IMG/VR virus record: IMGVR_UViG_3300050120_000230
Location: 351,410-415,409 of that record
Length of the DNA stretch: 64,000 nt
Reading direction: 5' to 3' (one strand)
Part shown: positions 1 to 64,000 of the stretch, in pieces
How positions within the stretch are numbered: the stretch's first letter is position 1
Layout of the letters: every line of letters begins with the position of its first letter
Translations under genes and position numbers: made by a program
The notes under the pieces: generated by a model
The model's input: the letters and a program-made list of their open reading frames with translations, nothing else
Database searches by the model: none
Told to the model about the DNA's origin: nothing

Positions 1-551
1 AGCAGGACGAGATCATCGAAAGTCTCATTGCTGAACCGCACGTCGCCGCGCACGAGATCGTGGATCACGGTCTCGCCTTCGGTCGGTCCCTTGAACCGCA
101 CCACGAACGGGCCGGACAGTTCGGCCATGGTGGCGCTGGCGCGAGCCATCACGTTGGTTTGATGATATTCGGTCTTGTTGCGATAGACGGAGCGGAACGC
201 CTTGCCCGGATTGGCCGCCTTTTGAGCAGCCGCATCTTCGGGGCTCATATAGCACTTGTAGGCCCGTCCGGCGGCCAGAAGGGCATCCGCCACTTCTCGG
301 TGCCGATTGGCTTGTGCGGCTTGGAAAACCGGCTCCCCGTCGATCTTGAGACCGAGCCAGTCAAGACCATCGAGAATGACCTTGACGGCTTCGTCGGTGG
401 AGCGTTCGCGATCCGTGTCTTCAACGCGCAGCAAGAACTTGCCGCCCGTATGCTTGGCATACAGGTGATTGAAGAGCGCCGTCCTCGCCGTCCCGATATG
501 CATCATACCGGTCGGCGAGGGGGCGATACGGGTCACTACAGTTTTCATCAT
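1..551 (-). CDS. gltX: Glutamyl-tRNA synthetase (or GluQ-like), N-terminal part; runs off the window edge and is absent from the ORF track
   Basis: Manual minus-strand translation from ATG 551/548: MKTVVTRIAPSPTGMMHIGTARTALFNHLYAKHTGGKFLLRVEDTDRERSTDEAVKVILDGLDWLGL, the class I HIGH-type and R.EDTD motifs. Confidence 0.9.
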   Translation of the reverse strand, partial: MMKTVVTRIAPSPTGMMHIGTARTALFNHLYAKHTGGKFLLRVEDTDRERSTDEAVKVILDGLDWLGLKIDGEPVFQAAQANRHREVADALLAAGRAYKCYMSPEDAAAQKAANPGKAFRSVYRNKTEYHQTNVMARASATMAELSGPFVVRFKGPTEGETVIHDLVRGDVRFSNETFDDLVL

Positions 552-601
552 GTCACCCTATATCAAATATCGTTTTGGTCAACGATTTTGCAGGCGCTAT
601 T

Positions 602-1183
602 TTACGCGAACAGACCCCGGAACGTCAGGCTGATCCTCGGCGTCTTGACGATGAACCCGGCCTTCGGAATCCTGTGCAAATGGGTGCTCTGCATACCCGG
701 CCGCATCAAGAACAGGGAGCCGGGCTCCAAGAACACCCGCAGCTTCGGGCCGCCGATCATCGCGCGACATTCGATATCCCGCCCGCCGCCTACAGTCACG
801 ACAGCGATGGGCCTGCTGTGATCGATGGCCGGGTCGTCGTCGGCGTGCGGGCCGAGCGAATCGGAAGCATCCTCGTAGCCGTTCAGGAAACAGCCCTCGT
901 ATTTGAAGCCCAGTTCGGCTTCAAGCGCGGTGCTCACTTCTTCAATGGCCGGGTGGGTCACCCTCGGCTCATAGGTCCGCTCGCCGTTGCCGGAACCGTA
1001 GGTGTAGGACCGTTCGAACACGTTGGTCCAATACTCCCGTCTCGGAGTATTTTCCCTGCGCTCCCAGTCTAACTCAGCCCAGAGGGCGGCGAAGACGGCA
1101 TCCGGGTTCGAGATGAACCCCGGCTTATAGTCTACCGGAAAATCTTCGATCTTCCCGGCTTCGGGTTTTACCAGAGCGTTCAT
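602..1183 (-). CDS. AlkB-family 2OG-Fe(II) dioxygenase
   Basis: LNGY...HADD...H.IPK...RISLTFR motifs. Confidence 0.85.
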   Translation of the reverse strand: MNALVKPEAGKIEDFPVDYKPGFISNPDAVFAALWAELDWERRENTPRREYWTNVFERSYTYGSGNGERTYEPRVTHPAIEEVSTALEAELGFKYEGCFLNGYEDASDSLGPHADDDPAIDHSRPIAVVTVGGGRDIECRAMIGGPKLRVFLEPGSLFLMRPGMQSTHLHRIPKAGFIVKTPRISLTFRGLFA

Positions 1184-1193
1184 GTTCAGGCTC

Positions 1194-1775
1194 CTATTCT
1201 GCGGTCACATCCCCCTTCGGATATGCGGTGGAACCACCGCTTTCGAAAATGACGTGACGTAGACCTTTGTATTCGGCGACGAATGTTCCGACGCCAGTTT
1301 CATTTCTGTCCGCTATGTAGATGCGAACCCGATCTCCACGCTTCAGACCATCAGTGGTCTCGGTGAAAATCTGATCCGCCACGTTCGCGGGCGGTTGAAT
1401 CTTGTCGAGGTAGTGGGCCACCGCTCGTGCCGATTCGACATCGACTTCGCTGAGGCCCTCTGCCTTTACGTCCCGCCGTTCCCAGAAGAAGCGCCGCCGC
1501 TTGGGTTCGCCGGGTGTAGTAAGTCGTTGCACGATTCGTGCCAGATGGTTGCCCATCGAACGCTCTCGACGAACCTGATCCTTTCGGAAAGTCGCAGGCC
1601 ATTCGTTCAGAGTACCGATTGCGTCCATGTGCAGGAAGCATGTCGGGTCGCGAAAGGGGTTTTCCGTCTTGGCAACGAGAACACCGCGCGCATGAACGTG
1701 CCCATCGCTGAAGAACACTTCGATGCGATCCCCAACGTCAGGGTTTGCTTCATGGATTTCGCGCTCTCTAGTCAT
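1194..1775 (-). CDS. Hypothetical protein
   Basis: ORF coupled to upstream stop; start uncertain. Confidence 0.55.
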   Translation of the reverse strand: MTREREIHEANPDVGDRIEVFFSDGHVHARGVLVAKTENPFRDPTCFLHMDAIGTLNEWPATFRKDQVRRERSMGNHLARIVQRLTTPGEPKRRRFFWERRDVKAEGLSEVDVESARAVAHYLDKIQPPANVADQIFTETTDGLKRGDRVRIYIADRNETGVGTFVAEYKGLRHVIFESGGSTAYPKGDVTAE

Positions 1776-2323
1776 TACTCGGCGTCCGTCGCTGCCTTTC
1801 CGGTGTCTCGGTTCTTCTGCCACTTGGCCAGCTTGCGGCTGACTTCAGCGGCGAAACTTGCCGCCACATCGGCCGGGGTCAATCCCTGCTCGATATGATC
1901 CGGCATCGGAGTGAGCGCGCAATCGACGGCGACGATCACAACGTCGGCCAGTTCTTCGCGCACGTCATCCCACGTCTTTTTCTTGCCGTTCCCGGCGCTG
2001 GTCACGTTCAGATAGGCTTCCGCCACCTCACCCATTTCCTCGACGATTTTCATGAGGCGGCGAATCAGATTGCCGTGTTGGCGAGTCGTATTGGCGTTGG
2101 AAATCGCGGTGACCACATCACCCAAAATCAGTTCGGGATGATCTTCTTTTTCGGAGATGCGGTCGGTTACCCATTTCGTGAGCGACTCATTGGCGGCCCA
2201 GCCGCGAGTATAGCCCACAAAGGAACCGATGCCGAGTCCGAGGACTAGCAGAAGGCCACCAAAGGCGATCATTTCGGCAAATGAAACTGTGCCGCCCATA
2301 GAAAAATCCCATCCTTTGTTCAA
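1775..2323 (-). CDS. MazG-like NTP pyrophosphohydrolase with N-terminal TM segment
   Basis: KIVEEMGEVAEA...REELADVV motif; hydrophobic N-terminus. Confidence 0.75.
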   Translation of the reverse strand: MNKGWDFSMGGTVSFAEMIAFGGLLLVLGLGIGSFVGYTRGWAANESLTKWVTDRISEKEDHPELILGDVVTAISNANTTRQHGNLIRRLMKIVEEMGEVAEAYLNVTSAGNGKKKTWDDVREELADVVIVAVDCALTPMPDHIEQGLTPADVAASFAAEVSRKLAKWQKNRDTGKAATDAE

Positions 2324-2401
2324 TGCCCAAGGTATAACTCCGTCCCGTTTTGGTCAACCAAATTATTGACCGCAAGTCGGACTCAGAATTAGAGTTATTT
2401 C

Positions 2402-2887
2402 ATGACTTTGGAACAGCCTGACATTGATCTCCTGCGAGATGCCCTCGACCGAGTTAATTCGGTGTGGGACGGTGATCGTGAACTCGATTGTCGCATCGCT
2501 TACGCAGTTGGTATGAACTGGTGTGATCCGCACTGGGCATATTCTGGAACATCGTCATGGCGCGACCATGTAGAGAAAAACGGCTATATCAGCGCATGGA
2601 ATAACGATCACGTATTCGACCGAGAAGATGGCGTCCCATTGTTCAGCACCAACTTGGATGCTGGGTTCAAGCTACTTCAAACTGTTCTTCCGCACCATGA
2701 TACGATCAATATCAATTGCGATCCTTCTGGTTTCGGCGCCAACGTTGGCAACTGGTATATCGGAGAGAACAAAATGTATGACTACGCTGAGAGTTCATGC
2801 GCGTCATTTCCGTTGGCCTTCGTGAGTGCAATCCTCAAGGCTTACATCGGAAAGTTGACAGACACAGGTGTCGTCAAGGACATGTAG
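2402..2887 (+). CDS. Phage ABA-sandwich-like domain protein
   Basis: DRELD..IA and VPLFSTNLDAG motifs, similar to 44309-44662. Confidence 0.5.
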   Translation: MTLEQPDIDLLRDALDRVNSVWDGDRELDCRIAYAVGMNWCDPHWAYSGTSSWRDHVEKNGYISAWNNDHVFDREDGVPLFSTNLDAGFKLLQTVLPHHDTININCDPSGFGANVGNWYIGENKMYDYAESSCASFPLAFVSAILKAYIGKLTDTGVVKDM

Positions 2888-2900
2888 GCTAAATATGCCT

Positions 2901-3515
2901 ATGCTTAAAGAAGACATCTCCCTCAATCAGGCCAAACAATTTCTTTACCGCAACGGCGTGAAGAAACTGGACGACCAAAACCTTGAGGCAGGGCTCAAAG
3001 GCAAAGACCCAGAGACCGCGAAGAAAATCACATCGCTCTTCAAGCTGGTCGTTTCGCATTCACCAGATGTCGGCCCAGCAAAGAACAATCTCCAAGGCAA
3101 CGACTACAAGGCATGGGTCAATGTAGAGACCAACGAGGTCAATGCTTTCGATGCTCACAAATCTTACTATGATGGCATTCGGCAATTTCCAAAACTGTTC
3201 GGCCAATATTTCAACAAGGGCCTGACACCACTGCGATCTCGCATAGCCATGGAACAGGCTGGATGGGTCGCTGTGGGCGTGAACCAGTCTGAGGCTGGCA
3301 TGGGCGCTGTTGTGGTCGCAATGAGCCCTGAGCACGCTCTAAAGGCCGCTAGGATGCTGTTCAAACTTCGATACAACAAAGGCGACTGGACTTCGTTGCG
3401 AATCCGAACGAACGACGACAACATCGTGCTGTCTGATCGTTTTCAAATCCGCGATTATCTCAAGACCGGCAAACCACCCGGTCAAGGTGGCAACGACGAG
3501 TATATCGACGCCTAG
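2901..3515 (+). CDS. Hypothetical protein (late, leaderless)
   Basis: TAAATA at 2890 just upstream of ATG. Confidence 0.6.
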   Translation: MLKEDISLNQAKQFLYRNGVKKLDDQNLEAGLKGKDPETAKKITSLFKLVVSHSPDVGPAKNNLQGNDYKAWVNVETNEVNAFDAHKSYYDGIRQFPKLFGQYFNKGLTPLRSRIAMEQAGWVAVGVNQSEAGMGAVVVAMSPEHALKAARMLFKLRYNKGDWTSLRIRTNDDNIVLSDRFQIRDYLKTGKPPGQGGNDEYIDA

Positions 3516-4858
3516 AACGGAATGTTGTCGTGATAGGCGGTGTCGATCATCGTTTGTATTTGATCCGGCGAAACCAGCTTGAGCACGTTCTTCGCATTCG
3601 GCCCAATCTTGCTGAGCACATCATGCACGGTCATCGGCCGGGCTTTTTTCCAAGACAGTTGTGCCTTGCGTTCGCGGCGCGTTTGTCCGTTCTGCCTGAC
3701 CGGCCGCAGCGCCCACTTCACGATGCTCTCTCCAATATCGGTCACACCGAGTTCGGCGAGAGCTTTCAAAGTGGTGGGTTCCGTCAGCAATGCGATATCG
3801 GCGCGAGTCAGATAGGCTTCCTTGATGAACTCAGGAAGATGTTCTGCGATGACAGACCAAGCCTCTTCGTGAATTTTGGCAATCTCAAACAAATGAGTCA
3901 CGGCGCCGACGCTCAACCGAATGTGAGTGAAGAACCCACTGAGACCATCGCGCACCCCACCATAAAGTTCGTCGCTCGAATAGAACGATTCGAAAAAGTC
4001 GTGCGTATTCTTCGCAGCGAAGTGCGCTGATTTTCCGGTCTTCAACAGTTCCGGCCATTCCTTCATCAGGAACTTGCCTTGTTCGTTGTCGCCACCTTCG
4101 TCATCGCCGTAGAACAGAATGCGAGACAGGTCTTCGACGGAGTCCACCATCACTGGATAGTCTCCAAACGTCTCTGCGGATTGGCGGCGGACGTTATGGA
4201 GCATCTCAGCGACACGCACCGATTGCTTGCTGAAGAACACCGCCTGCGTCGGCTCGTTGGGGTGAATGATACCCTGCCCCGTCTTGTCCGCAACGCCAGA
4301 GTATCCCAGTGCACGGAACACTTTGTTCCATGCGGCGGGGAGACTGCCGCCAAGCTGTCCTGCAACGACCATGGTCACATGCCAGATGGCGAATGCATAT
4401 GGGTTGGTGATGGTGTCGAGGGTTCGAGCCGTCGAGATCGATTTTTCGATGAATGCATCCCAGAACTCATCGTCACGATCTTCATCATAGGCGCGAGAGA
4501 ACTTGGGTAGAATGATGCTGCCATATAGGCCATGCAGCATCTCTTTGTCGGCTTCGAACTCTCCCGCAGAGTAGTGAGCGAGATCGAGAATCTTGCCGAG
4601 TGCTTCTAGGACATAGACAAAAGGACGGTCGGCTGCGAAAGGCACACTACCATGTTCGATTTGATGCCAGTACGCCTGCACAGGATAGGCGTAGATGCCC
4701 AATGGCGTGTTGTAGGTTGTCTTGGGATTGAGGCCAACCTTGGGAATGTCAACGAAGGTGATGTAGACGTTCGGGTCTGAGGCATATTTTCGCAACTCGG
4801 AGACCACGTCGGGTCTCCGTTCAAGCAAAACATTTTCGAAGAGTTCGGAAACGATCAT
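3512..4858 (-). CDS. Hypothetical protein, possibly virion-associated
   Basis: Long ORF, MIVSELFE N-terminus, TAAATA upstream at 4888-4883. Confidence 0.65.
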   Translation of the reverse strand: MIVSELFENVLLERRPDVVSELRKYASDPNVYITFVDIPKVGLNPKTTYNTPLGIYAYPVQAYWHQIEHGSVPFAADRPFVYVLEALGKILDLAHYSAGEFEADKEMLHGLYGSIILPKFSRAYDEDRDDEFWDAFIEKSISTARTLDTITNPYAFAIWHVTMVVAGQLGGSLPAAWNKVFRALGYSGVADKTGQGIIHPNEPTQAVFFSKQSVRVAEMLHNVRRQSAETFGDYPVMVDSVEDLSRILFYGDDEGGDNEQGKFLMKEWPELLKTGKSAHFAAKNTHDFFESFYSSDELYGGVRDGLSGFFTHIRLSVGAVTHLFEIAKIHEEAWSVIAEHLPEFIKEAYLTRADIALLTEPTTLKALAELGVTDIGESIVKWALRPVRQNGQTRRERKAQLSWKKARPMTVHDVLSKIGPNAKNVLKLVSPDQIQTMIDTAYHDNIPF

Positions 4859-4881
4859 TGACCCAAGCACAAATTGCTTGG

Positions 4882-5595
4882 TTATTTAGGCTGTGTGAGC
4901 ACCTTGTATTCATCGAACCCGATCATCCGACTGTAGGGTTCGCCCGTGAATCGCACGATGACCTTAGCGCCCGGTGGGGGTTCTTCACCGTTGACCTGAT
5001 AGTGGTAGGCAAAACTGGTGACATAGTTCGTAGTCGGCCGCGAGCAATGGGCACGGGTAAAACCAGCCCGTTTGATCGTGTCCCAGAAAACCCGGTCACC
5101 GGTGATCCCCTCGCGCGGGTCTTTGAAGCCCCATGACGAGAACGCGGCGAATGCTGGCTTCATGACCAGATAGCAATTCGTGTCGTTGAAGTTCACACCT
5201 TCGGACTCGGCGTCCACGCCCATGACGGTGCCATCCATGCGGATGAGCGTTCGGGTTCCGGTGACGACTTGCACACCGGTTTGCTTCTGCACATGCAAAA
5301 GCGTTTCGATGTGATCGGTCGCGAAATAATTGTCCGCATCGAGAAGGGTGATCGCCTCGGCGCCGCGATTGGAAGCGATCAATCCGGCAATAGCGCGGGG
5401 CGTATCCCCGTAATCGCCACAGGCTGGAATCTTGACGTGGACCACATCCCAATTGTCCACCTCGGGATTGGGATGACCATCGGAAACCATGATGTGCAAG
5501 ACATCGGAATGGGTCTGAGCTTTGACACTATCGTGGCATCGCTTCAAGATTTCGGTAGACTCCTTGAAATAGGGAGTCACTACAGCAACCAGCAT
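4882..5595 (-). CDS. Glycosyltransferase family 2
   Basis: VAVVTPYF...SDG...LLDADN GT-A motifs. Confidence 0.85.
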   Translation of the reverse strand: MLVAVVTPYFKESTEILKRCHDSVKAQTHSDVLHIMVSDGHPNPEVDNWDVVHVKIPACGDYGDTPRAIAGLIASNRGAEAITLLDADNYFATDHIETLLHVQKQTGVQVVTGTRTLIRMDGTVMGVDAESEGVNFNDTNCYLVMKPAFAAFSSWGFKDPREGITGDRVFWDTIKRAGFTRAHCSRPTTNYVTSFAYHYQVNGEEPPPGAKVIVRFTGEPYSRMIGFDEYKVLTQPK

Positions 5596-5620
5596 TTCTC
5601 ACCAAAGATTAACTCTGGTG

Positions 5621-6220
5621 TTATTTATCCAGTTTGCGGAATGCCTTTGCAATATCTTCCACAGTAGTCCGGTCAATAGTTTCCTCGATATACCGATCAG
5701 AGAACATTTTCGGCGGCATTCCCGCAGAAATAGCTTGTTGAATTTTCATGAGTTCATAAAGCTGTTGCTCTTTGAAATGTTTCTTCTCTTCTTCCATCTG
5801 CTGTTGGATGGATCGTTCCCGAATGATCTTGAGGATTTCCCGTGCATCGGCGTGCGTGGGAGAAGTCTGGGTAGACACACCCTTAAATGGGGGAGCAGGC
5901 GGCGGTTCCTTCTTTTCTTCCTCTGGTAGTTCGAAACCATTGAAGAACATCTTGAAGTTCACCACGTCCGCATCGCCTTCGATGTAGACCTTGATGGGCT
6001 TGGCCGACGAAGTGATGTGATAGAGCGAGTTGCACGCCTCAGCGAGCCAGTCGATGATCGTCTGCTTGATGCGAAGCATGTCGGTATTGTTCGCGCCCGG
6101 CATAGTAATCTCGGAACGATTACGCACCATGATGGTATGCAGTTCGGAGCCATGGATCGCCGCGAAGTCGTCGGCCGATAGGGCTTTCGGGGTCGAGATG
6201 ACGAGAGAGGGTGTAGACAT
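5621..6220 (-). CDS. Hypothetical protein (internal FKMFF family motif)
   Basis: ORF; IEGDADVVNFKMFF. Confidence 0.6.
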   Translation of the reverse strand: MSTPSLVISTPKALSADDFAAIHGSELHTIMVRNRSEITMPGANNTDMLRIKQTIIDWLAEACNSLYHITSSAKPIKVYIEGDADVVNFKMFFNGFELPEEEKKEPPPAPPFKGVSTQTSPTHADAREILKIIRERSIQQQMEEEKKHFKEQQLYELMKIQQAISAGMPPKMFSDRYIEETIDRTTVEDIAKAFRKLDK

Positions 6221-6256
6221 GCTTGGTCCAGTTTCGTTAACCAGATTATAACAGGG

Positions 6257-6940
6257 TTAACGCGGCAGGCAAAGACGATTTTTTGGGCGTTGGGGAACAG
6301 CCAAACCCGTTGGCTGTGACGAGATATGGTAGATCGGCTTGAACTGGACCCAGAGCCCGTCAAACTGGTCACCAGCCGCCACGCGGCTATCGAAATTGTA
6401 TCCAAAGGCAATCAGGTCTTGCGACCGCATGACTTTCTTCATGCGATTGTCGAGAACGAAATCCCCCGCATCCGTGGCTACGACCAACACGGCATGAAAT
6501 TTTTGCCCTTCGGTATAGGTCAATGTGAACAACAGGGGTGTTGAAGGAAGACCCAAGTCGATGAGGCGCCGTAGTTTCCAGAGCGCGAAACCATCGCAAT
6601 CGTCATAGAGTTTCTCGTCAACCTGACATGGGAAATCCCAGTTTTCTTCTTGACCCCATGTATCTTGATCGCTGGTCCACGTTATATTCGTGTTGCCTTC
6701 GGTGTTCACTTTCTCAAGCAAAGCGGCCAGTGCCTTGTCATAATGCAGCAATTTCGTTGATTTGTGCTTGGCCAATTCGGCGGCGAACGCTGGTTCTCGA
6801 CGAGTGAATTGCTTGGCTTCAAGAGGGCTTTGCGTAATCAACAAAATAGGCGGCATGGCGCTTGTTTGAAACACAGCGAACTCGGCCGCCGCGCTGGATG
6901 GGACAAACAGAAGGATGAAAAGCAAAATCAAGAGACGCAT
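6257..6940 (-). CDS. Transglutaminase-like cysteine peptidase (BTLCP/LapG-like), secreted
   Basis: Signal peptide; DCDGFALWK, HAVLVV, VLDN (Cys-His-Asp triad). Confidence 0.8.
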   Translation of the reverse strand: MRLLILLFILLFVPSSAAAEFAVFQTSAMPPILLITQSPLEAKQFTRREPAFAAELAKHKSTKLLHYDKALAALLEKVNTEGNTNITWTSDQDTWGQEENWDFPCQVDEKLYDDCDGFALWKLRRLIDLGLPSTPLLFTLTYTEGQKFHAVLVVATDAGDFVLDNRMKKVMRSQDLIAFGYNFDSRVAAGDQFDGLWVQFKPIYHISSQPTGLAVPQRPKNRLCLPR

Positions 6941-7071
6941 ACTGAAAATATTTAGGTGGTGCTCAGAATAGAAAAACCACTGTTAAGTATTTCTACATAC
7001 ACAATTAATTGATCTGATTGATCTTTCAGCAAGTCATCAAATATATACTTAGGAAATGCCTAAATATTGCT

Positions 7072-7515
7072 ATGCGTTATTGGGAAATCATCTCTGAAGA
7101 AGGCTTGATTGTTCCGGGCATCAACACGACGCCTGATGTTCAACCCGGTGAGACCGCACGGCAGGCGGCCAAACTTGGCTTCACCGTAGATGCGAATGGC
7201 ATCCCGCCGCTCATTTATGGAGGAAGCTCCCACTCCACCGCCACGTCACCGAAAATGCGTAGGGACAAGGGCCAAATTTTCTATGGAAAGAATGGCGCCC
7301 CGGCGAACAAGAACGCACCAAGGGTGGTTCGTGAAGGTGCTGTTCTAGAAAACTTGGTGATTGTTTGTCCAACGTGCCATGTCGAACGACATGCCGGGCA
7401 CCGCCCAAATGTTGACTATTTGGGGCAACATGTTGATTTTTATGAAGAAATTGTGGAGCTTACCGGGATCGAACCGGTCGCCTCAACCTTGCAAAGGTCG
7501 CGCTCTACCAAATGA
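7072..7515 (+). CDS. Hypothetical protein ending in an HNH-like remnant; overlaps tRNA-Ala on the opposite strand
   Basis: TAAATA at 7061; C-terminal ENLVIVCPTCHVERH. Confidence 0.4.
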   Translation: MRYWEIISEEGLIVPGINTTPDVQPGETARQAAKLGFTVDANGIPPLIYGGSSHSTATSPKMRRDKGQIFYGKNGAPANKNAPRVVREGAVLENLVIVCPTCHVERHAGHRPNVDYLGQHVDFYEEIVELTGIEPVASTLQRSRSTK

Positions 7516-7526
7516 GCTAAAGCCCC
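7454..7526 (-). tRNA. tRNA-Ala(TGC)
   Basis: GGGGCTT/AAGCTCC acceptor with G3:U70, loop TTTGCAA, TTCGATC T-loop. Confidence 0.92.
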
Positions 7527-7562
7527 TAACGCTTTCGCGCGGTAATCTATTTATCAAACTGA

Positions 7563-7640
7563 TGGCGACGTGGGTAGGGCTCGAACCTACATACCTACCC
7601 CTTGCGGAGGTAGCCCCTAACCAATTCGGAACACCGCGTC
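7563..7640 (-). tRNA. Atypical tRNA, GCA (Cys) anticodon but C33 and G73
   Basis: Cloverleaf with GTAGG-TTCGAGC-CCTAC and encoded CCA; loop CCGCAAG. Confidence 0.6.
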
Positions 7641-7689
7641 GTAACCATTCAACAGAATTAAATCTAGGGAACGAGAACTCTTGTGTCAA

Positions 7690-7935
7690 CTACTCCCGCA
7701 CGACCACCGGTAAGAAATCCAGCGTGTCGCGCAGGCCGAACTTGAGCGCGAGCACACGAAGCGCGTCGAGTTGATCGGCCAGCGAGGCTTGAATCTGCGG
7801 TTGCTGGGGAATCGCCTTGACGATGTCCATGTTCAGCGCCACGCGGTGCAGGCGCTCGGTCGGCGTCTCGCCGGGGAGAACTTCCGCTTGGATTTCACGA
7901 AGGACATCCGGGTGAATCGTCGGGGTCATGAGCAC
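7690..7935 (-). CDS. Hypothetical protein
   Basis: ORF in minus-strand gene string, GGAGG RBS. Confidence 0.55.
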   Translation of the reverse strand: MLMTPTIHPDVLREIQAEVLPGETPTERLHRVALNMDIVKAIPQQPQIQASLADQLDALRVLALKFGLRDTLDFLPVVVRE

Positions 7936-7946
7936 CTCCTGCGTAA

Positions 7947-8243
7947 TCAGAACTTCAATTCTACGTCAGGATCGGCATCCGTCAACAATATCTGAGCACA
8001 TCCGATGATAATTTCGGCTCGTTCGGCGAGTGCTTTGAGCGTCCTGAACCGATATTCTGGAATTCTACTGGGGAGCCACTCCGGTTCTTGGTGTGGATAG
8101 GGGCGTTCTGCATGAAGTTTGAATATACCAAAATGCCATGTTCCAACCGGGGCTTCCTCCCTGACATAGGGGTCAGTTTCCATGGCGACCATCTTCACGT
8201 CGAATAGCTTGAAGAGCATGTTGATCTCGACGAGGTCTTTCAT
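7947..8243 (-). CDS. Hypothetical protein
   Basis: Start overlaps upstream stop. Confidence 0.55.
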   Translation of the reverse strand: MKDLVEINMLFKLFDVKMVAMETDPYVREEAPVGTWHFGIFKLHAERPYPHQEPEWLPSRIPEYRFRTLKALAERAEIIIGCAQILLTDADPDVELKF

Positions 8244-8596
8244 TCGTCGTCAATCTCTGCCGCCATCATCAGCATGGTCATGTCGCTGACGAACGCTTGT
8301 TGATTTCCGCTTACCGACAACGTTTGATACGGCCGATCATTGTTCATGCGACTGTGGAGAAACCACGCGTCACCTTTCACTGCCCAACGACGTTCTCCAT
8401 GCCATAGAACGAAGAAGCATACCCCACCAATGGTTCGACGCATTGTGATCGAATGTCCTTCGCGAACCCAATCTCGGTCAAAACGCTGTTCGGCCGGGGA
8501 GACCGCGTTGCGACGCTCTTCCAACAGGTGGCTAACCAACCGTTGCGAGAACTGCTTGACGGATACTGATTCGACGGGGATGGCGGGCTCAGACAT
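8240..8596 (-). CDS. Hypothetical protein
   Basis: Coupled ORF. Confidence 0.55.
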   Translation of the reverse strand: MSEPAIPVESVSVKQFSQRLVSHLLEERRNAVSPAEQRFDRDWVREGHSITMRRTIGGVCFFVLWHGERRWAVKGDAWFLHSRMNNDRPYQTLSVSGNQQAFVSDMTMLMMAAEIDDE

Positions 8597-8984
8597 GGGC
8601 CATCATCACGGCAAGATCGTCTTCGAAACAGCTACCGTCCGTTTCGAGCGTGATCGTATAAAGTTCGTGCGGTTCCGGGTTGCGATCATGCTTTACCCTG
8701 AAGTCATACTGCTTGCCGTAATCAGGCACGCAGGAGACATTCCAACGGCCTTTGGAGCCGAGGAAGAAATTACCGGAGCCCACGTAGCGCAGAAGGGTGA
8801 GATGCAGCCCGGCGAAGATCACGTCCTCTTGGCTCGTGTGATCCAAGACTCGGATCACGGCGCCCGCCATACCTTCTACAAGGCCGAGACGGTCGGTTTC
8901 GATCCGCGCCGCGACCTTGTAGAGGCATAGCGCCACTTCGGGAGATGTTACATCAGCCACCGTAAGGCCCCAGAACGCCCGCAA
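8589..8984 (-). CDS. Hypothetical protein
   Basis: Coupled ORF; start uncertain. Confidence 0.5.
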   Translation of the reverse strand: MRAFWGLTVADVTSPEVALCLYKVAARIETDRLGLVEGMAGAVIRVLDHTSQEDVIFAGLHLTLLRYVGSGNFFLGSKGRWNVSCVPDYGKQYDFRVKHDRNPEPHELYTITLETDGSCFEDDLAVMMAHV

Positions 8985-9789
8985 GCGAGCCGTAGTGCTC
9001 TTCCATGCAAGTCAGCAGCACCGCCCGCAGAGCGCCCTCGTCAGGGCCATAGGGCAGCTTGCTGTCCTCATAGACCCGTTCAAGCGAAACTTCCTTTTCA
9101 GCGAAGTAGGCTTGAAGCTGATCGAGCGACCACTCGCCGCCACGGATGGCATTGAGAACAGCCACGTTCCGGCGAAGATCGAGATCACCCTCTGAGAGGA
9201 TTTGCTCGACTTCAAGCATCAGGCGGACGACGTGATAGCCGTATTTCACGTCATACCCATACTTCTCGGTCAGAGCCTTGCGCTTCTCGTTCGATTGGCG
9301 TTGGCTTCCCTTGATGGCCTTCATCTGTGAGAAAGCATAGCCCTTGAACTTGTGCCACGCTCCCTTGTGAAGGAAGAGCTTGCGGTTCGCACGCACGATC
9401 TCTGAGACCTTCGACGTGTGAATGAGGCAATCTTCCGGGGTGAATAGAACGTCCACCATGTTCGGGTTCATGCCCATGCACAGTTCGAAGAACTTCACGA
9501 TGTTGTAGATCGTGAAATCGTATTCGGTCAGGCCGTCTTGGGACTTAACGTGATGAAGCTGCCAATCCCCGAATCTTTCACCTTGGTTGCCGAAACCGAC
9601 AATGATGCCTTTGGTATGCGGGAACACCACTTCGAGCGGCGGCATACACAGGCCGACCATATCGAGATCGCTGTTGTCGGTGCTCACGCCATAGGCGGTC
9701 GAGCCGGTGATCGTCAGATAGGTCGTCGCGTCCGGCAGCCATGTCGGGCAATCGAGCAGACCTTGCTCTTTCAATTCTTGAACGATCAT
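8953..9789 (-). CDS. Pol-beta-superfamily nucleotidyltransferase (RlaP/YcgL-like)
   Basis: GSTAYG...SDLD motif, NPN, KYGYHVVRL. Confidence 0.8.
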   Translation of the reverse strand: MIVQELKEQGLLDCPTWLPDATTYLTITGSTAYGVSTDNSDLDMVGLCMPPLEVVFPHTKGIIVGFGNQGERFGDWQLHHVKSQDGLTEYDFTIYNIVKFFELCMGMNPNMVDVLFTPEDCLIHTSKVSEIVRANRKLFLHKGAWHKFKGYAFSQMKAIKGSQRQSNEKRKALTEKYGYDVKYGYHVVRLMLEVEQILSEGDLDLRRNVAVLNAIRGGEWSLDQLQAYFAEKEVSLERVYEDSKLPYGPDEGALRAVLLTCMEEHYGSLAGVLGPYGG

Positions 9790-9866
9790 GTGCCGGACTC
9801 CATTCTGGAATATTGCTCGAAGCCTACAATTGAGTTAGATTTTCGTCAACGAAAATAGGTTCATCC

Positions 9867-10196
9867 ATGACCAAGCAATTGGCTCCTACAGTTCTTCAAG
9901 GCAGTGGAATCGGAAAGATTATCGACACTCCCGAGGAACAGGATGCGTTGGACACTGCTTTGGAGCGGGCACATGAACGTGGTCGGGTCTGGCTGGCAGA
10001 GTTCAAAACGAAGTCCGAAGATGAACAGGTCGAGATCATCGCCGACTACATCTATCACTACGTTCGAGGCGGGGAGATGGGAAGTTTCGGCTTCGATGAG
10101 TTGCCACCAAAACCTCTTCGAAATGAAGATGACAAGTCAATGTGCCAAGAAGCGTATTTGGACGCTGCACGATTTGTCGCACGGCTTTATCGTTGA
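9867..10196 (+). CDS. Hypothetical protein
   Basis: ORF. Confidence 0.5.
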   Translation: MTKQLAPTVLQGSGIGKIIDTPEEQDALDTALERAHERGRVWLAEFKTKSEDEQVEIIADYIYHYVRGGEMGSFGFDELPPKPLRNEDDKSMCQEAYLDAARFVARLYR

Positions 10197-10199
10197 TCC

Positions 10200-10400
10200 G
10201 TGATACGGTCTCAAATGAACAAACCATTGTCCTATGAAACACGGAAACGCGTTGAAGCTGACATCGCGTTTGCGGAACAGCACCATCTTCAAACGATGCC
10301 GATGGTCGATGCGTCTACTGCGAAAGAACTGATCGAGGCGCTTGATCTTTGTGAATCACATAACAAAGATGCGGCCGACGCAGTTGTGCATAAGGTTTAG
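10200..10400 (+). CDS. Hypothetical protein
   Basis: Short ORF following previous. Confidence 0.4.
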   Translation: MIRSQMNKPLSYETRKRVEADIAFAEQHHLQTMPMVDASTAKELIEALDLCESHNKDAADAVVHKV

Positions 10401-11228
10401 AAACACCTCTTGTAGTGTATCGGCTAGATCGTCGAGACTACCGTTGTAATAATCGTAGTCCTGATCGTTACCACGGAATGCAGCATAGTATTTCCTACCG
10501 GCGGGACTTGCAATAGTCCTCGGGAGGGGATTGAACTTGATGCGGCCGGTCAACATATATTGGGCCAATAGTTCAAGCGTGAACTCGAACTCGTTACGAA
10601 TCTGACCGTTTCGAGCAGATCGCATGGTTCCGATTTTCTGATAGAACGCGACCATCATACGATCTTGTTCGCGAAGCGTGTCGTAATCACCTTCGTGCTC
10701 GGCCGCCCGCGACATCCCATACGCGTCCTTGAACAGCATGGCGGTTATCCGTAGGATTTCCTCGCGGGCCTGAGTGAAATCATAGACTTGGCGCTGCGCG
10801 CCCCGGCCGCGACCTTGGGACGATTGATGGCCACCTTGCCCATATTCGTATCGACTCACAACGTGGCCGAAACGATGGGCGATGATCCACCCTGTCATCG
10901 GCACACGTTCGGCGCCGGAATTGTTCGTGAATAGAAGGTTCACGGCGTCTGATTTGATGTCGAGCAACGGGGTCGTCGTCGGCATTTCTTTTTGAAGCCA
11001 CTCCGGCGTCACCATCCCAACCTCAGTGTGCTTCCGCGCCTCTGGGCTATTGATGAAATACATGTTGAAGTTGACGGGTGTCTTTTCCCATTGGGCGGTG
11101 ATTTTGGACACGGCCTTGGGGTTCGTCAGAAGCTTGCGATCCTGCTCACGATACGATGAGTTCTTGGACCAATCCCCGAGATGGGTCAGGTCTTCAATCG
11201 GAGCTTCAAAGAGATCGAGAACGCGCAT
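10356..11228 (-). CDS. Hypothetical protein (late, leaderless; possibly virion-associated)
   Basis: TAAATA 5 nt upstream of ATG; MRVLDLFE N-terminus; AHRFGH motif. Confidence 0.65.
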   Translation of the reverse strand: MRVLDLFEAPIEDLTHLGDWSKNSSYREQDRKLLTNPKAVSKITAQWEKTPVNFNMYFINSPEARKHTEVGMVTPEWLQKEMPTTTPLLDIKSDAVNLLFTNNSGAERVPMTGWIIAHRFGHVVSRYEYGQGGHQSSQGRGRGAQRQVYDFTQAREEILRITAMLFKDAYGMSRAAEHEGDYDTLREQDRMMVAFYQKIGTMRSARNGQIRNEFEFTLELLAQYMLTGRIKFNPLPRTIASPAGRKYYAAFRGNDQDYDYYNGSLDDLADTLQEVFLNLMHNCVGRIFVM

Positions 11229-11250
11229 ACACCTATTTATGGTGTATCAG

Positions 11251-11697
11251 CTAAGCGAGCAGCACCGACATCTGATAGCGGCTGGCGAACTCGTCCCAGT
11301 GACCCAATTTACGGAAGTCGATCATGATGCGATGCTTCGAGAGCAATTCGCGCATCAGAGCGATGGGGACGACGCTATCCGGCAGGGTTCCGAGTTCGGA
11401 CTCGTCCAGCGCATTGAGGCCGCCGGAGTTCCGCATGACATCGCGCACTTCCTCGGTGGAAGTTTCTGACTTGAACTGGGTGAGTAGAAAACCAAGCAGG
11501 CGATCAAGCTTGGACGCCATCCGGTCCATCGACTCGGGAAGGCGATCAGCCTTGTAGCTCGCGTTCAGAGAGACCACTTCACGCGCTTTGATGACCGCGA
11601 CAGAATATTTGTTCGCTGAAAGCGCCGTGGTGGAATTGAGGAGCGCAGCACCAGAGGTGGCGGCGGTCATCAGTCCAACAATGTCGTTTCGGTTCAT
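11251..11697 (-). CDS. Hypothetical protein
   Basis: ORF. Confidence 0.55.
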   Translation of the reverse strand: MNRNDIVGLMTAATSGAALLNSTTALSANKYSVAVIKAREVVSLNASYKADRLPESMDRMASKLDRLLGFLLTQFKSETSTEEVRDVMRNSGGLNALDESELGTLPDSVVPIALMRELLSKHRIMIDFRKLGHWDEFASRYQMSVLLA

Positions 11698-11834
11698 ACG
11701 AAGGCACCCTAGAGAAGCCGATATATGGCTTCGCTCTCTGTCCGAGAGTCACCTTATAGGTGCTTAAGGATAAGTCAACACGTCCACGTCAAATACGGTG
11801 AACTACGCCTCTGCGGCGAACTTTCGCTTAGATA

Positions 11835-12416
11835 CTACCCGGAGGTGTAGTTCGCCAGTCTTTTTTTCACTGATGTGAACCGTGGTTCCGCAATCGCAGT
11901 TCCATAGAGCCAATCGCAACCGTTCCACGACCGCACACCATACGATCCAATTTCGATCCCATCAAGTTCGATATCGATAGCCAGTGGACCGACACGTCGA
12001 ATCGTCAGGTGATGTTCCATACCCGGAAGCAATGTTCGATGGAATGCGACCACTTCGCTCACATGCCGTTGGACACAGCCCAACGGGTCGCTCATATCTG
12101 CGTCCTGATATAGCTCTACCTTCATGAAGGTGCGCTGATGCAAATCGTCAACGGTGTCCTCGTTTCTGAAGCACGGAGAACACGCGACAAACTTGCCGGG
12201 GCCAAGCTGCCCTTCTCGTTTCAGATGCATGAACGACTGTTCGGCCGATCCAACAAGATCACCCAACGACGAACTGACGATCCAGCGTTCTTCGGGGCAA
12301 GTGACACGGGTAATCTCTCCGGGGACCGACCACGGGACTTCAACGTAACGATACCCGGCGGATGTGAAATAAGCGACAGCGTCGCTTAGGTTCTTCCAGT
12401 CAACTGCGGCGTCCAT
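11835..12416 (-). CDS. Stand-alone class II aminoacyl-tRNA synthetase-like catalytic core
   Basis: Motif 1-like GYRYVEVP, GSAEQ, motif 2 SPCFRNE...FMKVE, EIGSYG, motif 3-like GTAIAEPR. Confidence 0.7.
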   Translation of the reverse strand: MDAAVDWKNLSDAVAYFTSAGYRYVEVPWSVPGEITRVTCPEERWIVSSSLGDLVGSAEQSFMHLKREGQLGPGKFVACSPCFRNEDTVDDLHQRTFMKVELYQDADMSDPLGCVQRHVSEVVAFHRTLLPGMEHHLTIRRVGPLAIDIELDGIEIGSYGVRSWNGCDWLYGTAIAEPRFTSVKKRLANYTSG

Positions 12417-13347
12417 TCTCGAATGCCCTCTTGGTCACATCGCTCATCGCCTTCAAATCCGAAAGGCTGATATCGGGATGGTGCTTCGCGAGATAGGCTT
12501 CCACCGCACCGATGGTGTCGGCCAATTCCACGAGCGCCATGATGGAAACGCCTTGTTCGGTGGCGTCCATGAACTCTTCGACTTCTTCGAAAATTTTGCT
12601 GGGTTCGCCGAGAACACCACGAGCGATGTCACGAAGATGATAGCCCGGCGCCACGGTGACGGGGAGGACGGTTGGCTTGCCTTTCAGCAGCCCGACATCG
12701 TGCCCAACGGCGTCCACATATCCCGCAGGCATCTCATGACGAGGGGCGGCGAGACGGGAGCGATCCTTTGTTTTGGGCTTCAACAGTTCGCCGATCACGT
12801 TCCAGAGTTCATCAACCGGTTTGGGATTATCGAACGGGCAAATCTCCGGTTCGCCTTTTTTGCGAATCACACGAGCAAAACGTTGTGTCGCCGGTTCGCG
12901 TGTCAGAAGAGAAACGCATTCCTTCGTCTTAGTCCGATGGAATTGCCCGGTTGGAAACGTATAGGACGAGCCAGCGTCGAACCAATAGGTTCCGGTCAAA
13001 CGAACGTTGCCGTCAGACCGCTTAGTATAGAGATCGGGGATAGGCTCATCTCCGGGTTCGCAGGAGACGTGGGCCATTTGATGTGATCCGAAAACGTGGG
13101 AAACGAAGTCCCACGTTTCGTGGTGCATTGTCCCCTTGAGAATTTGGGATGTGAATTTGTAGCGGTGGTCGTGGATTTCCTCATCGGAAACGTCCGGCGT
13201 CAGGCTCGGATGCCAAAAATGCATCCGTTCCGTCTCGTCCAATTTTAGTTGAATGAAGCCGAGACCGAACCAAGCAGGTTCGGCCCCGGTCTCACGCAGC
13301 CAGTCGATGTTCAAATAAGTTTTCTCGTAAGACGCATCAACGGGCAT
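12400..13347 (-). CDS. Cupin-like domain fused to a MazG/HisE-like pyrophosphohydrolase
   Basis: IHDH...FHR N-terminal; KIFEEVEE...VELAD C-terminal. Confidence 0.55.
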   Translation of the reverse strand: MPVDASYEKTYLNIDWLRETGAEPAWFGLGFIQLKLDETERMHFWHPSLTPDVSDEEIHDHRYKFTSQILKGTMHHETWDFVSHVFGSHQMAHVSCEPGDEPIPDLYTKRSDGNVRLTGTYWFDAGSSYTFPTGQFHRTKTKECVSLLTREPATQRFARVIRKKGEPEICPFDNPKPVDELWNVIGELLKPKTKDRSRLAAPRHEMPAGYVDAVGHDVGLLKGKPTVLPVTVAPGYHLRDIARGVLGEPSKIFEEVEEFMDATEQGVSIMALVELADTIGAVEAYLAKHHPDISLSDLKAMSDVTKRAFENGRRS

Positions 13348-13353
13348 TTCAGT

Positions 13354-14265
13354 TTAGCCTTTCCAGCCAGCAGGCGGCACGCAGCCAGTGCTCATGCCGG
13401 GGAAGGCTTGAGGTTGATTTGCCCGTGCGAGGCGCTGCTTCGACGGACGGGACAGTTCAATTCCGCGTGCCCGGAGGCCACGACTGTCGTCATAGTAGAC
13501 AACGATCATCGCCGCGAGGTCGCCACGGTTGAACTGCACTTCGGTGGTGGCGAAGTCCTGTGCCTTACCGAATGCAGTGCCGAGAGTTTGCTCAACTTCG
13601 GGGGCAGTGTTTTCGAGCACCATCGCGCGGACGCCCTTGCTCTTGGACCGAACAGTGGATGCCGTAGCCGATGAAGTCATAGACGCCGTGGCAACCGCAT
13701 CCGTGCTGTATGCCATGTTGTTGGAAACATGGCCGGTCAATTGAACGTTGTTCAGCGCGGCGCCGAAGACGGGGTCTCCGGTCGATCCACCACCAGCCCA
13801 ACCACCCACGCCCATCGGAGTCATTCCGCGAACCAATCCGCCGTGGAAAGCACCGCCACCGAACGAATGGTAAGCGGGGGTTCGGGATTTTTCGGCGAAC
13901 ACGAGAGCGCCAATGACACCGGTGTTGCGAGCAGTGCCCGTGCTTTCTTGAGCGTAGCTCTTCTTCTTGCCCGCGAACACGAAGGCGGCAACTTGTTCGT
14001 CCGTCAGTTTCCAGCCCGGAATACGGACGGATTGGAACGGCTCAACGAGGTAACCCGAGCTTGCCGGGCCTGCGTCTTTACCGTCAATAACAGACAGACC
14101 ATCCACGGAGATGACAGCTTCGATCCGAACGGCCGAGCGGTTCTTGAATTCGATTTCGAATGCGCTGCTATCCCGGCCTTCAATGAAGACTTGGCCGTTG
14201 TGCGAGTATTCGTTGATGGGGCGTCCTTTGACGAGGACGTTGATTTCGTAATTATTGTGCAACAT
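13354..14265 (-). CDS. Conserved-looking hypothetical protein
   Basis: 303-aa ORF with VISVDGLSV and NTGVIG segments. Confidence 0.65.
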   Translation of the reverse strand: MLHNNYEINVLVKGRPINEYSHNGQVFIEGRDSSAFEIEFKNRSAVRIEAVISVDGLSVIDGKDAGPASSGYLVEPFQSVRIPGWKLTDEQVAAFVFAGKKKSYAQESTGTARNTGVIGALVFAEKSRTPAYHSFGGGAFHGGLVRGMTPMGVGGWAGGGSTGDPVFGAALNNVQLTGHVSNNMAYSTDAVATASMTSSATASTVRSKSKGVRAMVLENTAPEVEQTLGTAFGKAQDFATTEVQFNRGDLAAMIVVYYDDSRGLRARGIELSRPSKQRLARANQPQAFPGMSTGCVPPAGWKG

Positions 14266-14276
14266 GATTTGGTTCC

Positions 14277-14936
14277 TTATCGAGCAGCGTTGAAGAAATC
14301 GGTATCGGCGTCAGCAGCCTTGGTGGCGCTGCGCGTGGCCCGATATGCTGTGGTGGCTTTGGCGAGACCTTGCATGGTCTCGCGCATTTTCGAACTCGCG
14401 AATGACTTGATATTCCCATCTGGGAAACCAAGACGATTGGCGACTTCCAAGGCGTCCTGATCGGCGCCCAGATACACGAAGGTCCAGCCTTCTTGCATGT
14501 AGGACTTCAGAGCGGCCTTGATGACTGGTTCAGAGAATTCGCGACTGGCGTTGTCGTCCCCATCCGTCATCACCACGAAGAGCACATTCGGTTTCACCGA
14601 CCACGTCTCAAGTCGTTGCTTGAGAGAAGCTAGTCGAGCACCAATTGTATCGCGGAGATTTGTCCCACCACCGGGAATGAACCAGTCGTCGATCATGCCG
14701 GGAACCATACGGACATCGATGTCCACATAGGGGGTCTTTTGACCACCGGTGTCGAATTTGGTGAGGGAGAGGAGGCAAGAGCCAGACTGAGCTTGTTGTT
14801 CAGTCAGAAAATCGTTGAACCCAGCGACGGTAGAGTTCTTGCAAGAACCCATCGAGCCAGTTTCGTCCAACAGAAACTCGATAATAGTAGGTGTATATTG
14901 TGCCGCAATAGCGGTCACGGGCTTTCTACGAGCCAT
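14277..14936 (-). CDS. von Willebrand factor A domain protein
   Basis: LLDETGSM MIDAS, GGTNL, VMTDG. Confidence 0.85.
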   Translation of the reverse strand: MARRKPVTAIAAQYTPTIIEFLLDETGSMGSCKNSTVAGFNDFLTEQQAQSGSCLLSLTKFDTGGQKTPYVDIDVRMVPGMIDDWFIPGGGTNLRDTIGARLASLKQRLETWSVKPNVLFVVMTDGDDNASREFSEPVIKAALKSYMQEGWTFVYLGADQDALEVANRLGFPDGNIKSFASSKMRETMQGLAKATTAYRATRSATKAADADTDFFNAAR

Positions 14937-15121
14937 TTTACTTCTCCTTGCAGGTCTTACCGCCTCGCCTACTTGCGAGGACTTCCGCCTGCGATGATGG
15001 ATAGAGCTAATTCTCGATCCACCTGTATTTAGTTAACCACAATGACATCTTCCGTCGCAATATTTTCGTTGACCAGAATCAGAGTCATGAGACTATCTAG
15101 AAAACGGCACAGGAGTTCCCC

Positions 15122-15433
15122 ATGCACACCGCGCTTTGCCAGACTGTCGCCCGCATCCGTCGCGGTGAGTTGGTGACCGTCCAAATCGAAGTCGGAATGG
15201 GTGAAGTTACCGGCCTGCTCACGGGTTTGCCTGATTACGGCATCGAACCCCGCGTTGTCGCTGCCACGCAGGTAAAGACGATGGGCGATGCGGCGTTCGT
15301 TGAAATTCTCAACGACATTCGTCTCCGCGACCAACTGCTGATCCTCACCGGAGAAGACGCCGAAGATACGCGCTATAACGTGGAGCAATGCTTCACCCGG
15401 TTTGGTGGCCGGGCCGTGATGGTGACCCACTGA
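15122..15433 (+). CDS. Hypothetical protein
   Basis: AGGAG RBS. Confidence 0.6.
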   Translation: MHTALCQTVARIRRGELVTVQIEVGMGEVTGLLTGLPDYGIEPRVVAATQVKTMGDAAFVEILNDIRLRDQLLILTGEDAEDTRYNVEQCFTRFGGRAVMVTH

Positions 15434-15675
15434 TGAAAAACGCAAAAACCGTTGGCGATCTGATGGACCGCCTCGCTACGCTCCCGCGAGATATGCCGCT
15501 GCATCAACGTGGCAAGACGCTAGGTAGCTTCGATGTCGGGGTCACGGCGAGGGTAACGCGACTGGCACCGCACGAATCCGAGCCGGGTTTTCATGCCGAT
15601 CTGTCTGATCGCATCTGGGGCAAGACCGGCCGGAAAGGGTTCGGCGAACCGTTCGAGGCGCTCGTAATCGAATGA
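15433..15675 (+). CDS. Hypothetical protein
   Basis: TGATG coupling. Confidence 0.55.
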   Translation: MKNAKTVGDLMDRLATLPRDMPLHQRGKTLGSFDVGVTARVTRLAPHESEPGFHADLSDRIWGKTGRKGFGEPFEALVIE

Positions 15676-16076
15676 CGCCGTCTGATCTCGATAACGCCAT
15701 GATTTGGCGGGCGATGCTACTCGTCCGCGATAAAAGCAATTGGACCGGAAATCGTTTCGAAGTCCAAATCGCGGGTGTCGCATACACGCTTCAGCGGCGT
15801 GGTCGCCGAGAGGTGGAAGGTGGTCTCAAAAAGAAATTCAACGATACATTTTTCGCTCGGAACGACCACGGCTGGGTTATCATCGCTCGCGATTACAATT
15901 TCCAAGACATACCGCTGCCCAATGTGCTCGATTCAACCCCGTTCAAACGCCAACGATTCGACACCTGTCGTGAGCAAATGTGCGATCTCTTCATGAAGAA
16001 AAAGATCGATTTCATCGGGGATTTCGATCTGTTCGGGCGAGACTTCGTGATGCTCAAAATGTTCGGTGGAGAGTGA
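15672..16076 (+). CDS. Hypothetical protein
   Basis: ATGA coupling. Confidence 0.55.
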   Translation: MTPSDLDNAMIWRAMLLVRDKSNWTGNRFEVQIAGVAYTLQRRGRREVEGGLKKKFNDTFFARNDHGWVIIARDYNFQDIPLPNVLDSTPFKRQRFDTCREQMCDLFMKKKIDFIGDFDLFGRDFVMLKMFGGE

Positions 16077-16081
16077 CCGAG

Positions 16082-16426
16082 ATGAAGTCGGTGAAAACGG
16101 CGGTCGATAAGTGGATGGAACCAAGAGAGAAACCGCTGTCATGGTCGCGAATTGATCGATGGCCAAACCAACTGGCCGAACGGACATTCGAAGGGCGGTT
16201 TCCGGTCATCATCAGATCGGATGCCTACAAGGCTGAACAACGACAGGGTGTCGAGAATTTCTGCACCGATGCATTCGGTGACATCGGTGATCGGTGGCAA
16301 CGCTATTGTGGATTTCGTTTCACACACATGCGCGGCTCTCACAAAACCGTCAGTTCAATCACCTTGGGTTTCCGCAACGAAGGTGACATGGCCTTGTTCA
16401 TGGTCGGGTTTGACCACACGGTCTAG
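16082..16426 (+). CDS. Small motif-family protein
   Basis: C-terminal FRNEGDMALFMVGF. Confidence 0.55.
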   Translation: MKSVKTAVDKWMEPREKPLSWSRIDRWPNQLAERTFEGRFPVIIRSDAYKAEQRQGVENFCTDAFGDIGDRWQRYCGFRFTHMRGSHKTVSSITLGFRNEGDMALFMVGFDHTV

Positions 16427-16537
16427 AGGGCGTATCGTTGCCCTACCTTGCGAAAGGGTCCTTTGCTCAAAGGAAGTGGTGCGCGGGCCGCAACCTCGTT
16501 TGAGGAATCTGCCTCCCGTGTCAGAGTAGCTCGCGCA

Positions 16538-17404
16538 TCACACCTTGGCGCCTTGGGCGCGGGCGAACGTCAGCAGTTTCTTGTCCAGTTCAACCAGATA
16601 GCCGCCGCCATACGGACCCTGTTCCAGATTGCGATAGAGCGCCGGGGGAAGATCGTCCGGCATCTCGGTCAAGCTCGCGGCGAACATTGCGATGGCCGAG
16701 ACCGTATCCACGTCCCCACCAAAGCTCACAGCGATCCGAAGAACTTCGCGCAGGCTGTTGCCGCGACGAACGGCGGTGATCGCGGCGTGAGCGCACGGGA
16801 TGCCTTGAACGCTGACCCATTCATCCCAATCTTCGTTCCACGCCCATCCCTGATGATGATCGCAGATAAAGTCGCCGACTTCGGATTTGGGACCGAGACG
16901 ATAGGCGAAATAGTGATTCATCAACGCAACAGCACAAGCCGCGCCCATGCCTTCGGGCGTATCGTGCGTGAGCATGGCTTGGAGAATTGAAAGTCTCTTG
17001 ACCATTTTCAGGTCTTTGTAGAGCCCAATCGGTCCCACCCGCATGGCTGCACCGCTGCGCGTGGAATTGGGATCGAGCCTTTGCAGAAGCTCTTCGCCGC
17101 TCTTCACAGTCGTGAGCAACTCATAGAAACGGCTGCCATACCCCTTGCGGGGATCGCGCGTGAAAGTATCGAACACCCGAGGCGCGAGTTCTTCTGGCAG
17201 GAACTCACCACCGGCCAGCAACGCTTCGGCGATGCAGATGGTCATCTGGGTGTCGTCGGTATACCGGCCACCGCCGATGTCGATCTCGGGGTGTTTGTAA
17301 TAGGTCTCCGTGTCGTTGACCATGCCCTTGGCTTTGGCAACTTCGGGCGTGACAAATTCCCAGCCCGCACCGTAGGCGTCGCCGAGGGCCATCTCAACCA
17401 GCAT
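16538..17404 (-). CDS. ADP-ribosylglycohydrolase (ARH/DraG family)
   Basis: GDAYG, TDDTQM, GAAMR, THD, GGDVDT motifs. Confidence 0.9.
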   Translation of the reverse strand: MLVEMALGDAYGAGWEFVTPEVAKAKGMVNDTETYYKHPEIDIGGGRYTDDTQMTICIAEALLAGGEFLPEELAPRVFDTFTRDPRKGYGSRFYELLTTVKSGEELLQRLDPNSTRSGAAMRVGPIGLYKDLKMVKRLSILQAMLTHDTPEGMGAACAVALMNHYFAYRLGPKSEVGDFICDHHQGWAWNEDWDEWVSVQGIPCAHAAITAVRRGNSLREVLRIAVSFGGDVDTVSAIAMFAASLTEMPDDLPPALYRNLEQGPYGGGYLVELDKKLLTFARAQGAKV

Positions 17405-17804
17405 GTATCGTTCTCCATCGAGACGCTTGCTCTTCGCGGCGTAGCCGTTCTTCGTGTTCTCGCACAGCCCGAGCCGCATCGCGTTTCTCTCGGGCGAGGG
17501 TGGCGCTGGACTTGATCCCGGTGAGGGGCAGACCGAGAAGTTCGCACACCTCATCGGTCATGTCTTCGATTTCGCAACCGCCGTTGAAATAATCGCACAG
17601 ACCAAGATAGAGGCCGTGCAGGAAATCTTCATCGGCCATCTCGCGAACGGAGGTGAACCGTTGGCGATTGGCGATCACGCCGCGCAGTTGGTTCGCATAG
17701 AGATAGGGGACATCGTCCAAAACTCGAATGGTCCACGCGCGGGCGATCTCACTGTCAATGCAGTGGTCGGTAGCAACGCCGGAGATCATCCAAACTTGTT
17801 CCAT
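17394..17804 (-). CDS. Hypothetical protein
   Basis: ORF overlapping ARH start. Confidence 0.55.
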   Translation of the reverse strand: MEQVWMISGVATDHCIDSEIARAWTIRVLDDVPYLYANQLRGVIANRQRFTSVREMADEDFLHGLYLGLCDYFNGGCEIEDMTDEVCELLGLPLTGIKSSATLAREKRDAARAVREHEERLRREEQASRWRTIHAG

Positions 17805-17853
17805 GCCCTAAAATATCTCGCAAACGAGAAAGCGTAAAGCACTAAATACCTTC

Positions 17854-18504
17854 ATGTTCAGTATGCGCTACCTCGTAAATCTGGTGGATTCCTACGCCGA
17901 TGAGACCGACACAGTCGAGTCCACGCGTTTGGAAACCAACATTAATTTGGAAGTGGGTGCATTCAAAGACGAAAACGATCAACTGGCGGGCGAGTTTGTC
18001 ATCGACGATCCGGCTATCAGGAAAGCAATCAAACACTATACCCACGAGTCATCCATCAATGACGAACTCATCCGGGCTGAGGGTGACGTGTCTCGTCTGC
18101 CGGAAGATTCTCAGATCGAGTATAAGCAACTCATCAGCCTCAAAGGTGTGCCGATGGCCGAAGGTCATCATACCTACTGTGGCACAGGTACGTTCAATCC
18201 CATGGAAGTCACGCAAGGTGGCATCTTCCAGACCCCCGCCTTTCTCAGCACATCGCTTAGTCTGAAAGTTGCAGTCAAGACCACTAACTACAGACGGGAT
18301 CACGATCACGCGGTGGAAGATCACGTCATCCATTTCATCCTGCCGGAGGGTTTTGCCGGAGGTTTCTACGTGGCGCCATATTCCAACGATCCCGAAGAAC
18401 TCGAATATCTTGTCTTCCCGCAAGAAAACTTCCGGCACGTTGGATCACAGGTTCTTCCGCTAGATGGCGTAAAACGCCACGTTCATAGCTTCAAACCGAG
18501 TTGA
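17854..18504 (+). CDS. ADP-ribosyltransferase (VIP2/Alt-like exoenzyme domain)
   Basis: YT...IN..L, FLSTS and ELE motifs; TAAATA at 17843. Confidence 0.7.
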   Translation: MFSMRYLVNLVDSYADETDTVESTRLETNINLEVGAFKDENDQLAGEFVIDDPAIRKAIKHYTHESSINDELIRAEGDVSRLPEDSQIEYKQLISLKGVPMAEGHHTYCGTGTFNPMEVTQGGIFQTPAFLSTSLSLKVAVKTTNYRRDHDHAVEDHVIHFILPEGFAGGFYVAPYSNDPEELEYLVFPQENFRHVGSQVLPLDGVKRHVHSFKPS

Positions 18505-18796
18505 ATCGTGTGCGGGTATTCGCCAAATATTGGGTCTCGATCCAGAATGGTTCGATCACGGACCAAAGTCTCTCGATATTTGCGTAAGCCTCCCGCCGAC
18601 AAGCCGACCGGTTCTGTGTTTTCAGTAGAGAAATGGCTTCGCTTACGGAAGTGGAATCGCCTGTATTGGCGACGCCAAACACTTCACAAGCGAGCACGAT
18701 AAGTTCTTCTTCAGTTTTGATAAACTGAATCTGGCAGCCATATCCATGTAGATGCCCGAAAAGCCCTCTAGCTCCTCGATTTTTTCGCCACTCCAT
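18491..18796 (-). CDS. Hypothetical protein
   Basis: ORF. Confidence 0.4.
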   Translation of the reverse strand: MEWRKNRGARGLFGHLHGYGCQIQFIKTEEELIVLACEVFGVANTGDSTSVSEAISLLKTQNRSACRREAYANIERLWSVIEPFWIETQYLANTRTRFNSV

Positions 18797-18950
18797 ACTC
18801 TGAAATATAGAACTACTTCACCTATATTTCAACATGTTTAACATTCAAGTGCTTGATCTCGAAACAAAATCAGAGATTGTTCACGTTTTTGCTGGACAGA
18901 ATTACACATGGTGGTAAGTTTGAATCAAGTTCGGCACAGGAGATTTTCAT

Positions 18951-19664
18951 ATGGCTCTTTCGATTGAAGACAAAGCCCGTCTGGTTCAACTCTCTTCGGA
19001 CCTTTCTCCTGAAAATCTCCACTGCGACGGCGAGATCAGCCGCGCGGCGGCCGAGCGCAAGCGTAAGATAATCATGCGTGAGTGGCGCGAGCTTGAGGCC
19101 AAGCATGGCCAAGAACTCGACGAAGAGGATGCCTCGCGTTTCTTCAACGAAGTTCGTCGGTGGCGCGAGACACAACGCACGACCGAAATGGCCCAATTGC
19201 CGCGCCATCCTCTGGTCGCCAGCAAGAACCCCGGCGTCTACGTTCGCGAGGGCAAGAGCGGTAGCGCGGCCTATTACATCTGGGGTCCGGGTCATGGCAG
19301 CGCCGTCGAGTTCGAACTGTTCAGCGAGTTTGCCTACAAGTTCGGTCTGGCCGAACGGATCGCCAAGTTCAAGACGCTTGATCTGGCCGTCGAGGCGGGC
19401 GAAGCCTTCCTCGCCACGGTCGGCCCGGAAATGATCCTCGCCAAATATCCGCGCAGCACCCCCGAGACCATCAAGCGCGAGCTTGAGCGTCTGCCGGAAG
19501 GTTATGCCCCGGCGCTCCCCGAGATGCCGCCGGTGACCGGCTTCGATCTGCGGGTTGGTAACGAGGTGATCGCTCATAACGTGAAGGCCGAAGATGTCGG
19601 CGGCATTCTCGTCAAGACACTGATCGAGCGAGGCCAGCACTGCAACGTCACGTCGGTGGGCTGA
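18951..19664 (+). CDS. Hypothetical protein
   Basis: AGGAG RBS, strong codon bias. Confidence 0.7.
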   Translation: MALSIEDKARLVQLSSDLSPENLHCDGEISRAAAERKRKIIMREWRELEAKHGQELDEEDASRFFNEVRRWRETQRTTEMAQLPRHPLVASKNPGVYVREGKSGSAAYYIWGPGHGSAVEFELFSEFAYKFGLAERIAKFKTLDLAVEAGEAFLATVGPEMILAKYPRSTPETIKRELERLPEGYAPALPEMPPVTGFDLRVGNEVIAHNVKAEDVGGILVKTLIERGQHCNVTSVG

Positions 19665-19705
19665 ACTAGTTTGCGGGTGCCGAAAGGCATCCGCAAACAA
19701 AGTGG

Positions 19706-19900
19706 TTGACTATCCCTTAAACGCACACTAAATAGGTTTCATGACCTACTATTAGAACCACCTAACTGAACTCCTGAATTCGGCCACCCGCCGGACTTCG
19801 ACCGCTGCTGCGCGCATTCTGCGTGCCTCTGGTCAGTCCGCTGCGGGTTTTTTCATGTCCATTTTTCAGCCCGCCGCGCGTGACAACGCGAGCGGGTTTT
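19706..19900 (+). promoter_or_regulatory. Promoter plus putative attenuator: MTYY-amber uORF and two tandem terminators
   Basis: TTGACT-N17-TAAATA; ATG ACC TAC TAT TAG at 19741-19755; hairpin+U tracts at 19787-19853 and 19870-19900. Confidence 0.55.
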
Positions 19901-19923
19901 GTGCATTCAATCAAGGAATTACT

Positions 19924-20253
19924 GTGTCCAATCAACTGACTACCCAAGTCGATCTCGATGACGAGGACGACGATGACGATTTTGAAGACGCTTACGGCGA
20001 CATGCTCGGTGAAGAGCAATGGGAAGACAACCCAGCCGCCCAAAAGCTTTACGCGGCCATGCCCAAGGGCTGGGTGATGGTGAAGTGCGTGAACTTCACG
20101 TTCCGCTCGATGGGCGAGATGGAACGCTGGCTGAAAGCCGAATGCCGCTCCGACTACAAACAAGTCGGCTTCAAAACTGGATGTTCCTACAACGTCGCGG
20201 TCCAGTTCAAAGACATAGTGGACGCGACAATGTTCAAGCTTCGGTGGAGATAA
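19924..20253 (+). CDS. Small motif-family protein with acidic N-terminus
   Basis: AAGGA RBS before GTG; ends FKDIVDATMFKLRWR. Confidence 0.65.
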   Translation: MSNQLTTQVDLDDEDDDDDFEDAYGDMLGEEQWEDNPAAQKLYAAMPKGWVMVKCVNFTFRSMGEMERWLKAECRSDYKQVGFKTGCSYNVAVQFKDIVDATMFKLRWR

Positions 20254-20256
20254 GCA

Positions 20257-20562
20257 ATGCAGATCGAAGAAGGCATGATCGATGTTCCTCTAGTTCCCGG
20301 CCGGAAGCTCATGCGACCGCCGGAAATGGACCACAAAGATTTCATGCTGATGCAGAAATCCGAGTGGCCCGAGTTCCACAGAATAATCATTGGCCGGTGG
20401 TCTAGCGACTACCACAAACGAAAGGAGATCGATTGGTGGTGTAACGACAATATCTACGGTCGCTGGTTCCACAGCGAAGGATACGAAGTCTACTACTTTG
20501 AAAACGAAAACAGCGCGGTGCACTTCAAGCTGAAATGGTTCAGCGAAATCGCCGCAACTTAA
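20257..20562 (+). CDS. Small motif-family protein
   Basis: FENENSAVHFKLKWF. Confidence 0.65.
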   Translation: MQIEEGMIDVPLVPGRKLMRPPEMDHKDFMLMQKSEWPEFHRIIIGRWSSDYHKRKEIDWWCNDNIYGRWFHSEGYEVYYFENENSAVHFKLKWFSEIAAT

Positions 20563-20572
20563 GGAGATACCA

Positions 20573-20848
20573 ATGTCTATCGAAATCAACTTCACGAACC
20601 GCGAAACCTACATCACTTGGCGTGCCAATTGGCGAGCGGCCTACAAGGAATTGTCGGCCGAAATCCGCCAAGGCAAGCTGGCGCTGTCCAACGCCTTCCG
20701 GTCCAACGACCCGAAAGCTGGGGGCATCCAATCGGAACTCTCGTTCAACCGCAAGATGGCTGCGCGGATGATGGAGACCCGGATGGAGGCTAAGGAACTG
20801 GTCAAGGTCCAACGCGAGCAGCACTTCGCTGAGCAAAAGGCCGCCTAA
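20573..20848 (+). CDS. Helical hypothetical protein (paralogue of next gene)
   Basis: RBS; F.xRE.Y..W.A.W...YKELSA shared with 20999-21562. Confidence 0.7.
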   Translation: MSIEINFTNRETYITWRANWRAAYKELSAEIRQGKLALSNAFRSNDPKAGGIQSELSFNRKMAARMMETRMEAKELVKVQREQHFAEQKAA

Positions 20849-20853
20849 CCCGA

Positions 20854-20982
20854 GTATCCGGCCATAACCGGACATTGCCGGACATTTGCTGGACATCCCG
20901 TTCAGTAAATTATCCAGCAAAATCAATACATGTTTGGAAGTATCCGGCCGAAGCCGGACATAACCGGACATCAACCGGACAT
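20854..20982 (+). repeat. Two clusters of three CCGGACAT direct repeats
   Basis: Copies at 20868, 20878, 20889 (CTGGACAT), 20954, 20964, 20975; each cluster preceded by GTATCCGGCC. Confidence 0.8.
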
Positions 20983-20998
20983 CACAGGAGAAAACCAA

Positions 20999-21562
20999 AT
21001 GTCCGCAAACGCAATGAAACCCGGCTTCATCGACCGCGAGGGCTACCTCCGGTGGAAGGCTGAATGGAAACTGGTCTACAAGGAACTCTCGGCCCAGATC
21101 GCGGCCGGGAAGCGCAAGGTCGCTATCGCACACCGCGAGAATGATCCGGCGGCGCCTGAGATGCAGCGCGAGCTTCAATACAAGCGCGTCATGGCTCACA
21201 AGATGATGACGCTCATGGAAGAAGCCAAGCTGCGGCGGGATCGCATCCTTGAGATGCACAAGCAACTGGCCGAGCAGAACGCTCAGTTCCCGTTGGTGCT
21301 CGACGACTGCCGTATCATCGACTTCCACTTCAACAAGGGCTCGTTGGAATATCCGTTCCTGCCCATGTGGACGCTGAAGACGAAGGGCAAGTCGTTCTAC
21401 ATCAACCACATCGAAGCCAATATCCCGTGGAGCACGCGAGAGCTTCCCGAGGGTTCCACCCGTGGCATGATCCGTCTGCGTAATGGTGAGATCACCATCG
21501 ACGCCGAAGGCACGGCCACGATCAACCAGAAGGCGGTCAAGCCGATGCTGCAAGCTGCTTAG
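20999..21562 (+). CDS. Hypothetical protein (paralogue of 20573-20848 with C-terminal extension)
   Basis: AGGAG RBS before ATG 20999. Confidence 0.7.
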   Translation: MSANAMKPGFIDREGYLRWKAEWKLVYKELSAQIAAGKRKVAIAHRENDPAAPEMQRELQYKRVMAHKMMTLMEEAKLRRDRILEMHKQLAEQNAQFPLVLDDCRIIDFHFNKGSLEYPFLPMWTLKTKGKSFYINHIEANIPWSTRELPEGSTRGMIRLRNGEITIDAEGTATINQKAVKPMLQAA

Positions 21563-21628
21563 AAGGAACAGGTCAACTAATCCCCGGTCTCCGGGGTGAA
21601 CTTTTTCGGTCTCCCCGGAGACCAATAC

Positions 21629-21702
21629 GACGAGGTAGCTCAGGGGTTGAGCGTTTGGGCGTGAAGCTCGAAAGGTCGGTGGTTCGAATCCATCTCTCGT
21701 CA
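21629..21702 (+). tRNA. tRNA-like gene with 7-bp anticodon stem and GTGAA loop
   Basis: GACGAGG/TCTCGTC acceptor, GCTC/GAGC D-stem, GGTGG-TTCGAAT-CCATC T-arm. Confidence 0.65.
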
Positions 21703-21703
21703 C

Positions 21704-21810
21704 GGTCGAATAGCTCAGTGGTAGAGCAGCGCGATAATGGAGGGCTCCGATACGTAAGCGGTCCTGTGAAGTTATCGCGTGTGTCGGTGGTTCGAACCCA
21801 TCTTCGACTT
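21704..21810 (+). tRNA. tRNA-like gene with about 35 extra nt in the anticodon arm
   Basis: Canonical acceptor/D/T arms; 10-bp GCGCGATAAT/GTTATCGCGT stem enclosing 32 nt. Confidence 0.7.
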
Positions 21811-21820
21811 CTATTTTTCG

Positions 21821-21848
21821 TTGACGAAAAAATGTGATCCTCTATTAT
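21821..21848 (+). promoter_or_regulatory. Sigma70-like promoter
   Basis: TTGACG-N16-TATTAT ahead of tRNA genes. Confidence 0.55.
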
Positions 21849-21859
21849 GAGGTTGCGTT

Positions 21860-21972
21860 GATTCCGTAGCTCAGTTGGTAGAGCAGCGAACTCATCTAAT
21901 CCCTCCCATGAGGTTACGGGAGGTATTACTTAAATTCGCGGGTCCTCGGTTCGAGTCCGAGCGGAGTCACCA
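21860..21972 (+). tRNA. tRNA (possibly CAT anticodon) with 37-nt insert or intron in the anticodon loop
   Basis: GCGAA/TTCGC stem encloses 44 nt starting CTCAT and ending AA; encoded CCA. Confidence 0.7.
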
Positions 21973-21975
21973 AAT

Positions 21976-22063
21976 GCCCCCGTGGGCCGAGCGGTCGAAG
22001 GCCACGGTCTCTAAAACCGATGGAGAAATCCCAGCGCAGGTTCGAATCCTGTCGGGGGTGCCA
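21976..22063 (+). tRNA. Amber suppressor tRNA (CTA), type II, G73
   Basis: Loop CTCTAAA in CGGT/ACCG stem; long variable arm; GCAGG-TTCGAAT-CCTGT; CCA. Confidence 0.85.
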
Positions 22064-22064
22064 A

Positions 22065-22451
22065 TCAGAAAATCTGCCACCAGTGCTTCTTCACGGGCGC
22101 GGGCGGCTTCTGGTTCATCGGTACGAAGTCTGCCGGGGGTTTCGGATAGGACTTCGGAGGCGTGAGCTTTGCAGTCACAACATCCGCTTTCTTTTTCACC
22201 TTTGCCAGTTCCGCATCTTCCTTCTTCAGGTCGGCTTCGAGCGTGGCGATCTTCGCCGCATTGTCGTCGATCTGCTGTTGAGCATCGTTCAACTGGGAAG
22301 AGTTGGAGTTCGAAGTGTGGAGCGCCGTTTTTGCCCAGTCGCGAACCTTACTGAACTCGCTATTCGAGGTGAGCGAGCAATAGGTGAGCACCACGAGCAG
22401 AGCTATTCCCGTGCCGTAATGCTTCAGTTTCTTCTTGAGTTTGGTATCCAT
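22065..22451 (-). CDS. Membrane-anchored coiled-coil protein (spanin-like candidate)
   Basis: N-terminal TM, coiled coil, Pro-rich tail; TAAATA upstream. Confidence 0.55.
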   Translation of the reverse strand: MDTKLKKKLKHYGTGIALLVVLTYCSLTSNSEFSKVRDWAKTALHTSNSNSSQLNDAQQQIDDNAAKIATLEADLKKEDAELAKVKKKADVVTAKLTPPKSYPKPPADFVPMNQKPPAPVKKHWWQIF

Positions 22452-22546
22452 GAAAATATTTAGGGCAGAATGTCGCAGGCGTAAGGGACGACTTTTCGTT
22501 TACGAAAATACTGGCCACCTCGATATGAGCGCGGTATAATTCGCTC

Positions 22547-23041
22547 ATGGTCAATGTTTTTCTCGATCTCGATGGGGTGCTTGGCGCCTTTGACGAGCAC
22601 GTCGAAGCTCTCTGGGGCGCGGGTCCTCGCGAACTGGGAGACGTGAAACTGTGGGAATTGGTGTCCGGCCATCCTCCGTTTTGGATCGACAGTCCGTTGA
22701 AGCCCGGCGCCCAAGAACTATTCGACGTGGCCGCGCCCTACAACCCCACGATCCTGACTGGCTGCCCGACGACAGGCTTCGATCATGCGGTTGAGCAAAA
22801 GCGCCTATGGATCGACAAGCACTTCGGTACGCATGTCCCGGTGATCGCCTGCTTGTCTCGGGACAAACCGCTTCACATGACGCAACCCAAAGACATCCTC
22901 GTCGATGACTTCATCGTCAACATCAAGCGGTGGCAAAAGGCTGGTGGAACAACTGTCTGGTATCAGACGGCCGACCAAGCTATTGCTGATCTGAAGAGAA
23001 AACTGGAAAACGCGCGTGTCCGAGAAGAAACCCTCGCCTGA
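22547..23041 (+). CDS. 5'(3')-deoxyribonucleotidase (HAD, NT5C-like)
   Basis: FLDLDGVL, ILTG, K..W, ILVDD. Confidence 0.85.
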   Translation: MVNVFLDLDGVLGAFDEHVEALWGAGPRELGDVKLWELVSGHPPFWIDSPLKPGAQELFDVAAPYNPTILTGCPTTGFDHAVEQKRLWIDKHFGTHVPVIACLSRDKPLHMTQPKDILVDDFIVNIKRWQKAGGTTVWYQTADQAIADLKRKLENARVREETLA

Positions 23042-23663
23042 GTCTCTGTCCTATCCGGGGCCTCCGGTGCCGAGCCCGCCTCCTCCACCTCCCCCGCCGC
23101 CCCCTCCTCCTTCGTGGGAGAAGGAAAGTCTGGGAAAGGGGGCGATCCTGAACTTCATCGGCGAGAGCATCTATGCGATTCGGTTCACCTTGGTGCCGAT
23201 GTATATCATGCTGTGGGTGGCGATCATCGCCTACAACGTGCAGTTCGCCCGCGAGATTTTCGACTTCTTGTTCGTCTCGGGTGGGTTCGGCTTCCGAACG
23301 AATGACTCGACCCATTACCTGATCTGGATTTTGAGCCTCATCGACATCACGATGATCGGCAACCTCGTGGTCATGACGACCATCGGTGGCTATTCGACCT
23401 TCGTGAAGGAGTTCGATCTCAAGAAGCTTGAGGGTCGTCCGCGCTGGATGAACGGTCTCGATAGCACGGCGCTGAAAAACAAGATGGGTATGTCCCTGAT
23501 TGGCGTCTCGGCGATCCACCTTCTCAAGACGTTTATGGAGAACGTCGAGAACTTCAACGGGCTCTACAAACTCGCGTTGACGCACGAAAACGTCTGGTTG
23601 CCAGCTTCCATGCTCATGGTCAGCACCGGGCTTCAAATCGTCACTCACCTTGTCTTCACATAA
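23016..23663 (+). CDS. YqhA/UPF0114-like membrane protein with poly-Pro N-terminus
   Basis: LSLID..MI.NL...GGY..FV; LK.K...S.I..S.IHLLK.F. Confidence 0.75.
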   Translation: MSEKKPSPESLSYPGPPVPSPPPPPPPPPPPPSWEKESLGKGAILNFIGESIYAIRFTLVPMYIMLWVAIIAYNVQFAREIFDFLFVSGGFGFRTNDSTHYLIWILSLIDITMIGNLVVMTTIGGYSTFVKEFDLKKLEGRPRWMNGLDSTALKNKMGMSLIGVSAIHLLKTFMENVENFNGLYKLALTHENVWLPASMLMVSTGLQIVTHLVFT

Positions 23664-24015
23664 GTTCGTCGAAGCCGTCCATGTAGATAGATTCGTTGAA
23701 CGACACACCTGTTTTGATGTGCGGTAGCCAGTTTGCTGCGTCCAGCATCATGGCGGACAGCATCACGACAAACCCTAGCGCAACGAGGCCGGTGACTGTG
23801 AGAAGAGGAATGGCCCAGAGAGGGACTTTCGATGACGATGAAACTTCGGTCCAACCCATGTCGCGTTCCAACCGTGCGACGATGGAATCAGCCACACCTT
23901 GCGACTTGGTGTAGACAGTGACATCGACGCAGACGCCGCTCTTGGTCTGGAACGACTTCGCGAACTTTGTCGGGCTGCTGTCCACCGGAATGATGATCGG
24001 AATGATGGTGGTCAT
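23656..24015 (-). CDS. Hypothetical membrane protein
   Basis: One TM segment. Confidence 0.5.
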   Translation of the reverse strand: MTTIIPIIIPVDSSPTKFAKSFQTKSGVCVDVTVYTKSQGVADSIVARLERDMGWTEVSSSSKVPLWAIPLLTVTGLVALGFVVMLSAMMLDAANWLPHIKTGVSFNESIYMDGFDELM

Positions 24016-24017
24016 GT

Positions 24018-24491
24018 TTAGCCACCCATCGCTTGGCGGATGGCTTCGTTCGGAACCTGCACCTTGTGGCCGCCAATGAACAGATCGGAGACCCGCGAAC
24101 CGGGATAGCCGATCTTGGCGTCGAGGTTGATGGTCGTTCCGGCGCGATCCGCTTCCATGCGGGGTGTGACGATCACGTTCATTTGGGTGTCGCTGGTCGT
24201 ATGGGTGTTCGAGCCACCCGTTTGGGAGTTGGTCGAATTGCCGCCATTCCCTTGCGACGAACCCACCGAATTGCCGTTATGGTTGTCGCCGTTGCGGTCG
24301 TTGCGGAATAGATCGCGGGTAGTGGACTGCGTGGCGATTCGCGCCTTGGTCTCGTGAATCAGAGTTTCCACGTCATCGCGGTCGAAACCCGGCATAGCGG
24401 GGAACGCGTTGGCGGTGGCGGACGGAATGGCGTCGATGTATTCCAGCGCGGCTTCAAGGGCCGTCAGAAGGCGTTGTTCGCGCGAAATCAT
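24018..24491 (-). CDS. Hypothetical protein with N/G/S/T-rich segment
   Basis: AGGAG RBS. Confidence 0.55.
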   Translation of the reverse strand: MISREQRLLTALEAALEYIDAIPSATANAFPAMPGFDRDDVETLIHETKARIATQSTTRDLFRNDRNGDNHNGNSVGSSQGNGGNSTNSQTGGSNTHTTSDTQMNVIVTPRMEADRAGTTINLDAKIGYPGSRVSDLFIGGHKVQVPNEAIRQAMGG

Positions 24492-24549
24492 GTGCCACTC
24501 CTTTTGTTATCTTGGAGTAATAATATCATCGCTTTCTATCTGGTCAACG

Positions 24550-24576
24550 AAAAAGGGCGACCCGAAGGCCGCCCCT
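24550..24576 (-). terminator. Intrinsic terminator
   Basis: GGGCG...CGCCC hairpin followed by U tract on the minus strand. Confidence 0.6.
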
Positions 24577-24596
24577 AAACGCTGCTGATGGTTGAC

Positions 24597-24788
24597 TTAG
24601 ATCAGGCCGAAAACGGCCCCGGTGCCAGCGCCCGCCATGAGCCCGCCAAGACCGAAGAACGTCCCGGCTAAAGTCATGTCCCGCTTCCGGGCAAACTGCC
24701 GCCAGCGAGGATCGTGAATGCCGCGCCCGAGGTAGGCCAAGCCTAAACCTAAAAGCACGCCGGTGATGTAGATGAACTTGATTAACAT
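24597..24788 (-). CDS. Small two-TM membrane protein
   Basis: AGGAG RBS before MLIKF; two hydrophobic segments. Confidence 0.5.
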   Translation of the reverse strand: MLIKFIYITGVLLGLGLAYLGRGIHDPRWRQFARKRDMTLAGTFFGLGGLMAGAGTGAVFGLI

Positions 24789-24864
24789 GAAACGTCTCCT
24801 GTTGTGGTTGAAATGAAAAGGGCCGGAGTCTCCCCCGGCCCTCTCACTTGGTATCGAGCTTGGC

Positions 24865-26205
24865 TTAGCCGTGCTCACCGGGCGGCGGCAGGGTCACCGG
24901 CGCGGCCACGGGGGCAGCGGCCGGGGGAGCCGGAGGGGCCGGGGGAGCGACGACCACGGTCGTTGCGACCACAGCCACCGGCTTGCAGGAACCACCGGCG
25001 CGACGCATCGCTTCGGCAACGTCCTTGTCTTCGGCGAGAAGCTCGCAGGCGACTTGCGTCATGCCCATCGAGTTCAGTTCGCGCGAATTCTTCAGACGGA
25101 CGCAGTTCCGGTCGGTCCAAGTGCTGGCCGCCGAGAAGCCGAAGGTGATGCCTTGGCCACCGACCGAGGACGAACCCATGCAGGTATCGACACCGGCCGT
25201 CAGCGGGGCGGCGTAGGCGGTGCCGACCGGGTTGCGCTTCTGCGCTTCGTTGCTGATGTTGACGCTCGTGCTGGTGTTCTGCGCGGCGTTGTTACCGGCG
25301 TTCGACTGGGTGTTGGTCGAGTTGCCGGAGTTCTTGGTGCCGCTGACAGCCGTCTGCGCTTGGCTGTTGTGGGCGTCCTGCGACTGGCCTTGGCTGGCGT
25401 TGCCGGAGTCGGCGATGCCTTGCTGTTGGCCTTGGCCTTGACCTTGGACATTCTTGTTGTCGTTGGCAGAGTTGCCCGACGCCAAAACCGACGACGACGT
25501 GTTGTCGGAGTTCAGCTTGGTGGTGTTGCCGTTGTTGCCGTTGTTACCGGCATTGACGGTGCCCGAGTTCGTGGTCGCGGTGCCGCCCTTGACGCTGGCG
25601 TCGGCGTGGTTGTCCACGTTGCCGGAGTTGTTGCCGCCGAGATTGGTGTTGTTGCCGCCGAGATTGGTGGTGGTGTTCGTGCCGGTCAGCGTGTTGCTGC
25701 CGTTGGTGTTGGTCTGGGTGCCGCCCTTGACGCTGGCATCACCACCAGTGGTGTTGCCGTTGTTGGAGCCGCCGGTCACGTTGCCCGAGCCATGGGAATC
25801 CACGTTGCCGGAGGCGATGGCCGAGCCGTTGGCGTTGGTGACCGCGCCGCCGACAGTGTTTCCGACAGTGCCGCCGGTCACATCAGCGTGGCCGCTGTTG
25901 GTGTTCAGATTGGCCGACGACGTGGCGGTGTTGGTGATCGGAGCCGCCGCCGTGATCGCGGTGTTGTTCGAGCCTTGGTTGGCTTGGATCGTCCCGGTCT
26001 GGGAGTTGCCGATGGCCGAGGCCGACGACAGACCAGACGAGTTGGTGATCGGAGCCGAAAGGGTCGGCGACTCATTGTTCGTCAGCGTGGAGCCGAGCGA
26101 GTTGGAGCCGGTGTTGGTTTGCGTGACACCGGGGTCGGTGGCGAACGCCGGGCTGGCGATCAGGGCGATGGCCGCTGACGCGATGAGGAGCTTTCTGAAA
26201 TTCAT
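24865..26205 (-). CDS. Secreted low-complexity N/G/S/T-rich protein with Cys-containing C-terminal domain
   Basis: Signal peptide ending AFA; repeated DASVKGGT and TNLGGNN; strong codon bias. Confidence 0.75.
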   Translation of the reverse strand: MNFRKLLIASAAIALIASPAFATDPGVTQTNTGSNSLGSTLTNNESPTLSAPITNSSGLSSASAIGNSQTGTIQANQGSNNTAITAAAPITNTATSSANLNTNSGHADVTGGTVGNTVGGAVTNANGSAIASGNVDSHGSGNVTGGSNNGNTTGGDASVKGGTQTNTNGSNTLTGTNTTTNLGGNNTNLGGNNSGNVDNHADASVKGGTATTNSGTVNAGNNGNNGNTTKLNSDNTSSSVLASGNSANDNKNVQGQGQGQQQGIADSGNASQGQSQDAHNSQAQTAVSGTKNSGNSTNTQSNAGNNAAQNTSTSVNISNEAQKRNPVGTAYAAPLTAGVDTCMGSSSVGGQGITFGFSAASTWTDRNCVRLKNSRELNSMGMTQVACELLAEDKDVAEAMRRAGGSCKPVAVVATTVVVAPPAPPAPPAAAPVAAPVTLPPPGEHG

Positions 26206-26509
26206 GTTTGTTTCCCGTGTTGAACTTCTGGCGAGATTGCCGTGACGAGTCCCCGCCCGGCAATTCGTGTGCCAAAATCTAAAATGGCACTAACGACCCG
26301 CTTGGTGGGTATAAGTCAAACGATGTCGTATATCAGAAACCTCATAAGTCAACAGCTTTGCCATGAGGACGTATAGAAAAACCGTTTTGACGGTGTTGTT
26401 CTAACGTCCTGTGATAAAAATATTTCACTACCGGCCGCACATCCCGTCGTTTGGTTGGCCTTGGTATAGTGTGCCGCAATGTTTCGGCATTCACCTCACG
26501 AGGACTGCC

Positions 26510-26728
26510 ATGAACCATCCGCTCGAACAAGCAGCCAACATCATCGCGACATATATCGAGACCCTGAACGCAACGAAATCCATGTGCGAATGCTGCGGGC
26601 TGACGAAATACGAAAACTTCGATCATGCTCAATCGCGCACGGAATTGAACTCGATGGTCATCAAATTGAGACGCAAGGCTATTTCGAACGAGATCAGCCG
26701 ATCAAAGATGCCCCAGACTGAGACATAA
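26510..26728 (+). CDS. Hypothetical protein (CxxC-like motif)
   Basis: GAGGA RBS before MNHPL. Confidence 0.5.
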   Translation: MNHPLEQAANIIATYIETLNATKSMCECCGLTKYENFDHAQSRTELNSMVIKLRRKAISNEISRSKMPQTET

Positions 26729-26770
26729 ACTGGAACGATTACGGGGTCAGGTTCGACCGTAAATATCGGT

Positions 26771-27109
26771 ATGAACCTGATCCAAAAAATCAACGAGTTT
26801 GTAGCCGCGCGAGCCACACTGCTGATGAGCACGATGTGGTGCGTCTACGTTTTCCTGATTTGGAGTCTGCTGCCGCTCGCGTTTCCACACCTTCAAGCAG
26901 TCGTCTTCTATGTGAGCGGTGGCGTGATCCAACTCGTGGCGCTGCCGCTCATCATGGTGGGTCAGGATGTGTTGAGCCGAAAATCAGAGACAAGGGCTCA
27001 AGAGGATCACGACACCATCATGGCCGCGTTCGAAGAGATCAAGGCTATGCACAAAGAACTTCAACTTGTCCTCGTGCCGAGCCCTGATCCCATCGAGCCT
27101 ATAGAATAG
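26771..27109 (+). CDS. DUF1003-like membrane protein
   Basis: Two TMs then LPLIMVGQ...RAQED; TAAATA at 26760. Confidence 0.65.
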   Translation: MNLIQKINEFVAARATLLMSTMWCVYVFLIWSLLPLAFPHLQAVVFYVSGGVIQLVALPLIMVGQDVLSRKSETRAQEDHDTIMAAFEEIKAMHKELQLVLVPSPDPIEPIE

Positions 27110-27188
27110 TGGCGGTGCGAACCCACGGAGGGCTTTCGCCCTCTTCCGCTTTCAAGGCGGACGCCATAAGCCTCTCGACCACAGCACC
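27110..27188 (-). pseudogene. tRNA-Ser(TGA) with T-arm/acceptor deletion
   Basis: Intact D, anticodon and variable arms, but GTGGGTTCG joins directly to CACCGCCA (about 11 nt missing). Confidence 0.7.
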
Positions 27189-27197
27189 GTATACTAA

Positions 27198-27274
27198 TGG
27201 GGTGATCGACGGGGCTCGAACCCGCGACCTGAAGATTCACAGTCTTCCGCTCTACCAACTGAGCTACGACCACC
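27198..27274 (-). tRNA. tRNA-His(GTG), canonical G-1:C73 type
   Basis: G-GTGGTCG...GAAGA CTGTGAA TCTTC...CGATCAC-C-CCA. Confidence 0.92.
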
Positions 27275-27317
27275 ATAAATGTCGGCTTGACCCGACAAGA
27301 AACGACTTCCTGTCAGT

Positions 27318-27936
27318 TCAAGGCGACAACGCCAGAAGCAGACGGTCGATGCCAATGGCCCAACCCACGCCTTCGGCGTATCGGCCGCCTCCGGCAATCT
27401 GCTTTTGTGCACCGAGCGCCGAACACTCAACCTCGAATCCATCCTCGACGTAGTAGGTCAAGCCACGCTTAACCGAATCGTTGAAGGTGTAATCTAGGCC
27501 GAGCTTGTCGAGACAGTTCCGCAAAAGCCCAGAGGCTTCATCGGCGCCATTCTCAACGTTCCCGAGAATTTCGATCCCAAACTGGGTGAACTCTCGATAG
27601 CGCCCGGCTTGCGGCCGTTCGTAGCGGTAGCAGCGGGAGACATAGAAAATGCGCTTGGAGGCACATTTCTTTGCCCACGACTCTCGCCAGATTTCCTGCA
27701 CCAGTCCAGTCACCTCGGGGATCAAGCAGACCGGGCGGCCTCCTTTGTCCTCGAAAGACCACATCTGATTCACGATCTCCGGCCCGGCCTTGTCAATGAA
27801 GGTCTGCTGACCCCACAAAGCCGGAAGAATTACTTCATCGAAGCCTGCTTCAATGAACCAACCCCCGGAGGATTTCGATGGTCTGGGTATAGGCTCTCGC
27901 CTCATCCCCTTCGATCAATCGTGTTCCACGCAACAT
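27318..27936 (-). CDS. hisS: Minimal histidyl-tRNA synthetase catalytic core; frameshift at G5 run 27866-27862
   Basis: MLRGTRL start after GGAG RBS; CLIPEVT, YRYERPQAGRYREFTQFGIE, RGLTYY, GGGRY, GWAIGIDRL. Confidence 0.75.
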
Positions 27937-27959
27937 TTTCTTCTCTCCAAAAAATTACC

Positions 27960-28068
27960 AAGCTGGGCAGGATTTGAACCTGCGGTTCCCACTCTCGAAC
28001 GGTTATGCGCGACCGATTTGAGCAAGAACTAGCGCATCAGAGCCCTTAGACCTCTCGGGCACCGGCTT
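27960..28068 (-). tRNA. tRNA-like gene with expanded anticodon arm
   Basis: AAGCCGG/CCAGCTT acceptor, CCC/GGG D-stem, GCAGG-TTCAAAT-CCTGC; central insert with TGCGC/GCGCA helix. Confidence 0.6.
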
Positions 28069-28073
28069 GGAAA

Positions 28074-28241
28074 TTATGCATTGCGAAGTTGTGCCTTCAG
28101 TTCAGCAATCTCTTGCATGATCTTCGGGACGCTGACTTCGCGTGATGTTGAATCCTTCTTACCCAATGAGGTACGAAGGAACTGCTCAAGATCGATGATC
28201 CGGTCATGTAGCTTGAGCTTCTTCTTGTCGATGCGGCTCAT
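28074..28241 (-). CDS. 55-aa basic helical protein (not in ORF track)
   Basis: MSRIDKKKLKLHDRII...AQLRNA; ATGA-coupled to upstream ORF. Confidence 0.55.
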   Translation of the reverse strand: MSRIDKKKLKLHDRIIDLEQFLRTSLGKKDSTSREVSVPKIMQEIAELKAQLRNA

Positions 28242-28459
28242 ACGTCGGTCGCCTTCCTGTGATTGCGATAGTCGCGCTCACGCTCGGCCACGATCTTGGA
28301 ATCGACCGTCCCACGAAAAACCTTCATCACTCGCCATCCACGACCTTCGTCGTCGAAATCGAGAATCCTGCCTTCGACCGCGAACTTGGAAGGAAGCCAC
28401 GACGTGAACTCGTCTCCGTTCGCTCGCTTTAGTTTGCATTGCGTATGAGTAGCCATCAT
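28238..28459 (-). CDS. Hypothetical protein inside tRNA operon
   Basis: AAGGAGG RBS. Confidence 0.65.
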   Translation of the reverse strand: MMATHTQCKLKRANGDEFTSWLPSKFAVEGRILDFDDEGRGWRVMKVFRGTVDSKIVAERERDYRNHRKATDV

Positions 28460-28497
28460 GACTGCCTCCTTTGTTATGGCCCGCAGGCCGGTTGAAT

Positions 28498-28571
28498 TGG
28501 TACTGACTGTAAGAATCGAACTTACATAAGCGGTTCCACAAACCGCCGCTCTACCATTGAGCTAAGCCAGC
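28498..28571 (-). tRNA. tRNA-His(GTG), alphaproteobacterial type (no G-1, A73)
   Basis: T-GCTGGCT...GCGGT TTGTGGA ACCGC...AGTCAGT-A-CCA. Confidence 0.9.
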
Positions 28572-28579
28572 ATAGACAG

Positions 28580-28661
28580 TGGAGAGGGCTAGGACTCGAA
28601 CCTAGCATAGCTCTATTGGCAACGGCTGGCTGGCCGCCGGGCTCCGCGCCCCATCCTATCC
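28580..28661 (-). tRNA. Degenerate tRNA-like element, anticodon not assignable
   Basis: CTAGG-TTCGAGT-CCTAG T-arm, GGATAGG/CCTCTCC acceptor, 6-nt anticodon loop. Confidence 0.45.
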
Positions 28662-28677
28662 GTAAAGTGCGGTTGCT

Positions 28678-28761
28678 TGGTGGGCCGGGTTGGATTCGAA
28701 CCAACGCGTCTTTCGAAACCGGGTTACAGCCGGTCGCCTTCAACCACTCAGCCACCGTCCC
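28678..28761 (-). tRNA. tRNA-Tyr(GTA)
   Basis: ACCGG CTGTAAC CCGGT; A73-CCA. Confidence 0.92.
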
Positions 28762-28785
28762 ACTAAGGAACCGCACTTTAGTATT

Positions 28786-28862
28786 TGGAGTTCACGGTGA
28801 GACTCGCACTCACTTTAACGAGGGTTGCAATCTCGTGCCTCGGCTTCTTCGGCCTCGTGAAC
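28786..28862 (-). tRNA. tRNA-Cys(GCA)
   Basis: Loop TTGCAAC; U73-CCA; variant T-loop TGCGAGT. Confidence 0.85.
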
Positions 28863-28865
28863 ATA

Positions 28866-28950
28866 TGGTGGGTAGGTGCCGGATCGAACGACTCCCCGCT
28901 AGAGAAGGGATTTACAATCCCCGTGTCAGAACCACTGACTTTACCTACCC
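28866..28950 (-). tRNA. tRNA-Tyr(GTA), second divergent copy
   Basis: GGGA TTGTAAA TCCC; GGGTAGG/CCTACCC-A-CCA. Confidence 0.85.
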
Positions 28951-28954
28951 GTAT

Positions 28955-29040
28955 TGGCGGAAAATGGAGGCATCGAACCTCTGACCTTTCGGTCACTACG
29001 AGTTAGCAACTCGCTCGGGGAGCCAACCCCAGCATTTTCC
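28955..29040 (-). tRNA. tRNA-Ser(GCT)
   Basis: CGAG TTGCTAA CTCG; long variable arm; G73-CCA. Confidence 0.88.
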
Positions 29041-29041
29041 G

Positions 29042-29127
29042 TGGCGGACGGTGGAAGCATCGAACTTCTGACCTTGCGGTCACTACACGCTTCCAACGTG
29101 TTCGGGGAGCCAACCCCAGCACCGTCC
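29042..29127 (-). tRNA. tRNA-Ser(GGA)
   Basis: CACG TTGGAAG CGTG; long variable arm; G73-CCA. Confidence 0.88.
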
Positions 29128-29135
29128 GTTTGTAT

Positions 29136-29223
29136 TGGAGGAAGGTGGAGGCATCGAACCTCTGACCCTTGCAGGTCACTACTGTTTTCGAAACAGTTTG
29201 GGGAGCCGACCCCAGCACCTTCC
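29136..29223 (-). tRNA. tRNA-Ser(CGA)
   Basis: CTGT TTCGAAA ACAG; long variable arm; U73-CCA. Confidence 0.85.
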
Positions 29224-29236
29224 ATAGGAGAATTAA

Positions 29237-29321
29237 TGGCGGTAGGTGAAGGAATCGAACCCTCAACCTTTCGGTTGGGACGGTGTTCAAAACCGCTTGA
29301 CCACCTTGGCCCCCACCTACC
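29237..29321 (-). tRNA. tRNA-Ser(TGA)
   Basis: GCGGT TTTGAAC ACCGT; long variable arm; G73-CCA. Confidence 0.88.
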
Positions 29322-29376
29322 CTCATTAATTCTCCTAGCCTACTTTTTCGTCATCCTTTCCGGCCGCATGGCCAAT

Positions 29377-29405
29377 AAAAAACCCGGTCCTTTGAAGGAA
29401 CCGGG
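29377..29405 (-). terminator. Attenuator terminator 2
   Basis: CCCGGTTCCTTCAAAGGACCGGG-TTTTTT on the minus strand. Confidence 0.85.
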
Positions 29406-29411
29406 AGCATT

Positions 29412-29439
29412 AAAAAACCCGGCGTCCTTGGGAGCCGGG
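29412..29439 (-). terminator. Attenuator terminator 1
   Basis: CCCGGCTCCCAAGGACGCCGGG-TTTTTT on the minus strand. Confidence 0.85.
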
Positions 29440-29467
29440 TGAGAAGTTTTTGAGACCTTTGGGAACC

Positions 29468-29563
29468 TTAGATTTTGGTTCCAGCATCGCTCATACGCTT
29501 CGCACCCTTGCTCGAAGAGCAATGGCTGGAATAGCAATACGAGTATGAACTGATAGCGATCAT
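29468..29563 (-). CDS. Ser/Tyr/Cys/His-rich leader peptide of the tRNA operon (31 aa; not in ORF track)
   Basis: AGGAGG-N7-ATG; MIAISSYSYCYSSHCSSSKGAKRMSDAGTKI*. Confidence 0.85.
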   Translation of the reverse strand: MIAISSYSYCYSSHCSSSKGAKRMSDAGTKI

Positions 29564-29632
29564 GATACTGCCTCCTGCTCGGGTTGACGTTGCGTTAAAA
29601 AGTTGAACGGCCCAAAGCCGCTCTGGAATTTG

Positions 29633-29663
29633 TATTTATGCACGGACTTCAAACGCCGGTCAA
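29633..29663 (-). promoter_or_regulatory. Promoter of leader/tRNA operon
   Basis: TTGACC-N17-CATAAATA on the minus strand. Confidence 0.6.
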
Positions 29664-29691
29664 CATGTTTCGTTGCACGAAAGAAAATTAA

Positions 29692-29925
29692 TCAGAGCCA
29701 GAACATTTTGAAGAGGGCGGCGTCCTCAGAGAACGAGAATTGCAGTTCACATCGGGTCATTTGTTTTTTGATACGAACTGGGTTACCCAACTTATCTAGC
29801 CACTCTTGAACATCCGACGACGGCGTGACCACAAACCACATACTTCGTGGGTTTTCCTCATCTCGGCATCTTGTGAGGAGATGCGGGAACTCCAACTGTC
29901 TCACAAGAATAGTTCGTCTAGACAT
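29692..29925 (-). CDS. Small motif-family protein
   Basis: FSEDAALFKMFWL. Confidence 0.6.
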   Translation of the reverse strand: MSRRTILVRQLEFPHLLTRCRDEENPRSMWFVVTPSSDVQEWLDKLGNPVRIKKQMTRCELQFSFSEDAALFKMFWL

Positions 29926-29928
29926 AGG

Positions 29929-30126
29929 AGACGGTCGATCCCACCAAAAGCAATCCGGCCGAGCACGCAGCCACTAGCATTGTAAAACTCCCCGCTACCG
30001 CTGTGTAGAACAACGGACCTTACACGGGGTCGTGGCTAATCTAGCGGTCTTTCGACCTTCTCATTCAGTTGCAAAGTCCCCGGTATGTGTCTGATGTTTA
30101 ATCCCGAGGAATGGAACCAACCGTCT
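29929..30126 (-). ncRNA. Structured RNA candidate, about 200 nt
   Basis: 17-bp closing helix with G-U pairs; GGTC-GAAA-GACC; nested AGCCAC/GTGGCT, CCCCG/CGGGG, CCGTTGT/ACAGCGG. Confidence 0.55.
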
Positions 30127-30137
30127 TCTACTTTGTA

Positions 30138-30464
30138 TCAGAGCCAGAACAATTTGAACAGCGCGGCATCTTCTACCTTCTCGAACGAGAGGCGGCAGTT
30201 GGACATTCCCGGTCGGACAGTCACCAGACCCTTCATATTTTGAGAACACCATTGCTCAACATCGTGATTGAGCTTGGAAAGAATAAAGACATTTTGATCG
30301 TGCGGATCATCTTGCTCATACGTTTCGAGCAAACGTTCATGCTCGCGGCCGAACAGGCTGATGAGACGATCAGCGGGCGTCATGAGAACCGCTAAATCCC
30401 CGTAGGCAAACCCTTGCGAAATCACTTTCGTTACACTGCCCATTGTTGTTCCAAGCGCATACAC
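30138..30464 (-). CDS. Small motif-family protein
   Basis: FEKVEDAALFKLFWL. Confidence 0.6.
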   Translation of the reverse strand: MYALGTTMGSVTKVISQGFAYGDLAVLMTPADRLISLFGREHERLLETYEQDDPHDQNVFILSKLNHDVEQWCSQNMKGLVTVRPGMSNCRLSFEKVEDAALFKLFWL

Positions 30465-30542
30465 ATCTATCGCCTACAATGTGAACGACAAATAGGGGAG
30501 GCGACCCCGATACGAGTTGCACCCATTGAAATAGACCAACCA

Positions 30543-30956
30543 TCAAGGTCTTTGAAAGGTAGCTAGGCGTTTTTTGACTTCTGTCGCCCGAGCATGGAGT
30601 TGGATCAACATCTCTTTGTTGATTTCCTCCAAGAGGATCGCTGACAGTTCATCTTCCATCGGCAGACTGGTAGGCACCGGCGCGGGTGCTTCAGTGCAAA
30701 CGTAATCCTCGTCGTCGCTCAGGAAAAACTCGCCCCAAAGAAGGCGAATGGTCTCATCGTTTTCGGGTTCGACGAACGACCAGCTATGCCAAGGCCAATC
30801 ATCGTGCTGATAGCCAAGGGTCTGTGTATTGAGCCATTCGTAAAACTTGATGTAGGTCGGACCCGTGCCCCTCGCTCGGAATCTGCGTGTGGTGGCGCCC
30901 TCAAACGTTGTGTGCTTCCACGAAATGATCCCGAGAACGTCAGACACCACGAACAC
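30543..30956 (-). CDS. Hypothetical protein
   Basis: ORF overlapping exonuclease stop. Confidence 0.55.
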   Translation of the reverse strand: MFVVSDVLGIISWKHTTFEGATTRRFRARGTGPTYIKFYEWLNTQTLGYQHDDWPWHSWSFVEPENDETIRLLWGEFFLSDDEDYVCTEAPAPVPTSLPMEDELSAILLEEINKEMLIQLHARATEVKKRLATFQRP

Positions 30957-31419
30957 CTTCGATCAAACTCCGATGACCCTTTTCAATGGCCATATCGTTG
31001 AGCAAATTAAACACCAATTTGGTCAACCTGCAATCCCGCTCACAGTAGATGGACATCGATTTCGACCATTTGGTGAAGTCGGTATGATCGCCCTTGGGGA
31101 AATCAAACAGTTCGCCCCATGACTTCAGCTTGTGGTTCTTCATGCTGACGTAGCGGCGACTCAGATCGAGACACTCAACGATCTGTTCGGGACGAAAAAT
31201 GACCAAACCTTCGGTGAGGCGCTCGATCACAGGCACATCATAGCCTTTGCCGTTGTAGAAAACGACCCGGTCGGCTTCCGCCAGACGCATGAGCCCATCC
31301 ACAACTTCATCGCCATGGTAGTCGTAGAATTCGTCGGACTCGTAATCGAGCACACCAACCATGTGGATAACGGAGGGTCGCAAGGAATCGCATTCCAAAT
31401 CGGCAATCAAAATGGTCAT
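30940..31419 (-). CDS. Stand-alone 3'-5' exonuclease (DEDDy, Pol A proofreading-like)
   Basis: ExoI ADLE, ExoII YNGKGYD, ExoIII YCERD. Confidence 0.8.
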   Translation of the reverse strand: MTILIADLECDSLRPSVIHMVGVLDYESDEFYDYHGDEVVDGLMRLAEADRVVFYNGKGYDVPVIERLTEGLVIFRPEQIVECLDLSRRYVSMKNHKLKSWGELFDFPKGDHTDFTKWSKSMSIYCERDCRLTKLVFNLLNDMAIEKGHRSLIEGVRGV

Positions 31420-31526
31420 AAGGAAATCTGCTTGGTTTCAATTCGACCACCATAAGTCGGTGACGCAGCAGAAATCCATATTTGAGTCATATGGAGCAGG
31501 AAGCCATGCGGCTCCCTGTGCTGATA

Positions 31527-32220
31527 TCCGACTCACTCGCTGTCGCTCGTTCCGTCGTTCATCAGCGTTTCTGAGGAAAGATGAACATCCATCCTTCAGA
31601 AACCTTTTCTTTATATCCTAGATTTCACGTCACTTTCTCCCCCAGACGATTTCTCGAAACGAGAAGGTCTGAGAGAGAATGCGCTACATCCTGAGTTTGT
31701 AGTCGCTCGACAAGCCACGATCCGCGTCTATAGCGGCGGCTGGCGGTTTCCCGATACCAGCTTGTAGCGGCCCCATCTCGGCACGCCCCACCGAAGTTGT
31801 CCGCGTCTAGGGGTTATGTGGCTGGATGTGACAAGCAGTCTTTTGCATCCGCCACGCCTTGCGTCGCGTGGTGAGCGTCTAATGCCAAACGGTTATGAAG
31901 TTGTGGTTCAATCTCGTGCACCTAGCTGTCGAGGAACCGGTGCACGCGGGTGGCTGTCAAATGGATCAAGACAGATTCCACCCTCATTATTTAAGTGCCT
32001 TTTTCGAGACGTTTGTCTCGACGAGCGGCAGCGGGGTCACACGCGAAACCGGGAATTGCACCCGGCCGGGCTTAGCACACAATCTCGGTCGGCCACGCAG
32101 CCTCATAGTCCCGGTCTGCGGCCGAAGCCTAGTATGTCCCGGTGACAGGTTTGCGGTGGGGTGCCGCTATAACCCCGCGTGTATGTCGTGGCTCTTTCGA
32201 GCCGGTTCTTGAGAGTCGGA
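31527..32220 (-). ncRNA. Large structured ncRNA candidate, about 700 nt (strand tentative)
   Basis: No credible ORF; long-range helices 31527-31534/32213-32220 and 31705-31737/32163-32202; many internal hairpins; TAAATA at 32273-32268. Confidence 0.6.
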
Positions 32221-32353
32221 CAGTAGAATCGTTCGAATGACTGAGTCAAAATGATTCACCGGGACGATATTTAGCATTAAGACCACAGTCCTAAATATCG
32301 TTGACTATTCAATATGATATGTTACTCTCAGGGATAAACAAAAGGACTCGGCA

Positions 32354-32855
32354 CATGATCCATCCCATTCTCGATCAGCACGAAGCCATCGCGTGGGACA
32401 TGGACCAGACCCTTGTTGATGGGCCGAACTCCGCGTTTTTCCTCGATTACATTACGCATACTCCCCACAAACGTCACCATGTCGTGACATTCCGCAATAA
32501 AAGCTGGGCGAATACGGCGTGGGCTGAACTCAGAGAGCTTGGACTCGACTCCGCGAAGCTGATCCGCTCGGTCGAAAACTGCCCGGAACCGATCCACGAT
32601 TGCTTCATGATCGACAAGAAGTTCGCCGGGCGCGACGAACGTCACCGCTATTACAACGGCCCGGCGCTGACGCGCGAAGAGTTCGACACCAATTCCAGTC
32701 TTTTCCCTTTATGGAAGGCGGAACGTGCGAAGCAGATCGGCTGCACCATCCTCGTGGATGATATGCCGCAATGGGTGAAGGCCGGATGTGATCTGCATGG
32801 GGTGCAGTTCCTACATGCCTTCGACGCCGTGCCAGAGGCCGCTCAGAGCCGTTAA
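32354..32855 (+). CDS. HAD-superfamily phosphatase-like protein
   Basis: AWDMDQTL, VVT, K, ILVDD. Confidence 0.7.
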
Positions 32856-33208
32856 CGGACTTTTCTGCGGGTCAGGTGGAGTCGGAACGCCCCGCCGCCG
32901 TTGAGGGCTTGTAGGCCGCGCACGGGGGTAAGATTTTCAACCCATAGCGGGAACTCGCGGCGGATCGGCCCACTGAGCCCTGTGATGATGACAACAGACT
33001 TGGCGCCATGCTGCTGAGCGGCGACCACGAAACGTTGGGTCTCGATATGGGCCTGCGCGAGCGTCAGCCCATGCAAATCTAAGGTCTGCCGAAAGGTTTC
33101 GCGCAGACTGGGGGCCACCGGCCGCATCACCGGTGCCACGGAGCCAAACACCAGAGGCAGAATGCTCTCGGTGACTTGCTTCCAAATTTTGTGATCGTCG
33201 GGCGTCAT
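32852..33208 (-). CDS. Smr/MutS2-domain protein
   Basis: LDLHGLT..QA, VIITG, GGGAF. Confidence 0.85.
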   Translation of the reverse strand: MTPDDHKIWKQVTESILPLVFGSVAPVMRPVAPSLRETFRQTLDLHGLTLAQAHIETQRFVVAAQQHGAKSVVIITGLSGPIRREFPLWVENLTPVRGLQALNGGGAFRLHLTRRKVR

Positions 33209-33222
33209 AACGCCCGTATTTA

Positions 33223-33759
33223 CTACCTCAGCATCCGCACATAGATGTGGGCGCCGATGTATTGATGGATCGGGGAGCGATGAGCCCACCGAGGCACGCC
33301 GATTTTGCGGGAAAAGAAGCTGTCCGCTCCCCCGGTCGGGTCGATCTGATCGTCGTCCGTGACGATCTGGCGAGCGTAGTCGAGCATTCGACTCCATGAC
33401 GCTTTCTCCCGTGGCAGGATGCCGGAAACGCCCCTCGTGGTCCAAACGTATTGGCCACGTTCCCAAATGGTCGCGCAATAGTCCTGCGCGGGGCTCTTCA
33501 GAACACGATTGCGCGTCGAGTAGCCTACGGCCTTGATGTCGGCCTCGGTGCTACCGCGAGCTTCGTGGTATTGATTCAGTGCCAGACAGATAATCTGGTT
33601 TTGAGTAGAAACCTCCAAGTCGTCAAAAGTTGCGGGGACGTAGTTTGCCTGTATTGCGGTGAGGGTTTGCTTGAGTGTTGCGGATTTTGCTGGCGTGCCG
33701 AGACCCACGAAGGTGAGAAGTAGCACAGCGATGGCAGCAGCGGTCTTGCGGGATCGCAT
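33223..33759 (-). CDS. Cell wall hydrolase (SleB/Hydrolase_2)
   Basis: Signal peptide; CLALNQYHEARG, NRV, QY.W, DPTGGA..F, IGAHIY. Confidence 0.85.
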   Translation of the reverse strand: MRSRKTAAAIAVLLLTFVGLGTPAKSATLKQTLTAIQANYVPATFDDLEVSTQNQIICLALNQYHEARGSTEADIKAVGYSTRNRVLKSPAQDYCATIWERGQYVWTTRGVSGILPREKASWSRMLDYARQIVTDDDQIDPTGGADSFFSRKIGVPRWAHRSPIHQYIGAHIYVRMLR

Positions 33760-34096
33760 AATTTCTCCTGTAAGTGTTGATGAGACTGCCGATTAAGACG
33801 GTCGGGAGGTCGCCTGTCAACCTCAAAACGTTCCAATTGGGCACGAAAAAGCTCGCGCAAAAAGTCAGGCTATTGATATTTATCAATAATCTGACACAGC
33901 TTAACAACAGATATTGCACTGCAACCGGGAGTTTCGAGTTTCGTTGACCATATCTCATTGATTTTGGTGGACGATTTTTATTGAGAAAGACCCTTGACAA
34001 AAGGTATTGTTGCAACTGGGGAAGAATACTGCGACCACCCGGCGGTACTTCGTTTGAACCCCCATTTCGGGTGACACCATTGTTCTAGGCATTGAA

Positions 34097-34429
34097 ATGA
34101 CTAAGGAAAATAAGGGCCGCCCCGAAGGCAAGCGCGCCCCACGCCGTGTTACGAGCACGGCGGAACTGAAGGACTTGGAAAATTGGCTGGGGACTATTCA
34201 GATCGGCGTCAAGCCGTCCGTGAAGGTCAACGGCTCGCACCATCCCACCGCTCTGCTGGTGGTTGATCTCGGCCAGCCGGTCAAGCAGATTCGGCTCAAC
34301 TCGGAACAGTCCGGCGAACTGGGCCAACGCCTGCGTCGGACGGCCCGTGAGCTTCTCGGCGGACGCGATGTGTCTATTCGTGTCTCGGCTGACAATAGCC
34401 ACGGTATTCACTGGGCCAGCGTTGCGTAA
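34097..34429 (+). CDS. Hypothetical protein
   Basis: ORF. Confidence 0.55.
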   Translation: MTKENKGRPEGKRAPRRVTSTAELKDLENWLGTIQIGVKPSVKVNGSHHPTALLVVDLGQPVKQIRLNSEQSGELGQRLRRTARELLGGRDVSIRVSADNSHGIHWASVA

Positions 34430-34472
34430 ACGCTGAATGGGGCGGTCGGGGTAACTCGACCGCCTTTCCTGT

Positions 34473-34796
34473 ATGATTATCGACGACACAGGCGAACTCT
34501 GCGTGGTTGGGAATATATTTCCCGGCCCGGAATGGGGTGGCGTCGTTAATGTCGAAAATGAAAATGTATCGACCGAGTGGGAGCCCTACAAACTGCATCA
34601 TATGGACAATCCGGTCTTCATAGAACGGTTTGCCGAGATGCACGAATGGTTGACCATTCAAACATCGGCGTTCCGTATGAACCCGGTGACGATGACAAGT
34701 TTCAACACGCGTGAGGCGCCGCAAGTGCTGGCGCTCATGATCCAGCTACCCGAAACTCTCGGTGTGCTGTTCAAGCTTTACTGGTATTCGGACTAG
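34473..34796 (+). CDS. Small motif-family protein
   Basis: LGVLFKLYW. Confidence 0.55.
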   Translation: MIIDDTGELCVVGNIFPGPEWGGVVNVENENVSTEWEPYKLHHMDNPVFIERFAEMHEWLTIQTSAFRMNPVTMTSFNTREAPQVLALMIQLPETLGVLFKLYWYSD

Positions 34797-34836
34797 ACGT
34801 AGTTGACGAGTTTCGTTCCCGTGATACTATCGTGGG

Positions 34837-35058
34837 ATGATGAATTTTGCCTTATACTTTTCCGCGCTGATCTGCACCATCTGTTGGTTCGTCTATAGGG
34901 CGTTCACCGGTATGAATGGTTGGGCCGCCACGGGTCTATGTATTCTGTCCCTGATCGGCATCACGGTTCTTGCGATTGCGCTGGTGTTTTTCACAGCGCA
35001 GATCGGCCCGCGTTCTGGGCAAGACAAATACAATAACCACAACAGGTCAGGAACTTAA
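34837..35058 (+). CDS. Small two-TM membrane protein
   Basis: TTGACG-N16-TACTAT promoter just upstream; hydrophobic. Confidence 0.5.
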   Translation: MMNFALYFSALICTICWFVYRAFTGMNGWAATGLCILSLIGITVLAIALVFFTAQIGPRSGQDKYNNHNRSGT

Positions 35059-35070
35059 GCTCTGAAATAG

Positions 35071-35442
35071 CTAGAACCATCGCATCTTGAAGTGAATGGC
35101 TTGTGCCGCATCTACGAAGATCAGCAGAAGGTCTTCTTCGAATTCCAATACGCGAGTTTCTATCTTCATTTCCGGCGTATGAGCAGCTACCCATGCTTGC
35201 ACTTCGGGATTCAGAGATGAATCGTCATCGAACTGCCAAGTCATGATGTCTTTATGATCGGCATAGAGTAGAGGCACTTCCACTTTCTCAAGTCGAGTAG
35301 GGCACGGTGGCAGGCCATCAGTTTCGAACTCAGGTCGGCCAGCCCCACACCATCGATTCGGTGGCGCCCGTCCATCTTGCGTGAAGATGCGCTCGCCTTC
35401 CATAATCCAATTGCAAAGATAGCAATCGTCGAAAACGATCAT
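35071..35442 (-). CDS. Small motif-family protein
   Basis: FVDAAQAIHFKMRWF. Confidence 0.6.
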   Translation of the reverse strand: MIVFDDCYLCNWIMEGERIFTQDGRAPPNRWCGAGRPEFETDGLPPCPTRLEKVEVPLLYADHKDIMTWQFDDDSSLNPEVQAWVAAHTPEMKIETRVLEFEEDLLLIFVDAAQAIHFKMRWF

Positions 35443-35771
35443 CCAAACCAGCGCATTTTGAACAGAAGAGCATCGTATTCGCTATCGAATACGATTTGCA
35501 TGTAGGTTGAAGAAATCATCTGATCCCACTCCCCATTTTTACGACGAAATTGGTCAATTCTGAGAGAGTGGGGGTTGGGGCACCCCCAGTCGCGGCCGGT
35601 TCGTTTGCTCTTTCCCGCAACCTGTTGTTCGCTTGTGAACACAAGTTTCCACGGAGAACGCAGGTTTTCGCCAGCCCAATCTAGGATGTCATCTCGTAGG
35701 GCGAAAAATCTCTTATTCGGATCGTCACCATAATCTTCGTAGAAAGTGCGATCAAGAAAGAGGATGTTCAT
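35439..35771 (-). CDS. Small motif-family protein
   Basis: FDSEYDALLFKMRWFG. Confidence 0.6.
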   Translation of the reverse strand: MNILFLDRTFYEDYGDDPNKRFFALRDDILDWAGENLRSPWKLVFTSEQQVAGKSKRTGRDWGCPNPHSLRIDQFRRKNGEWDQMISSTYMQIVFDSEYDALLFKMRWFG

Positions 35772-37324
35772 CCAAGTTTCAGCTTCTTCAGTTCTTCGAG
35801 TTCGTCGTTGTAAACGGCCTTGAGACGATCCGGGGACGCGAGAATAGCCTCGTATTCAGCGATGGCAAGGTTCAGTTCACCGATTTTGGTGTTAACATCC
35901 TGCTCGAAGGCTTTGGTCCACCGATAGGTCGGCAGGCTCACAACCCGATCCAATTGCTTGTCATCGAGCTTGAGCTTTGCCTTCGTGACCACCGAAGTCA
36001 CATCGGTTTCCACTGCGTTGCGATCAGCGAACGTTCCAAGGCGTTTGGTGAATTGATCCTTGAACAGCGCCGCCAGAGCGTGCCAGTAGTTGCGCTCATA
36101 GATCGTGTCGGCTCGCAGTTTCTCGAACCGCTTGGTATACCAGCCCAACCGCCAGACTGTGAAGTCCTGAACGAGTTCTTCGGGCGTGGCGTAGGTGCGG
36201 ATAGCGTTACCGCCCCAGCCGATCACGACAATGCGCTCCGTGGTTTTCTCGGCGAGCTTGAAGAATTTGATAGCCTCATCTTCGGTCCATGCTTTGCGAG
36301 CCGGGATGCGGTTCTTGAACTTTTTGCCCTGATCGACGTATTCCTCGACGCGAGCAGCTTGCGGGCCAAGATAGCCGCGCTTGAACTTCACGGTGATGTC
36401 GATGCAATCGGTGGAGCGATCCGTGAAACCCATGACCGGGTTCTCGTTCTCGTCTTCCATTTTGATGAGCTTCGAACGGAAGCTGTCGATCTTTTCACCC
36501 GGCGGCAATTCGGTGATCTGGATAGTCGAGGTGTCCAAAATCTTCAGCTTACCGGTGAACTCCCACTGATTTGGACCGAGATTCTTCACACCGACGTTGT
36601 AGCGGGCGAAGTGGGGTTCGAGGCCCTTGATCGGCTTTCCGGCCAACGCATCCTGTGTCGCTTGGATGATGTTCTTGAGAGAACGCGGTAGGATTTCAGT
36701 GCTCCAACCCACAGCCACGCCCGCCACGCCGTTGAGAAGCACGGTGGGGATCAACGGGAGGAAATGCACCGGTTGCACGTTCGATCCGTCGTAGTTTTCT
36801 TCCAGCGGAACGAGATCAAGATCGCGATAGAGGAAAGCTTCGGCCGCCTTGGCGCGGCGAACCTCTGTATAGCGAGGGGCGCCAATGCCTTCCACGGGCG
36901 CCACACGGCTACCGAACTGACCAAGCCCTTCGATCAGGGGCACGTTGTTCTTGAACGGGGCGGCCAATTTACCGATGGCGTCGTTCGCCGACACTTCGCC
37001 GTGGACGTATAGGCGCTCGAAACCCATGAGCCCTGAGAGGGCGAACGTCTTGATTTTGTCCGCACGATGCCGCAGCAGCCACAGAGCGATGCGTTGACCG
37101 GACTTCAGGCCATCTTCCACAGAAGGAATGGCCCGCGTCGAACAGACGTAGATCGCATACTCCCGGCTATCCCGCAGGAGATAATCCGTGGGCTTCGGTT
37201 GAATCTTGGTCTTCTGGTTGGCCGCGAAGTCTTTCCACTCGGCGTCGGTCAGTCCGAATTGGGACAGGGACGTGCCGAAAGGCAGAGTCGGGGCGGGAAC
37301 GGTTTTGGGCATAATGGCTTTCAA
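35768..37324 (-). CDS. Type II DNA topoisomerase, breakage-reunion subunit (T4 gp52/GyrA-like)
   Basis: RAIPSVEDGLKSGQR, YVHGE, G.FG, APRYT catalytic Tyr, ITELP. Confidence 0.93.
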   Translation of the reverse strand: MKAIMPKTVPAPTLPFGTSLSQFGLTDAEWKDFAANQKTKIQPKPTDYLLRDSREYAIYVCSTRAIPSVEDGLKSGQRIALWLLRHRADKIKTFALSGLMGFERLYVHGEVSANDAIGKLAAPFKNNVPLIEGLGQFGSRVAPVEGIGAPRYTEVRRAKAAEAFLYRDLDLVPLEENYDGSNVQPVHFLPLIPTVLLNGVAGVAVGWSTEILPRSLKNIIQATQDALAGKPIKGLEPHFARYNVGVKNLGPNQWEFTGKLKILDTSTIQITELPPGEKIDSFRSKLIKMEDENENPVMGFTDRSTDCIDITVKFKRGYLGPQAARVEEYVDQGKKFKNRIPARKAWTEDEAIKFFKLAEKTTERIVVIGWGGNAIRTYATPEELVQDFTVWRLGWYTKRFEKLRADTIYERNYWHALAALFKDQFTKRLGTFADRNAVETDVTSVVTKAKLKLDDKQLDRVVSLPTYRWTKAFEQDVNTKIGELNLAIAEYEAILASPDRLKAVYNDELEELKKLKLG

Positions 37325-37363
37325 AAATAACGAGGTAGGAAAATAAAATTGGTAAACGAGATA

Positions 37364-37714
37364 TTAGGACCAACGGAGTTTGAAATGCAAGGCGTCCGTT
37401 GCGCTCTCAAAATAATAGATCGGTTTCTTCATGTCGGAGGATCGCATCCAAAGCTGCCATCCTGAACCGATATGCTGTGTCATCCAGTCGTCGAACAGCT
37501 TCGTCGCTTCATCGTCGTCAAATACCCCGTGCGGTAGAACAGGGATCACATTGAAAGGGAACAAGAACTCAAGGAAGCGAACCAAATCATTCGGGTTGTG
37601 CTCAGACGGTGCGAAGCCCATATCGAGAACTTCTTGACGGATTTTACCGTCTTCGTCCCAGATATACTCCCAGCGCATCCGATGGCGTTCGTCGAGGTAA
37701 GCGGCGGGGATCAT
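37364..37714 (-). CDS. Small motif-family protein
   Basis: FESATDALHFKLRWS. Confidence 0.6.
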   Translation of the reverse strand: MIPAAYLDERHRMRWEYIWDEDGKIRQEVLDMGFAPSEHNPNDLVRFLEFLFPFNVIPVLPHGVFDDDEATKLFDDWMTQHIGSGWQLWMRSSDMKKPIYYFESATDALHFKLRWS

Positions 37715-37989
37715 GCGGACAACAACTTGAACATGGCGGCATCCTGCATTCTGGCAAACCAGAACGTATATTGAAAGTAGCCATCGCTGAAATTGCGCTG
37801 TCTCGACGGATAATGTTGTCGAGAACCCTTGGCATCCTTGAACTTGGTCTTGGAAAAGAACACGTTGCCCCGAGAGTTCGTGCGAACTGAATCGATCAAT
37901 TCTTCCTCAGTTTCGAACTTTCGTCCATCGACTTCCACTTTCCAGAACCGTCCCTTGGGTGGAGTCTTCGTAAAGGTCACGCTCGACAT
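37711..37989 (-). CDS. Small motif-family protein
   Basis: FARMQDAAMFKLL. Confidence 0.6.
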   Translation of the reverse strand: MSSVTFTKTPPKGRFWKVEVDGRKFETEEELIDSVRTNSRGNVFFSKTKFKDAKGSRQHYPSRQRNFSDGYFQYTFWFARMQDAAMFKLLSA

Positions 37990-37992
37990 TGG

Positions 37993-38214
37993 CTACTTGC
38001 CGCTCCAAAAAAGCTTGAAGAGGGCGGCGTGGTGCTTACTCGTGAACGTGGCGCGGATGACGTGCAGATTGTTGTTCGTCTCCCGCGCGGTCATGTTTGG
38101 ATGAAGATCAGTTGGGACGTTTTCGGCACACCAATCCTGCACAGCGACGATGTCGCTGACCACGACGATGACTGAAAATTTCTCCGCGCTATTTTCCATC
38201 ACATCCCGATCCAT
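37993..38214 (-). CDS. Small motif-family protein
   Basis: FTSKHHAALFKLFW. Confidence 0.55.
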   Translation of the reverse strand: MDRDVMENSAEKFSVIVVVSDIVAVQDWCAENVPTDLHPNMTARETNNNLHVIRATFTSKHHAALFKLFWSGK

Positions 38215-40103
38215 TCCTTGCGCTTATCAGCGAGCTTCGGGTTGAACAACAGATCAAGGCCGCTGGACAGCTTCCCATCGTCGGTGACGGCCCGCGCCTT
38301 CGGGTTTTCGAGAACCCAGCGCCAGTCATCGCGCTTCAGTGCAGCGAGGCCCTTGGCGCGAGTGATCTCCCATCCCTTGTGTGCGTCCGAATCGAAGTCG
38401 TGATAGTTCTCGTTATACCAGTATTTCCGAACCTTGCCTTTGACCGCGACGATCAGAGGGGTGTCGAAAAGATAGACGAACGGCGGCCGAGCCGGATCGA
38501 ACAGTTCGGGCCAGAGCGTGTAGAAGAAGTTCACGAGAAGCGCGGCGATGTTCTTCCCGTCTTCGTCCGCATCGGTCGTGATGTAGACCTTGCCGTAGCG
38601 AAGCAAGTGACGGTTGACGCGCTCACCGGGCACCAGACCGATAGCGGTCATGATCTTGGCAAGAGCTTCGTTTTCCAGAACGCTCTTCGGGCTTTCGCCA
38701 AAAACGTTCAGCACTTTGCCTCGAAGCGGCAAGCCGCCATGAATGTTCGGATCACGCGCTTCGACCATGCCGGAGATGGCGCTCTTGCCTTCGCCGAGGA
38801 AGAGGATGCACTTCGAACGATCACCGCCGCAGGCGTCTTCGAGGTCTTCCACCTTGGTGCGAAGGTTTTTCTTCGCCAGTTTCTTGGCGTCGTCGTTGTC
38901 TTTCTTCTGAGTCCGCTCCGCGCATCGCGCATAAACGTCCTCGATCCATTCCGGGTTCTTACGAATGACACCCTTGAAGAAATCGGTGTCGTCGAGCGCA
39001 CGCTTGATGATCGCGCCGACTTCTTCGTTGATGAGTCGGGTCTTCGATTGGCTATCGAAGGACGGCTCATCCATTTCGGTGATGTTGTAGAGCAGCAAGC
39101 CATCAGCCAAATCCGACCGGTTCGGAGTCAGTTTGCGCTTCTTGCTCTCACGTTCAAGGCTCGAAAGCATCCCGCTGAAGAAAATGCGTCGGAACGTTTC
39201 GATGTGGATGCCACCGCTGAATGTCGGAATGGCGTTGACGAGACTGTGGTTGAACTCGGAGATCGCCGAATTCGTGGAGTCGAAGAACTGGGGAACCAGC
39301 CAGAACCGGCTTGAGAAGCCGGGTTGGGTGATCTCGATGGTGATCGGCTTCACGCCGGGGAACAGGGTTTTCTCGACCCCACCCTTCGCGATCTGCACGC
39401 GCTCACCGTTGTAGAACACCTTCAGTTCTGGATAGCACAGCGCCACTTCGGTCATCCGGGCGCGGATGAACCGTTCCGGCAACCGCCGGTCATGGAAAAC
39501 GTGCTCACTGAGACGAAACTCAATGCGCGTCCCATGGTCGCCTTTGAACTTGGTTTTCAGCGGAACGATGAAGGGGTCTTCGATCATCAGGTCGCCTGAT
39601 TTCGGATTGTCTCCCTCAGAGAACCGCTGACTGAAGTGCTTGCCGTCTCGACGAATATCCATCTGAAAATATTCGGAGCAGAAATTGACGATGGAGCCGC
39701 CGACGCCGTTCAGGCCGCGTGTGGCGCCACGGTTTTCCTCGAAGTTCCGACCAGCTTTCGTCTCGGTAAGAGCCATCGTGGCTTCATACTGCTTGTGCTT
39801 CTTGTCGAACTCGATGGGGATGCCCCGACCGTTATCCTCGACCACCACGGTCAAAGTGACGGGGTCAAACGTGATTTCGAGCTTGTCACCCTGCTTGTGA
39901 GTGACAACCTCGTCGATGGCATTGTCCATCACTTCACGGAAGGCCGTGAAGAGCGCAGGAACCCACGTTGTCTCACGAGCGACGGGCTTGCCGTCCTCGT
40001 ATTCCAAAACCGTTTGGGTATGCGGGTCTCGCGAGCCGAGATACATCTCGGTACGCAGACGGGCGTGCTGGAAATCGTTGAGCTTCTTAATACGCTCGTT
40101 CAT
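38199..40103 (-). CDS. Type II DNA topoisomerase ATPase/TOPRIM subunit (T4 gp39+60/GyrB-like)
   Basis: EVMDNAIDE, DNGRGIP, GLNGVG, EGKSA, PLRGK, TDADEDG, KGL. Confidence 0.93.
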   Translation of the reverse strand: MNERIKKLNDFQHARLRTEMYLGSRDPHTQTVLEYEDGKPVARETTWVPALFTAFREVMDNAIDEVVTHKQGDKLEITFDPVTLTVVVEDNGRGIPIEFDKKHKQYEATMALTETKAGRNFEENRGATRGLNGVGGSIVNFCSEYFQMDIRRDGKHFSQRFSEGDNPKSGDLMIEDPFIVPLKTKFKGDHGTRIEFRLSEHVFHDRRLPERFIRARMTEVALCYPELKVFYNGERVQIAKGGVEKTLFPGVKPITIEITQPGFSSRFWLVPQFFDSTNSAISEFNHSLVNAIPTFSGGIHIETFRRIFFSGMLSSLERESKKRKLTPNRSDLADGLLLYNITEMDEPSFDSQSKTRLINEEVGAIIKRALDDTDFFKGVIRKNPEWIEDVYARCAERTQKKDNDDAKKLAKKNLRTKVEDLEDACGGDRSKCILFLGEGKSAISGMVEARDPNIHGGLPLRGKVLNVFGESPKSVLENEALAKIMTAIGLVPGERVNRHLLRYGKVYITTDADEDGKNIAALLVNFFYTLWPELFDPARPPFVYLFDTPLIVAVKGKVRKYWYNENYHDFDSDAHKGWEITRAKGLAALKRDDWRWVLENPKARAVTDDGKLSSGLDLLFNPKLADKRKEWIGM

Positions 40104-40246
40104 CAAACGGTTACCTAAAAAGTTACGAACCCATTTATCCATGACGATGGGTGAATGGAATATGATTTTCGTTACACCAAATTAGCCGAGGGGGTCAAGC
40201 CCCGCCGTTTTGCATAAATACTCGACAATCTTTTGGGAGATCAGCC

Positions 40247-40813
40247 GTGCTGAGCACCTTCTATCGCGTTTCCATCGCTGGCATCACCGGTTCGGGCGAC
40301 AGCGCAGGCTTCATCGACAACAAGACCGTCGAGCAATACATGTCCAACGGTGGCGCCGCCCCCGCAACGCTGACTACCAGCACGAACAAGGTTCGCGCCA
40401 ACGTCCGCTATAAGGAAGTGTTCGAGAACCTCCAATTGATGGGAAACCTCTATGTTTCCAACGTCATTGTCTCGGGTGCGACCGTGGATACTGCTCCCAG
40501 CAGCATCGCTTTCACGCTCGAAGCCGAACGTGGTGACGAAATTTTGACAACCCGTGATGAAACCAATAACGGTGTTGAGATCAGTGGTGCGAATGCTATC
40601 ACGCGCTGCATCGCGCGCGGCCTCATGGAAGCACGCATTGGTAAAGTCTCTCCGGTCTACGATCCGACCGTTTCGACTGCACCGAACGGCCCCGGCGCCG
40701 CGAATGCCATCGCCCGCGCTGGTAGCGTGACGATCACGTTCAACGTCGGTGCACTTTCGAACTCGATCTCCACCGCCGAAGCGACCGTGTCGGTCACCAA
40801 GCTCGCCGTTTAA
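40247..40813 (+). CDS. Hypothetical protein (late; possibly structural)
   Basis: TAAATA at 40215, GGAG RBS, A/G/S/T-rich. Confidence 0.6.
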   Translation: MLSTFYRVSIAGITGSGDSAGFIDNKTVEQYMSNGGAAPATLTTSTNKVRANVRYKEVFENLQLMGNLYVSNVIVSGATVDTAPSSIAFTLEAERGDEILTTRDETNNGVEISGANAITRCIARGLMEARIGKVSPVYDPTVSTAPNGPGAANAIARAGSVTITFNVGALSNSISTAEATVSVTKLAV

Positions 40814-40839
40814 CTCTCGACAAGACTGGTTTCAATTAG

Positions 40840-41220
40840 ATGCAAGAACTTGACCACCGACATATGGTCGGAACTGTTTTCGTGTCCCGCCCTCCCCTCA
40901 CGGCTGAAGAAGGGGAACAGTGGATGCGTGAACTCGTGGACAAGATCGGGATGAAAATCTTGATCCAACCTCAAGCCATCGTTTGCAATACGCTCGGCAA
41001 CGAGGGTGTCACGGGTATCGTTTGCCTCGAAACGTCTCATGCCAGTTTTCATAGCTGGTCTTCCGTCGAGCAACCTTTCATCAATTTCGATGTCTACTCG
41101 TGTAAGCATTTCGATGCTGCAACTGTCATTGAACATTTCTCGTGCTTTGAGCCGGTTAGCCATCGCTTTGTGGTTCTGGATCGAAATGCGGAAATTGAAG
41201 AGGTGGAGCGTTTCGGCTAG
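40840..41220 (+). CDS. speD: S-adenosylmethionine decarboxylase proenzyme
   Basis: GVTG...LETSHASFHSW...DVYSC. Confidence 0.8.
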   Translation: MQELDHRHMVGTVFVSRPPLTAEEGEQWMRELVDKIGMKILIQPQAIVCNTLGNEGVTGIVCLETSHASFHSWSSVEQPFINFDVYSCKHFDAATVIEHFSCFEPVSHRFVVLDRNAEIEEVERFG

Positions 41221-41247
41221 TCTGAAACTCTACTCTCTGGACATTTC

Positions 41248-42402
<1,155 letters not shown>

Positions 42403-42434
42403 TTCTATAGTAAGCATTTTATGGATTTCATAAC

Positions 42435-43754
42435 ATGAGTAGTGAAATTGACAAAGACAACCTGCACTGTTCTTTCTGTGGAAAGAACACTACTGAAGTC
42501 AAGAAGCTCATCCAAGGTCCCGATGTTTACATCTGCGACGAATGCATTGACCTGTGCTACGACCTTCTGAGGCCGGGTGAACGCAAGAATGGTTCTCCGG
42601 CCACGGCTGATGGAGACATCGTCCTCGCCGAACCGGAAGAGGAAGAAGATGGCATCCCCACCCCTCGCGAAATCCGCGATCACCTAGATGAATATGTGAT
42701 CGGTCAGGAAGCAGCAAAGATGACCATTGCTGTCGCCGTCTACAATCACTTCAAGCGTCTCGAAACTCCGGTCGTGAACGGGATCGAGATCGAAAAATCC
42801 AACATCCTCATGGTTGGCCCCACGGGTTCGGGTAAGACTTTGATCGCCCAAAGCATTGCCCGGATGCTTGATGTGCCATTGGCCATCGCCGACGCCACTT
42901 CATTGACTGAGGCTGGTTATGTTGGTGACGATGTGGAGAGCATCATCTCCCGCCTGCTGCAATCGGCAAACAACAACATCAAAGCTGCCGAACGCGGGAT
43001 CATTTTCATCGACGAGATCGACAAGAAACGCGGTAAGGGTGGCGACGGTTCCGGCACTCGCGACGTGTCCGGTGAAGGCGTCCAACAAGCTCTCCTGAAA
43101 CTCCTAGAGGGCTCTGACATTCTCGTTCCGGCTTCCGGCAAACGGACTCCCGGTTCAGAGATGGTGAAAATCAGCACTAAGAACATCTTGTTCATCGTCG
43201 GCGGCGCCTTCGTTGGTTTGGAAAAAATCATCGCCCGCGCGCAAACCAAGGATGCCTCCGGTATTGGATTCAGCGCCAAATCGGTCGGCCCAAACAAGCT
43301 GACCAACGACATGCTGTTGACCAAGATGGAACCAGAGCACCTCGTGAAGTTTGGAATGATCCCCGAGATCATCGGCCGCCTGCCGGTCTACGCGACCCTG
43401 ACCGAACTCACCGAAGAGCAACTTGTGCGGGTTCTGACGGAACCCAAGAACGCCGTGACTAAGCAGTTCCTCGCTCGGTTCAGTCTCGATGAGATCGAAT
43501 TGGAATTTACCCCGGAGGCGCTTCTAGATATCGCGAAGACGGCGAGGGTTCGTAAGACCGGCGCGCGCGGCCTGCGTAGCGTGATTGAGAATGCACTCAC
43601 CAAAATACAGTTCGAGCTTCCCGAATTGGCCGAGCGTGGTGTTTGTAAAGTCATCATCGGTCGAGGGGTCATAGAGGGCACTACCGAACCCGAGTATGTC
43701 TACACGGGAGCAGTTGTTGAAGAGACTGAACAAAAGGCTCTTCCGGCTGAGTAA
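42435..43754 (+). CDS. clpX: ATP-dependent Clp protease ATPase subunit ClpX
   Basis: CSFCGK zinc finger, GPTGSGKT, DEIDK, RDVSGEGVQQALLK, IGF loop, TGARGLR. Confidence 0.96.
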   Translation: MSSEIDKDNLHCSFCGKNTTEVKKLIQGPDVYICDECIDLCYDLLRPGERKNGSPATADGDIVLAEPEEEEDGIPTPREIRDHLDEYVIGQEAAKMTIAVAVYNHFKRLETPVVNGIEIEKSNILMVGPTGSGKTLIAQSIARMLDVPLAIADATSLTEAGYVGDDVESIISRLLQSANNNIKAAERGIIFIDEIDKKRGKGGDGSGTRDVSGEGVQQALLKLLEGSDILVPASGKRTPGSEMVKISTKNILFIVGGAFVGLEKIIARAQTKDASGIGFSAKSVGPNKLTNDMLLTKMEPEHLVKFGMIPEIIGRLPVYATLTELTEEQLVRVLTEPKNAVTKQFLARFSLDEIELEFTPEALLDIAKTARVRKTGARGLRSVIENALTKIQFELPELAERGVCKVIIGRGVIEGTTEPEYVYTGAVVEETEQKALPAE

Positions 43755-43839
43755 ACACCTGACTAAATACACATGAATATTGCGGACACCTAGTAGTCTC
43801 TGTATTCTGATGTCAATTAGCTCATGGAGTTTCTAGCTA

Positions 43840-44073
43840 ATGTCTTCCCACCGTACCGGCCCGTTTGAAAACAAGCGTGGTCTCTCCGTCGATGTCCGAA
43901 ACAACAACATCGAGGGCGCCATCCGCACTCTGGGCCGCAAGGTCAAGCAAGAAGGTCTGATCCGTGAACTGCGGCAGCGGACCTACTATGAGAAGCCGAG
44001 CACCGTTCGCCGCCGCGAACGCGCCGAGGCAGTCTCTCGGGCTCTGAAGGCGAACCGTCGCAAGGACGGATGA
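43840..44073 (+). CDS. rpsU: Ribosomal protein bS21
   Basis: VDVRNNNIEGAIR.L.RK...ELRQR.YYEKPS. Confidence 0.9.
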   Translation: MSSHRTGPFENKRGLSVDVRNNNIEGAIRTLGRKVKQEGLIRELRQRTYYEKPSTVRRRERAEAVSRALKANRRKDG

Positions 44074-44312
44074 GCTACGGCTTTAGCCCCAATTCTCCTC
44101 AAGCATTGGCCATGGGCCGCCGGTTGTTCTGGCACCATGGGCAGTCTTGGGAGAACGTGAGGCAAAATGCTGTTCTCTCTCCGAGCGGCGTCTATATCGT
44201 CTCGCCGATCCCGGCCGATTGCACATGCGGATGCCAAAGCATTGCTGTGCCAGCACGAGTTAGAACCCTTCGTCAACGACTAGGTAACTGGTTGTTGGGA
44301 GTATCAGGATGA
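44070..44312 (+). CDS. Hypothetical protein
   Basis: ATGA-coupled on both sides. Confidence 0.5.
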   Translation: MSYGFSPNSPQALAMGRRLFWHHGQSWENVRQNAVLSPSGVYIVSPIPADCTCGCQSIAVPARVRTLRQRLGNWLLGVSG

Positions 44313-44662
44313 GTCAGCCCGGCCCTCTGATGGATAGTGCAATTGCCCGTAAGGTTTGGCGGGCGATAGTCGTGGCTGACATCGAAACCGGTGAAAGCTA
44401 CATGGTCGAACAGACCGACCATTCTAAGGTCCCGGTGCCTGCGTTCAGCACTGATCTGGATGAAGCTCACAAAGTCGTAGAGTTCTTCCAAGCCAAGGGT
44501 TGGACTTTCCGCGTCCGAAGTGTTCCCGAGGACGATAATTTCCAAGCCTGTTTCTATAGAGATGATAGCCAAAACTACAGGTTCATGAAAGCGGACACCA
44601 TGCCAATGGTGATCTGCGAGGCCGCGATTGCCGCCATCAATGGCACCAACATCATCCGCTGA
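44309..44662 (+). CDS. Phage ABA-sandwich domain protein
   Basis: VPAFSTDLDEAHKVVE...ICEAA. Confidence 0.65.
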   Translation: MSQPGPLMDSAIARKVWRAIVVADIETGESYMVEQTDHSKVPVPAFSTDLDEAHKVVEFFQAKGWTFRVRSVPEDDNFQACFYRDDSQNYRFMKADTMPMVICEAAIAAINGTNIIR

Positions 44663-44767
44663 TGCCACTTACATTTTGGCTAATCTATCCGGGTGTGTAT
44701 AGAATGCTCTTATTGAACTGGCTCTCGGGCACTCCGATGAAGCCGAATATTGAAAAGATCATTTCAC

Positions 44768-45205
44768 ATGACTGATATTGAACCCGCGACGACCGAACAA
44801 GATCGCTTGGATTCCGACTGCTACGCCCTCAACGACCTGTCCAAGATCATTCACGAGCGCAATGTGACCGCTGGTTGGTGGACCGACCTCGCCACCGGCA
44901 CCGATCTGCGCGGCAAGGATGCCAACGGCCGAGACCTTCGCAACGTGCCGGAACTGTTGTGTCTCATCCACAGCGAAGTTTCTGAGGCCATGGAAGGCTA
45001 TCGGAAGAATCTGATGGATGACAAGCTGCCCCACCGCAGCATGTTCGAAGTCGAACTCGCCGACGTGTTCATCCGCATCTTCGATCTCGCGGGCGCGCAT
45101 GACCTTGACCTTGGCGGCGCCATCCTTGAAAAGTTGGCCTACAATACCAACCGCGAAGACCACAAGGTCGCCAATCGTCTGAAGGCGGACGGAAAGAAGT
45201 TCTGA
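44768..45205 (+). CDS. MazG-like NTP pyrophosphohydrolase
   Basis: LIHSEVSEAME...VELADVFIRIFD...K..YN..R. Confidence 0.8.
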   Translation: MTDIEPATTEQDRLDSDCYALNDLSKIIHERNVTAGWWTDLATGTDLRGKDANGRDLRNVPELLCLIHSEVSEAMEGYRKNLMDDKLPHRSMFEVELADVFIRIFDLAGAHDLDLGGAILEKLAYNTNREDHKVANRLKADGKKF

Positions 45206-45207
45206 TT

Positions 45208-45966
45208 ATGCAGACCCTCGTCGAGCACGCTCTTGTCGAAAATACCAAAAGACATGCGAAGACGCGGGCAACAACCACTGCGTTGGCTAATAGCTTCATC
45301 GAAACAGATGTTATCGTCAACATAACCGAAAGACTTCTTGCCAAGCGCGGCAAGGAGCTTTTCGGTCATGGCAAGGTCATGACCGGGCCTATGACAATGC
45401 TTGACGGCGTTACCATTTCTGCGGGCTCCCGAGCATTACGAGCGAATTATTCGTTTGAAATGGCACAAGATGCCCAGACGAAAGGAACGCTCGACGAGGA
45501 ACTCTTCGATATTTTGTGCGAAGAGTTCTACGCTGAATTCTGCCTTGAAATAGTTCGGCTATCTGCTCTTGGCCTCATCATGGTTCCTTACATCCTGCTT
45601 GATGGAGCTATCAGCATGGACCCCATGACGTTTTCGCCGATCATGTCGTTCAAGACCCGCTATGGCACGATGCCCACCCCCAAGGGATATACGATCTCCC
45701 CAACGGTCCAAGCGACGGTAGATAAAATCTTGGCGGGCGCGACTTACGTTATTCCTCCGCTCGGCTCCCCCACAATTCGGGTGACAGATGAAGCCGCAGC
45801 CGACGCGCAAGCTTTGATCGCGGATATGCCCGCCGAACAATTCAGAGAGTTTCTTGAAAACTCAATTCGATTTGCGAATAGAAACCGACTGACTATTGAC
45901 AAAACAGTCACGGCCAATCCTGATGGTTCTCTCAAGGACAGCTATACGCTCAAGTTTCAAAAATGA
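45208..45966 (+). CDS. Protein containing T4 gp23 major-capsid-like segments
   Basis: SRALRANYSFEMAQD and PYI...DPMTFSPIMSFKTRYG. Confidence 0.55.
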   Translation: MQTLVEHALVENTKRHAKTRATTTALANSFIETDVIVNITERLLAKRGKELFGHGKVMTGPMTMLDGVTISAGSRALRANYSFEMAQDAQTKGTLDEELFDILCEEFYAEFCLEIVRLSALGLIMVPYILLDGAISMDPMTFSPIMSFKTRYGTMPTPKGYTISPTVQATVDKILAGATYVIPPLGSPTIRVTDEAAADAQALIADMPAEQFREFLENSIRFANRNRLTIDKTVTANPDGSLKDSYTLKFQK

Positions 45967-46214
45967 GTAGAGTTGTCTCTGTTGACATCGACGAGTCTGC
46001 GTTTGCTGTTCCACTTGCAGCAAACGCGTGTCCTGTTACTTTCAAACATATGCACGCGACCAAGGATGATGCGTTCCTTCAGCGAAATAGCGTATATCAT
46101 TCCTCGTCAAAATATGTCGCAGAACTCAACGTGTATCGTTGTGAGCACTGCGATACTTGGCACATCGGTAATCAACAGAAAAAGAAACGACGTATCCGAA
46201 CGGTGAGACGATGA
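45963..46214 (+). CDS. Small Zn-finger-like protein
   Basis: VYRCEHCDTWHIG. Confidence 0.55.
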   Translation: MSRVVSVDIDESAFAVPLAANACPVTFKHMHATKDDAFLQRNSVYHSSSKYVAELNVYRCEHCDTWHIGNQQKKKRRIRTVRR

Positions 46215-46462
46215 ATACTGAACTGACTATGGAAATTGCTTCGATCATCGTCAGTGGGCGACACGATGAATTGTCTTCATCTCGTATCGCGTATCAGATC
46301 ATGGAACATCTCGAACGTAAGGCGGCCAGTCAGAAAAAGCCGAGACGAGGTATCGGCGCTGTCAGTCAAGCCGATCTCCTGCGGGGCTTGTGAGACCCCT
46401 TTTAATTTGCGTTCGTTAACCATACTTCCTAAGATGCAACTATCATCAAAGGGGGATTTCCC

Positions 46463-47107
46463 ATGGCGACTACGCCGATCCAAGACACCATCAATTTCCA
46501 GCTTCGCGCCGACACAGTCGTGGTCAGCGACACCGTGAAGATCATCGTGCACATCAATGCACTCGTTCCGTCCGACAGCACTGAAAATGCTCTGCGCGCC
46601 GAGATCAAGGCCGCCCTCGCGTCGTTCCTGCCGACTCAGTGGCAAATCAACGGGATCGAACGCGCCTCTGACGACAGCGGCTTCGAGCGTGTTCAGATGC
46701 GCGCGACGGCGCGGGTGAACGAAACCGAGAACTACAATCTGGAAGGTCGGGCCAAGGCAGTGTCGCGCCAAGGTCTCCAACTGGGCGACGTGGAAGTGGA
46801 TAGCACCGTCCCGGCGCCCATGCTGGAAGAAGCCGAGAAGGCGCTCCGTGCAACCATACTGAAGAACGCCAAGGAAGAAGCAGCGGCGCTCGCTGATGTG
46901 ACCGGCCGGAACTATCGCGTCGGCGCGGTGAACTTCCAAAACCAAGGCGATCCGGCCATCCGTAAAATGGCCATGGCCAGCACCACAGCCAACGCAACGC
47001 CTTACGGTTCGGGTTTCGCCGCCGGTGGTGGTGATGACGAAAGTCTCGCGAACGCCCAGAAGGTTTCGCTCTCTGCCAATGTCACGTTGATGGTCATCGT
47101 CCAATAA
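46463..47107 (+). CDS. SIMPL/DUF541-like protein
   Basis: A.....NAK..A..LA...G pattern, C-terminal beta strand; followed by terminator-like hairpin. Confidence 0.5.
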   Translation: MATTPIQDTINFQLRADTVVVSDTVKIIVHINALVPSDSTENALRAEIKAALASFLPTQWQINGIERASDDSGFERVQMRATARVNETENYNLEGRAKAVSRQGLQLGDVEVDSTVPAPMLEEAEKALRATILKNAKEEAAALADVTGRNYRVGAVNFQNQGDPAIRKMAMASTTANATPYGSGFAAGGGDDESLANAQKVSLSANVTLMVIVQ

Positions 47108-47213
47108 GCTGCGGCAAAATGGACTGTTGAGGGGCGGCCTGCGGGTCGCCCTTTTTCGTTGACGAGAACTTAAAATCTCGTTACCGGTTACAGATTGTCG
47201 CGAGAGAGTTTCC

Positions 47214-47510
47214 ATGCCCGCAACTGACACCAGTGTCGTCGAGAAAACCAAGATCAAGGAAACGGTTCTGTGGACCGTGGTCCTTCACAACGACGACTAC
47301 ACCCCGCAAGAGTTCGTGACCGCGATTCTGTCGGAGGTGTTTCATCTCGATGATGTCACGGCCCACACCATCATGATGACGGTGCACAACGAGGGCAAGG
47401 CGCCGGTCGGAAAGTTCACCAAGGAAATCGCCGTCACGAAGGCGTCGCACGTCTGTCAACTGGCAGAAAAATGCGAGCATCCGCTTCTCGCCACGGCCGA
47501 AGAAGCCTGA
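47214..47510 (+). CDS. clpS: N-degron adaptor ClpS
   Basis: VVLHNDDYTP.EFV...MM.VH.EGKA...EIA.TK...HPL. Confidence 0.93.
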   Translation: MPATDTSVVEKTKIKETVLWTVVLHNDDYTPQEFVTAILSEVFHLDDVTAHTIMMTVHNEGKAPVGKFTKEIAVTKASHVCQLAEKCEHPLLATAEEA

Positions 47511-47866
47511 TGTCGAACCCGCGCCATGACAAGGTGCTGGTCATCGTCGAAGAGACTGTTCAGCACGTCTATCTGATGGACCCTGATTCCACGGCCACCG
47601 TGGAAGTTTTTCACGTTTTGCCCAAACTCTTGATGGGCGAAGCCTTGGAGACACTTCCGATGGCTTGGGACAAGCCGCCAACGATTCTGGGTCACCGCGC
47701 CAAGAAAGGCGCCCCGATGCCACTTCTCATGACCCAAAAAGAGGAAGCGGCCAAGTTCAGTCGGTTTACCGGTGTCACAATCGTCATCCCCGACGAGAAT
47801 GGCGATCCTTCGGAAGAGTTCAAGTATACAACTACAACCATGACTCGCAAGCCGGTTAAGAAGTAA
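47510..47866 (+). CDS. Hypothetical protein
   Basis: TGATG-coupled to clpS. Confidence 0.55.
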   Translation: MSNPRHDKVLVIVEETVQHVYLMDPDSTATVEVFHVLPKLLMGEALETLPMAWDKPPTILGHRAKKGAPMPLLMTQKEEAAKFSRFTGVTIVIPDENGDPSEEFKYTTTTMTRKPVKK

Positions 47867-47944
47867 AGTAGTTTCTCCTAAGCTACCGGGATAAATAAGT
47901 GCGGATCGAGTGATTGATCCACACTTATTTTACTTGGGTGGCTT

Positions 47945-48241
47945 ATGTCGAGACCGAAACCTTCAATTTTGTTGAATTACACTGATCCGAAGACTTACAA
48001 GTCGGAACAGGTGTTGAAGGCTGACGCAATCTATGCGGTGTTTTTCGATGGACAACCCATCAATCTACGTTCTCTGAACTCGCTGCTCGACTATCCGGGT
48101 CCGAAATACAAGAAGGTTTCCTTCTCCAACCCCGGCCACGCATTCAACCTCGCCGAAAAGCTGAACAAGCTCTTCAAAAGCGACAAGTTCGAAGTGCACA
48201 TGTTGACGCAGGGCAAGAAGGTCAACGAAACGGACCTATGA
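47945..48241 (+). CDS. Hypothetical phage protein
   Basis: TAAATA at 47892; clean ORF. Confidence 0.65.
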   Translation: MSRPKPSILLNYTDPKTYKSEQVLKADAIYAVFFDGQPINLRSLNSLLDYPGPKYKKVSFSNPGHAFNLAEKLNKLFKSDKFEVHMLTQGKKVNETDL

Positions 48242-48645
48242 GCCAGCACACGCAGATCGTGCAATTTTTGCGTGATAGCGTAGCCAAAGACCAAAACGAT
48301 CTCGGGAAGCACTTGCGTGGTTTCACCGACGAACAGGTTTTCCACAAGCTGTTCATGAGTTTCCGTGGCAAATCAGACGAGTCCAAGGGGCTGCGTCTGA
48401 CATGGCTCGGGTATCGTCTCCTGAGCACCTACACCCAGTCGTTTGAAGTGAGTATGCCGGAGGCATACAGGCTGGGCTCTCGTGACCTTCTCTATCTCGA
48501 TGCGCGCGCCAAAATGCCCTATTACATCGGCCGTGGTGAAGACGAAGATGGTGGCACCCGGCTCATTGTGTTTGAGGCCAAGCTCGGCATCATGCTTAAG
48601 CTCGCTGACGGGATGATTAGCAACCTCCGTGAGATGGAAGCCTAG
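48238..48645 (+). CDS. Hypothetical protein
   Basis: ATGA coupling. Confidence 0.6.
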   Translation: MSQHTQIVQFLRDSVAKDQNDLGKHLRGFTDEQVFHKLFMSFRGKSDESKGLRLTWLGYRLLSTYTQSFEVSMPEAYRLGSRDLLYLDARAKMPYYIGRGEDEDGGTRLIVFEAKLGIMLKLADGMISNLREMEA

Positions 48646-48845
48646 TCCTCTCAATCCGCAGCCAACGTCGTTTGGACGAATAAAATTTGGTTGACGGAAA
48701 TCAACTCCTCCCCCATGCTCTGCGAAGAAATCAGAAAGCGATTGGGCAACCGGCGTTTTTCATTTTCAGATATATTTTGGTTGACGAAAAGCAATTTGTC
48801 GGCGACCGTCCATCAAACGCTTAGTAGCAGAGGAATAAGCGCAAC

Positions 48846-50207
48846 ATGACAACCACCAGCAAATCAAAGTCCAAGGTCGAGACGCTGACCTTGAAGCCCT
48901 CGGAATGTGCTGCGGCTATCCGCGCCATGATCCCGACCGGTCTCTCGCTCTTCATCTGGGGTCCTCCGGGCATCTCCAAGTCGGCGACCGCCAAGCAAGT
49001 CGCCACGTCCGAAGGCATGGCCTTCATCGACGTGCGTCTCTCGCAGATGGACCCCACCGACCTTCGCGGCATCCCCTACCCGGTCGCCGAAGAAGAAGGC
49101 GTCCGCTGGTCGGCGCCCATCGTGCTGCCGCGCGATCTGAATGACAATCGCGTCGTCGAGATCGCCGCCATCGAGCAGACGGTGAAGTTCCGCAATCCGC
49201 AGGGTTCGAACCGCATCTACTACGTCGTCGAGCCGAAGATCACGGTCACCGCCGTCGATCCCGACCTGACCGCCGAACTCGTGTCCGAAGGCCCCGACCG
49301 CTTCGTGGTCTGCCTGAAGGACGCCAGCGGCAAGCTCCAAGCCGGTCAAGTCCACTACACGGCGACCGGCCTCGCTCGCGGCATTCTGGCGCTGGAAGAA
49401 TTCAACTCGGCGCCGCCGTCCGTGCAAGCCGCCGCCTACCAACTGGTGCTGGACCGTGCGCTCGGCGAATACGAAGTGCCGGACGGCGTGACCATCGTCG
49501 GCATGGGCAACCGTGACACCGACAAGGGTGTCACCTTCAAGATGCCCACGCCGGTCATGAACCGCTTCACCCACATCGAAATGCGGTCGGACTTCGAAGA
49601 CTGGCAGCGTTGGGCGCTCGGCGCGAAGATCAACGCCGAAGTGGTCGGCTACCTGACCGCCTTCAAGAACAAGCTGTTCGAGTTCGAGCCCGGTTCGGCC
49701 GCTCGCGGCTTCGCCACCCCGCGTTCGTGGTCCTTCGTGTCCTCGATCCTGAACAACAACGACGACATGCCGGAAATGGTGGCCCTCGGCCTCACCACCG
49801 GCGCGGTCGGCGATGCCTCGGGTATCGAGTTCATGGAGTTCCGCAAGATCGCTGGCGATCTGCCGGAAGCCGAAAGCATCCTGAACGGCAGCCTTCAGAA
49901 GATGGCGAAGAAGGTCGATGTGGCTCTGGCCTACGCCCTGACCACCACGCTCTGCTACGAACTGAAGGAACGGGCCGACGACGTGAAGCGCAAGGGCGGC
50001 ACCAACTGGCTGAACTCGCCGGAACGCACCCGCTGGCTCAAGGAAGCCGACAACTTCCTCGAATTCATCATGCAGAACTTCCAGCCGGAAATCTGCATCA
50101 TGGGCGCCAAGGCCGCGATCTCGGTGCACAAGCTGCCCTTCGACACCCAGAAGATGAAGCACTTCGACACTTTCGCGGGCAAGTTCAAGGAACTCATCAT
50201 GAGCTAA
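48846..50207 (+). CDS. MoxR-like AAA+ ATPase with about 80-aa insertion
   Basis: GPPGISKS, DVRLSQMDPTDLRG, ILALEEFN, GNR, NRF, TPRSW. Confidence 0.88.
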   Translation: MTTTSKSKSKVETLTLKPSECAAAIRAMIPTGLSLFIWGPPGISKSATAKQVATSEGMAFIDVRLSQMDPTDLRGIPYPVAEEEGVRWSAPIVLPRDLNDNRVVEIAAIEQTVKFRNPQGSNRIYYVVEPKITVTAVDPDLTAELVSEGPDRFVVCLKDASGKLQAGQVHYTATGLARGILALEEFNSAPPSVQAAAYQLVLDRALGEYEVPDGVTIVGMGNRDTDKGVTFKMPTPVMNRFTHIEMRSDFEDWQRWALGAKINAEVVGYLTAFKNKLFEFEPGSAARGFATPRSWSFVSSILNNNDDMPEMVALGLTTGAVGDASGIEFMEFRKIAGDLPEAESILNGSLQKMAKKVDVALAYALTTTLCYELKERADDVKRKGGTNWLNSPERTRWLKEADNFLEFIMQNFQPEICIMGAKAAISVHKLPFDTQKMKHFDTFAGKFKELIMS

Positions 50208-50476
50208 GCCACGATGGGGCGGCGAAGGTGGGACTTGTTCCCGCCAAGCCGCCCTGCCCTTGGCTTGTGATGCTGACGCCCTCTCCGGTCCTCTGCTCGG
50301 GGAGGGCGTTTTCTTTGAACCAACGAAAGACTATCGATGAAATCTTTCAAAAAATTTCTCGAAGCGGCGGGCGAAATCGTATGGCCGCTGGCTATCGGCC
50401 TTGTGGCCATTCTGGCATTGGGAGCCTTCGCGCTCGCCAACAAGTTCGTCGAACACATCAGCTTTTGAGCCCCACA

Positions 50477-50676
50477 TGCAACAACTCATTCTGGCACTCC
50501 CGCTGTTTATCGTCGTGCTTCTGGGCACCGCGTATCTGGTGTGGGTCGCAACCCTGAAGATCGTGGGCAATCTACAATCCACGACTGTGGCGTCTTTGGT
50601 CGCCCTACTGGGTGTTGTAACGGGCGCCGTGTTGCTGTCCGTCGAGACCGGCCTTTCCGCAGCCCTACTGTCGTAA
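50477..50676 (+). CDS. Small two-TM membrane protein (start approximate)
   Basis: Hydrophobic ORF from MQQLIL. Confidence 0.4.
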
Positions 50677-50690
50677 CAACGGTTGAACCA

Positions 50691-51476
50691 ATGAACCGCA
50701 TTCGCTCCATCCTTTTCACCGCCGTCTACTACGTCGTCAGCATTCTCTACGTGCTGTTGGCGGCACTGTTTCTCGCCCTTCCCGGCCGCAAGGCTGTCGG
50801 ATGGATCGTCCGCCGCTACGCTCGCCGCATGGTGCAAGCGATGTGGCTGTTCGCGGGGATCAAGCTGAAGGTGGTCGGGCGTGAGAAAGTCCCGGCGGCC
50901 TGCATCATCGCCGCCAAGCATCATAGCTGGTTCGACGGATTCTCCTGCTACAGCCAGTTTGACGACATGGCGTTCGTCACCGGCGACCATCTGGAAAAAG
51001 TGCCTCTGTTGAGCGGTGTGCTGCACAAGCTCGGAGCCATCGTCGTGGATAGCTGCGGTGGCCACAAGGCCCGCGCGTCCCTGCAACAGAACGCTGCCAA
51101 GGCGAACGAAGAAGGGCGACGCATTCTGATCTACCCCGAGGGGCACCTTGCGAAGGCCGGTGAGCGGTTCCGCTACAAGACCGGCGTCTACCACATGTAT
51201 AAGAACTTCGGCCTCCCTGTGGTGCCCGCCGCGACGAATCTGGGTGTGTTCGCGCCGCAGCAAGGCTTGGACAAGTTCCCCGGCACCGCGACTCTTCAGT
51301 TCCTCGATCCAATTCCGCCCGGCCTGTCGAAGGCCGACTTCATGAAGCGTCTGGAAGACGCCATCGAAGGCCAGAGCGATATCCTGATCGCCGAAGCTTG
51401 CCGCCAGCCCGTCGTTCCGTCGAAGCTGGTTCCCGATCCCCTGACGTTCGCCCAAGCGATGACTCAGTTGTCCTGA
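50691..51476 (+). CDS. plsC: 1-acyl-sn-glycerol-3-phosphate acyltransferase-like
   Basis: KHHSWFD (HX4D), IYPEG, PVVP. Confidence 0.8.
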   Translation: MNRIRSILFTAVYYVVSILYVLLAALFLALPGRKAVGWIVRRYARRMVQAMWLFAGIKLKVVGREKVPAACIIAAKHHSWFDGFSCYSQFDDMAFVTGDHLEKVPLLSGVLHKLGAIVVDSCGGHKARASLQQNAAKANEEGRRILIYPEGHLAKAGERFRYKTGVYHMYKNFGLPVVPAATNLGVFAPQQGLDKFPGTATLQFLDPIPPGLSKADFMKRLEDAIEGQSDILIAEACRQPVVPSKLVPDPLTFAQAMTQLS

Positions 51477-51544
51477 TTATCGTTGACAGTTTTGGGCGTC
51501 ACCCGTAATCTCGTAAACGAGAAATATTTTTTGGAGGCACAACC

Positions 51545-52765
51545 TTGAGCGACCTATCTGATCCAGTCTACAAAGAGATCGTCACCGCTCGGGTGAAGCT
51601 GCTCTTCGAAAAGCCGTTCTTCGGCCAACTGGCCGCCCGCATGGTCGCCATCGAGGCGCCGTGGTGTAAGACCGCCGCGACCGATGGGCGCCATTTCTAC
51701 TACAATCGCGAGTTCATCAAGGGCCTGAACAAGGCCGAGCTTCTGTTCCTCATCGGCCACGAAGTCCTGCACTGCGTCTATGACCACCTTGGTCGGCGCG
51801 GCGGCCGTGATCCGAAGATTTGGAACATGGCGAACGACTACATCGTGAACTGGACCCTGAAGGACCAGCAAGTCGGCCAGATGCCGTCGATGGGTCTCTA
51901 TGACCCGAAATACACCGACGACATGCACTCGGAAGAGCTTTACGAGCTTCTGAAGAAGAACTCGGTCACCATCAAGATGCCGCTCGACGAACACCTCGAC
52001 GTGACGGGGCAAGAGGGCGACGGCGACGAAGATGGCAAGCAGCCCGGTAGCCAAGGCACGGTCGATGTGACCGTCATGGGCAAGGATGGCCCGCCGAAGC
52101 TGACCGAAGAAGACCTGCAAAAGATCAGGAACGAGATCAAGGCGGCGGTCATCCAAACCGCGCAGCAAGTCGGCGCGGGCAAGGTCCCGGCTGGCGTGCG
52201 TCGCATGATCCAAGAACTGATCGAACCCAAGATGGATTGGCGGGCGCTGCTCGACGCGCACATCCGATCCTCGATCAAGGACGACTACACGTTCCGCCGC
52301 ATCGGCCGCCGGTCGTGGGGTTCGGGCTTCGTGCTGCCCGCGCAGGACTTCATGGACACCATCGATGTGGCCGTCTCCATCGACGCGTCCGGCTCGATGA
52401 GCGAGACCATGCTGCGCGACATCCTCTCCGAGGTGAAGGGCATCATGCAGACCTTCCGCGACTTCAAGCTGAAGCTGTGGACGTTCGATACCGCCGTCTA
52501 TTCCTACAAGGAGTTCACGCCGGAGAACCTCGACGAGATCGACGAATACGCTCTCGGCGGCGGCGGCGGCACCCTGTTCGAATGCAACTGGGAACACATG
52601 AAGAAAGAGGGGCTTGAGCCCCAACGCTTCATCATGTTCACTGACGGCTATCCCGGCGGCTCGTGGGGCGAAGAGAACTACTGCGATACCCTCTTCGTGA
52701 TCCACGGCAACGACTCCATCGTCGCGCCGTTCGGTATGACCGCCTACTATGAGGCCAAGGACTGA
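51545..52765 (+). CDS. DUF2201-type metallopeptidase-VWA partner of the AAA+ ATPase
   Basis: TAATDG, HEVLH, WNMANDY, IDASGSM, GGGGT, FTDG. Confidence 0.88.
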   Translation: MSDLSDPVYKEIVTARVKLLFEKPFFGQLAARMVAIEAPWCKTAATDGRHFYYNREFIKGLNKAELLFLIGHEVLHCVYDHLGRRGGRDPKIWNMANDYIVNWTLKDQQVGQMPSMGLYDPKYTDDMHSEELYELLKKNSVTIKMPLDEHLDVTGQEGDGDEDGKQPGSQGTVDVTVMGKDGPPKLTEEDLQKIRNEIKAAVIQTAQQVGAGKVPAGVRRMIQELIEPKMDWRALLDAHIRSSIKDDYTFRRIGRRSWGSGFVLPAQDFMDTIDVAVSIDASGSMSETMLRDILSEVKGIMQTFRDFKLKLWTFDTAVYSYKEFTPENLDEIDEYALGGGGGTLFECNWEHMKKEGLEPQRFIMFTDGYPGGSWGEENYCDTLFVIHGNDSIVAPFGMTAYYEAKD

Positions 52766-52971
52766 TGGAACAGGCGAGACACATCATCGGTGGGGCGTTG
52801 ATCGTCCTGCCGATGCTTGCCCTCGCCATCGCCGTGATGGTATTCGCACACGGCGCCACTAACCGCCGCATGTCTAGCATCGATTCCGACATCAAGGATT
52901 GGTTGCTGGATCGCGAGGATGAACGCCTCGGACACCGTCCCGACCCATTGCGGCGCCGTGTGAAATGCTGA
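52765..52971 (+). CDS. Small membrane protein
   Basis: TGATG coupling, one TM. Confidence 0.5.
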   Translation: MEQARHIIGGALIVLPMLALAIAVMVFAHGATNRRMSSIDSDIKDWLLDREDERLGHRPDPLRRRVKC

Positions 52972-53492
52972 GCCTCGAACGTCTGGAAACTCTGGCTGAA
53001 CAGTGCCGGACGCTTGAAGAGTCCAATCGTGAAGTCGATGCCCTCGTGACGCTGGCGACGCTGGCGCGGCCCACCGCCAACCCGCGTATCTGGACGTTGA
53101 TCGAAAAGCCTTCCCAGCCGGTCTGTATGACGTGGGATAAGCAATTCGACGAGAAGCTCATGGCGCGTCTTCGACGTTCGGATGATTTCGAAGAACAAGA
53201 AGTGTTGCATTTCAAGTTCGACGAGGGGGTCTGGCTGCATTTCGTCAGTCGCACTGTGCCGGAGTTCACCAGCGACGTGAGCATGGGTTTGCAATATCTG
53301 CCCATCATCGCGCCAAGTTTTCCCAAGTGGAAAATGGATTCTTCTGGGTTCGTGACGTTGTGGAGCGAAGCTCACAAAGAGAATATTATTTTCGAAAATA
53401 CAATTCCCGCCATCTCTATGACCGGTGCTATTTTGAAGGCTAAGATATTTGAACTGCGAGATTTGAATGAGCGAGATTCCGTTCGGGATTGA
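52965..53492 (+). CDS. Hypothetical protein
   Basis: Coupled ORF. Confidence 0.55.
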   Translation: MLSLERLETLAEQCRTLEESNREVDALVTLATLARPTANPRIWTLIEKPSQPVCMTWDKQFDEKLMARLRRSDDFEEQEVLHFKFDEGVWLHFVSRTVPEFTSDVSMGLQYLPIIAPSFPKWKMDSSGFVTLWSEAHKENIIFENTIPAISMTGAILKAKIFELRDLNERDSVRD

Positions 53493-53754
53493 TACTGAAA
53501 TCGAGCGACTACAACAGCGTTCCATAGAACTCACTCAACTGAAGATCAAACTGCTGGCCGAACCTGATCTGTATGCTCCGTTTATTGAGCAGGCAACGAG
53601 GGTTTGGGGTGGCGACGCCGAGTTAATCTGGACTTGGTTCTGCCGCCCGATGCTGCGGCTCGATGACCGGACACCGCTTGCGATGATCGCGGCCGGTGAA
53701 GGACAACGGGTCAAGGATGTTCTCGGGGCTCTGGAATACGGGGTCTACCTGTGA
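53467..53754 (+). CDS. Xre/MbcA/ParS antitoxin C-terminal domain protein
   Basis: A..VWG...WF..P...L..RTPL.....G...V..VL..LEYGVY. Confidence 0.7.
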   Translation: MSEIPFGIDTEIERLQQRSIELTQLKIKLLAEPDLYAPFIEQATRVWGGDAELIWTWFCRPMLRLDDRTPLAMIAAGEGQRVKDVLGALEYGVYL

Positions 53755-54065
53755 TCCCAGCGTTCGTGCGCTACACAGGTGGATTGGTAGTCGAACCTCG
53801 GCGGGTCATTTGCCGCCGCCTGAAGGCTCCTACTCCCCCGAAGTGGCTCCGGCACCAATTCGTGGTCGAAGGGTCCTACACGGACCCGGAATGGCCTCTG
53901 TGTGGGTGGTTGGAAAACAACCTTGTCGGCCGCTGGTCGGTCAATGTCCAATCCACGACCGATGGTATTTTGGTCGTCGTGGCTTTTGAAGAAGATACCG
54001 ATGCTGTGATGTTCCGCCTCATGGATGGCGAAACAGCATGGCGTGAAACTGTCATTATTTCGTAG
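53751..54065 (+). CDS. Small motif-family protein
   Basis: FEEDTDAVMFRL. Confidence 0.6.
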   Translation: MIPAFVRYTGGLVVEPRRVICRRLKAPTPPKWLRHQFVVEGSYTDPEWPLCGWLENNLVGRWSVNVQSTTDGILVVVAFEEDTDAVMFRLMDGETAWRETVIIS

Positions 54066-54074
54066 GAAATTATT

Positions 54075-55052
54075 GTGAACAATCTCGTTTTTACCAACGG
54101 CGCTTGGGACACCAACTTCACCCACAATCACGCGAAAAGTAACGCGTTCGAATCGTTCGGTGGAAATGTCGAATTGACCATCGGCCTCGATCTGAACTTC
54201 AACGACACGGTGTTCGGCATCTTGCAGAGCTTGGGACAAGCTGTCCCCGGCGTGGTGAAACCGACTACCAGCGCCGGGTTCATCATCTCCAATTTTACCC
54301 TGTTCATGGAAGGCGTGATCCAAGAAGTCACCGATCCTTTCGACAATATTGTTCGCGCCGTCAAAGTGAACATCTCCGGCGATGCCAAGAGCGTCGAAGA
54401 ACTCTACCAAAAGCTGGAAAAATATATCAAATCGAATGATGTCTTCGTCCATTGGTGGTTCAAGGCCAAGGATGAACTGTCGAGCGTTCGTTTCACTCTT
54501 GAGGACTCGAAGTCCTTCAAAAGCGAACACTATCCGTTCCTGCCCGATGCCGGGCAGTTCATCAACGATTTCATCGCGTCTCCGGCCAACATCCTCATTC
54601 TTCTCGGAGAGCCGGGCACGGGCAAGACCAGTTTCATCCGCCATCTGCTGAAGACATCTGGCTCTGAGTGCTTCGTCACCTACGACGAAAACGTGATGAT
54701 GAACGACCAACTCTACACGACCTTCCTGACCAATCGTGAAGCCAAGTTCCTTGTGCTCGAAGACGCCGATCTGATTATGACCGACCGCCAGCGAGACGGA
54801 AACCGGATCATGTCCAAAATCCTGAACGCGGCGGACGGCCTGATCTCGTTCCAACAAAAGAAGATCATCTTCACGGCCAATATTCGAGACACGGGCAAGA
54901 TCGATGACGCTCTGATGCGGCCGGGTCGCTGCTTCGGTGTCGTCAATTTCCGAGAGCTTGATACTCAAGAAGCACAAGCCGTCGCGCAGATTCACGAAAT
55001 CACTTTGAAGACCGCCAAACCCCATACTCTCGCACAACTTTTTAATCAGTAA
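54075..55052 (+). CDS. AAA ATPase
   Basis: [29 protein letters not shown]. Confidence 0.88.
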
Positions 55053-55066
55053 AGGTATCCATCATT

Positions 55067-55666
55067 ATGGCTCTCGTGCCCATGGTTCTCGAACAGGACG
55101 GTCGTTCTGAGCGTTCGTTCGATCTCTACTCTCGTCTGCTTCGCGACCGGATCATCTTCCTGACCGGAGGCGTCGAAGACCACATGTCTCAGATCATCTG
55201 CGCTCAGCTTCTCTATCTCGAAAGCGTCTCGCCGGACCAAGACATCTCGCTTTACATCAATTCTCCGGGTGGCGTGGTCACGGCCGGTCTCGCGATCCGC
55301 GACACGATGAACTTCGTCAAGTGCGACGTGTCCACGATCTGCTTGGGTCAAGCATGTTCTATGGGAGCCATGCTTCTGACGGCAGGCGCCAAGGGCAAGC
55401 GGTTCATTCTTCCTGACGCCCGTGTCATGTTCCACCAACCGTCCGGTGGCGCGCAGGGCATGGCATCGGATATCGAAATCCAGTTCAACGAAATCCAGAA
55501 GATGAAAACCCGCCTGAACAACATGGTCGTTGAAGGCACCGGCCAATCGCTCGAAGTGGTTCAGAAGATCATGGATCGCGACACCTTCATGAGCGCGGAA
55601 GAAGCGGTCGCCTTCGGCGCCGTGGATCGCATCATCAAGCACCGCAGCGAAATCGAAGCCGCCTAA
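55067..55666 (+). CDS. clpP: ATP-dependent Clp protease proteolytic subunit
   Basis: DLYSRLL.DRII, YINSPGG, ACSMG, HQP, DRD. Confidence 0.96.
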
Positions 55667-55753
55667 AATCCCGTCGCCCAGAGCCCTGCCACACCGTGGG
55701 GCTCTGGAACCGGCCCTCTTCTCCAACGTTCCGTCTCATGCATAAATATCAGC

Positions 55754-56062
55754 GTGGGATCGCGAATGCGTCACAGGGCCGGAAGCGAAGCGTCGCTTCG
55801 TTACAACTTAAGCCTCAATCTGATAAGAGCGGGGCTGGATGAGCCACGCTCCGATCTCCTAAGTCGTTTCATCGAGTTCTGGTGCCAGAAGAACTGCAAT
55901 GGCGATTGGCGAATCGAAGAGACCACGCTGTCGCTAACCGTTTGGTTCGATCTTGCCCGAGACGTGGTGCTCTTCAAGATCAGCGACGAATACGACTATT
56001 TCGACTCGGCGCGACTGGTCACCAATCAGGAAGAACCGATCCTGCAATTTTTGGCAGCGTGA
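55754..56062 (+). CDS. Small motif-family protein
   Basis: FDLARDVVLFKI; TAAATA at 55743. Confidence 0.55.
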   Translation: MGSRMRHRAGSEASLRYNLSLNLIRAGLDEPRSDLLSRFIEFWCQKNCNGDWRIEETTLSLTVWFDLARDVVLFKISDEYDYFDSARLVTNQEEPILQFLAA

Positions 56063-56438
56063 CCCAAACCGTGTTGTCCCAATCCAGCACGCCGATCACG
56101 AAGCCCTGAAAGAACATCGCGATGAGAACTGCCTCTTCGCGCTCAGCCACGTAGCAGCTTCCACTTTCGAATCGCGCCCTGTCCCCGGTCATATTTTTCA
56201 TCACCGGCACGGCTTCTCGCGACCACCAGTAATTGAATGCGTCTAAGCTGCGTGACGCACACATATGGTTTGCCCGAAACGAAATTTCATAACGAGCAGG
56301 CTTTCCCTTGTGCGGCCGAGCCATTTCCTGTCGCAGCAAATCAAGCTGGCTTGGGACGGAAGGGATCGGAGCGATTTTCACTAGAAAGGGGTCTTTCAGC
56401 GTTCGTTGGAATGCAATTTCCAGTGAATACCATAGCAA
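56019..56438 (-). CDS. Hypothetical protein
   Basis: ORF; weak family motif. Confidence 0.4.
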   Translation of the reverse strand: MLWYSLEIAFQRTLKDPFLVKIAPIPSVPSQLDLLRQEMARPHKGKPARYEISFRANHMCASRSLDAFNYWWSREAVPVMKNMTGDRARFESGSCYVAEREEAVLIAMFFQGFVIGVLDWDNTVWVTLPKIAGSVLPDW

Positions 56439-56468
56439 AGACGCATTTTAGGTCCAGCTAAATATCGA

Positions 56469-56789
56469 ATGCGCTGGAAAGAAATCAACGAAACTCCCAT
56501 TGCTTATCCTCTGGCAGATGATGGTGAGTGGTATGGTAATCGAAATTATGCCGACCATGGCGGTAAGATGGTGAGCATGAGTCCAGAAGAATATCTATCC
56601 AAAGTGAGACCATTGGATATCGATGACGTATCTCGTGACAACATCGATGATTTGAAGTCTCATATCCAAGATGGAAGAACTCTTGATCCATTGATTATCT
56701 ACCCAGATGGTAAAGAAGACGGCCGCCACCGCGCCCATGCGGCCATGGAGCTTGGGATAGCTAAAGTTCCGGTCATCGTGTTCAACTGA
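56469..56789 (+). CDS. ParB/Srx-like domain protein
   Basis: DGRHRAHAA..LGI..VPV; TAAATA at 56459. Confidence 0.7.
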   Translation: MRWKEINETPIAYPLADDGEWYGNRNYADHGGKMVSMSPEEYLSKVRPLDIDDVSRDNIDDLKSHIQDGRTLDPLIIYPDGKEDGRHRAHAAMELGIAKVPVIVFN

Positions 56790-56844
56790 TTTTGGTTCAC
56801 GAAATGAAATTGCGTGGTATGGTGCTTTGAAATAGGAGGCGCCC

Positions 56845-58173
56845 ATGCGTTACGAATTTCCGGCAGACATCACGCTTGACGAAGTTCGTCGCGCTGTAGC
56901 CAACGCCAACGCGCGTTTCGCGAAGAACGTGCCCCTCGACGGCTATCCGACTGATCCCGACCCGGAGTTCACCCCGGAAGAAATCGAGCAGGGCTATCGC
57001 ATTTCGACTCCGAATTTCTTCATCGAGGCCGAGCGTGGCGATCACACGATTTTCAACTATATCGTGGCGTTCGAAGGTTCCTTCCCGTCACCGACGACCG
57101 GTGAGACGGCGCTTGACCGCGAATACGCGATTCTGCGCGAGTGCCGTGGTCTAACGTTCTGCTCGACTACCGGCCGGATCATCGCGCGCAAATACGCGAA
57201 GTTCTTCAATCTGAACGAAAAGCCGGAGACGCAGGCGAACATCATCGACTGGACGCAGCCGCACGACATCCTCGAAAAGCTCGATGGCAGCATGATTACG
57301 CCGTTCTATGTCGGCGACATGGAAGAGATCACCCCGGAGAAGATTCGTTGGGCGACCAAGATGGGCCTGACCGATGTCGCCAAGCCGGTGGACGAATGGG
57401 TCGAGCAGCACCCGCACTACGCGGCGTGGGCCGCCCACACGATGTATGCCGACTTCACGCCGATCTTCGAATGGTGCTCGCGTCAGCAGCGCATCGTCAT
57501 CGACTATCCCGAAGATCGGCTGGTTCTCACGGCTATCCGCAACAACAAGACCGGCGAGTATCTGTCGCGCGAAGCCATGCTCGCGGCCGAACGGTCGGGG
57601 ATCGAGATCGTGCGGGCGCTGCCGGGCTCCGTCGAGAACATCGAAACCTTCATGCAGGAAGCCTATGATCTGGAAGGGGCCGAAGGTTACGTGGTTCGTT
57701 TCACCGATGGGCACATGCTCAAGGTGAAAGGTGCGTGGTATTGCCAAATCCACAAGACCAAGGAACTGCTGACGTTCGAGAAGGACGTGCTGTCTCTGAT
57801 CTTGGAAGATCGACTGGATGACGCCAAGGCGTTCATGGACGACCAAGATCGTGCGCGCGTGGAAGCGTTCAATGAAGCTTTCACTGCGGCCCTTATCGAG
57901 ACCGGGGAACGCCTGCGTGCCATCGCCGCCGAAGGTGCCCGTGTGACCGGTGGGGACAAGAAGAAGTTCGCCACCGAATTCATGCCGTCGCTGGCGCTCG
58001 CCGACCATGAAGCGACGATTGTCTTCCGTATCAACTCGGGTAAGGACCCGGTTGAACAAATCCGCATGACGCTCATGAAGAACGTCGGCACGCAGCCGCG
58101 TGTCAACGGCATTCGGCATCTGCTCGGCGGCCTGCGGTGGGATGCATATCGTGATCCGGTGGTTGAAGAATGA
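56845..58173 (+). CDS. RNA ligase 1 (T4 RnlA-like)
   Basis: RECRG, KFFN, EKLDGS, FE, EGYV, KVK..WY. Confidence 0.88.
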   Translation: MRYEFPADITLDEVRRAVANANARFAKNVPLDGYPTDPDPEFTPEEIEQGYRISTPNFFIEAERGDHTIFNYIVAFEGSFPSPTTGETALDREYAILRECRGLTFCSTTGRIIARKYAKFFNLNEKPETQANIIDWTQPHDILEKLDGSMITPFYVGDMEEITPEKIRWATKMGLTDVAKPVDEWVEQHPHYAAWAAHTMYADFTPIFEWCSRQQRIVIDYPEDRLVLTAIRNNKTGEYLSREAMLAAERSGIEIVRALPGSVENIETFMQEAYDLEGAEGYVVRFTDGHMLKVKGAWYCQIHKTKELLTFEKDVLSLILEDRLDDAKAFMDDQDRARVEAFNEAFTAALIETGERLRAIAAEGARVTGGDKKKFATEFMPSLALADHEATIVFRINSGKDPVEQIRMTLMKNVGTQPRVNGIRHLLGGLRWDAYRDPVVEE

Positions 58174-59246
58174 CTATCTACACCGACAAGATGCGCGGCC
58201 CCCTCGCCGGAGACCCCATTGAGCGTAGGATTTCGGAACCGGGATACGTTCAGGGGTCTTGCCTGTGGGTAGATCGCGAGCGTTACCTAGAAGTGGAAAC
58301 CGAAGTTATCGCGTGGGCCAAGATGGCTCGTGGAGACATTTTCTTTCATAATCTGGCGCCGTGGACCCTCGCGACCTCAGATCATCCTTCGCGCCCGTTT
58401 GCTGTGCCTCCGTTTTTCGGAGTAGAGTTCACCTCCGCCGAAGATTACGCCCTCTTTTCGGCCCGGTTCTATAGCTATCTGGTCAAAAACAACACCTACG
58501 AGACCCTCAGCACCCAGAAACTTGACAAGTGTGACGAACCACACCCGTCACTTCCACCGGGCTTCTGGCTAAGTTTCCCTACCGGCGTGGCTCCCCGCTC
58601 CTATTTCCTACCGAACGATATTCATTGGTTCTCGGGATCGGCGTTCGATCTCATCGTGGACATGGGCTTCGAGTTGGAACGCGGGAAGGTGAAGAACCTC
58701 ATCTCGTTCGCCAACGGTGACATCAATCTCTGGTATTATCTCTCGATGATGCCGAAGGAATGGCGCGCAGCCCTCGGCGACGAATGGATGAACTTCGTCC
58801 TCGGCCCCATGGCTGCGACACTGAAGCTCAAGGGCCTCGGATTCTCCGGCCGAGATGAGATCATCCACCCCGGTGGTCTCATGATGCTGTTCGAGGCCAT
58901 GCACCTTGAATTGGTGCCGCCCGGCAAACGCAAGAACCTTTATGAAGCTCTCATCACCCGGTTCAATGCGGAAGCCGTGTTCCATCACGGCTATCTGTCG
59001 GAAATCGAAGCCCGTGTGGCGTTCTATTCGATCCTCACTGACATTCTGGCGCCGATTTTCGACGAAGCATCGGGTGATGAACTGACTGCCATGATCGTCA
59101 AGGCGTTGGCCGACAATCCGAAGCAGGCCGAAGAAGCCAAAACGGACCCCAAGGTGGTCGGTTGGCTGATGGGACAGGTCATGCGAGCCAGCCCCACCAA
59201 ACTAGACCCCAACACCGTCCGCGCGGCGATCATCGAATTGCTGTGA
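58170..59246 (+). CDS. Protein with C-terminal GatB/Yqey-like domain
   Basis: L..NP......K..GWLMGQVMR.....DP. Confidence 0.65.
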   Translation: MTIYTDKMRGPLAGDPIERRISEPGYVQGSCLWVDRERYLEVETEVIAWAKMARGDIFFHNLAPWTLATSDHPSRPFAVPPFFGVEFTSAEDYALFSARFYSYLVKNNTYETLSTQKLDKCDEPHPSLPPGFWLSFPTGVAPRSYFLPNDIHWFSGSAFDLIVDMGFELERGKVKNLISFANGDINLWYYLSMMPKEWRAALGDEWMNFVLGPMAATLKLKGLGFSGRDEIIHPGGLMMLFEAMHLELVPPGKRKNLYEALITRFNAEAVFHHGYLSEIEARVAFYSILTDILAPIFDEASGDELTAMIVKALADNPKQAEEAKTDPKVVGWLMGQVMRASPTKLDPNTVRAAIIELL

Positions 59247-59503
59247 CGCCGACTCCTGTCCCTTCGAATGTGATTTTTGTTTCGCCTCGTTATTTTGTGA
59301 TGCGAGACCGAGAGACCGGTTTGCGACAACTCAAACCCGACATCGAACTTTGGTGTTCCAGAAATCTGCGATCCAAATGGCACTTCGAGAACGTACTCTT
59401 TGGATACGATGATCTTGGGCGGCGGGTGTTCAAGAAAGCGATTCGGTTCACCGACGACGTGGACTATCTGATCTTCAAGATGACGTGGGCTGAAAAATTG
59501 TAA
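59243..59503 (+). CDS. Small motif-family protein
   Basis: FTDDVDYLIFKMTW. Confidence 0.6.
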   Translation: MTPTPVPSNVIFVSPRYFVMRDRETGLRQLKPDIELWCSRNLRSKWHFENVLFGYDDLGRRVFKKAIRFTDDVDYLIFKMTWAEKL

Positions 59504-59832
59504 TGGATTTTCGTTTCTCTCTTCGAACACCCGGCATGTTTGTGCCACAGTCCTTGTGGCTCTCGGTCTATGACTATCCGAAATATTCGGAAGAGTTCAT
59601 CGAATGGGCGAAGGTGACTTTTCCGCAAGGGCACTCTGCGACGCTGGACGGAAAAATGGTTCGATCATCGCGCGGCGCCGGAAATCGCGGAGGATGGGAG
59701 TTCAAGCCATACTGGATGGTGTTTCATTTCGAGCGTGACTCCGAAGCGATCCTCTTCAAAATGAAGTGGGGGCATCTCGCGATCCAACCCGCCGTGAAGA
59801 AGAAAAGAGATCGTTTTGCTCTCGCTGCCTAA
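59503..59832 (+). CDS. Small motif-family protein
   Basis: FERDSEAILFKMKW. Confidence 0.6.
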   Translation: MDFRFSLRTPGMFVPQSLWLSVYDYPKYSEEFIEWAKVTFPQGHSATLDGKMVRSSRGAGNRGGWEFKPYWMVFHFERDSEAILFKMKWGHLAIQPAVKKKRDRFALAA

Positions 59833-60184
59833 GCCTTTTGGTTGGCCGAACGGCATCGGTATCTCGATGCGCGCCAGAGTGCCCGTAAACGGCTCTGTAG
59901 TGGCCGGTGTTGCCCTTGGCTTCGGATGCCCTCCCTTCATACTCCCGCGCGTTTCCGCCTGTATGGAGGCATCTGGGAGGTACGATTGCCGGGTTACCGT
60001 GAGTAGAGAGGCACTCAGCAACTTGAAAATGATTCTCGAACAACTGAACGTCGAACTGGTGATCCTTGATAAGGACGGTGGATTTCGAGATCACTCGGAC
60101 ATCGACTACAGATAGGTCGATTATCGTTGCCTAAAGGCGCTTCAGTGGTATTTTCATGGTGAGTTCCACTTGAGGGAGATCACC

Positions 60185-60574
60185 ATGCGCTTCGAAGGTT
60201 ATCACAGCGACTCGGCTCTTCCGATCAAGCGCGGCCAGAAGGTCATGATCCCGGCCGGTGTAGCCGTTCGTTCCACCAATCCGAGCCGCCCGTCCTATGT
60301 GACCAAGCGCGCGCAGATGGTCACCGTCCGTATCATCCTCCCCGGCCAAAGCGTTCCCAATCACTGGGCGCTGGGCGACAAGGACTATCGCCGCCCGCTC
60401 GAAGCCAAGGGCTTCGATTTCGCTCCGCTGGAAGCCCTCCGCGCCTCCAACAGCCCGGAATACTATAACGGCCATGTGGCCGTTTCGAACCCCATGGTCA
60501 CATGGGCTGGCGCCGGTGGCTACTGGTGCGAAGTGGACATCAATGATCTGATCGACGAGGCGGTGGCTGCGTGA
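60185..60574 (+). CDS. Hypothetical protein
   Basis: GGAG RBS. Confidence 0.6.
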   Translation: MRFEGYHSDSALPIKRGQKVMIPAGVAVRSTNPSRPSYVTKRAQMVTVRIILPGQSVPNHWALGDKDYRRPLEAKGFDFAPLEALRASNSPEYYNGHVAVSNPMVTWAGAGGYWCEVDINDLIDEAVAA

Positions 60575-60945
60575 GCGAACTTTCGCCTCATGATCTGATT
60601 GCCTCTTACGAGGGCCGTGCCGGGCTGCTGGCGCGGTGCATCTTGTTCGGGCTGGTCGAACCTGACGTAGAAATCGACCCCAACGTCATGATGACGCTTG
60701 CCTACACGATTGTGGATGAACTCCGCACCACGGCCGAAGAAACGCCCGGCCGCTTTGGCTCGCGCGCCGAAAAGGCATTGCAGTGGGCTGTTCGATCAGA
60801 CGTGGCGCCGGAAGCCGCCGCGTTCATGGTGCAAATGCTAATCAATGATCCGATGACAGGTCCGGCCTTGGCTGAAGCGGAAACCATGCAAGGCGCGGCG
60901 TGGATAGCGTTCAATGCCCAGTTCAAGGATATTCTCTTTGGATGA
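60571..60945 (+). CDS. Hypothetical protein
   Basis: GTGA coupling. Confidence 0.55.
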   Translation: MSELSPHDLIASYEGRAGLLARCILFGLVEPDVEIDPNVMMTLAYTIVDELRTTAEETPGRFGSRAEKALQWAVRSDVAPEAAAFMVQMLINDPMTGPALAEAETMQGAAWIAFNAQFKDILFG

Positions 60946-61240
60946 GTTCGAAGAGTTTGCCAAAGAGGTGAAGGCTCTCAAGAAGGTCGTTGACCTGTCG
61001 GAGCTTCGACTCTGTGAAGAGGATGTGGAACTGCATCCCCTGACCCCGAAGACGGTGGTTTTCAAGGGCGTGTGGGGCCAAACAGCCTACGTCAACAAGA
61101 TCGCGCCCATGATCGGCGAATTGGCAACCAAGGTCGTCAGCATGGGACTTCGCGAAGAAGGCATTGCGATCACCTTCAAGACCAAGCGGGACGCCAGCCT
61201 TGTTCGGCTGTTCTATCCCGGTGAGACATTGACCGCCTGA
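60914..61240 (+). CDS. Small motif-family protein
   Basis: FKTKRDASLVRLFY. Confidence 0.55.
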   Translation: MPSSRIFSLDEFEEFAKEVKALKKVVDLSELRLCEEDVELHPLTPKTVVFKGVWGQTAYVNKIAPMIGELATKVVSMGLREEGIAITFKTKRDASLVRLFYPGETLTA

Positions 61241-61563
61241 TGGAACCGCTAACTGTCGCCGTTCTCTATTCTTCTATTGAGGGTGCGACCAATCGTTCGG
61301 CTGACGACCCACCCCCGATCCTGATCCGTGGAACAACCTACGAGTATCGCTGGGAACGCCCGGTGGACATGCTGGATACCCTTGACCAGATGTATCCCAC
61401 TGTCCGTCCCTATCTCGCCGAACAACCATTCACATGGCGGGCACACTCGGGGCTAGTCTTCACCGAATTTGAACAATGGCTGATTGCGTTGTATTTTACC
61501 TTTGATCGTCCGGGTGAGGGCATCGTCTTCAAGATGTGGCACGCATCGCAAGGATTCAAATGA
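61240..61563 (+). CDS. Small motif-family protein
   Basis: FDRPGEGIVFKMW. Confidence 0.55.
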   Translation: MEPLTVAVLYSSIEGATNRSADDPPPILIRGTTYEYRWERPVDMLDTLDQMYPTVRPYLAEQPFTWRAHSGLVFTEFEQWLIALYFTFDRPGEGIVFKMWHASQGFK

Positions 61564-61844
61564 CTGCCAACAACACGTTCGAACTTTGCCGTTGCATTCT
61601 TCATCCCGACACTCGTCGAGAAGATTTGCACGACACCATGCTGCGAGTGTTCGACAACATGGACCAGAACGTCCGTAAGTTCATGCAAGAACAAAACGTG
61701 CAAGGCATCTTTACTTCGGCTGTGGTGGGCTACGATGGCGATCCCACTAAGCCCAACAAACAAGACCCAGTCTGTGCTCTTTTTTTGACTATCCCTGACG
61801 ACGCTAAGGCCATCTACTTCAAAATGTGGTTCGAAACAAAATGA
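61560..61844 (+). CDS. Small motif-family protein
   Basis: DDAKAIYFKMWF. Confidence 0.55.
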   Translation: MTANNTFELCRCILHPDTRREDLHDTMLRVFDNMDQNVRKFMQEQNVQGIFTSAVVGYDGDPTKPNKQDPVCALFLTIPDDAKAIYFKMWFETK

Positions 61845-61874
61845 AGATTGGTGATGCTCGCGTTATACTAACGC

Positions 61875-62204
61875 ATGAGTTCCCAATACATCTATGTCAT
61901 CTGTGAAGAGGTAGCCACGTCCTCGACAGTCAAGATCGGCTTTAGCGCAGACCCAGAACGGCGCCTGCGGCAATTGCAGACGGCCCAATCAAACCCTCTG
62001 GTTCTGATCCACAAGGAAGAAGTCCCGGCCGCCAGCGTGCGTGCGCTAGAGCGTCTGATCCACAAGGAATTACGGCATCGCAAGGCGCGGGGTGAGTGGT
62101 TCACGATGAGCCCGGAGGATGCTATCGCCGAGATCAAACACGCGATGATCCGCTATGGCGACATTGAAAATCTCGCGCAGAGGGTGCGGTCAAGGACCGC
62201 ATGA
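61875..62204 (+). CDS. GIY-YIG-like T5orf172/MUG113 domain protein
   Basis: YIYVI...KIG....PERRL..LQT...E..IH.......GEWF. Confidence 0.8.
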   Translation: MSSQYIYVICEEVATSSTVKIGFSADPERRLRQLQTAQSNPLVLIHKEEVPAASVRALERLIHKELRHRKARGEWFTMSPEDAIAEIKHAMIRYGDIENLAQRVRSRTA

Positions 62205-62489
62205 GAACTCGTTTACCAGATTGACGTGGCTCTTTCGGCGTTCCATAAATAGCTCATTAGTTCAGTGCATTTTGAGTGATTTCATGAGCGAGATCGATGT
62301 TGGCCATATTGTTGGCTGGGGTAGTGACATGCCCTTGTGCGACCATCTCTATTGCGAAGGTCGCGTTATGGCGAGGCACGGGGATTTCTTGGTGATCCTC
62401 AACGAGGAATTGCTGACGCGCATCACGCACGCTCAGCCGTTCACAATCCGCCGAACAGATCATGTCTGGCTCGTCGAAGGGAAGAATGA

Positions 62490-62756
62490 ATGCCACTCGG
62501 TCGATGCGACTGTTACGGCGGATGCTGGGGCGACCATTCAGTAGACTGGCCGAGCATAAAACTCTCGCTTGCTCTTATGGAAGAAGGGCGCCTGAAAAAT
62601 CCACGCTATCCCTCTTCGGCTATCGGCAACCGCATCTTGCGTGAGGCCAATGTCCCTTACGGGTGTGCAGTGGTCATGCCCGATTCGATCCGCCTTGAGA
62701 CTCCCGAGTTTTTGGCTGCGGTTCTCGACGTAATCAACGAGTTGAAGTTCGCATGA
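62490..62756 (+). CDS. Hypothetical protein
   Basis: ORF coupled to next gene. Confidence 0.4.
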   Translation: MPLGRCDCYGGCWGDHSVDWPSIKLSLALMEEGRLKNPRYPSSAIGNRILREANVPYGCAVVMPDSIRLETPEFLAAVLDVINELKFA

Positions 62757-63382
62757 TCGATCCAACAGACGTGACGAAGTTCGACCGCACAGACGCCGAA
62801 CTTGAAGAATGGTGGTTGTTCTCCACCATCGTGGCTGGGAAGACGGCAGCGACCCAATCGCGGTTGTTGAATAACTTCCTCACGCACGCGGCAAAGAACC
62901 CTCGGTTCAAAGGTGGCGAAGGCCCCTTTGAAATCGTTCGTGCTCTGTCCGTAGGGCCGAAGGCTTATGACACGGCGGGCAATCCGGTGGTGCTCGACTA
63001 CGAGCCCCGAACCCCTTTGCGAAATTACATGGAGACCGCCCACATCGGCCAATACACCCGCCTTGAGCGATGCTGGCGTGAGAGCCTGAGTCTCGATCTC
63101 CGCAATGATCCCGTGGAAGCGTTCGAGGCGATCCATGGCGTCGGACCCAAGACCGCTCGCATGTTCATCATGCATAGCCGTCCAGATCAGCGCCTAGCGG
63201 CCATTGACACCCATGTGCTCAAGCACCTAGCCGCACAGGGCCACCCGGTTCCCAAGGCCACTCCACCGGGCGGGAAATTGTATCGTGAGTTGGAAGAGAA
63301 GTTCCTCGCACTCGCAGATGCGGCCGGGGAGTCCCCGGCCGACTATGATCTGCGAGTTTGGAAGAGCTATGCGCGCGCCTGA
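62753..63382 (+). CDS. HhH-GPD family DNA glycosylase (Ogg-like)
   Basis: IHGVGPKTARMF...AAIDTHV...Y..LE..F. Confidence 0.75.
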   Translation: MIDPTDVTKFDRTDAELEEWWLFSTIVAGKTAATQSRLLNNFLTHAAKNPRFKGGEGPFEIVRALSVGPKAYDTAGNPVVLDYEPRTPLRNYMETAHIGQYTRLERCWRESLSLDLRNDPVEAFEAIHGVGPKTARMFIMHSRPDQRLAAIDTHVLKHLAAQGHPVPKATPPGGKLYRELEEKFLALADAAGESPADYDLRVWKSYARA

Positions 63383-63957
63383 ATGGCCTTGCGGAACTTA
63401 GCGAGAGAGGCTTCGGTCTCGCCCATCTTGGCCGCCCATTCCGGGTAGAGCAGGCAAGCTTCGTCATACGGGCGCCGTTCGCAGCCGAGAATGATGTCCT
63501 TGAACCGGTTGGCAAAGATGTCGAACGACGGCATCTTCATCGTGTTCAGCGGAATCTTTTCGACGGAAAGCATTCGCTTGGCGATGGCGATGGGGATGAC
63601 GATGTCCAGAAGGGATTGCAGCCCTTCGATGGTCAGGGTGTCCGCCTTGAGACGCCCGTCGAATAGGTCGCTCACTTGATAATGCGCTTCGCGCGTCTCT
63701 TCACCGACGAAGTTTTCCATCACGTAGGCCAGCAGAACGTCTGCGTCGGTCGTGAGTTGGGCGTGCATGGTAGTGACCCGCGCCGGATAGATACGGCGGC
63801 CATCGACACCCCATGACACTGCACGGGGTGTCGGCGCGATCTTGCCGGTACGTTCGAGATATTTCTGGGCCGACGCCTGCACCAGTTCGCGACAGCGCAG
63901 GTTCTTGGCGTAGAGGTCTTGCTGAAGCTTGATCGCCATGGCGTAGCGACCCAGCAC
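63367..63957 (-). CDS. Hypothetical protein (may extend beyond the window)
   Basis: ORF near window edge. Confidence 0.5.
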   Translation of the reverse strand: MLGRYAMAIKLQQDLYAKNLRCRELVQASAQKYLERTGKIAPTPRAVSWGVDGRRIYPARVTTMHAQLTTDADVLLAYVMENFVGEETREAHYQVSDLFDGRLKADTLTIEGLQSLLDIVIPIAIAKRMLSVEKIPLNTMKMPSFDIFANRFKDIILGCERRPYDEACLLYPEWAAKMGETEASLAKFRKAIQARA

Positions 63958-64000
63958 CGGGTCAGCCAGTGCTTCGGTGCTAACGGAGACGGTCGTGCCG

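What the first reader, a model, noticed from the sequence alone, without database searches (positions are those of the whole stretch)
29377..29530. Mutually exclusive RNA structures of the attenuator, with a double terminator
Seen in sequence: leader segment GAGCAAGGGTGCGAAG (29513-29498) can form about 13 bp with CTTCTCACCCGGCTC (29446-29432), which includes the 5' arm of terminator 1. That is an antiterminator. The same GAGCAA can instead be held in hairpin TTGCTC-TTC-GAGCAA formed with sensor codons. Sensor-region GTTCATAC and TTCCAGC pair with downstream GTATGAGC and GCTGGAA. GGAACC (29482-29477) can pair with GGTTCC just after the stop or in the 5' arm of terminator 2. Inference: classic 1:2 / 2:3 / 3:4 logic with two terminators for tight repression.
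Basis: partly seen in the sequence, partly recalled or inferred. Interest (0 to 1): 0.8.

Follow-up and report, generated by a model that had tools for sequence, protein, structure and literature searches.

The report
Attenuator switch controlling phage tRNA genes
A 31-codon leader gene whose codons list exactly the tRNAs encoded just downstream is followed by RNA hairpins that can either stop or allow transcription, so this giant phage probably makes its own tRNAs only when ribosomes run short of them; I found no earlier description of classic attenuation used this way.

Summary
On the minus strand, a sigma70-like promoter, a 31-codon leader ORF (29563-29468), two intrinsic terminators (T1 29440-29412, T2 29405-29377) and a nine-tRNA operon follow one another. 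Codons 5-18 are all Ser/Tyr/Cys/His. They use all six Ser codons and match the seven anticodon species downstream.

Supported:
It is isoenergetic with T1 once a ribosome masks the sensor, and it sits at the same ORF position in homologues.
- In an 11-member sister family that includes Caulobacter phage phiCbK, the 1:2, 2:3 and 3:4 helices all carry compensatory changes.
- The TTGCTC/GAGCAA hairpin and the hairpin around the stop codon.

Not supported:
- The two long-range sensor pairings (P<=0.09).
- GGAACC pairing with T2 (P=0.00, not conserved).

Instead, T1's freed 3' arm can pair with T2's 5' arm (9 bp, as stable as T2), which couples the two terminators. Leader-terminator units whose codons list the downstream tRNAs recur in many other phage tRNA operons. 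Ten literature searches found no description. This is classic attenuation with a new cargo.

The parts
29634..29663 (-). Sigma70-like promoter: -35 TTGACC (29663-29658), TG (29642-29641), -10 ATAAAT (29639-29634)
   Evidence: Read from the sequence. The same layout is conserved in L029. A TTGAC(N)-N16-18-TAnnnT element precedes every other unit. The strict promoter scan did not call it.
29605..29623 (-). 5' stem-loop between the start of transcription and the SD, followed by UUUUU
   Evidence: 8 bp. A stem-loop at this position is present in all units. Its role was not tested.
29571..29576 (-). Shine-Dalgarno AGGAGG, 7 nt before the ATG
29468..29563 (-). Leader ORF, 31 codons plus TAA
   Evidence: Homologues are L029 2080-2175, L004 4108-4200 and L005 3834-3926.
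29510..29551 (-). Sensor: codons 5-18, all Ser/Tyr/Cys/His, using all six Ser codons, both Tyr codons, UGC and CAU
   Evidence: The 14-of-14 run is unique among about 86,000 stop-free 14-codon windows in six frames.
29508..29522 (-). Hairpin 1:2 (TTGCTC-TTC-GAGCAA), made of the last sensor codons and the start of segment 2
   Evidence: P=0.94. Hairpins with compensatory sequence are present in L004 and L005.
29498..29513 (-). Segment 2: 5' strand of the antiterminator (ORF nt 51-66)
29462..29482 (-). Hairpin with the stop codon in its loop, at the apex of the antiterminator domain
   Evidence: P=0.99. L029 has a compensatory change. The stop codon sits in a hairpin loop in all four homologues.
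29432..29446 (-). Segment 3: 3' strand of the antiterminator, which includes the 5' arm of T1
29412..29440 (-). Terminator 1: stem 29440-29417, U-run 29417-29412. Its 3' arm (29427-29418) is segment 4.
   Evidence: -14.3 kcal/mol.
29377..29405 (-). Terminator 2: stem 29405-29383, U-run 29382-29377. Its 5' arm (29405-29397) is segment 5 and can pair with segment 4.
28498..29321 (-). Regulated tRNA operon: Ser(UGA), Ser(CGA), Ser(GGA), Ser(GCU), Tyr(GUA), Cys(GCA), Tyr(GUA), one odd 83-nt tRNA-like gene, His(GUG)
   Evidence: ARAGORN. Relaxed ARAGORN gives Tyr at 28950-28866. Rfam tRNA scores 39 bits at 28862-28789, with a GCA anticodon read from the sequence.

Best explanation
The element is a ribosome-mediated (leader-peptide) transcription attenuator that gates a phage tRNA operon.

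Layout. Host-type RNA polymerase starts at a sigma70-like promoter and transcribes a 31-codon leader. Codons 5-18 of the leader need exactly the tRNA species encoded downstream: four Ser isoacceptors, Tyr, Cys and His.

OFF state. If those tRNAs are plentiful, the ribosome runs through segment 2 (29513-29498) to the stop codon, which lies at the apex of the antiterminator domain. Segment 3 stays free. T1 forms and most transcripts end there. Polymerases that escape T1 meet T2, whose 5' arm is free.

ON state. If any of the sensed tRNAs is scarce, the ribosome stalls in the sensor. Segment 2 then pairs with segment 3 as soon as segment 3 is made, and T1 cannot form. T1's orphaned 3' arm pairs with the near-identical 5' arm of T2, so T2 is weakened too. 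Transcription continues into the tRNA genes and restores the supply, which closes a negative feedback loop.

Shown here: the sequence anatomy, the codon-to-anticodon match, the energetics, conservation of the architecture, and covariation in a sister family.

Inferred: that the leader is translated, the kinetic order of folding, the 4:5 relay, and the physiological signal.
For: Codon match:
- 14 of 14 sensor codons are read by the downstream tRNAs, and 7 of 7 anticodon species are represented in the leader.
- Chance expectation is 4e-14 per window, and the run is unique in the window.

Co-variation of leader and operon:
- L005 has no Tyr codon in its sensor and no Tyr tRNA called downstream.
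- In seven independent units, the true leader-to-operon assignment is the best of 5040 permutations on three measures.

Antiterminator energetics:
- AT duplex z is -3.1.
- With a ribosome stalled mid-sensor, the AT and T1 states differ by +1.2, -0.8, -0.5 and -0.1 kcal/mol in WIN, L029, L004 and L005. The AT domain has z between -2.7 and -3.7.
- Masked folding gives P(T1) of 0.26 with the A site at codon 13 against 0.86-1.00 from codon 15 onward, apart from a dip to 0.81 at codon 28. In L004 it is 0.00-0.34 at codons 5-16 against mostly 0.6-0.9 afterwards.

Conservation of the architecture:
- In ten units, 4 to 11 bases of the terminator's 5' arm (at least 70% of the arm in eight units, 4 of 10 in L012) pair with bases inside the leader ORF beyond the first eleven codons. 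In WIN and L029 this fold swaps the outer GAGC:GCUC pairs for sensor codons 12-13. Domain z ranges from -2.0 to -5.6.
- In four 31-codon leaders the 5' strand occupies the same ORF nucleotides (about 48-70) with different sequence.

Covariation in 11 phiCbK-type homologues:
- AT has 6 pairs and 12 cells changed on both sides (0 of 500 shuffles reach the cell count or the covariation score; 31 of 500 reach the pair count). Partners slid by 1-3 columns pair in only 31-51% of cells.
- The 1:2 hairpin plus T have 6 pairs and 14 cells changed on both sides (0 of 500 shuffles).
- The helices share columns, so they are mutually exclusive.

Terminator 2:
- The 4:5 helix has 9 bp at -13.4, -15.3 and -14.2 kcal/mol, against T2 at -13.1, -14.7 and -14.2.
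- P(T2 | T1 formed) is 0.84, 0.99 and 0.96. P(T2 | AT formed) is 0.54, 0.36 and 0.13.
- Refolding barriers are 6-12 kcal/mol.
Against: - There are no expression data. Everything is sequence analysis and nearest-neighbour energetics.
- In the window itself, equilibrium folding favours the AT only for stalls at codons 12-14. Stalls at codons 7-10 give P(T1) of about 0.99, so early sensor codons work only if folding is kinetically controlled.
- A ribosome parked at the stop codon does not cover segment 2 (P(AT) 0.16-0.47).
- The 1:2 hairpin overlaps only 4-6 nt of the AT, and an AT variant coexists with it.
- The 4:5 pairing is no stronger than pairing with some unrelated GC-rich terminator arms. 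It may be a by-product of T2 being a copy of T1. In the window, T2 still has P 0.54-0.80 in the AT state.
- The window clade has only four distinct sequences, so covariation is demonstrated in the sister family and not in the window's own clade.
- A weak promoter between T2 and the first tRNA cannot be excluded, although none was called.
Confidence: 0.75

Rival explanations
1. The same attenuator, but terminator 2 is not regulated. It is a constant partial terminator, a duplicated copy of T1, that only lowers overall output. All regulation happens at T1.
For: In the window, T2 keeps P 0.79-0.97 under every ribosome mask. The 4:5 pairing is no more specific than pairing with some unrelated GC-rich terminator arms. 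L005 and all other families manage with one terminator.
Against: A constant second terminator does not improve the on/off ratio. The 4:5 helix is as stable as T2 in all three genomes and forms first. Forcing the AT lowers P(T2) in all three genomes. The T1 and T2 arms stay alike within each genome while differing between genomes.
Confidence: 0.3
2. One reading: terminator 2 is relieved because GGAACC (29482-29477), freed when the sensor is masked, pairs with GGTTCC in T2's 5' arm.
For: Six perfect complementary bases exist.
Against: Pair probability is 0.00 in every state. GGAACC is held at P=0.99 by the GGTTCC just after the stop. L029 changed both sides of that local hairpin in a compensatory way, while the T2 pairing drops to 2 of 6 in L029 and in L004.
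Confidence: 0.03
3. An ordinary small protein gene followed by a tandem terminator that ends an upstream transcription unit. The tRNAs have their own promoter, and the codon match is coincidence or reflects a Ser/Tyr/Cys-rich peptide with its own function, such as a modified-peptide precursor.
For: The ORF has a good SD. Cys/Ser/Tyr-rich short peptides do exist as natural-product precursors. No expression data are available.
Against: The match holds at codon and anticodon level and recurs with entirely different amino-acid sets in unrelated operons (permutation test 1 of 5040). The post-sensor ORF segment pairs with the terminator arm in all units, with covariation. No promoter was called in the 55 nt between T2 and the first tRNA. 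No modification enzymes lie nearby.
Confidence: 0.04
4. A translation-independent RNA switch in which tRNAs bind the codon array directly, in the manner of a T-box, to choose between terminator and antiterminator.
For: The regulated logic concerns tRNAs, and T-box elements also end in terminator/antiterminator pairs.
Against: Rfam finds no T-box or any other family match here or in ten related loci. The codons lie in one reading frame behind an SD and a start codon and end at a stop codon placed at the hairpin apex. ORF length is conserved at 27-32 codons.
Confidence: 0.03

Closest known systems
trp operon attenuator (trpL) of enteric bacteria
   Same: A short leader ORF carries regulatory codons. 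Segment 2 can pair with segment 1 or 3, and segment 3 with 2 or 4 (the terminator). Ribosome position decides the outcome.
   Different: The trp leader senses one amino acid with two codons. Its ribosome at the stop codon covers segment 2. It has a single terminator, and its cargo is biosynthetic enzymes. Here the stop codon lies about 30 nt past segment 2, at the apex of the antiterminator domain, and the cargo is tRNA genes.
his operon attenuator (hisL)
   Same: A run of sensor codons and a chain of alternating hairpins (A:B, C:D, E:F against B:C, D:E). This is the same relay principle as 1:2, 3:4, 5:6 against 2:3, 4:5 proposed here. The comparison rests on my knowledge of the family.
   Different: The his leader has seven codons of one amino acid, and only its last hairpin is a terminator. 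Here both 3:4 and 5:6 are terminators, and the sensor lists seven anticodon species.
thr and ilv leaders (multivalent attenuation)
   Same: The leader mixes codons for several amino acids, so shortage of any one of them relieves termination.
   Different: They carry two or three amino acids linked by one pathway. Here the codon set equals the arbitrary tRNA content of the operon, and it changes when that content changes.
pheST attenuator (pheM leader) of E. coli
   Same: Leader-peptide attenuation applied to a component of the translation apparatus.
   Different: It regulates a synthetase, not tRNAs, and senses a single amino acid.
T-box riboswitches
   Same: They sense the state of specific tRNAs and choose between terminator and antiterminator.
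   Different: They bind tRNA directly, without translation, and have a conserved T-box sequence that Rfam does not find here.

Membership tests
Leader-peptide (ribosome-mediated) transcription attenuators | A short translatable ORF with SD directly upstream of the regulated genes, on the same strand | tested here: met
   AGGAGG lies 7 nt before the ATG, and the ORF has 31 codons. In homologues and analogues the ORF has 27-32 codons.
Leader-peptide (ribosome-mediated) transcription attenuators | A cluster of regulatory codons cognate to the regulated product | tested here: met
   14 of 14 codons are read by the downstream tRNAs, and all 7 anticodon species are covered. The run is unique in the window. 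Permutation test 1 of 5040.
Leader-peptide (ribosome-mediated) transcription attenuators | An intrinsic terminator between the leader and the regulated genes | tested here: met
   T1 is -14.3 kcal/mol and T2 is -13.1, each with six U.
Leader-peptide (ribosome-mediated) transcription attenuators | An antiterminator that excludes the terminator, placed so that a ribosome stalled on the sensor leaves it free while a ribosome translating on disrupts it | tested here: met
   In the window the equilibrium effect is confined to stalls at codons 12-14.
Leader-peptide (ribosome-mediated) transcription attenuators | A 1:2 hairpin that sequesters segment 2 (anti-antiterminator or pause hairpin) | tested here: inconclusive
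   The hairpin is conserved (P 0.94; compensatory in L004 and L005; covariation in A5). It overlaps only the outer 4-6 nt of the AT, and an AT variant coexists with it. Pausing cannot be tested here.
Leader-peptide (ribosome-mediated) transcription attenuators | Termination responds to the supply of the cognate charged tRNA | not testable with these tools
   This needs reporter assays, in vitro transcription-translation, or Term-seq.
Curated Rfam leader families (Trp, His, Thr, Leu, Phe leaders and others) | A match to the family covariance model at its gathering score | tested here: not met
   No leader family matched in the window at gathering score, in 27900-29700 at E<=1, or in ten related loci.
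T-box riboswitch | Specifier loop plus conserved T-box antiterminator, recognised by the Rfam model | tested here: not met
Multi-hairpin relay attenuators (his type) | A chain of at least five segments in which each inner segment can pair with either neighbour | tested here: inconclusive
   The 4:5 helix has 9 bp and is as stable as 5:6 in WIN, L029 and L004. The conditional probability of T2 drops when the AT is forced. Specificity over unrelated terminator arms is modest, and only three sequences are available.

The most novel reading that the evidence does not exclude
Phages of Alphaproteobacteria regulate their tRNA operons with a modular family of leader-peptide attenuators. The family reaches from 400-600 kb jumbo phages to the laboratory phage phiCbK. 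In each unit the sensor cassette is rewritten to list, codon by codon, the tRNAs of that operon. Phage tRNA synthesis would then be demand-driven: it switches on when decoding of any listed codon slows. Possible causes of slow decoding are a codon-usage mismatch, host shut-off, or host defences that cut or deplete tRNAs. The tandem terminators of the window clade would add a relay (2:3 then 4:5) that tightens the off state without cost to the on state.
Probability: 0.6. Interest if true: 0.9.

Novelty: new variant of a known kind. Interest (0 to 1): 0.85.

Why it matters
- Why phages carry tRNA genes, and how they use them, has been debated for decades. The proposals include codon-usage compensation, survival of host shut-off, and counter-defence against anticodon nucleases. 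A sensor that turns tRNA operons on when particular codons are read slowly makes these ideas directly testable, because the leader states which tRNAs the phage monitors.
- The finding would explain why phage tRNA genes are grouped into operons with arbitrary amino-acid sets.
- It would add tRNA genes to the cargo of leader-peptide attenuation.
- It provides natural, compact, multi-input codon-level sensors.
- The same element is present, unannotated or labelled only 'terminator', in phiCbK and about 48 other cultured phages of Caulobacter and Brevundimonas. Analogous units occur in cultured Erythrobacter and Sphingobium phages. Experiments are therefore within easy reach.

Tried and rejected
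- Four pattern or profile scans of viral contigs returned only the window's own contig, apart from L004 in the first: leader DNA, leader profile, 3' ORF module, and T1-T2 motif.
- The degenerate leader pattern in metagenomes gave 26 hits. Of these, 24 were chance matches without a leader-like ORF or tRNAs, and 2 were the same true homologue, L029=L047.
- BLAST of the window leader against GenBank phages found nothing significant.
- Equilibrium masked folding cannot discriminate in units with very strong terminators, where P(T) is about 1 everywhere. For these units I used truncated transcripts and state energies instead.
- The simple arm-versus-leader duplex test is significant in only about half of the units.
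- MAFFT columns misplace the terminator arms between distant homologues. Column-based pair counts for L004, L005 and for WIN against Bajun were therefore discarded in favour of per-sequence folds.
- Roseobacter phage DSS3P8 showed no convincing leader, so the element is not universal.
- The tRNA clusters at window 7453-7640 and 21629-22063 have no such leader.
- Cross-genome duplex controls showed that the 4:5 pairing is not sequence-specific enough to prove selection.

Full report
WHERE AND WHAT. The window is part of IMG/VR contig UViG_3300050120_000230, a 415 kb jumbo-phage contig. It is related to Sinorhizobium phage Phosso. The finding lies on the minus strand. Reading 5' to 3' on that strand:
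- a sigma70-like promoter (TTGACC 29663-29658, TG, ATAAAT 29639-29634);
- a 5' stem-loop (29623-29605);
- AGGAGG, then a 31-codon ORF (29563-29468);
- terminator T1 (stem 29440-29417, six U);
- terminator T2 (stem 29405-29383, six U);
- 55 nt later, a row of tRNA genes down to 28498.

THE CODON LIST. Codons 5-18 of the ORF are S S Y S Y C Y S S H C S S S. They use AGU, UCA, UCG, UCC, AGC, UCU (all six Ser codons), UAC and UAU, UGC, and CAU.
- The genes that follow are tRNA-Ser(UGA), Ser(CGA), Ser(GGA), Ser(GCU), Tyr(GUA), Cys(GCA), Tyr(GUA), one aberrant tRNA-like gene, and His(GUG).
- These calls come from ARAGORN, relaxed ARAGORN for the first Tyr, and Rfam tRNA at 39 bits for Cys.
- All 14 sensor codons are read by these tRNAs, and all seven anticodon species have a codon in the leader.
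- S/Y/C/H codons make up 11.0% of long ORFs in the window, so 14 in a row is expected at 4e-14. It is the only such run in about 86,000 stop-free 14-codon windows in six frames.

OBSERVATION CHECK.
- The antiterminator (AT), 29513-29498 with 29446-29432, has 13 bp and includes T1's 5' arm. Its duplex energy (-17.4 kcal/mol) beats 99.4% of dinucleotide shuffles.
- TTGCTC-TTC-GAGCAA has pair probability 0.94 in free RNA.
- The GGAACC/GGTTCC hairpin around the stop codon has probability 0.99.
- The two long-range sensor pairings reach only 0.09 and 0.00.
- GGAACC with T2's arm has probability 0.00.

I masked 28 nt around each A-site codon.
- In the window, P(T1) is 0.87 without a ribosome. It is 0.86-1.00 with the A site from codon 15 to the stop, apart from a dip to 0.81 at codon 28.
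- P(T1) falls to 0.55, 0.26 and 0.82 at codons 12, 13 and 14, where P(AT) is 0.46, 0.77 and 0.20.
- Stalls at codons 7-10 leave T1 at 0.99. T2 stays at 0.80-0.98 throughout.
- In homologue L004 the switch is clean: P(T1) is 0.00-0.34 at codons 5-16 and mostly 0.6-0.9 later. In L029 it is weak: 0.62-0.81 against 0.95-0.97.
- With a ribosome stalled mid-sensor, the AT and T1 states are isoenergetic in all four homologues (difference +1.2, -0.8, -0.5, -0.1 kcal/mol). The AT domain is far more stable than shuffles (z -2.7 to -3.7).
- Direct refolding barriers from AT to T1 are 7-12 kcal/mol. A pre-formed AT should therefore survive the short decision time. That last step is inference.

HOMOLOGUES.
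- L029=L047 (soil metagenomes), L004 and L005=L006 (jumbo-phage contigs) carry leaders of 30-31 codons at the same place.
- L029 and L004 have sensors made of S/H/Y/C, two terminators, and Ser x3, Cys, Tyr x2 and His downstream.
- L005's sensor has Ser and His with one Cys and no Tyr. It has one terminator and is followed by Ser x4 and His x2, with no Tyr tRNA called.
- Between WIN and L029, T1 has one C-G to U-A change and the stop hairpin one A-U to G-C change.
- The 1:2 hairpin is UUGCUC/GAGCAA in WIN and L029, GCUAUC/GGUAGC in L004, and UUCGAC/GUCGAA in L005.
- GGAACC with T2 keeps only 2 of 6 pairs in L029 and in L004.

THE SAME DESIGN ELSEWHERE. A scan for short ORF, terminator and tRNAs, followed by targeted look-ups, found units with quite different sensors. 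Each matches its own operon.
- Erythrobacter phages vB_EliS-L02 and XM05 have three consecutive units. Their sensors list N/V/I/A/M/P, then F/G/R/K/D/E, then T/Q/L/H/C/W/Y/S. The operons that follow carry Pro, Val, Ile, Ala, Asn; then Lys, Gly, Asp, Glu, Arg, Phe; then Ser, Tyr, Leu, Thr, His, Gln, Cys, Trp.
- L012 has the sensor L Y P M P C Y P, followed by Tyr, Pro(UGG), Leu(GAG), Pro(CGG), Met and Cys.
- L011 and L009 each have a unit. Sphingobium phage Lacusarx has two.
- Brevundimonas phage Bajun has the sensor Y R Q N V Q N I R V V R F N R, followed by Tyr, Val, Ile, Val, Gln, Asn, Arg, Arg.
- The true leader-to-operon assignment is the best of all 5040 permutations for three scores.
- BLAST of the Bajun unit hits 49 phage records, including phiCbK (JX100813.1, about 51341-51500). 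There it is unannotated or labelled 'terminator'.
- The C-terminus of phiCbK gp083 plus a terminator before Pro, Lys, Leu and Ser tRNAs looks like a second unit.
- Geometry is uniform: 27-32 codons, and 146-163 nt from the start codon to the end of the terminator.
- The 3' end of the ORF is recognisably homologous between L029/WIN and Bajun/Rogue, although the sensors differ. The scaffold therefore looks modular.

STRUCTURE ACROSS THE FAMILY.
- In ten units, the RNA left free by a ribosome stalled early in the sensor (A site about codon 8) folds into one long hairpin. In it, 4 to 11 bases of the terminator's 5' arm (at least 70% of the arm in eight units, 4 of 10 in L012) pair with bases inside the leader ORF beyond the first eleven codons. 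The stop codon is close to the apical region (z -2.0 to -5.6).
- In WIN, L029, Bajun and XM05a the 5' strand occupies ORF nucleotides about 48-70. At 8 of the 13 WIN pairs, the pair differs on both sides from the Bajun pair at the same ORF position.
- On the alignment of 11 phiCbK-type homologues (A5), the 17-bp AT has 84% of cells paired, with 6 pairs and 12 cells changed on both sides. No shuffle of 500 reaches the percentage paired, the cell count or the covariation score; 31 of 500 reach the pair count. Partners slid by 1-3 columns pair in only 31-51% of cells.
- The 1:2 hairpin plus the terminator have 96% of cells paired, with 6 pairs and 14 cells changed on both sides. No shuffle of 500 reaches these.
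- Columns 54-59 belong to both 1:2 and AT. Columns 133-142 belong to both AT and T. This is direct evidence for selected, mutually exclusive helices, though in the sister family and not in the window's own four-member clade.

TERMINATOR 2.
- T2's 5' arm (CCCGGUUCC) is almost a copy of T1's (CCCGGCUCC). T1's 3' arm can therefore pair with it: 9 bp at -13.4, -15.3 and -14.2 kcal/mol in WIN, L029 and L004, against -13.1, -14.7 and -14.2 for T2 itself.
- P(T2) is 0.84, 0.99 and 0.96 when T1 is enforced, and 0.54, 0.36 and 0.13 when T1's 5' arm is held by the AT.
- The barrier from 4:5 to T2 is 6-10 kcal/mol.
- This gives a relay. The off state is 1:2, 3:4, 5:6. The on state is 2:3, 4:5. T2 then catches polymerases that leak through T1 only in the off state.
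- Caveat: unrelated GC-rich terminator arms pair with T2's arm almost as well in some cases. The relay may be a by-product of duplication, and in the window it is the weakest of the three. I rate it at about 0.45.

MECHANISM. The element is a demand sensor for the operon's own tRNAs and acts as an OR gate over the listed codons. Using all six Ser codons, each matched by an isoacceptor gene, argues for sensing at tRNA level and not at amino-acid level. That reading is inference. The 1:2 hairpin may act as a pause or anti-antiterminator element as in trp, but this was not tested.

COMPARISON AND NOVELTY.
- The element works like the trp, his, thr and pheM leaders. It meets the structural criteria of leader-peptide attenuation.
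- It matches no Rfam leader or T-box model, and its cargo is tRNA genes.
Two of them served only to locate the genome papers.
- The genome papers of vB_EliS-L02 and phiCbK do not mention leaders or attenuation. The phiCbK paper states that Rfam found no RNA elements other than tRNAs.
- Subscription literature could not be searched.
- Verdict: a new variant of a known kind.

LIMITS. There are no expression data. The energy model has errors of 1-2 kcal/mol, the same order as the AT/T1 differences. Kinetic folding was not simulated. The window clade is small.

Noticed in passing
window 21629-22063 (+): A second tRNA cluster holds a tRNA with a CUA anticodon (amber-suppressor type, called 'Pyl' by ARAGORN). 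It also holds two Rfam tRNA matches of 107 and 110 nt that must carry inserts. L004 has two CUA tRNAs as well. This hints at stop-codon reassignment or suppression in these jumbo phages.
   Followed up: no
window 27318-27905 (-): A 195-aa protein consisting only of the histidyl-tRNA synthetase class II catalytic core (Pfam tRNA-synt_His, 1.5e-17). It lies between two tRNA-His genes at the distal end of the same operon. It is conserved in about 20 jumbo-phage contigs and in Sinorhizobium phage Phosso.
   Followed up: partly
window 29605-29623 (-) and the equivalent place in every other unit: A stem-loop lies between the promoter and the Shine-Dalgarno sequence in every leader unit examined. In the window it is followed by UUUUU. 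Its function is unknown; it may be a 5' stabiliser or a pause element.
   Followed up: partly
window 28579-28661 (-) and 27958-28069 (-): Two tRNA-like genes with abnormal features. One is 83 nt long with a non-standard anticodon loop. The other appears to carry a 36-nt insert and was called Ser(CGA) only at relaxed threshold.
   Followed up: no
window 29692-29925 (-) and 30138-30464 (-): Two paralogous small ORFs (77 and 108 aa) just upstream of the leader share the C-terminal motif EDAALFK(M/L)FWL. Neither has a Pfam match.
   Followed up: no
window 24865-26205 (-): A 446-aa protein that is very rich in Ser, Thr, Asn and Gly, with a hydrophobic N-terminus and a Pro/Ala-rich C-terminus. The local GC rises to 62%.
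   Followed up: no
L002 6954-7362 (Erythrobacter phage vB_EliS-L02): A phage-encoded two-piece alpha-proteobacterial tmRNA (Rfam alpha_tmRNA, 84 bits) lies directly after the three leader-controlled tRNA operons.
   Followed up: no
L060 1-240 (phiCbK JX100813.1 49551-49790): The annotated protein gp083 ends in a Ser/Leu/Lys/Pro/Thr/Ala-rich stretch. It is followed by a terminator and then tRNAs Pro, Pro, Lys, Lys, Leu x3 and Ser x2. It is probably a second leader peptide annotated as a hypothetical protein.
   Followed up: partly
leaders in L029, L005, L002, L012, L057, XM05: Many leaders begin Met-Phe (MFV, MFN, MFT). Several end in D-x-G-T-x-(I/F) before the stop. The C-terminal module is conserved at the nucleotide level between distant phages, while the sensor cassette differs.
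   Followed up: partly
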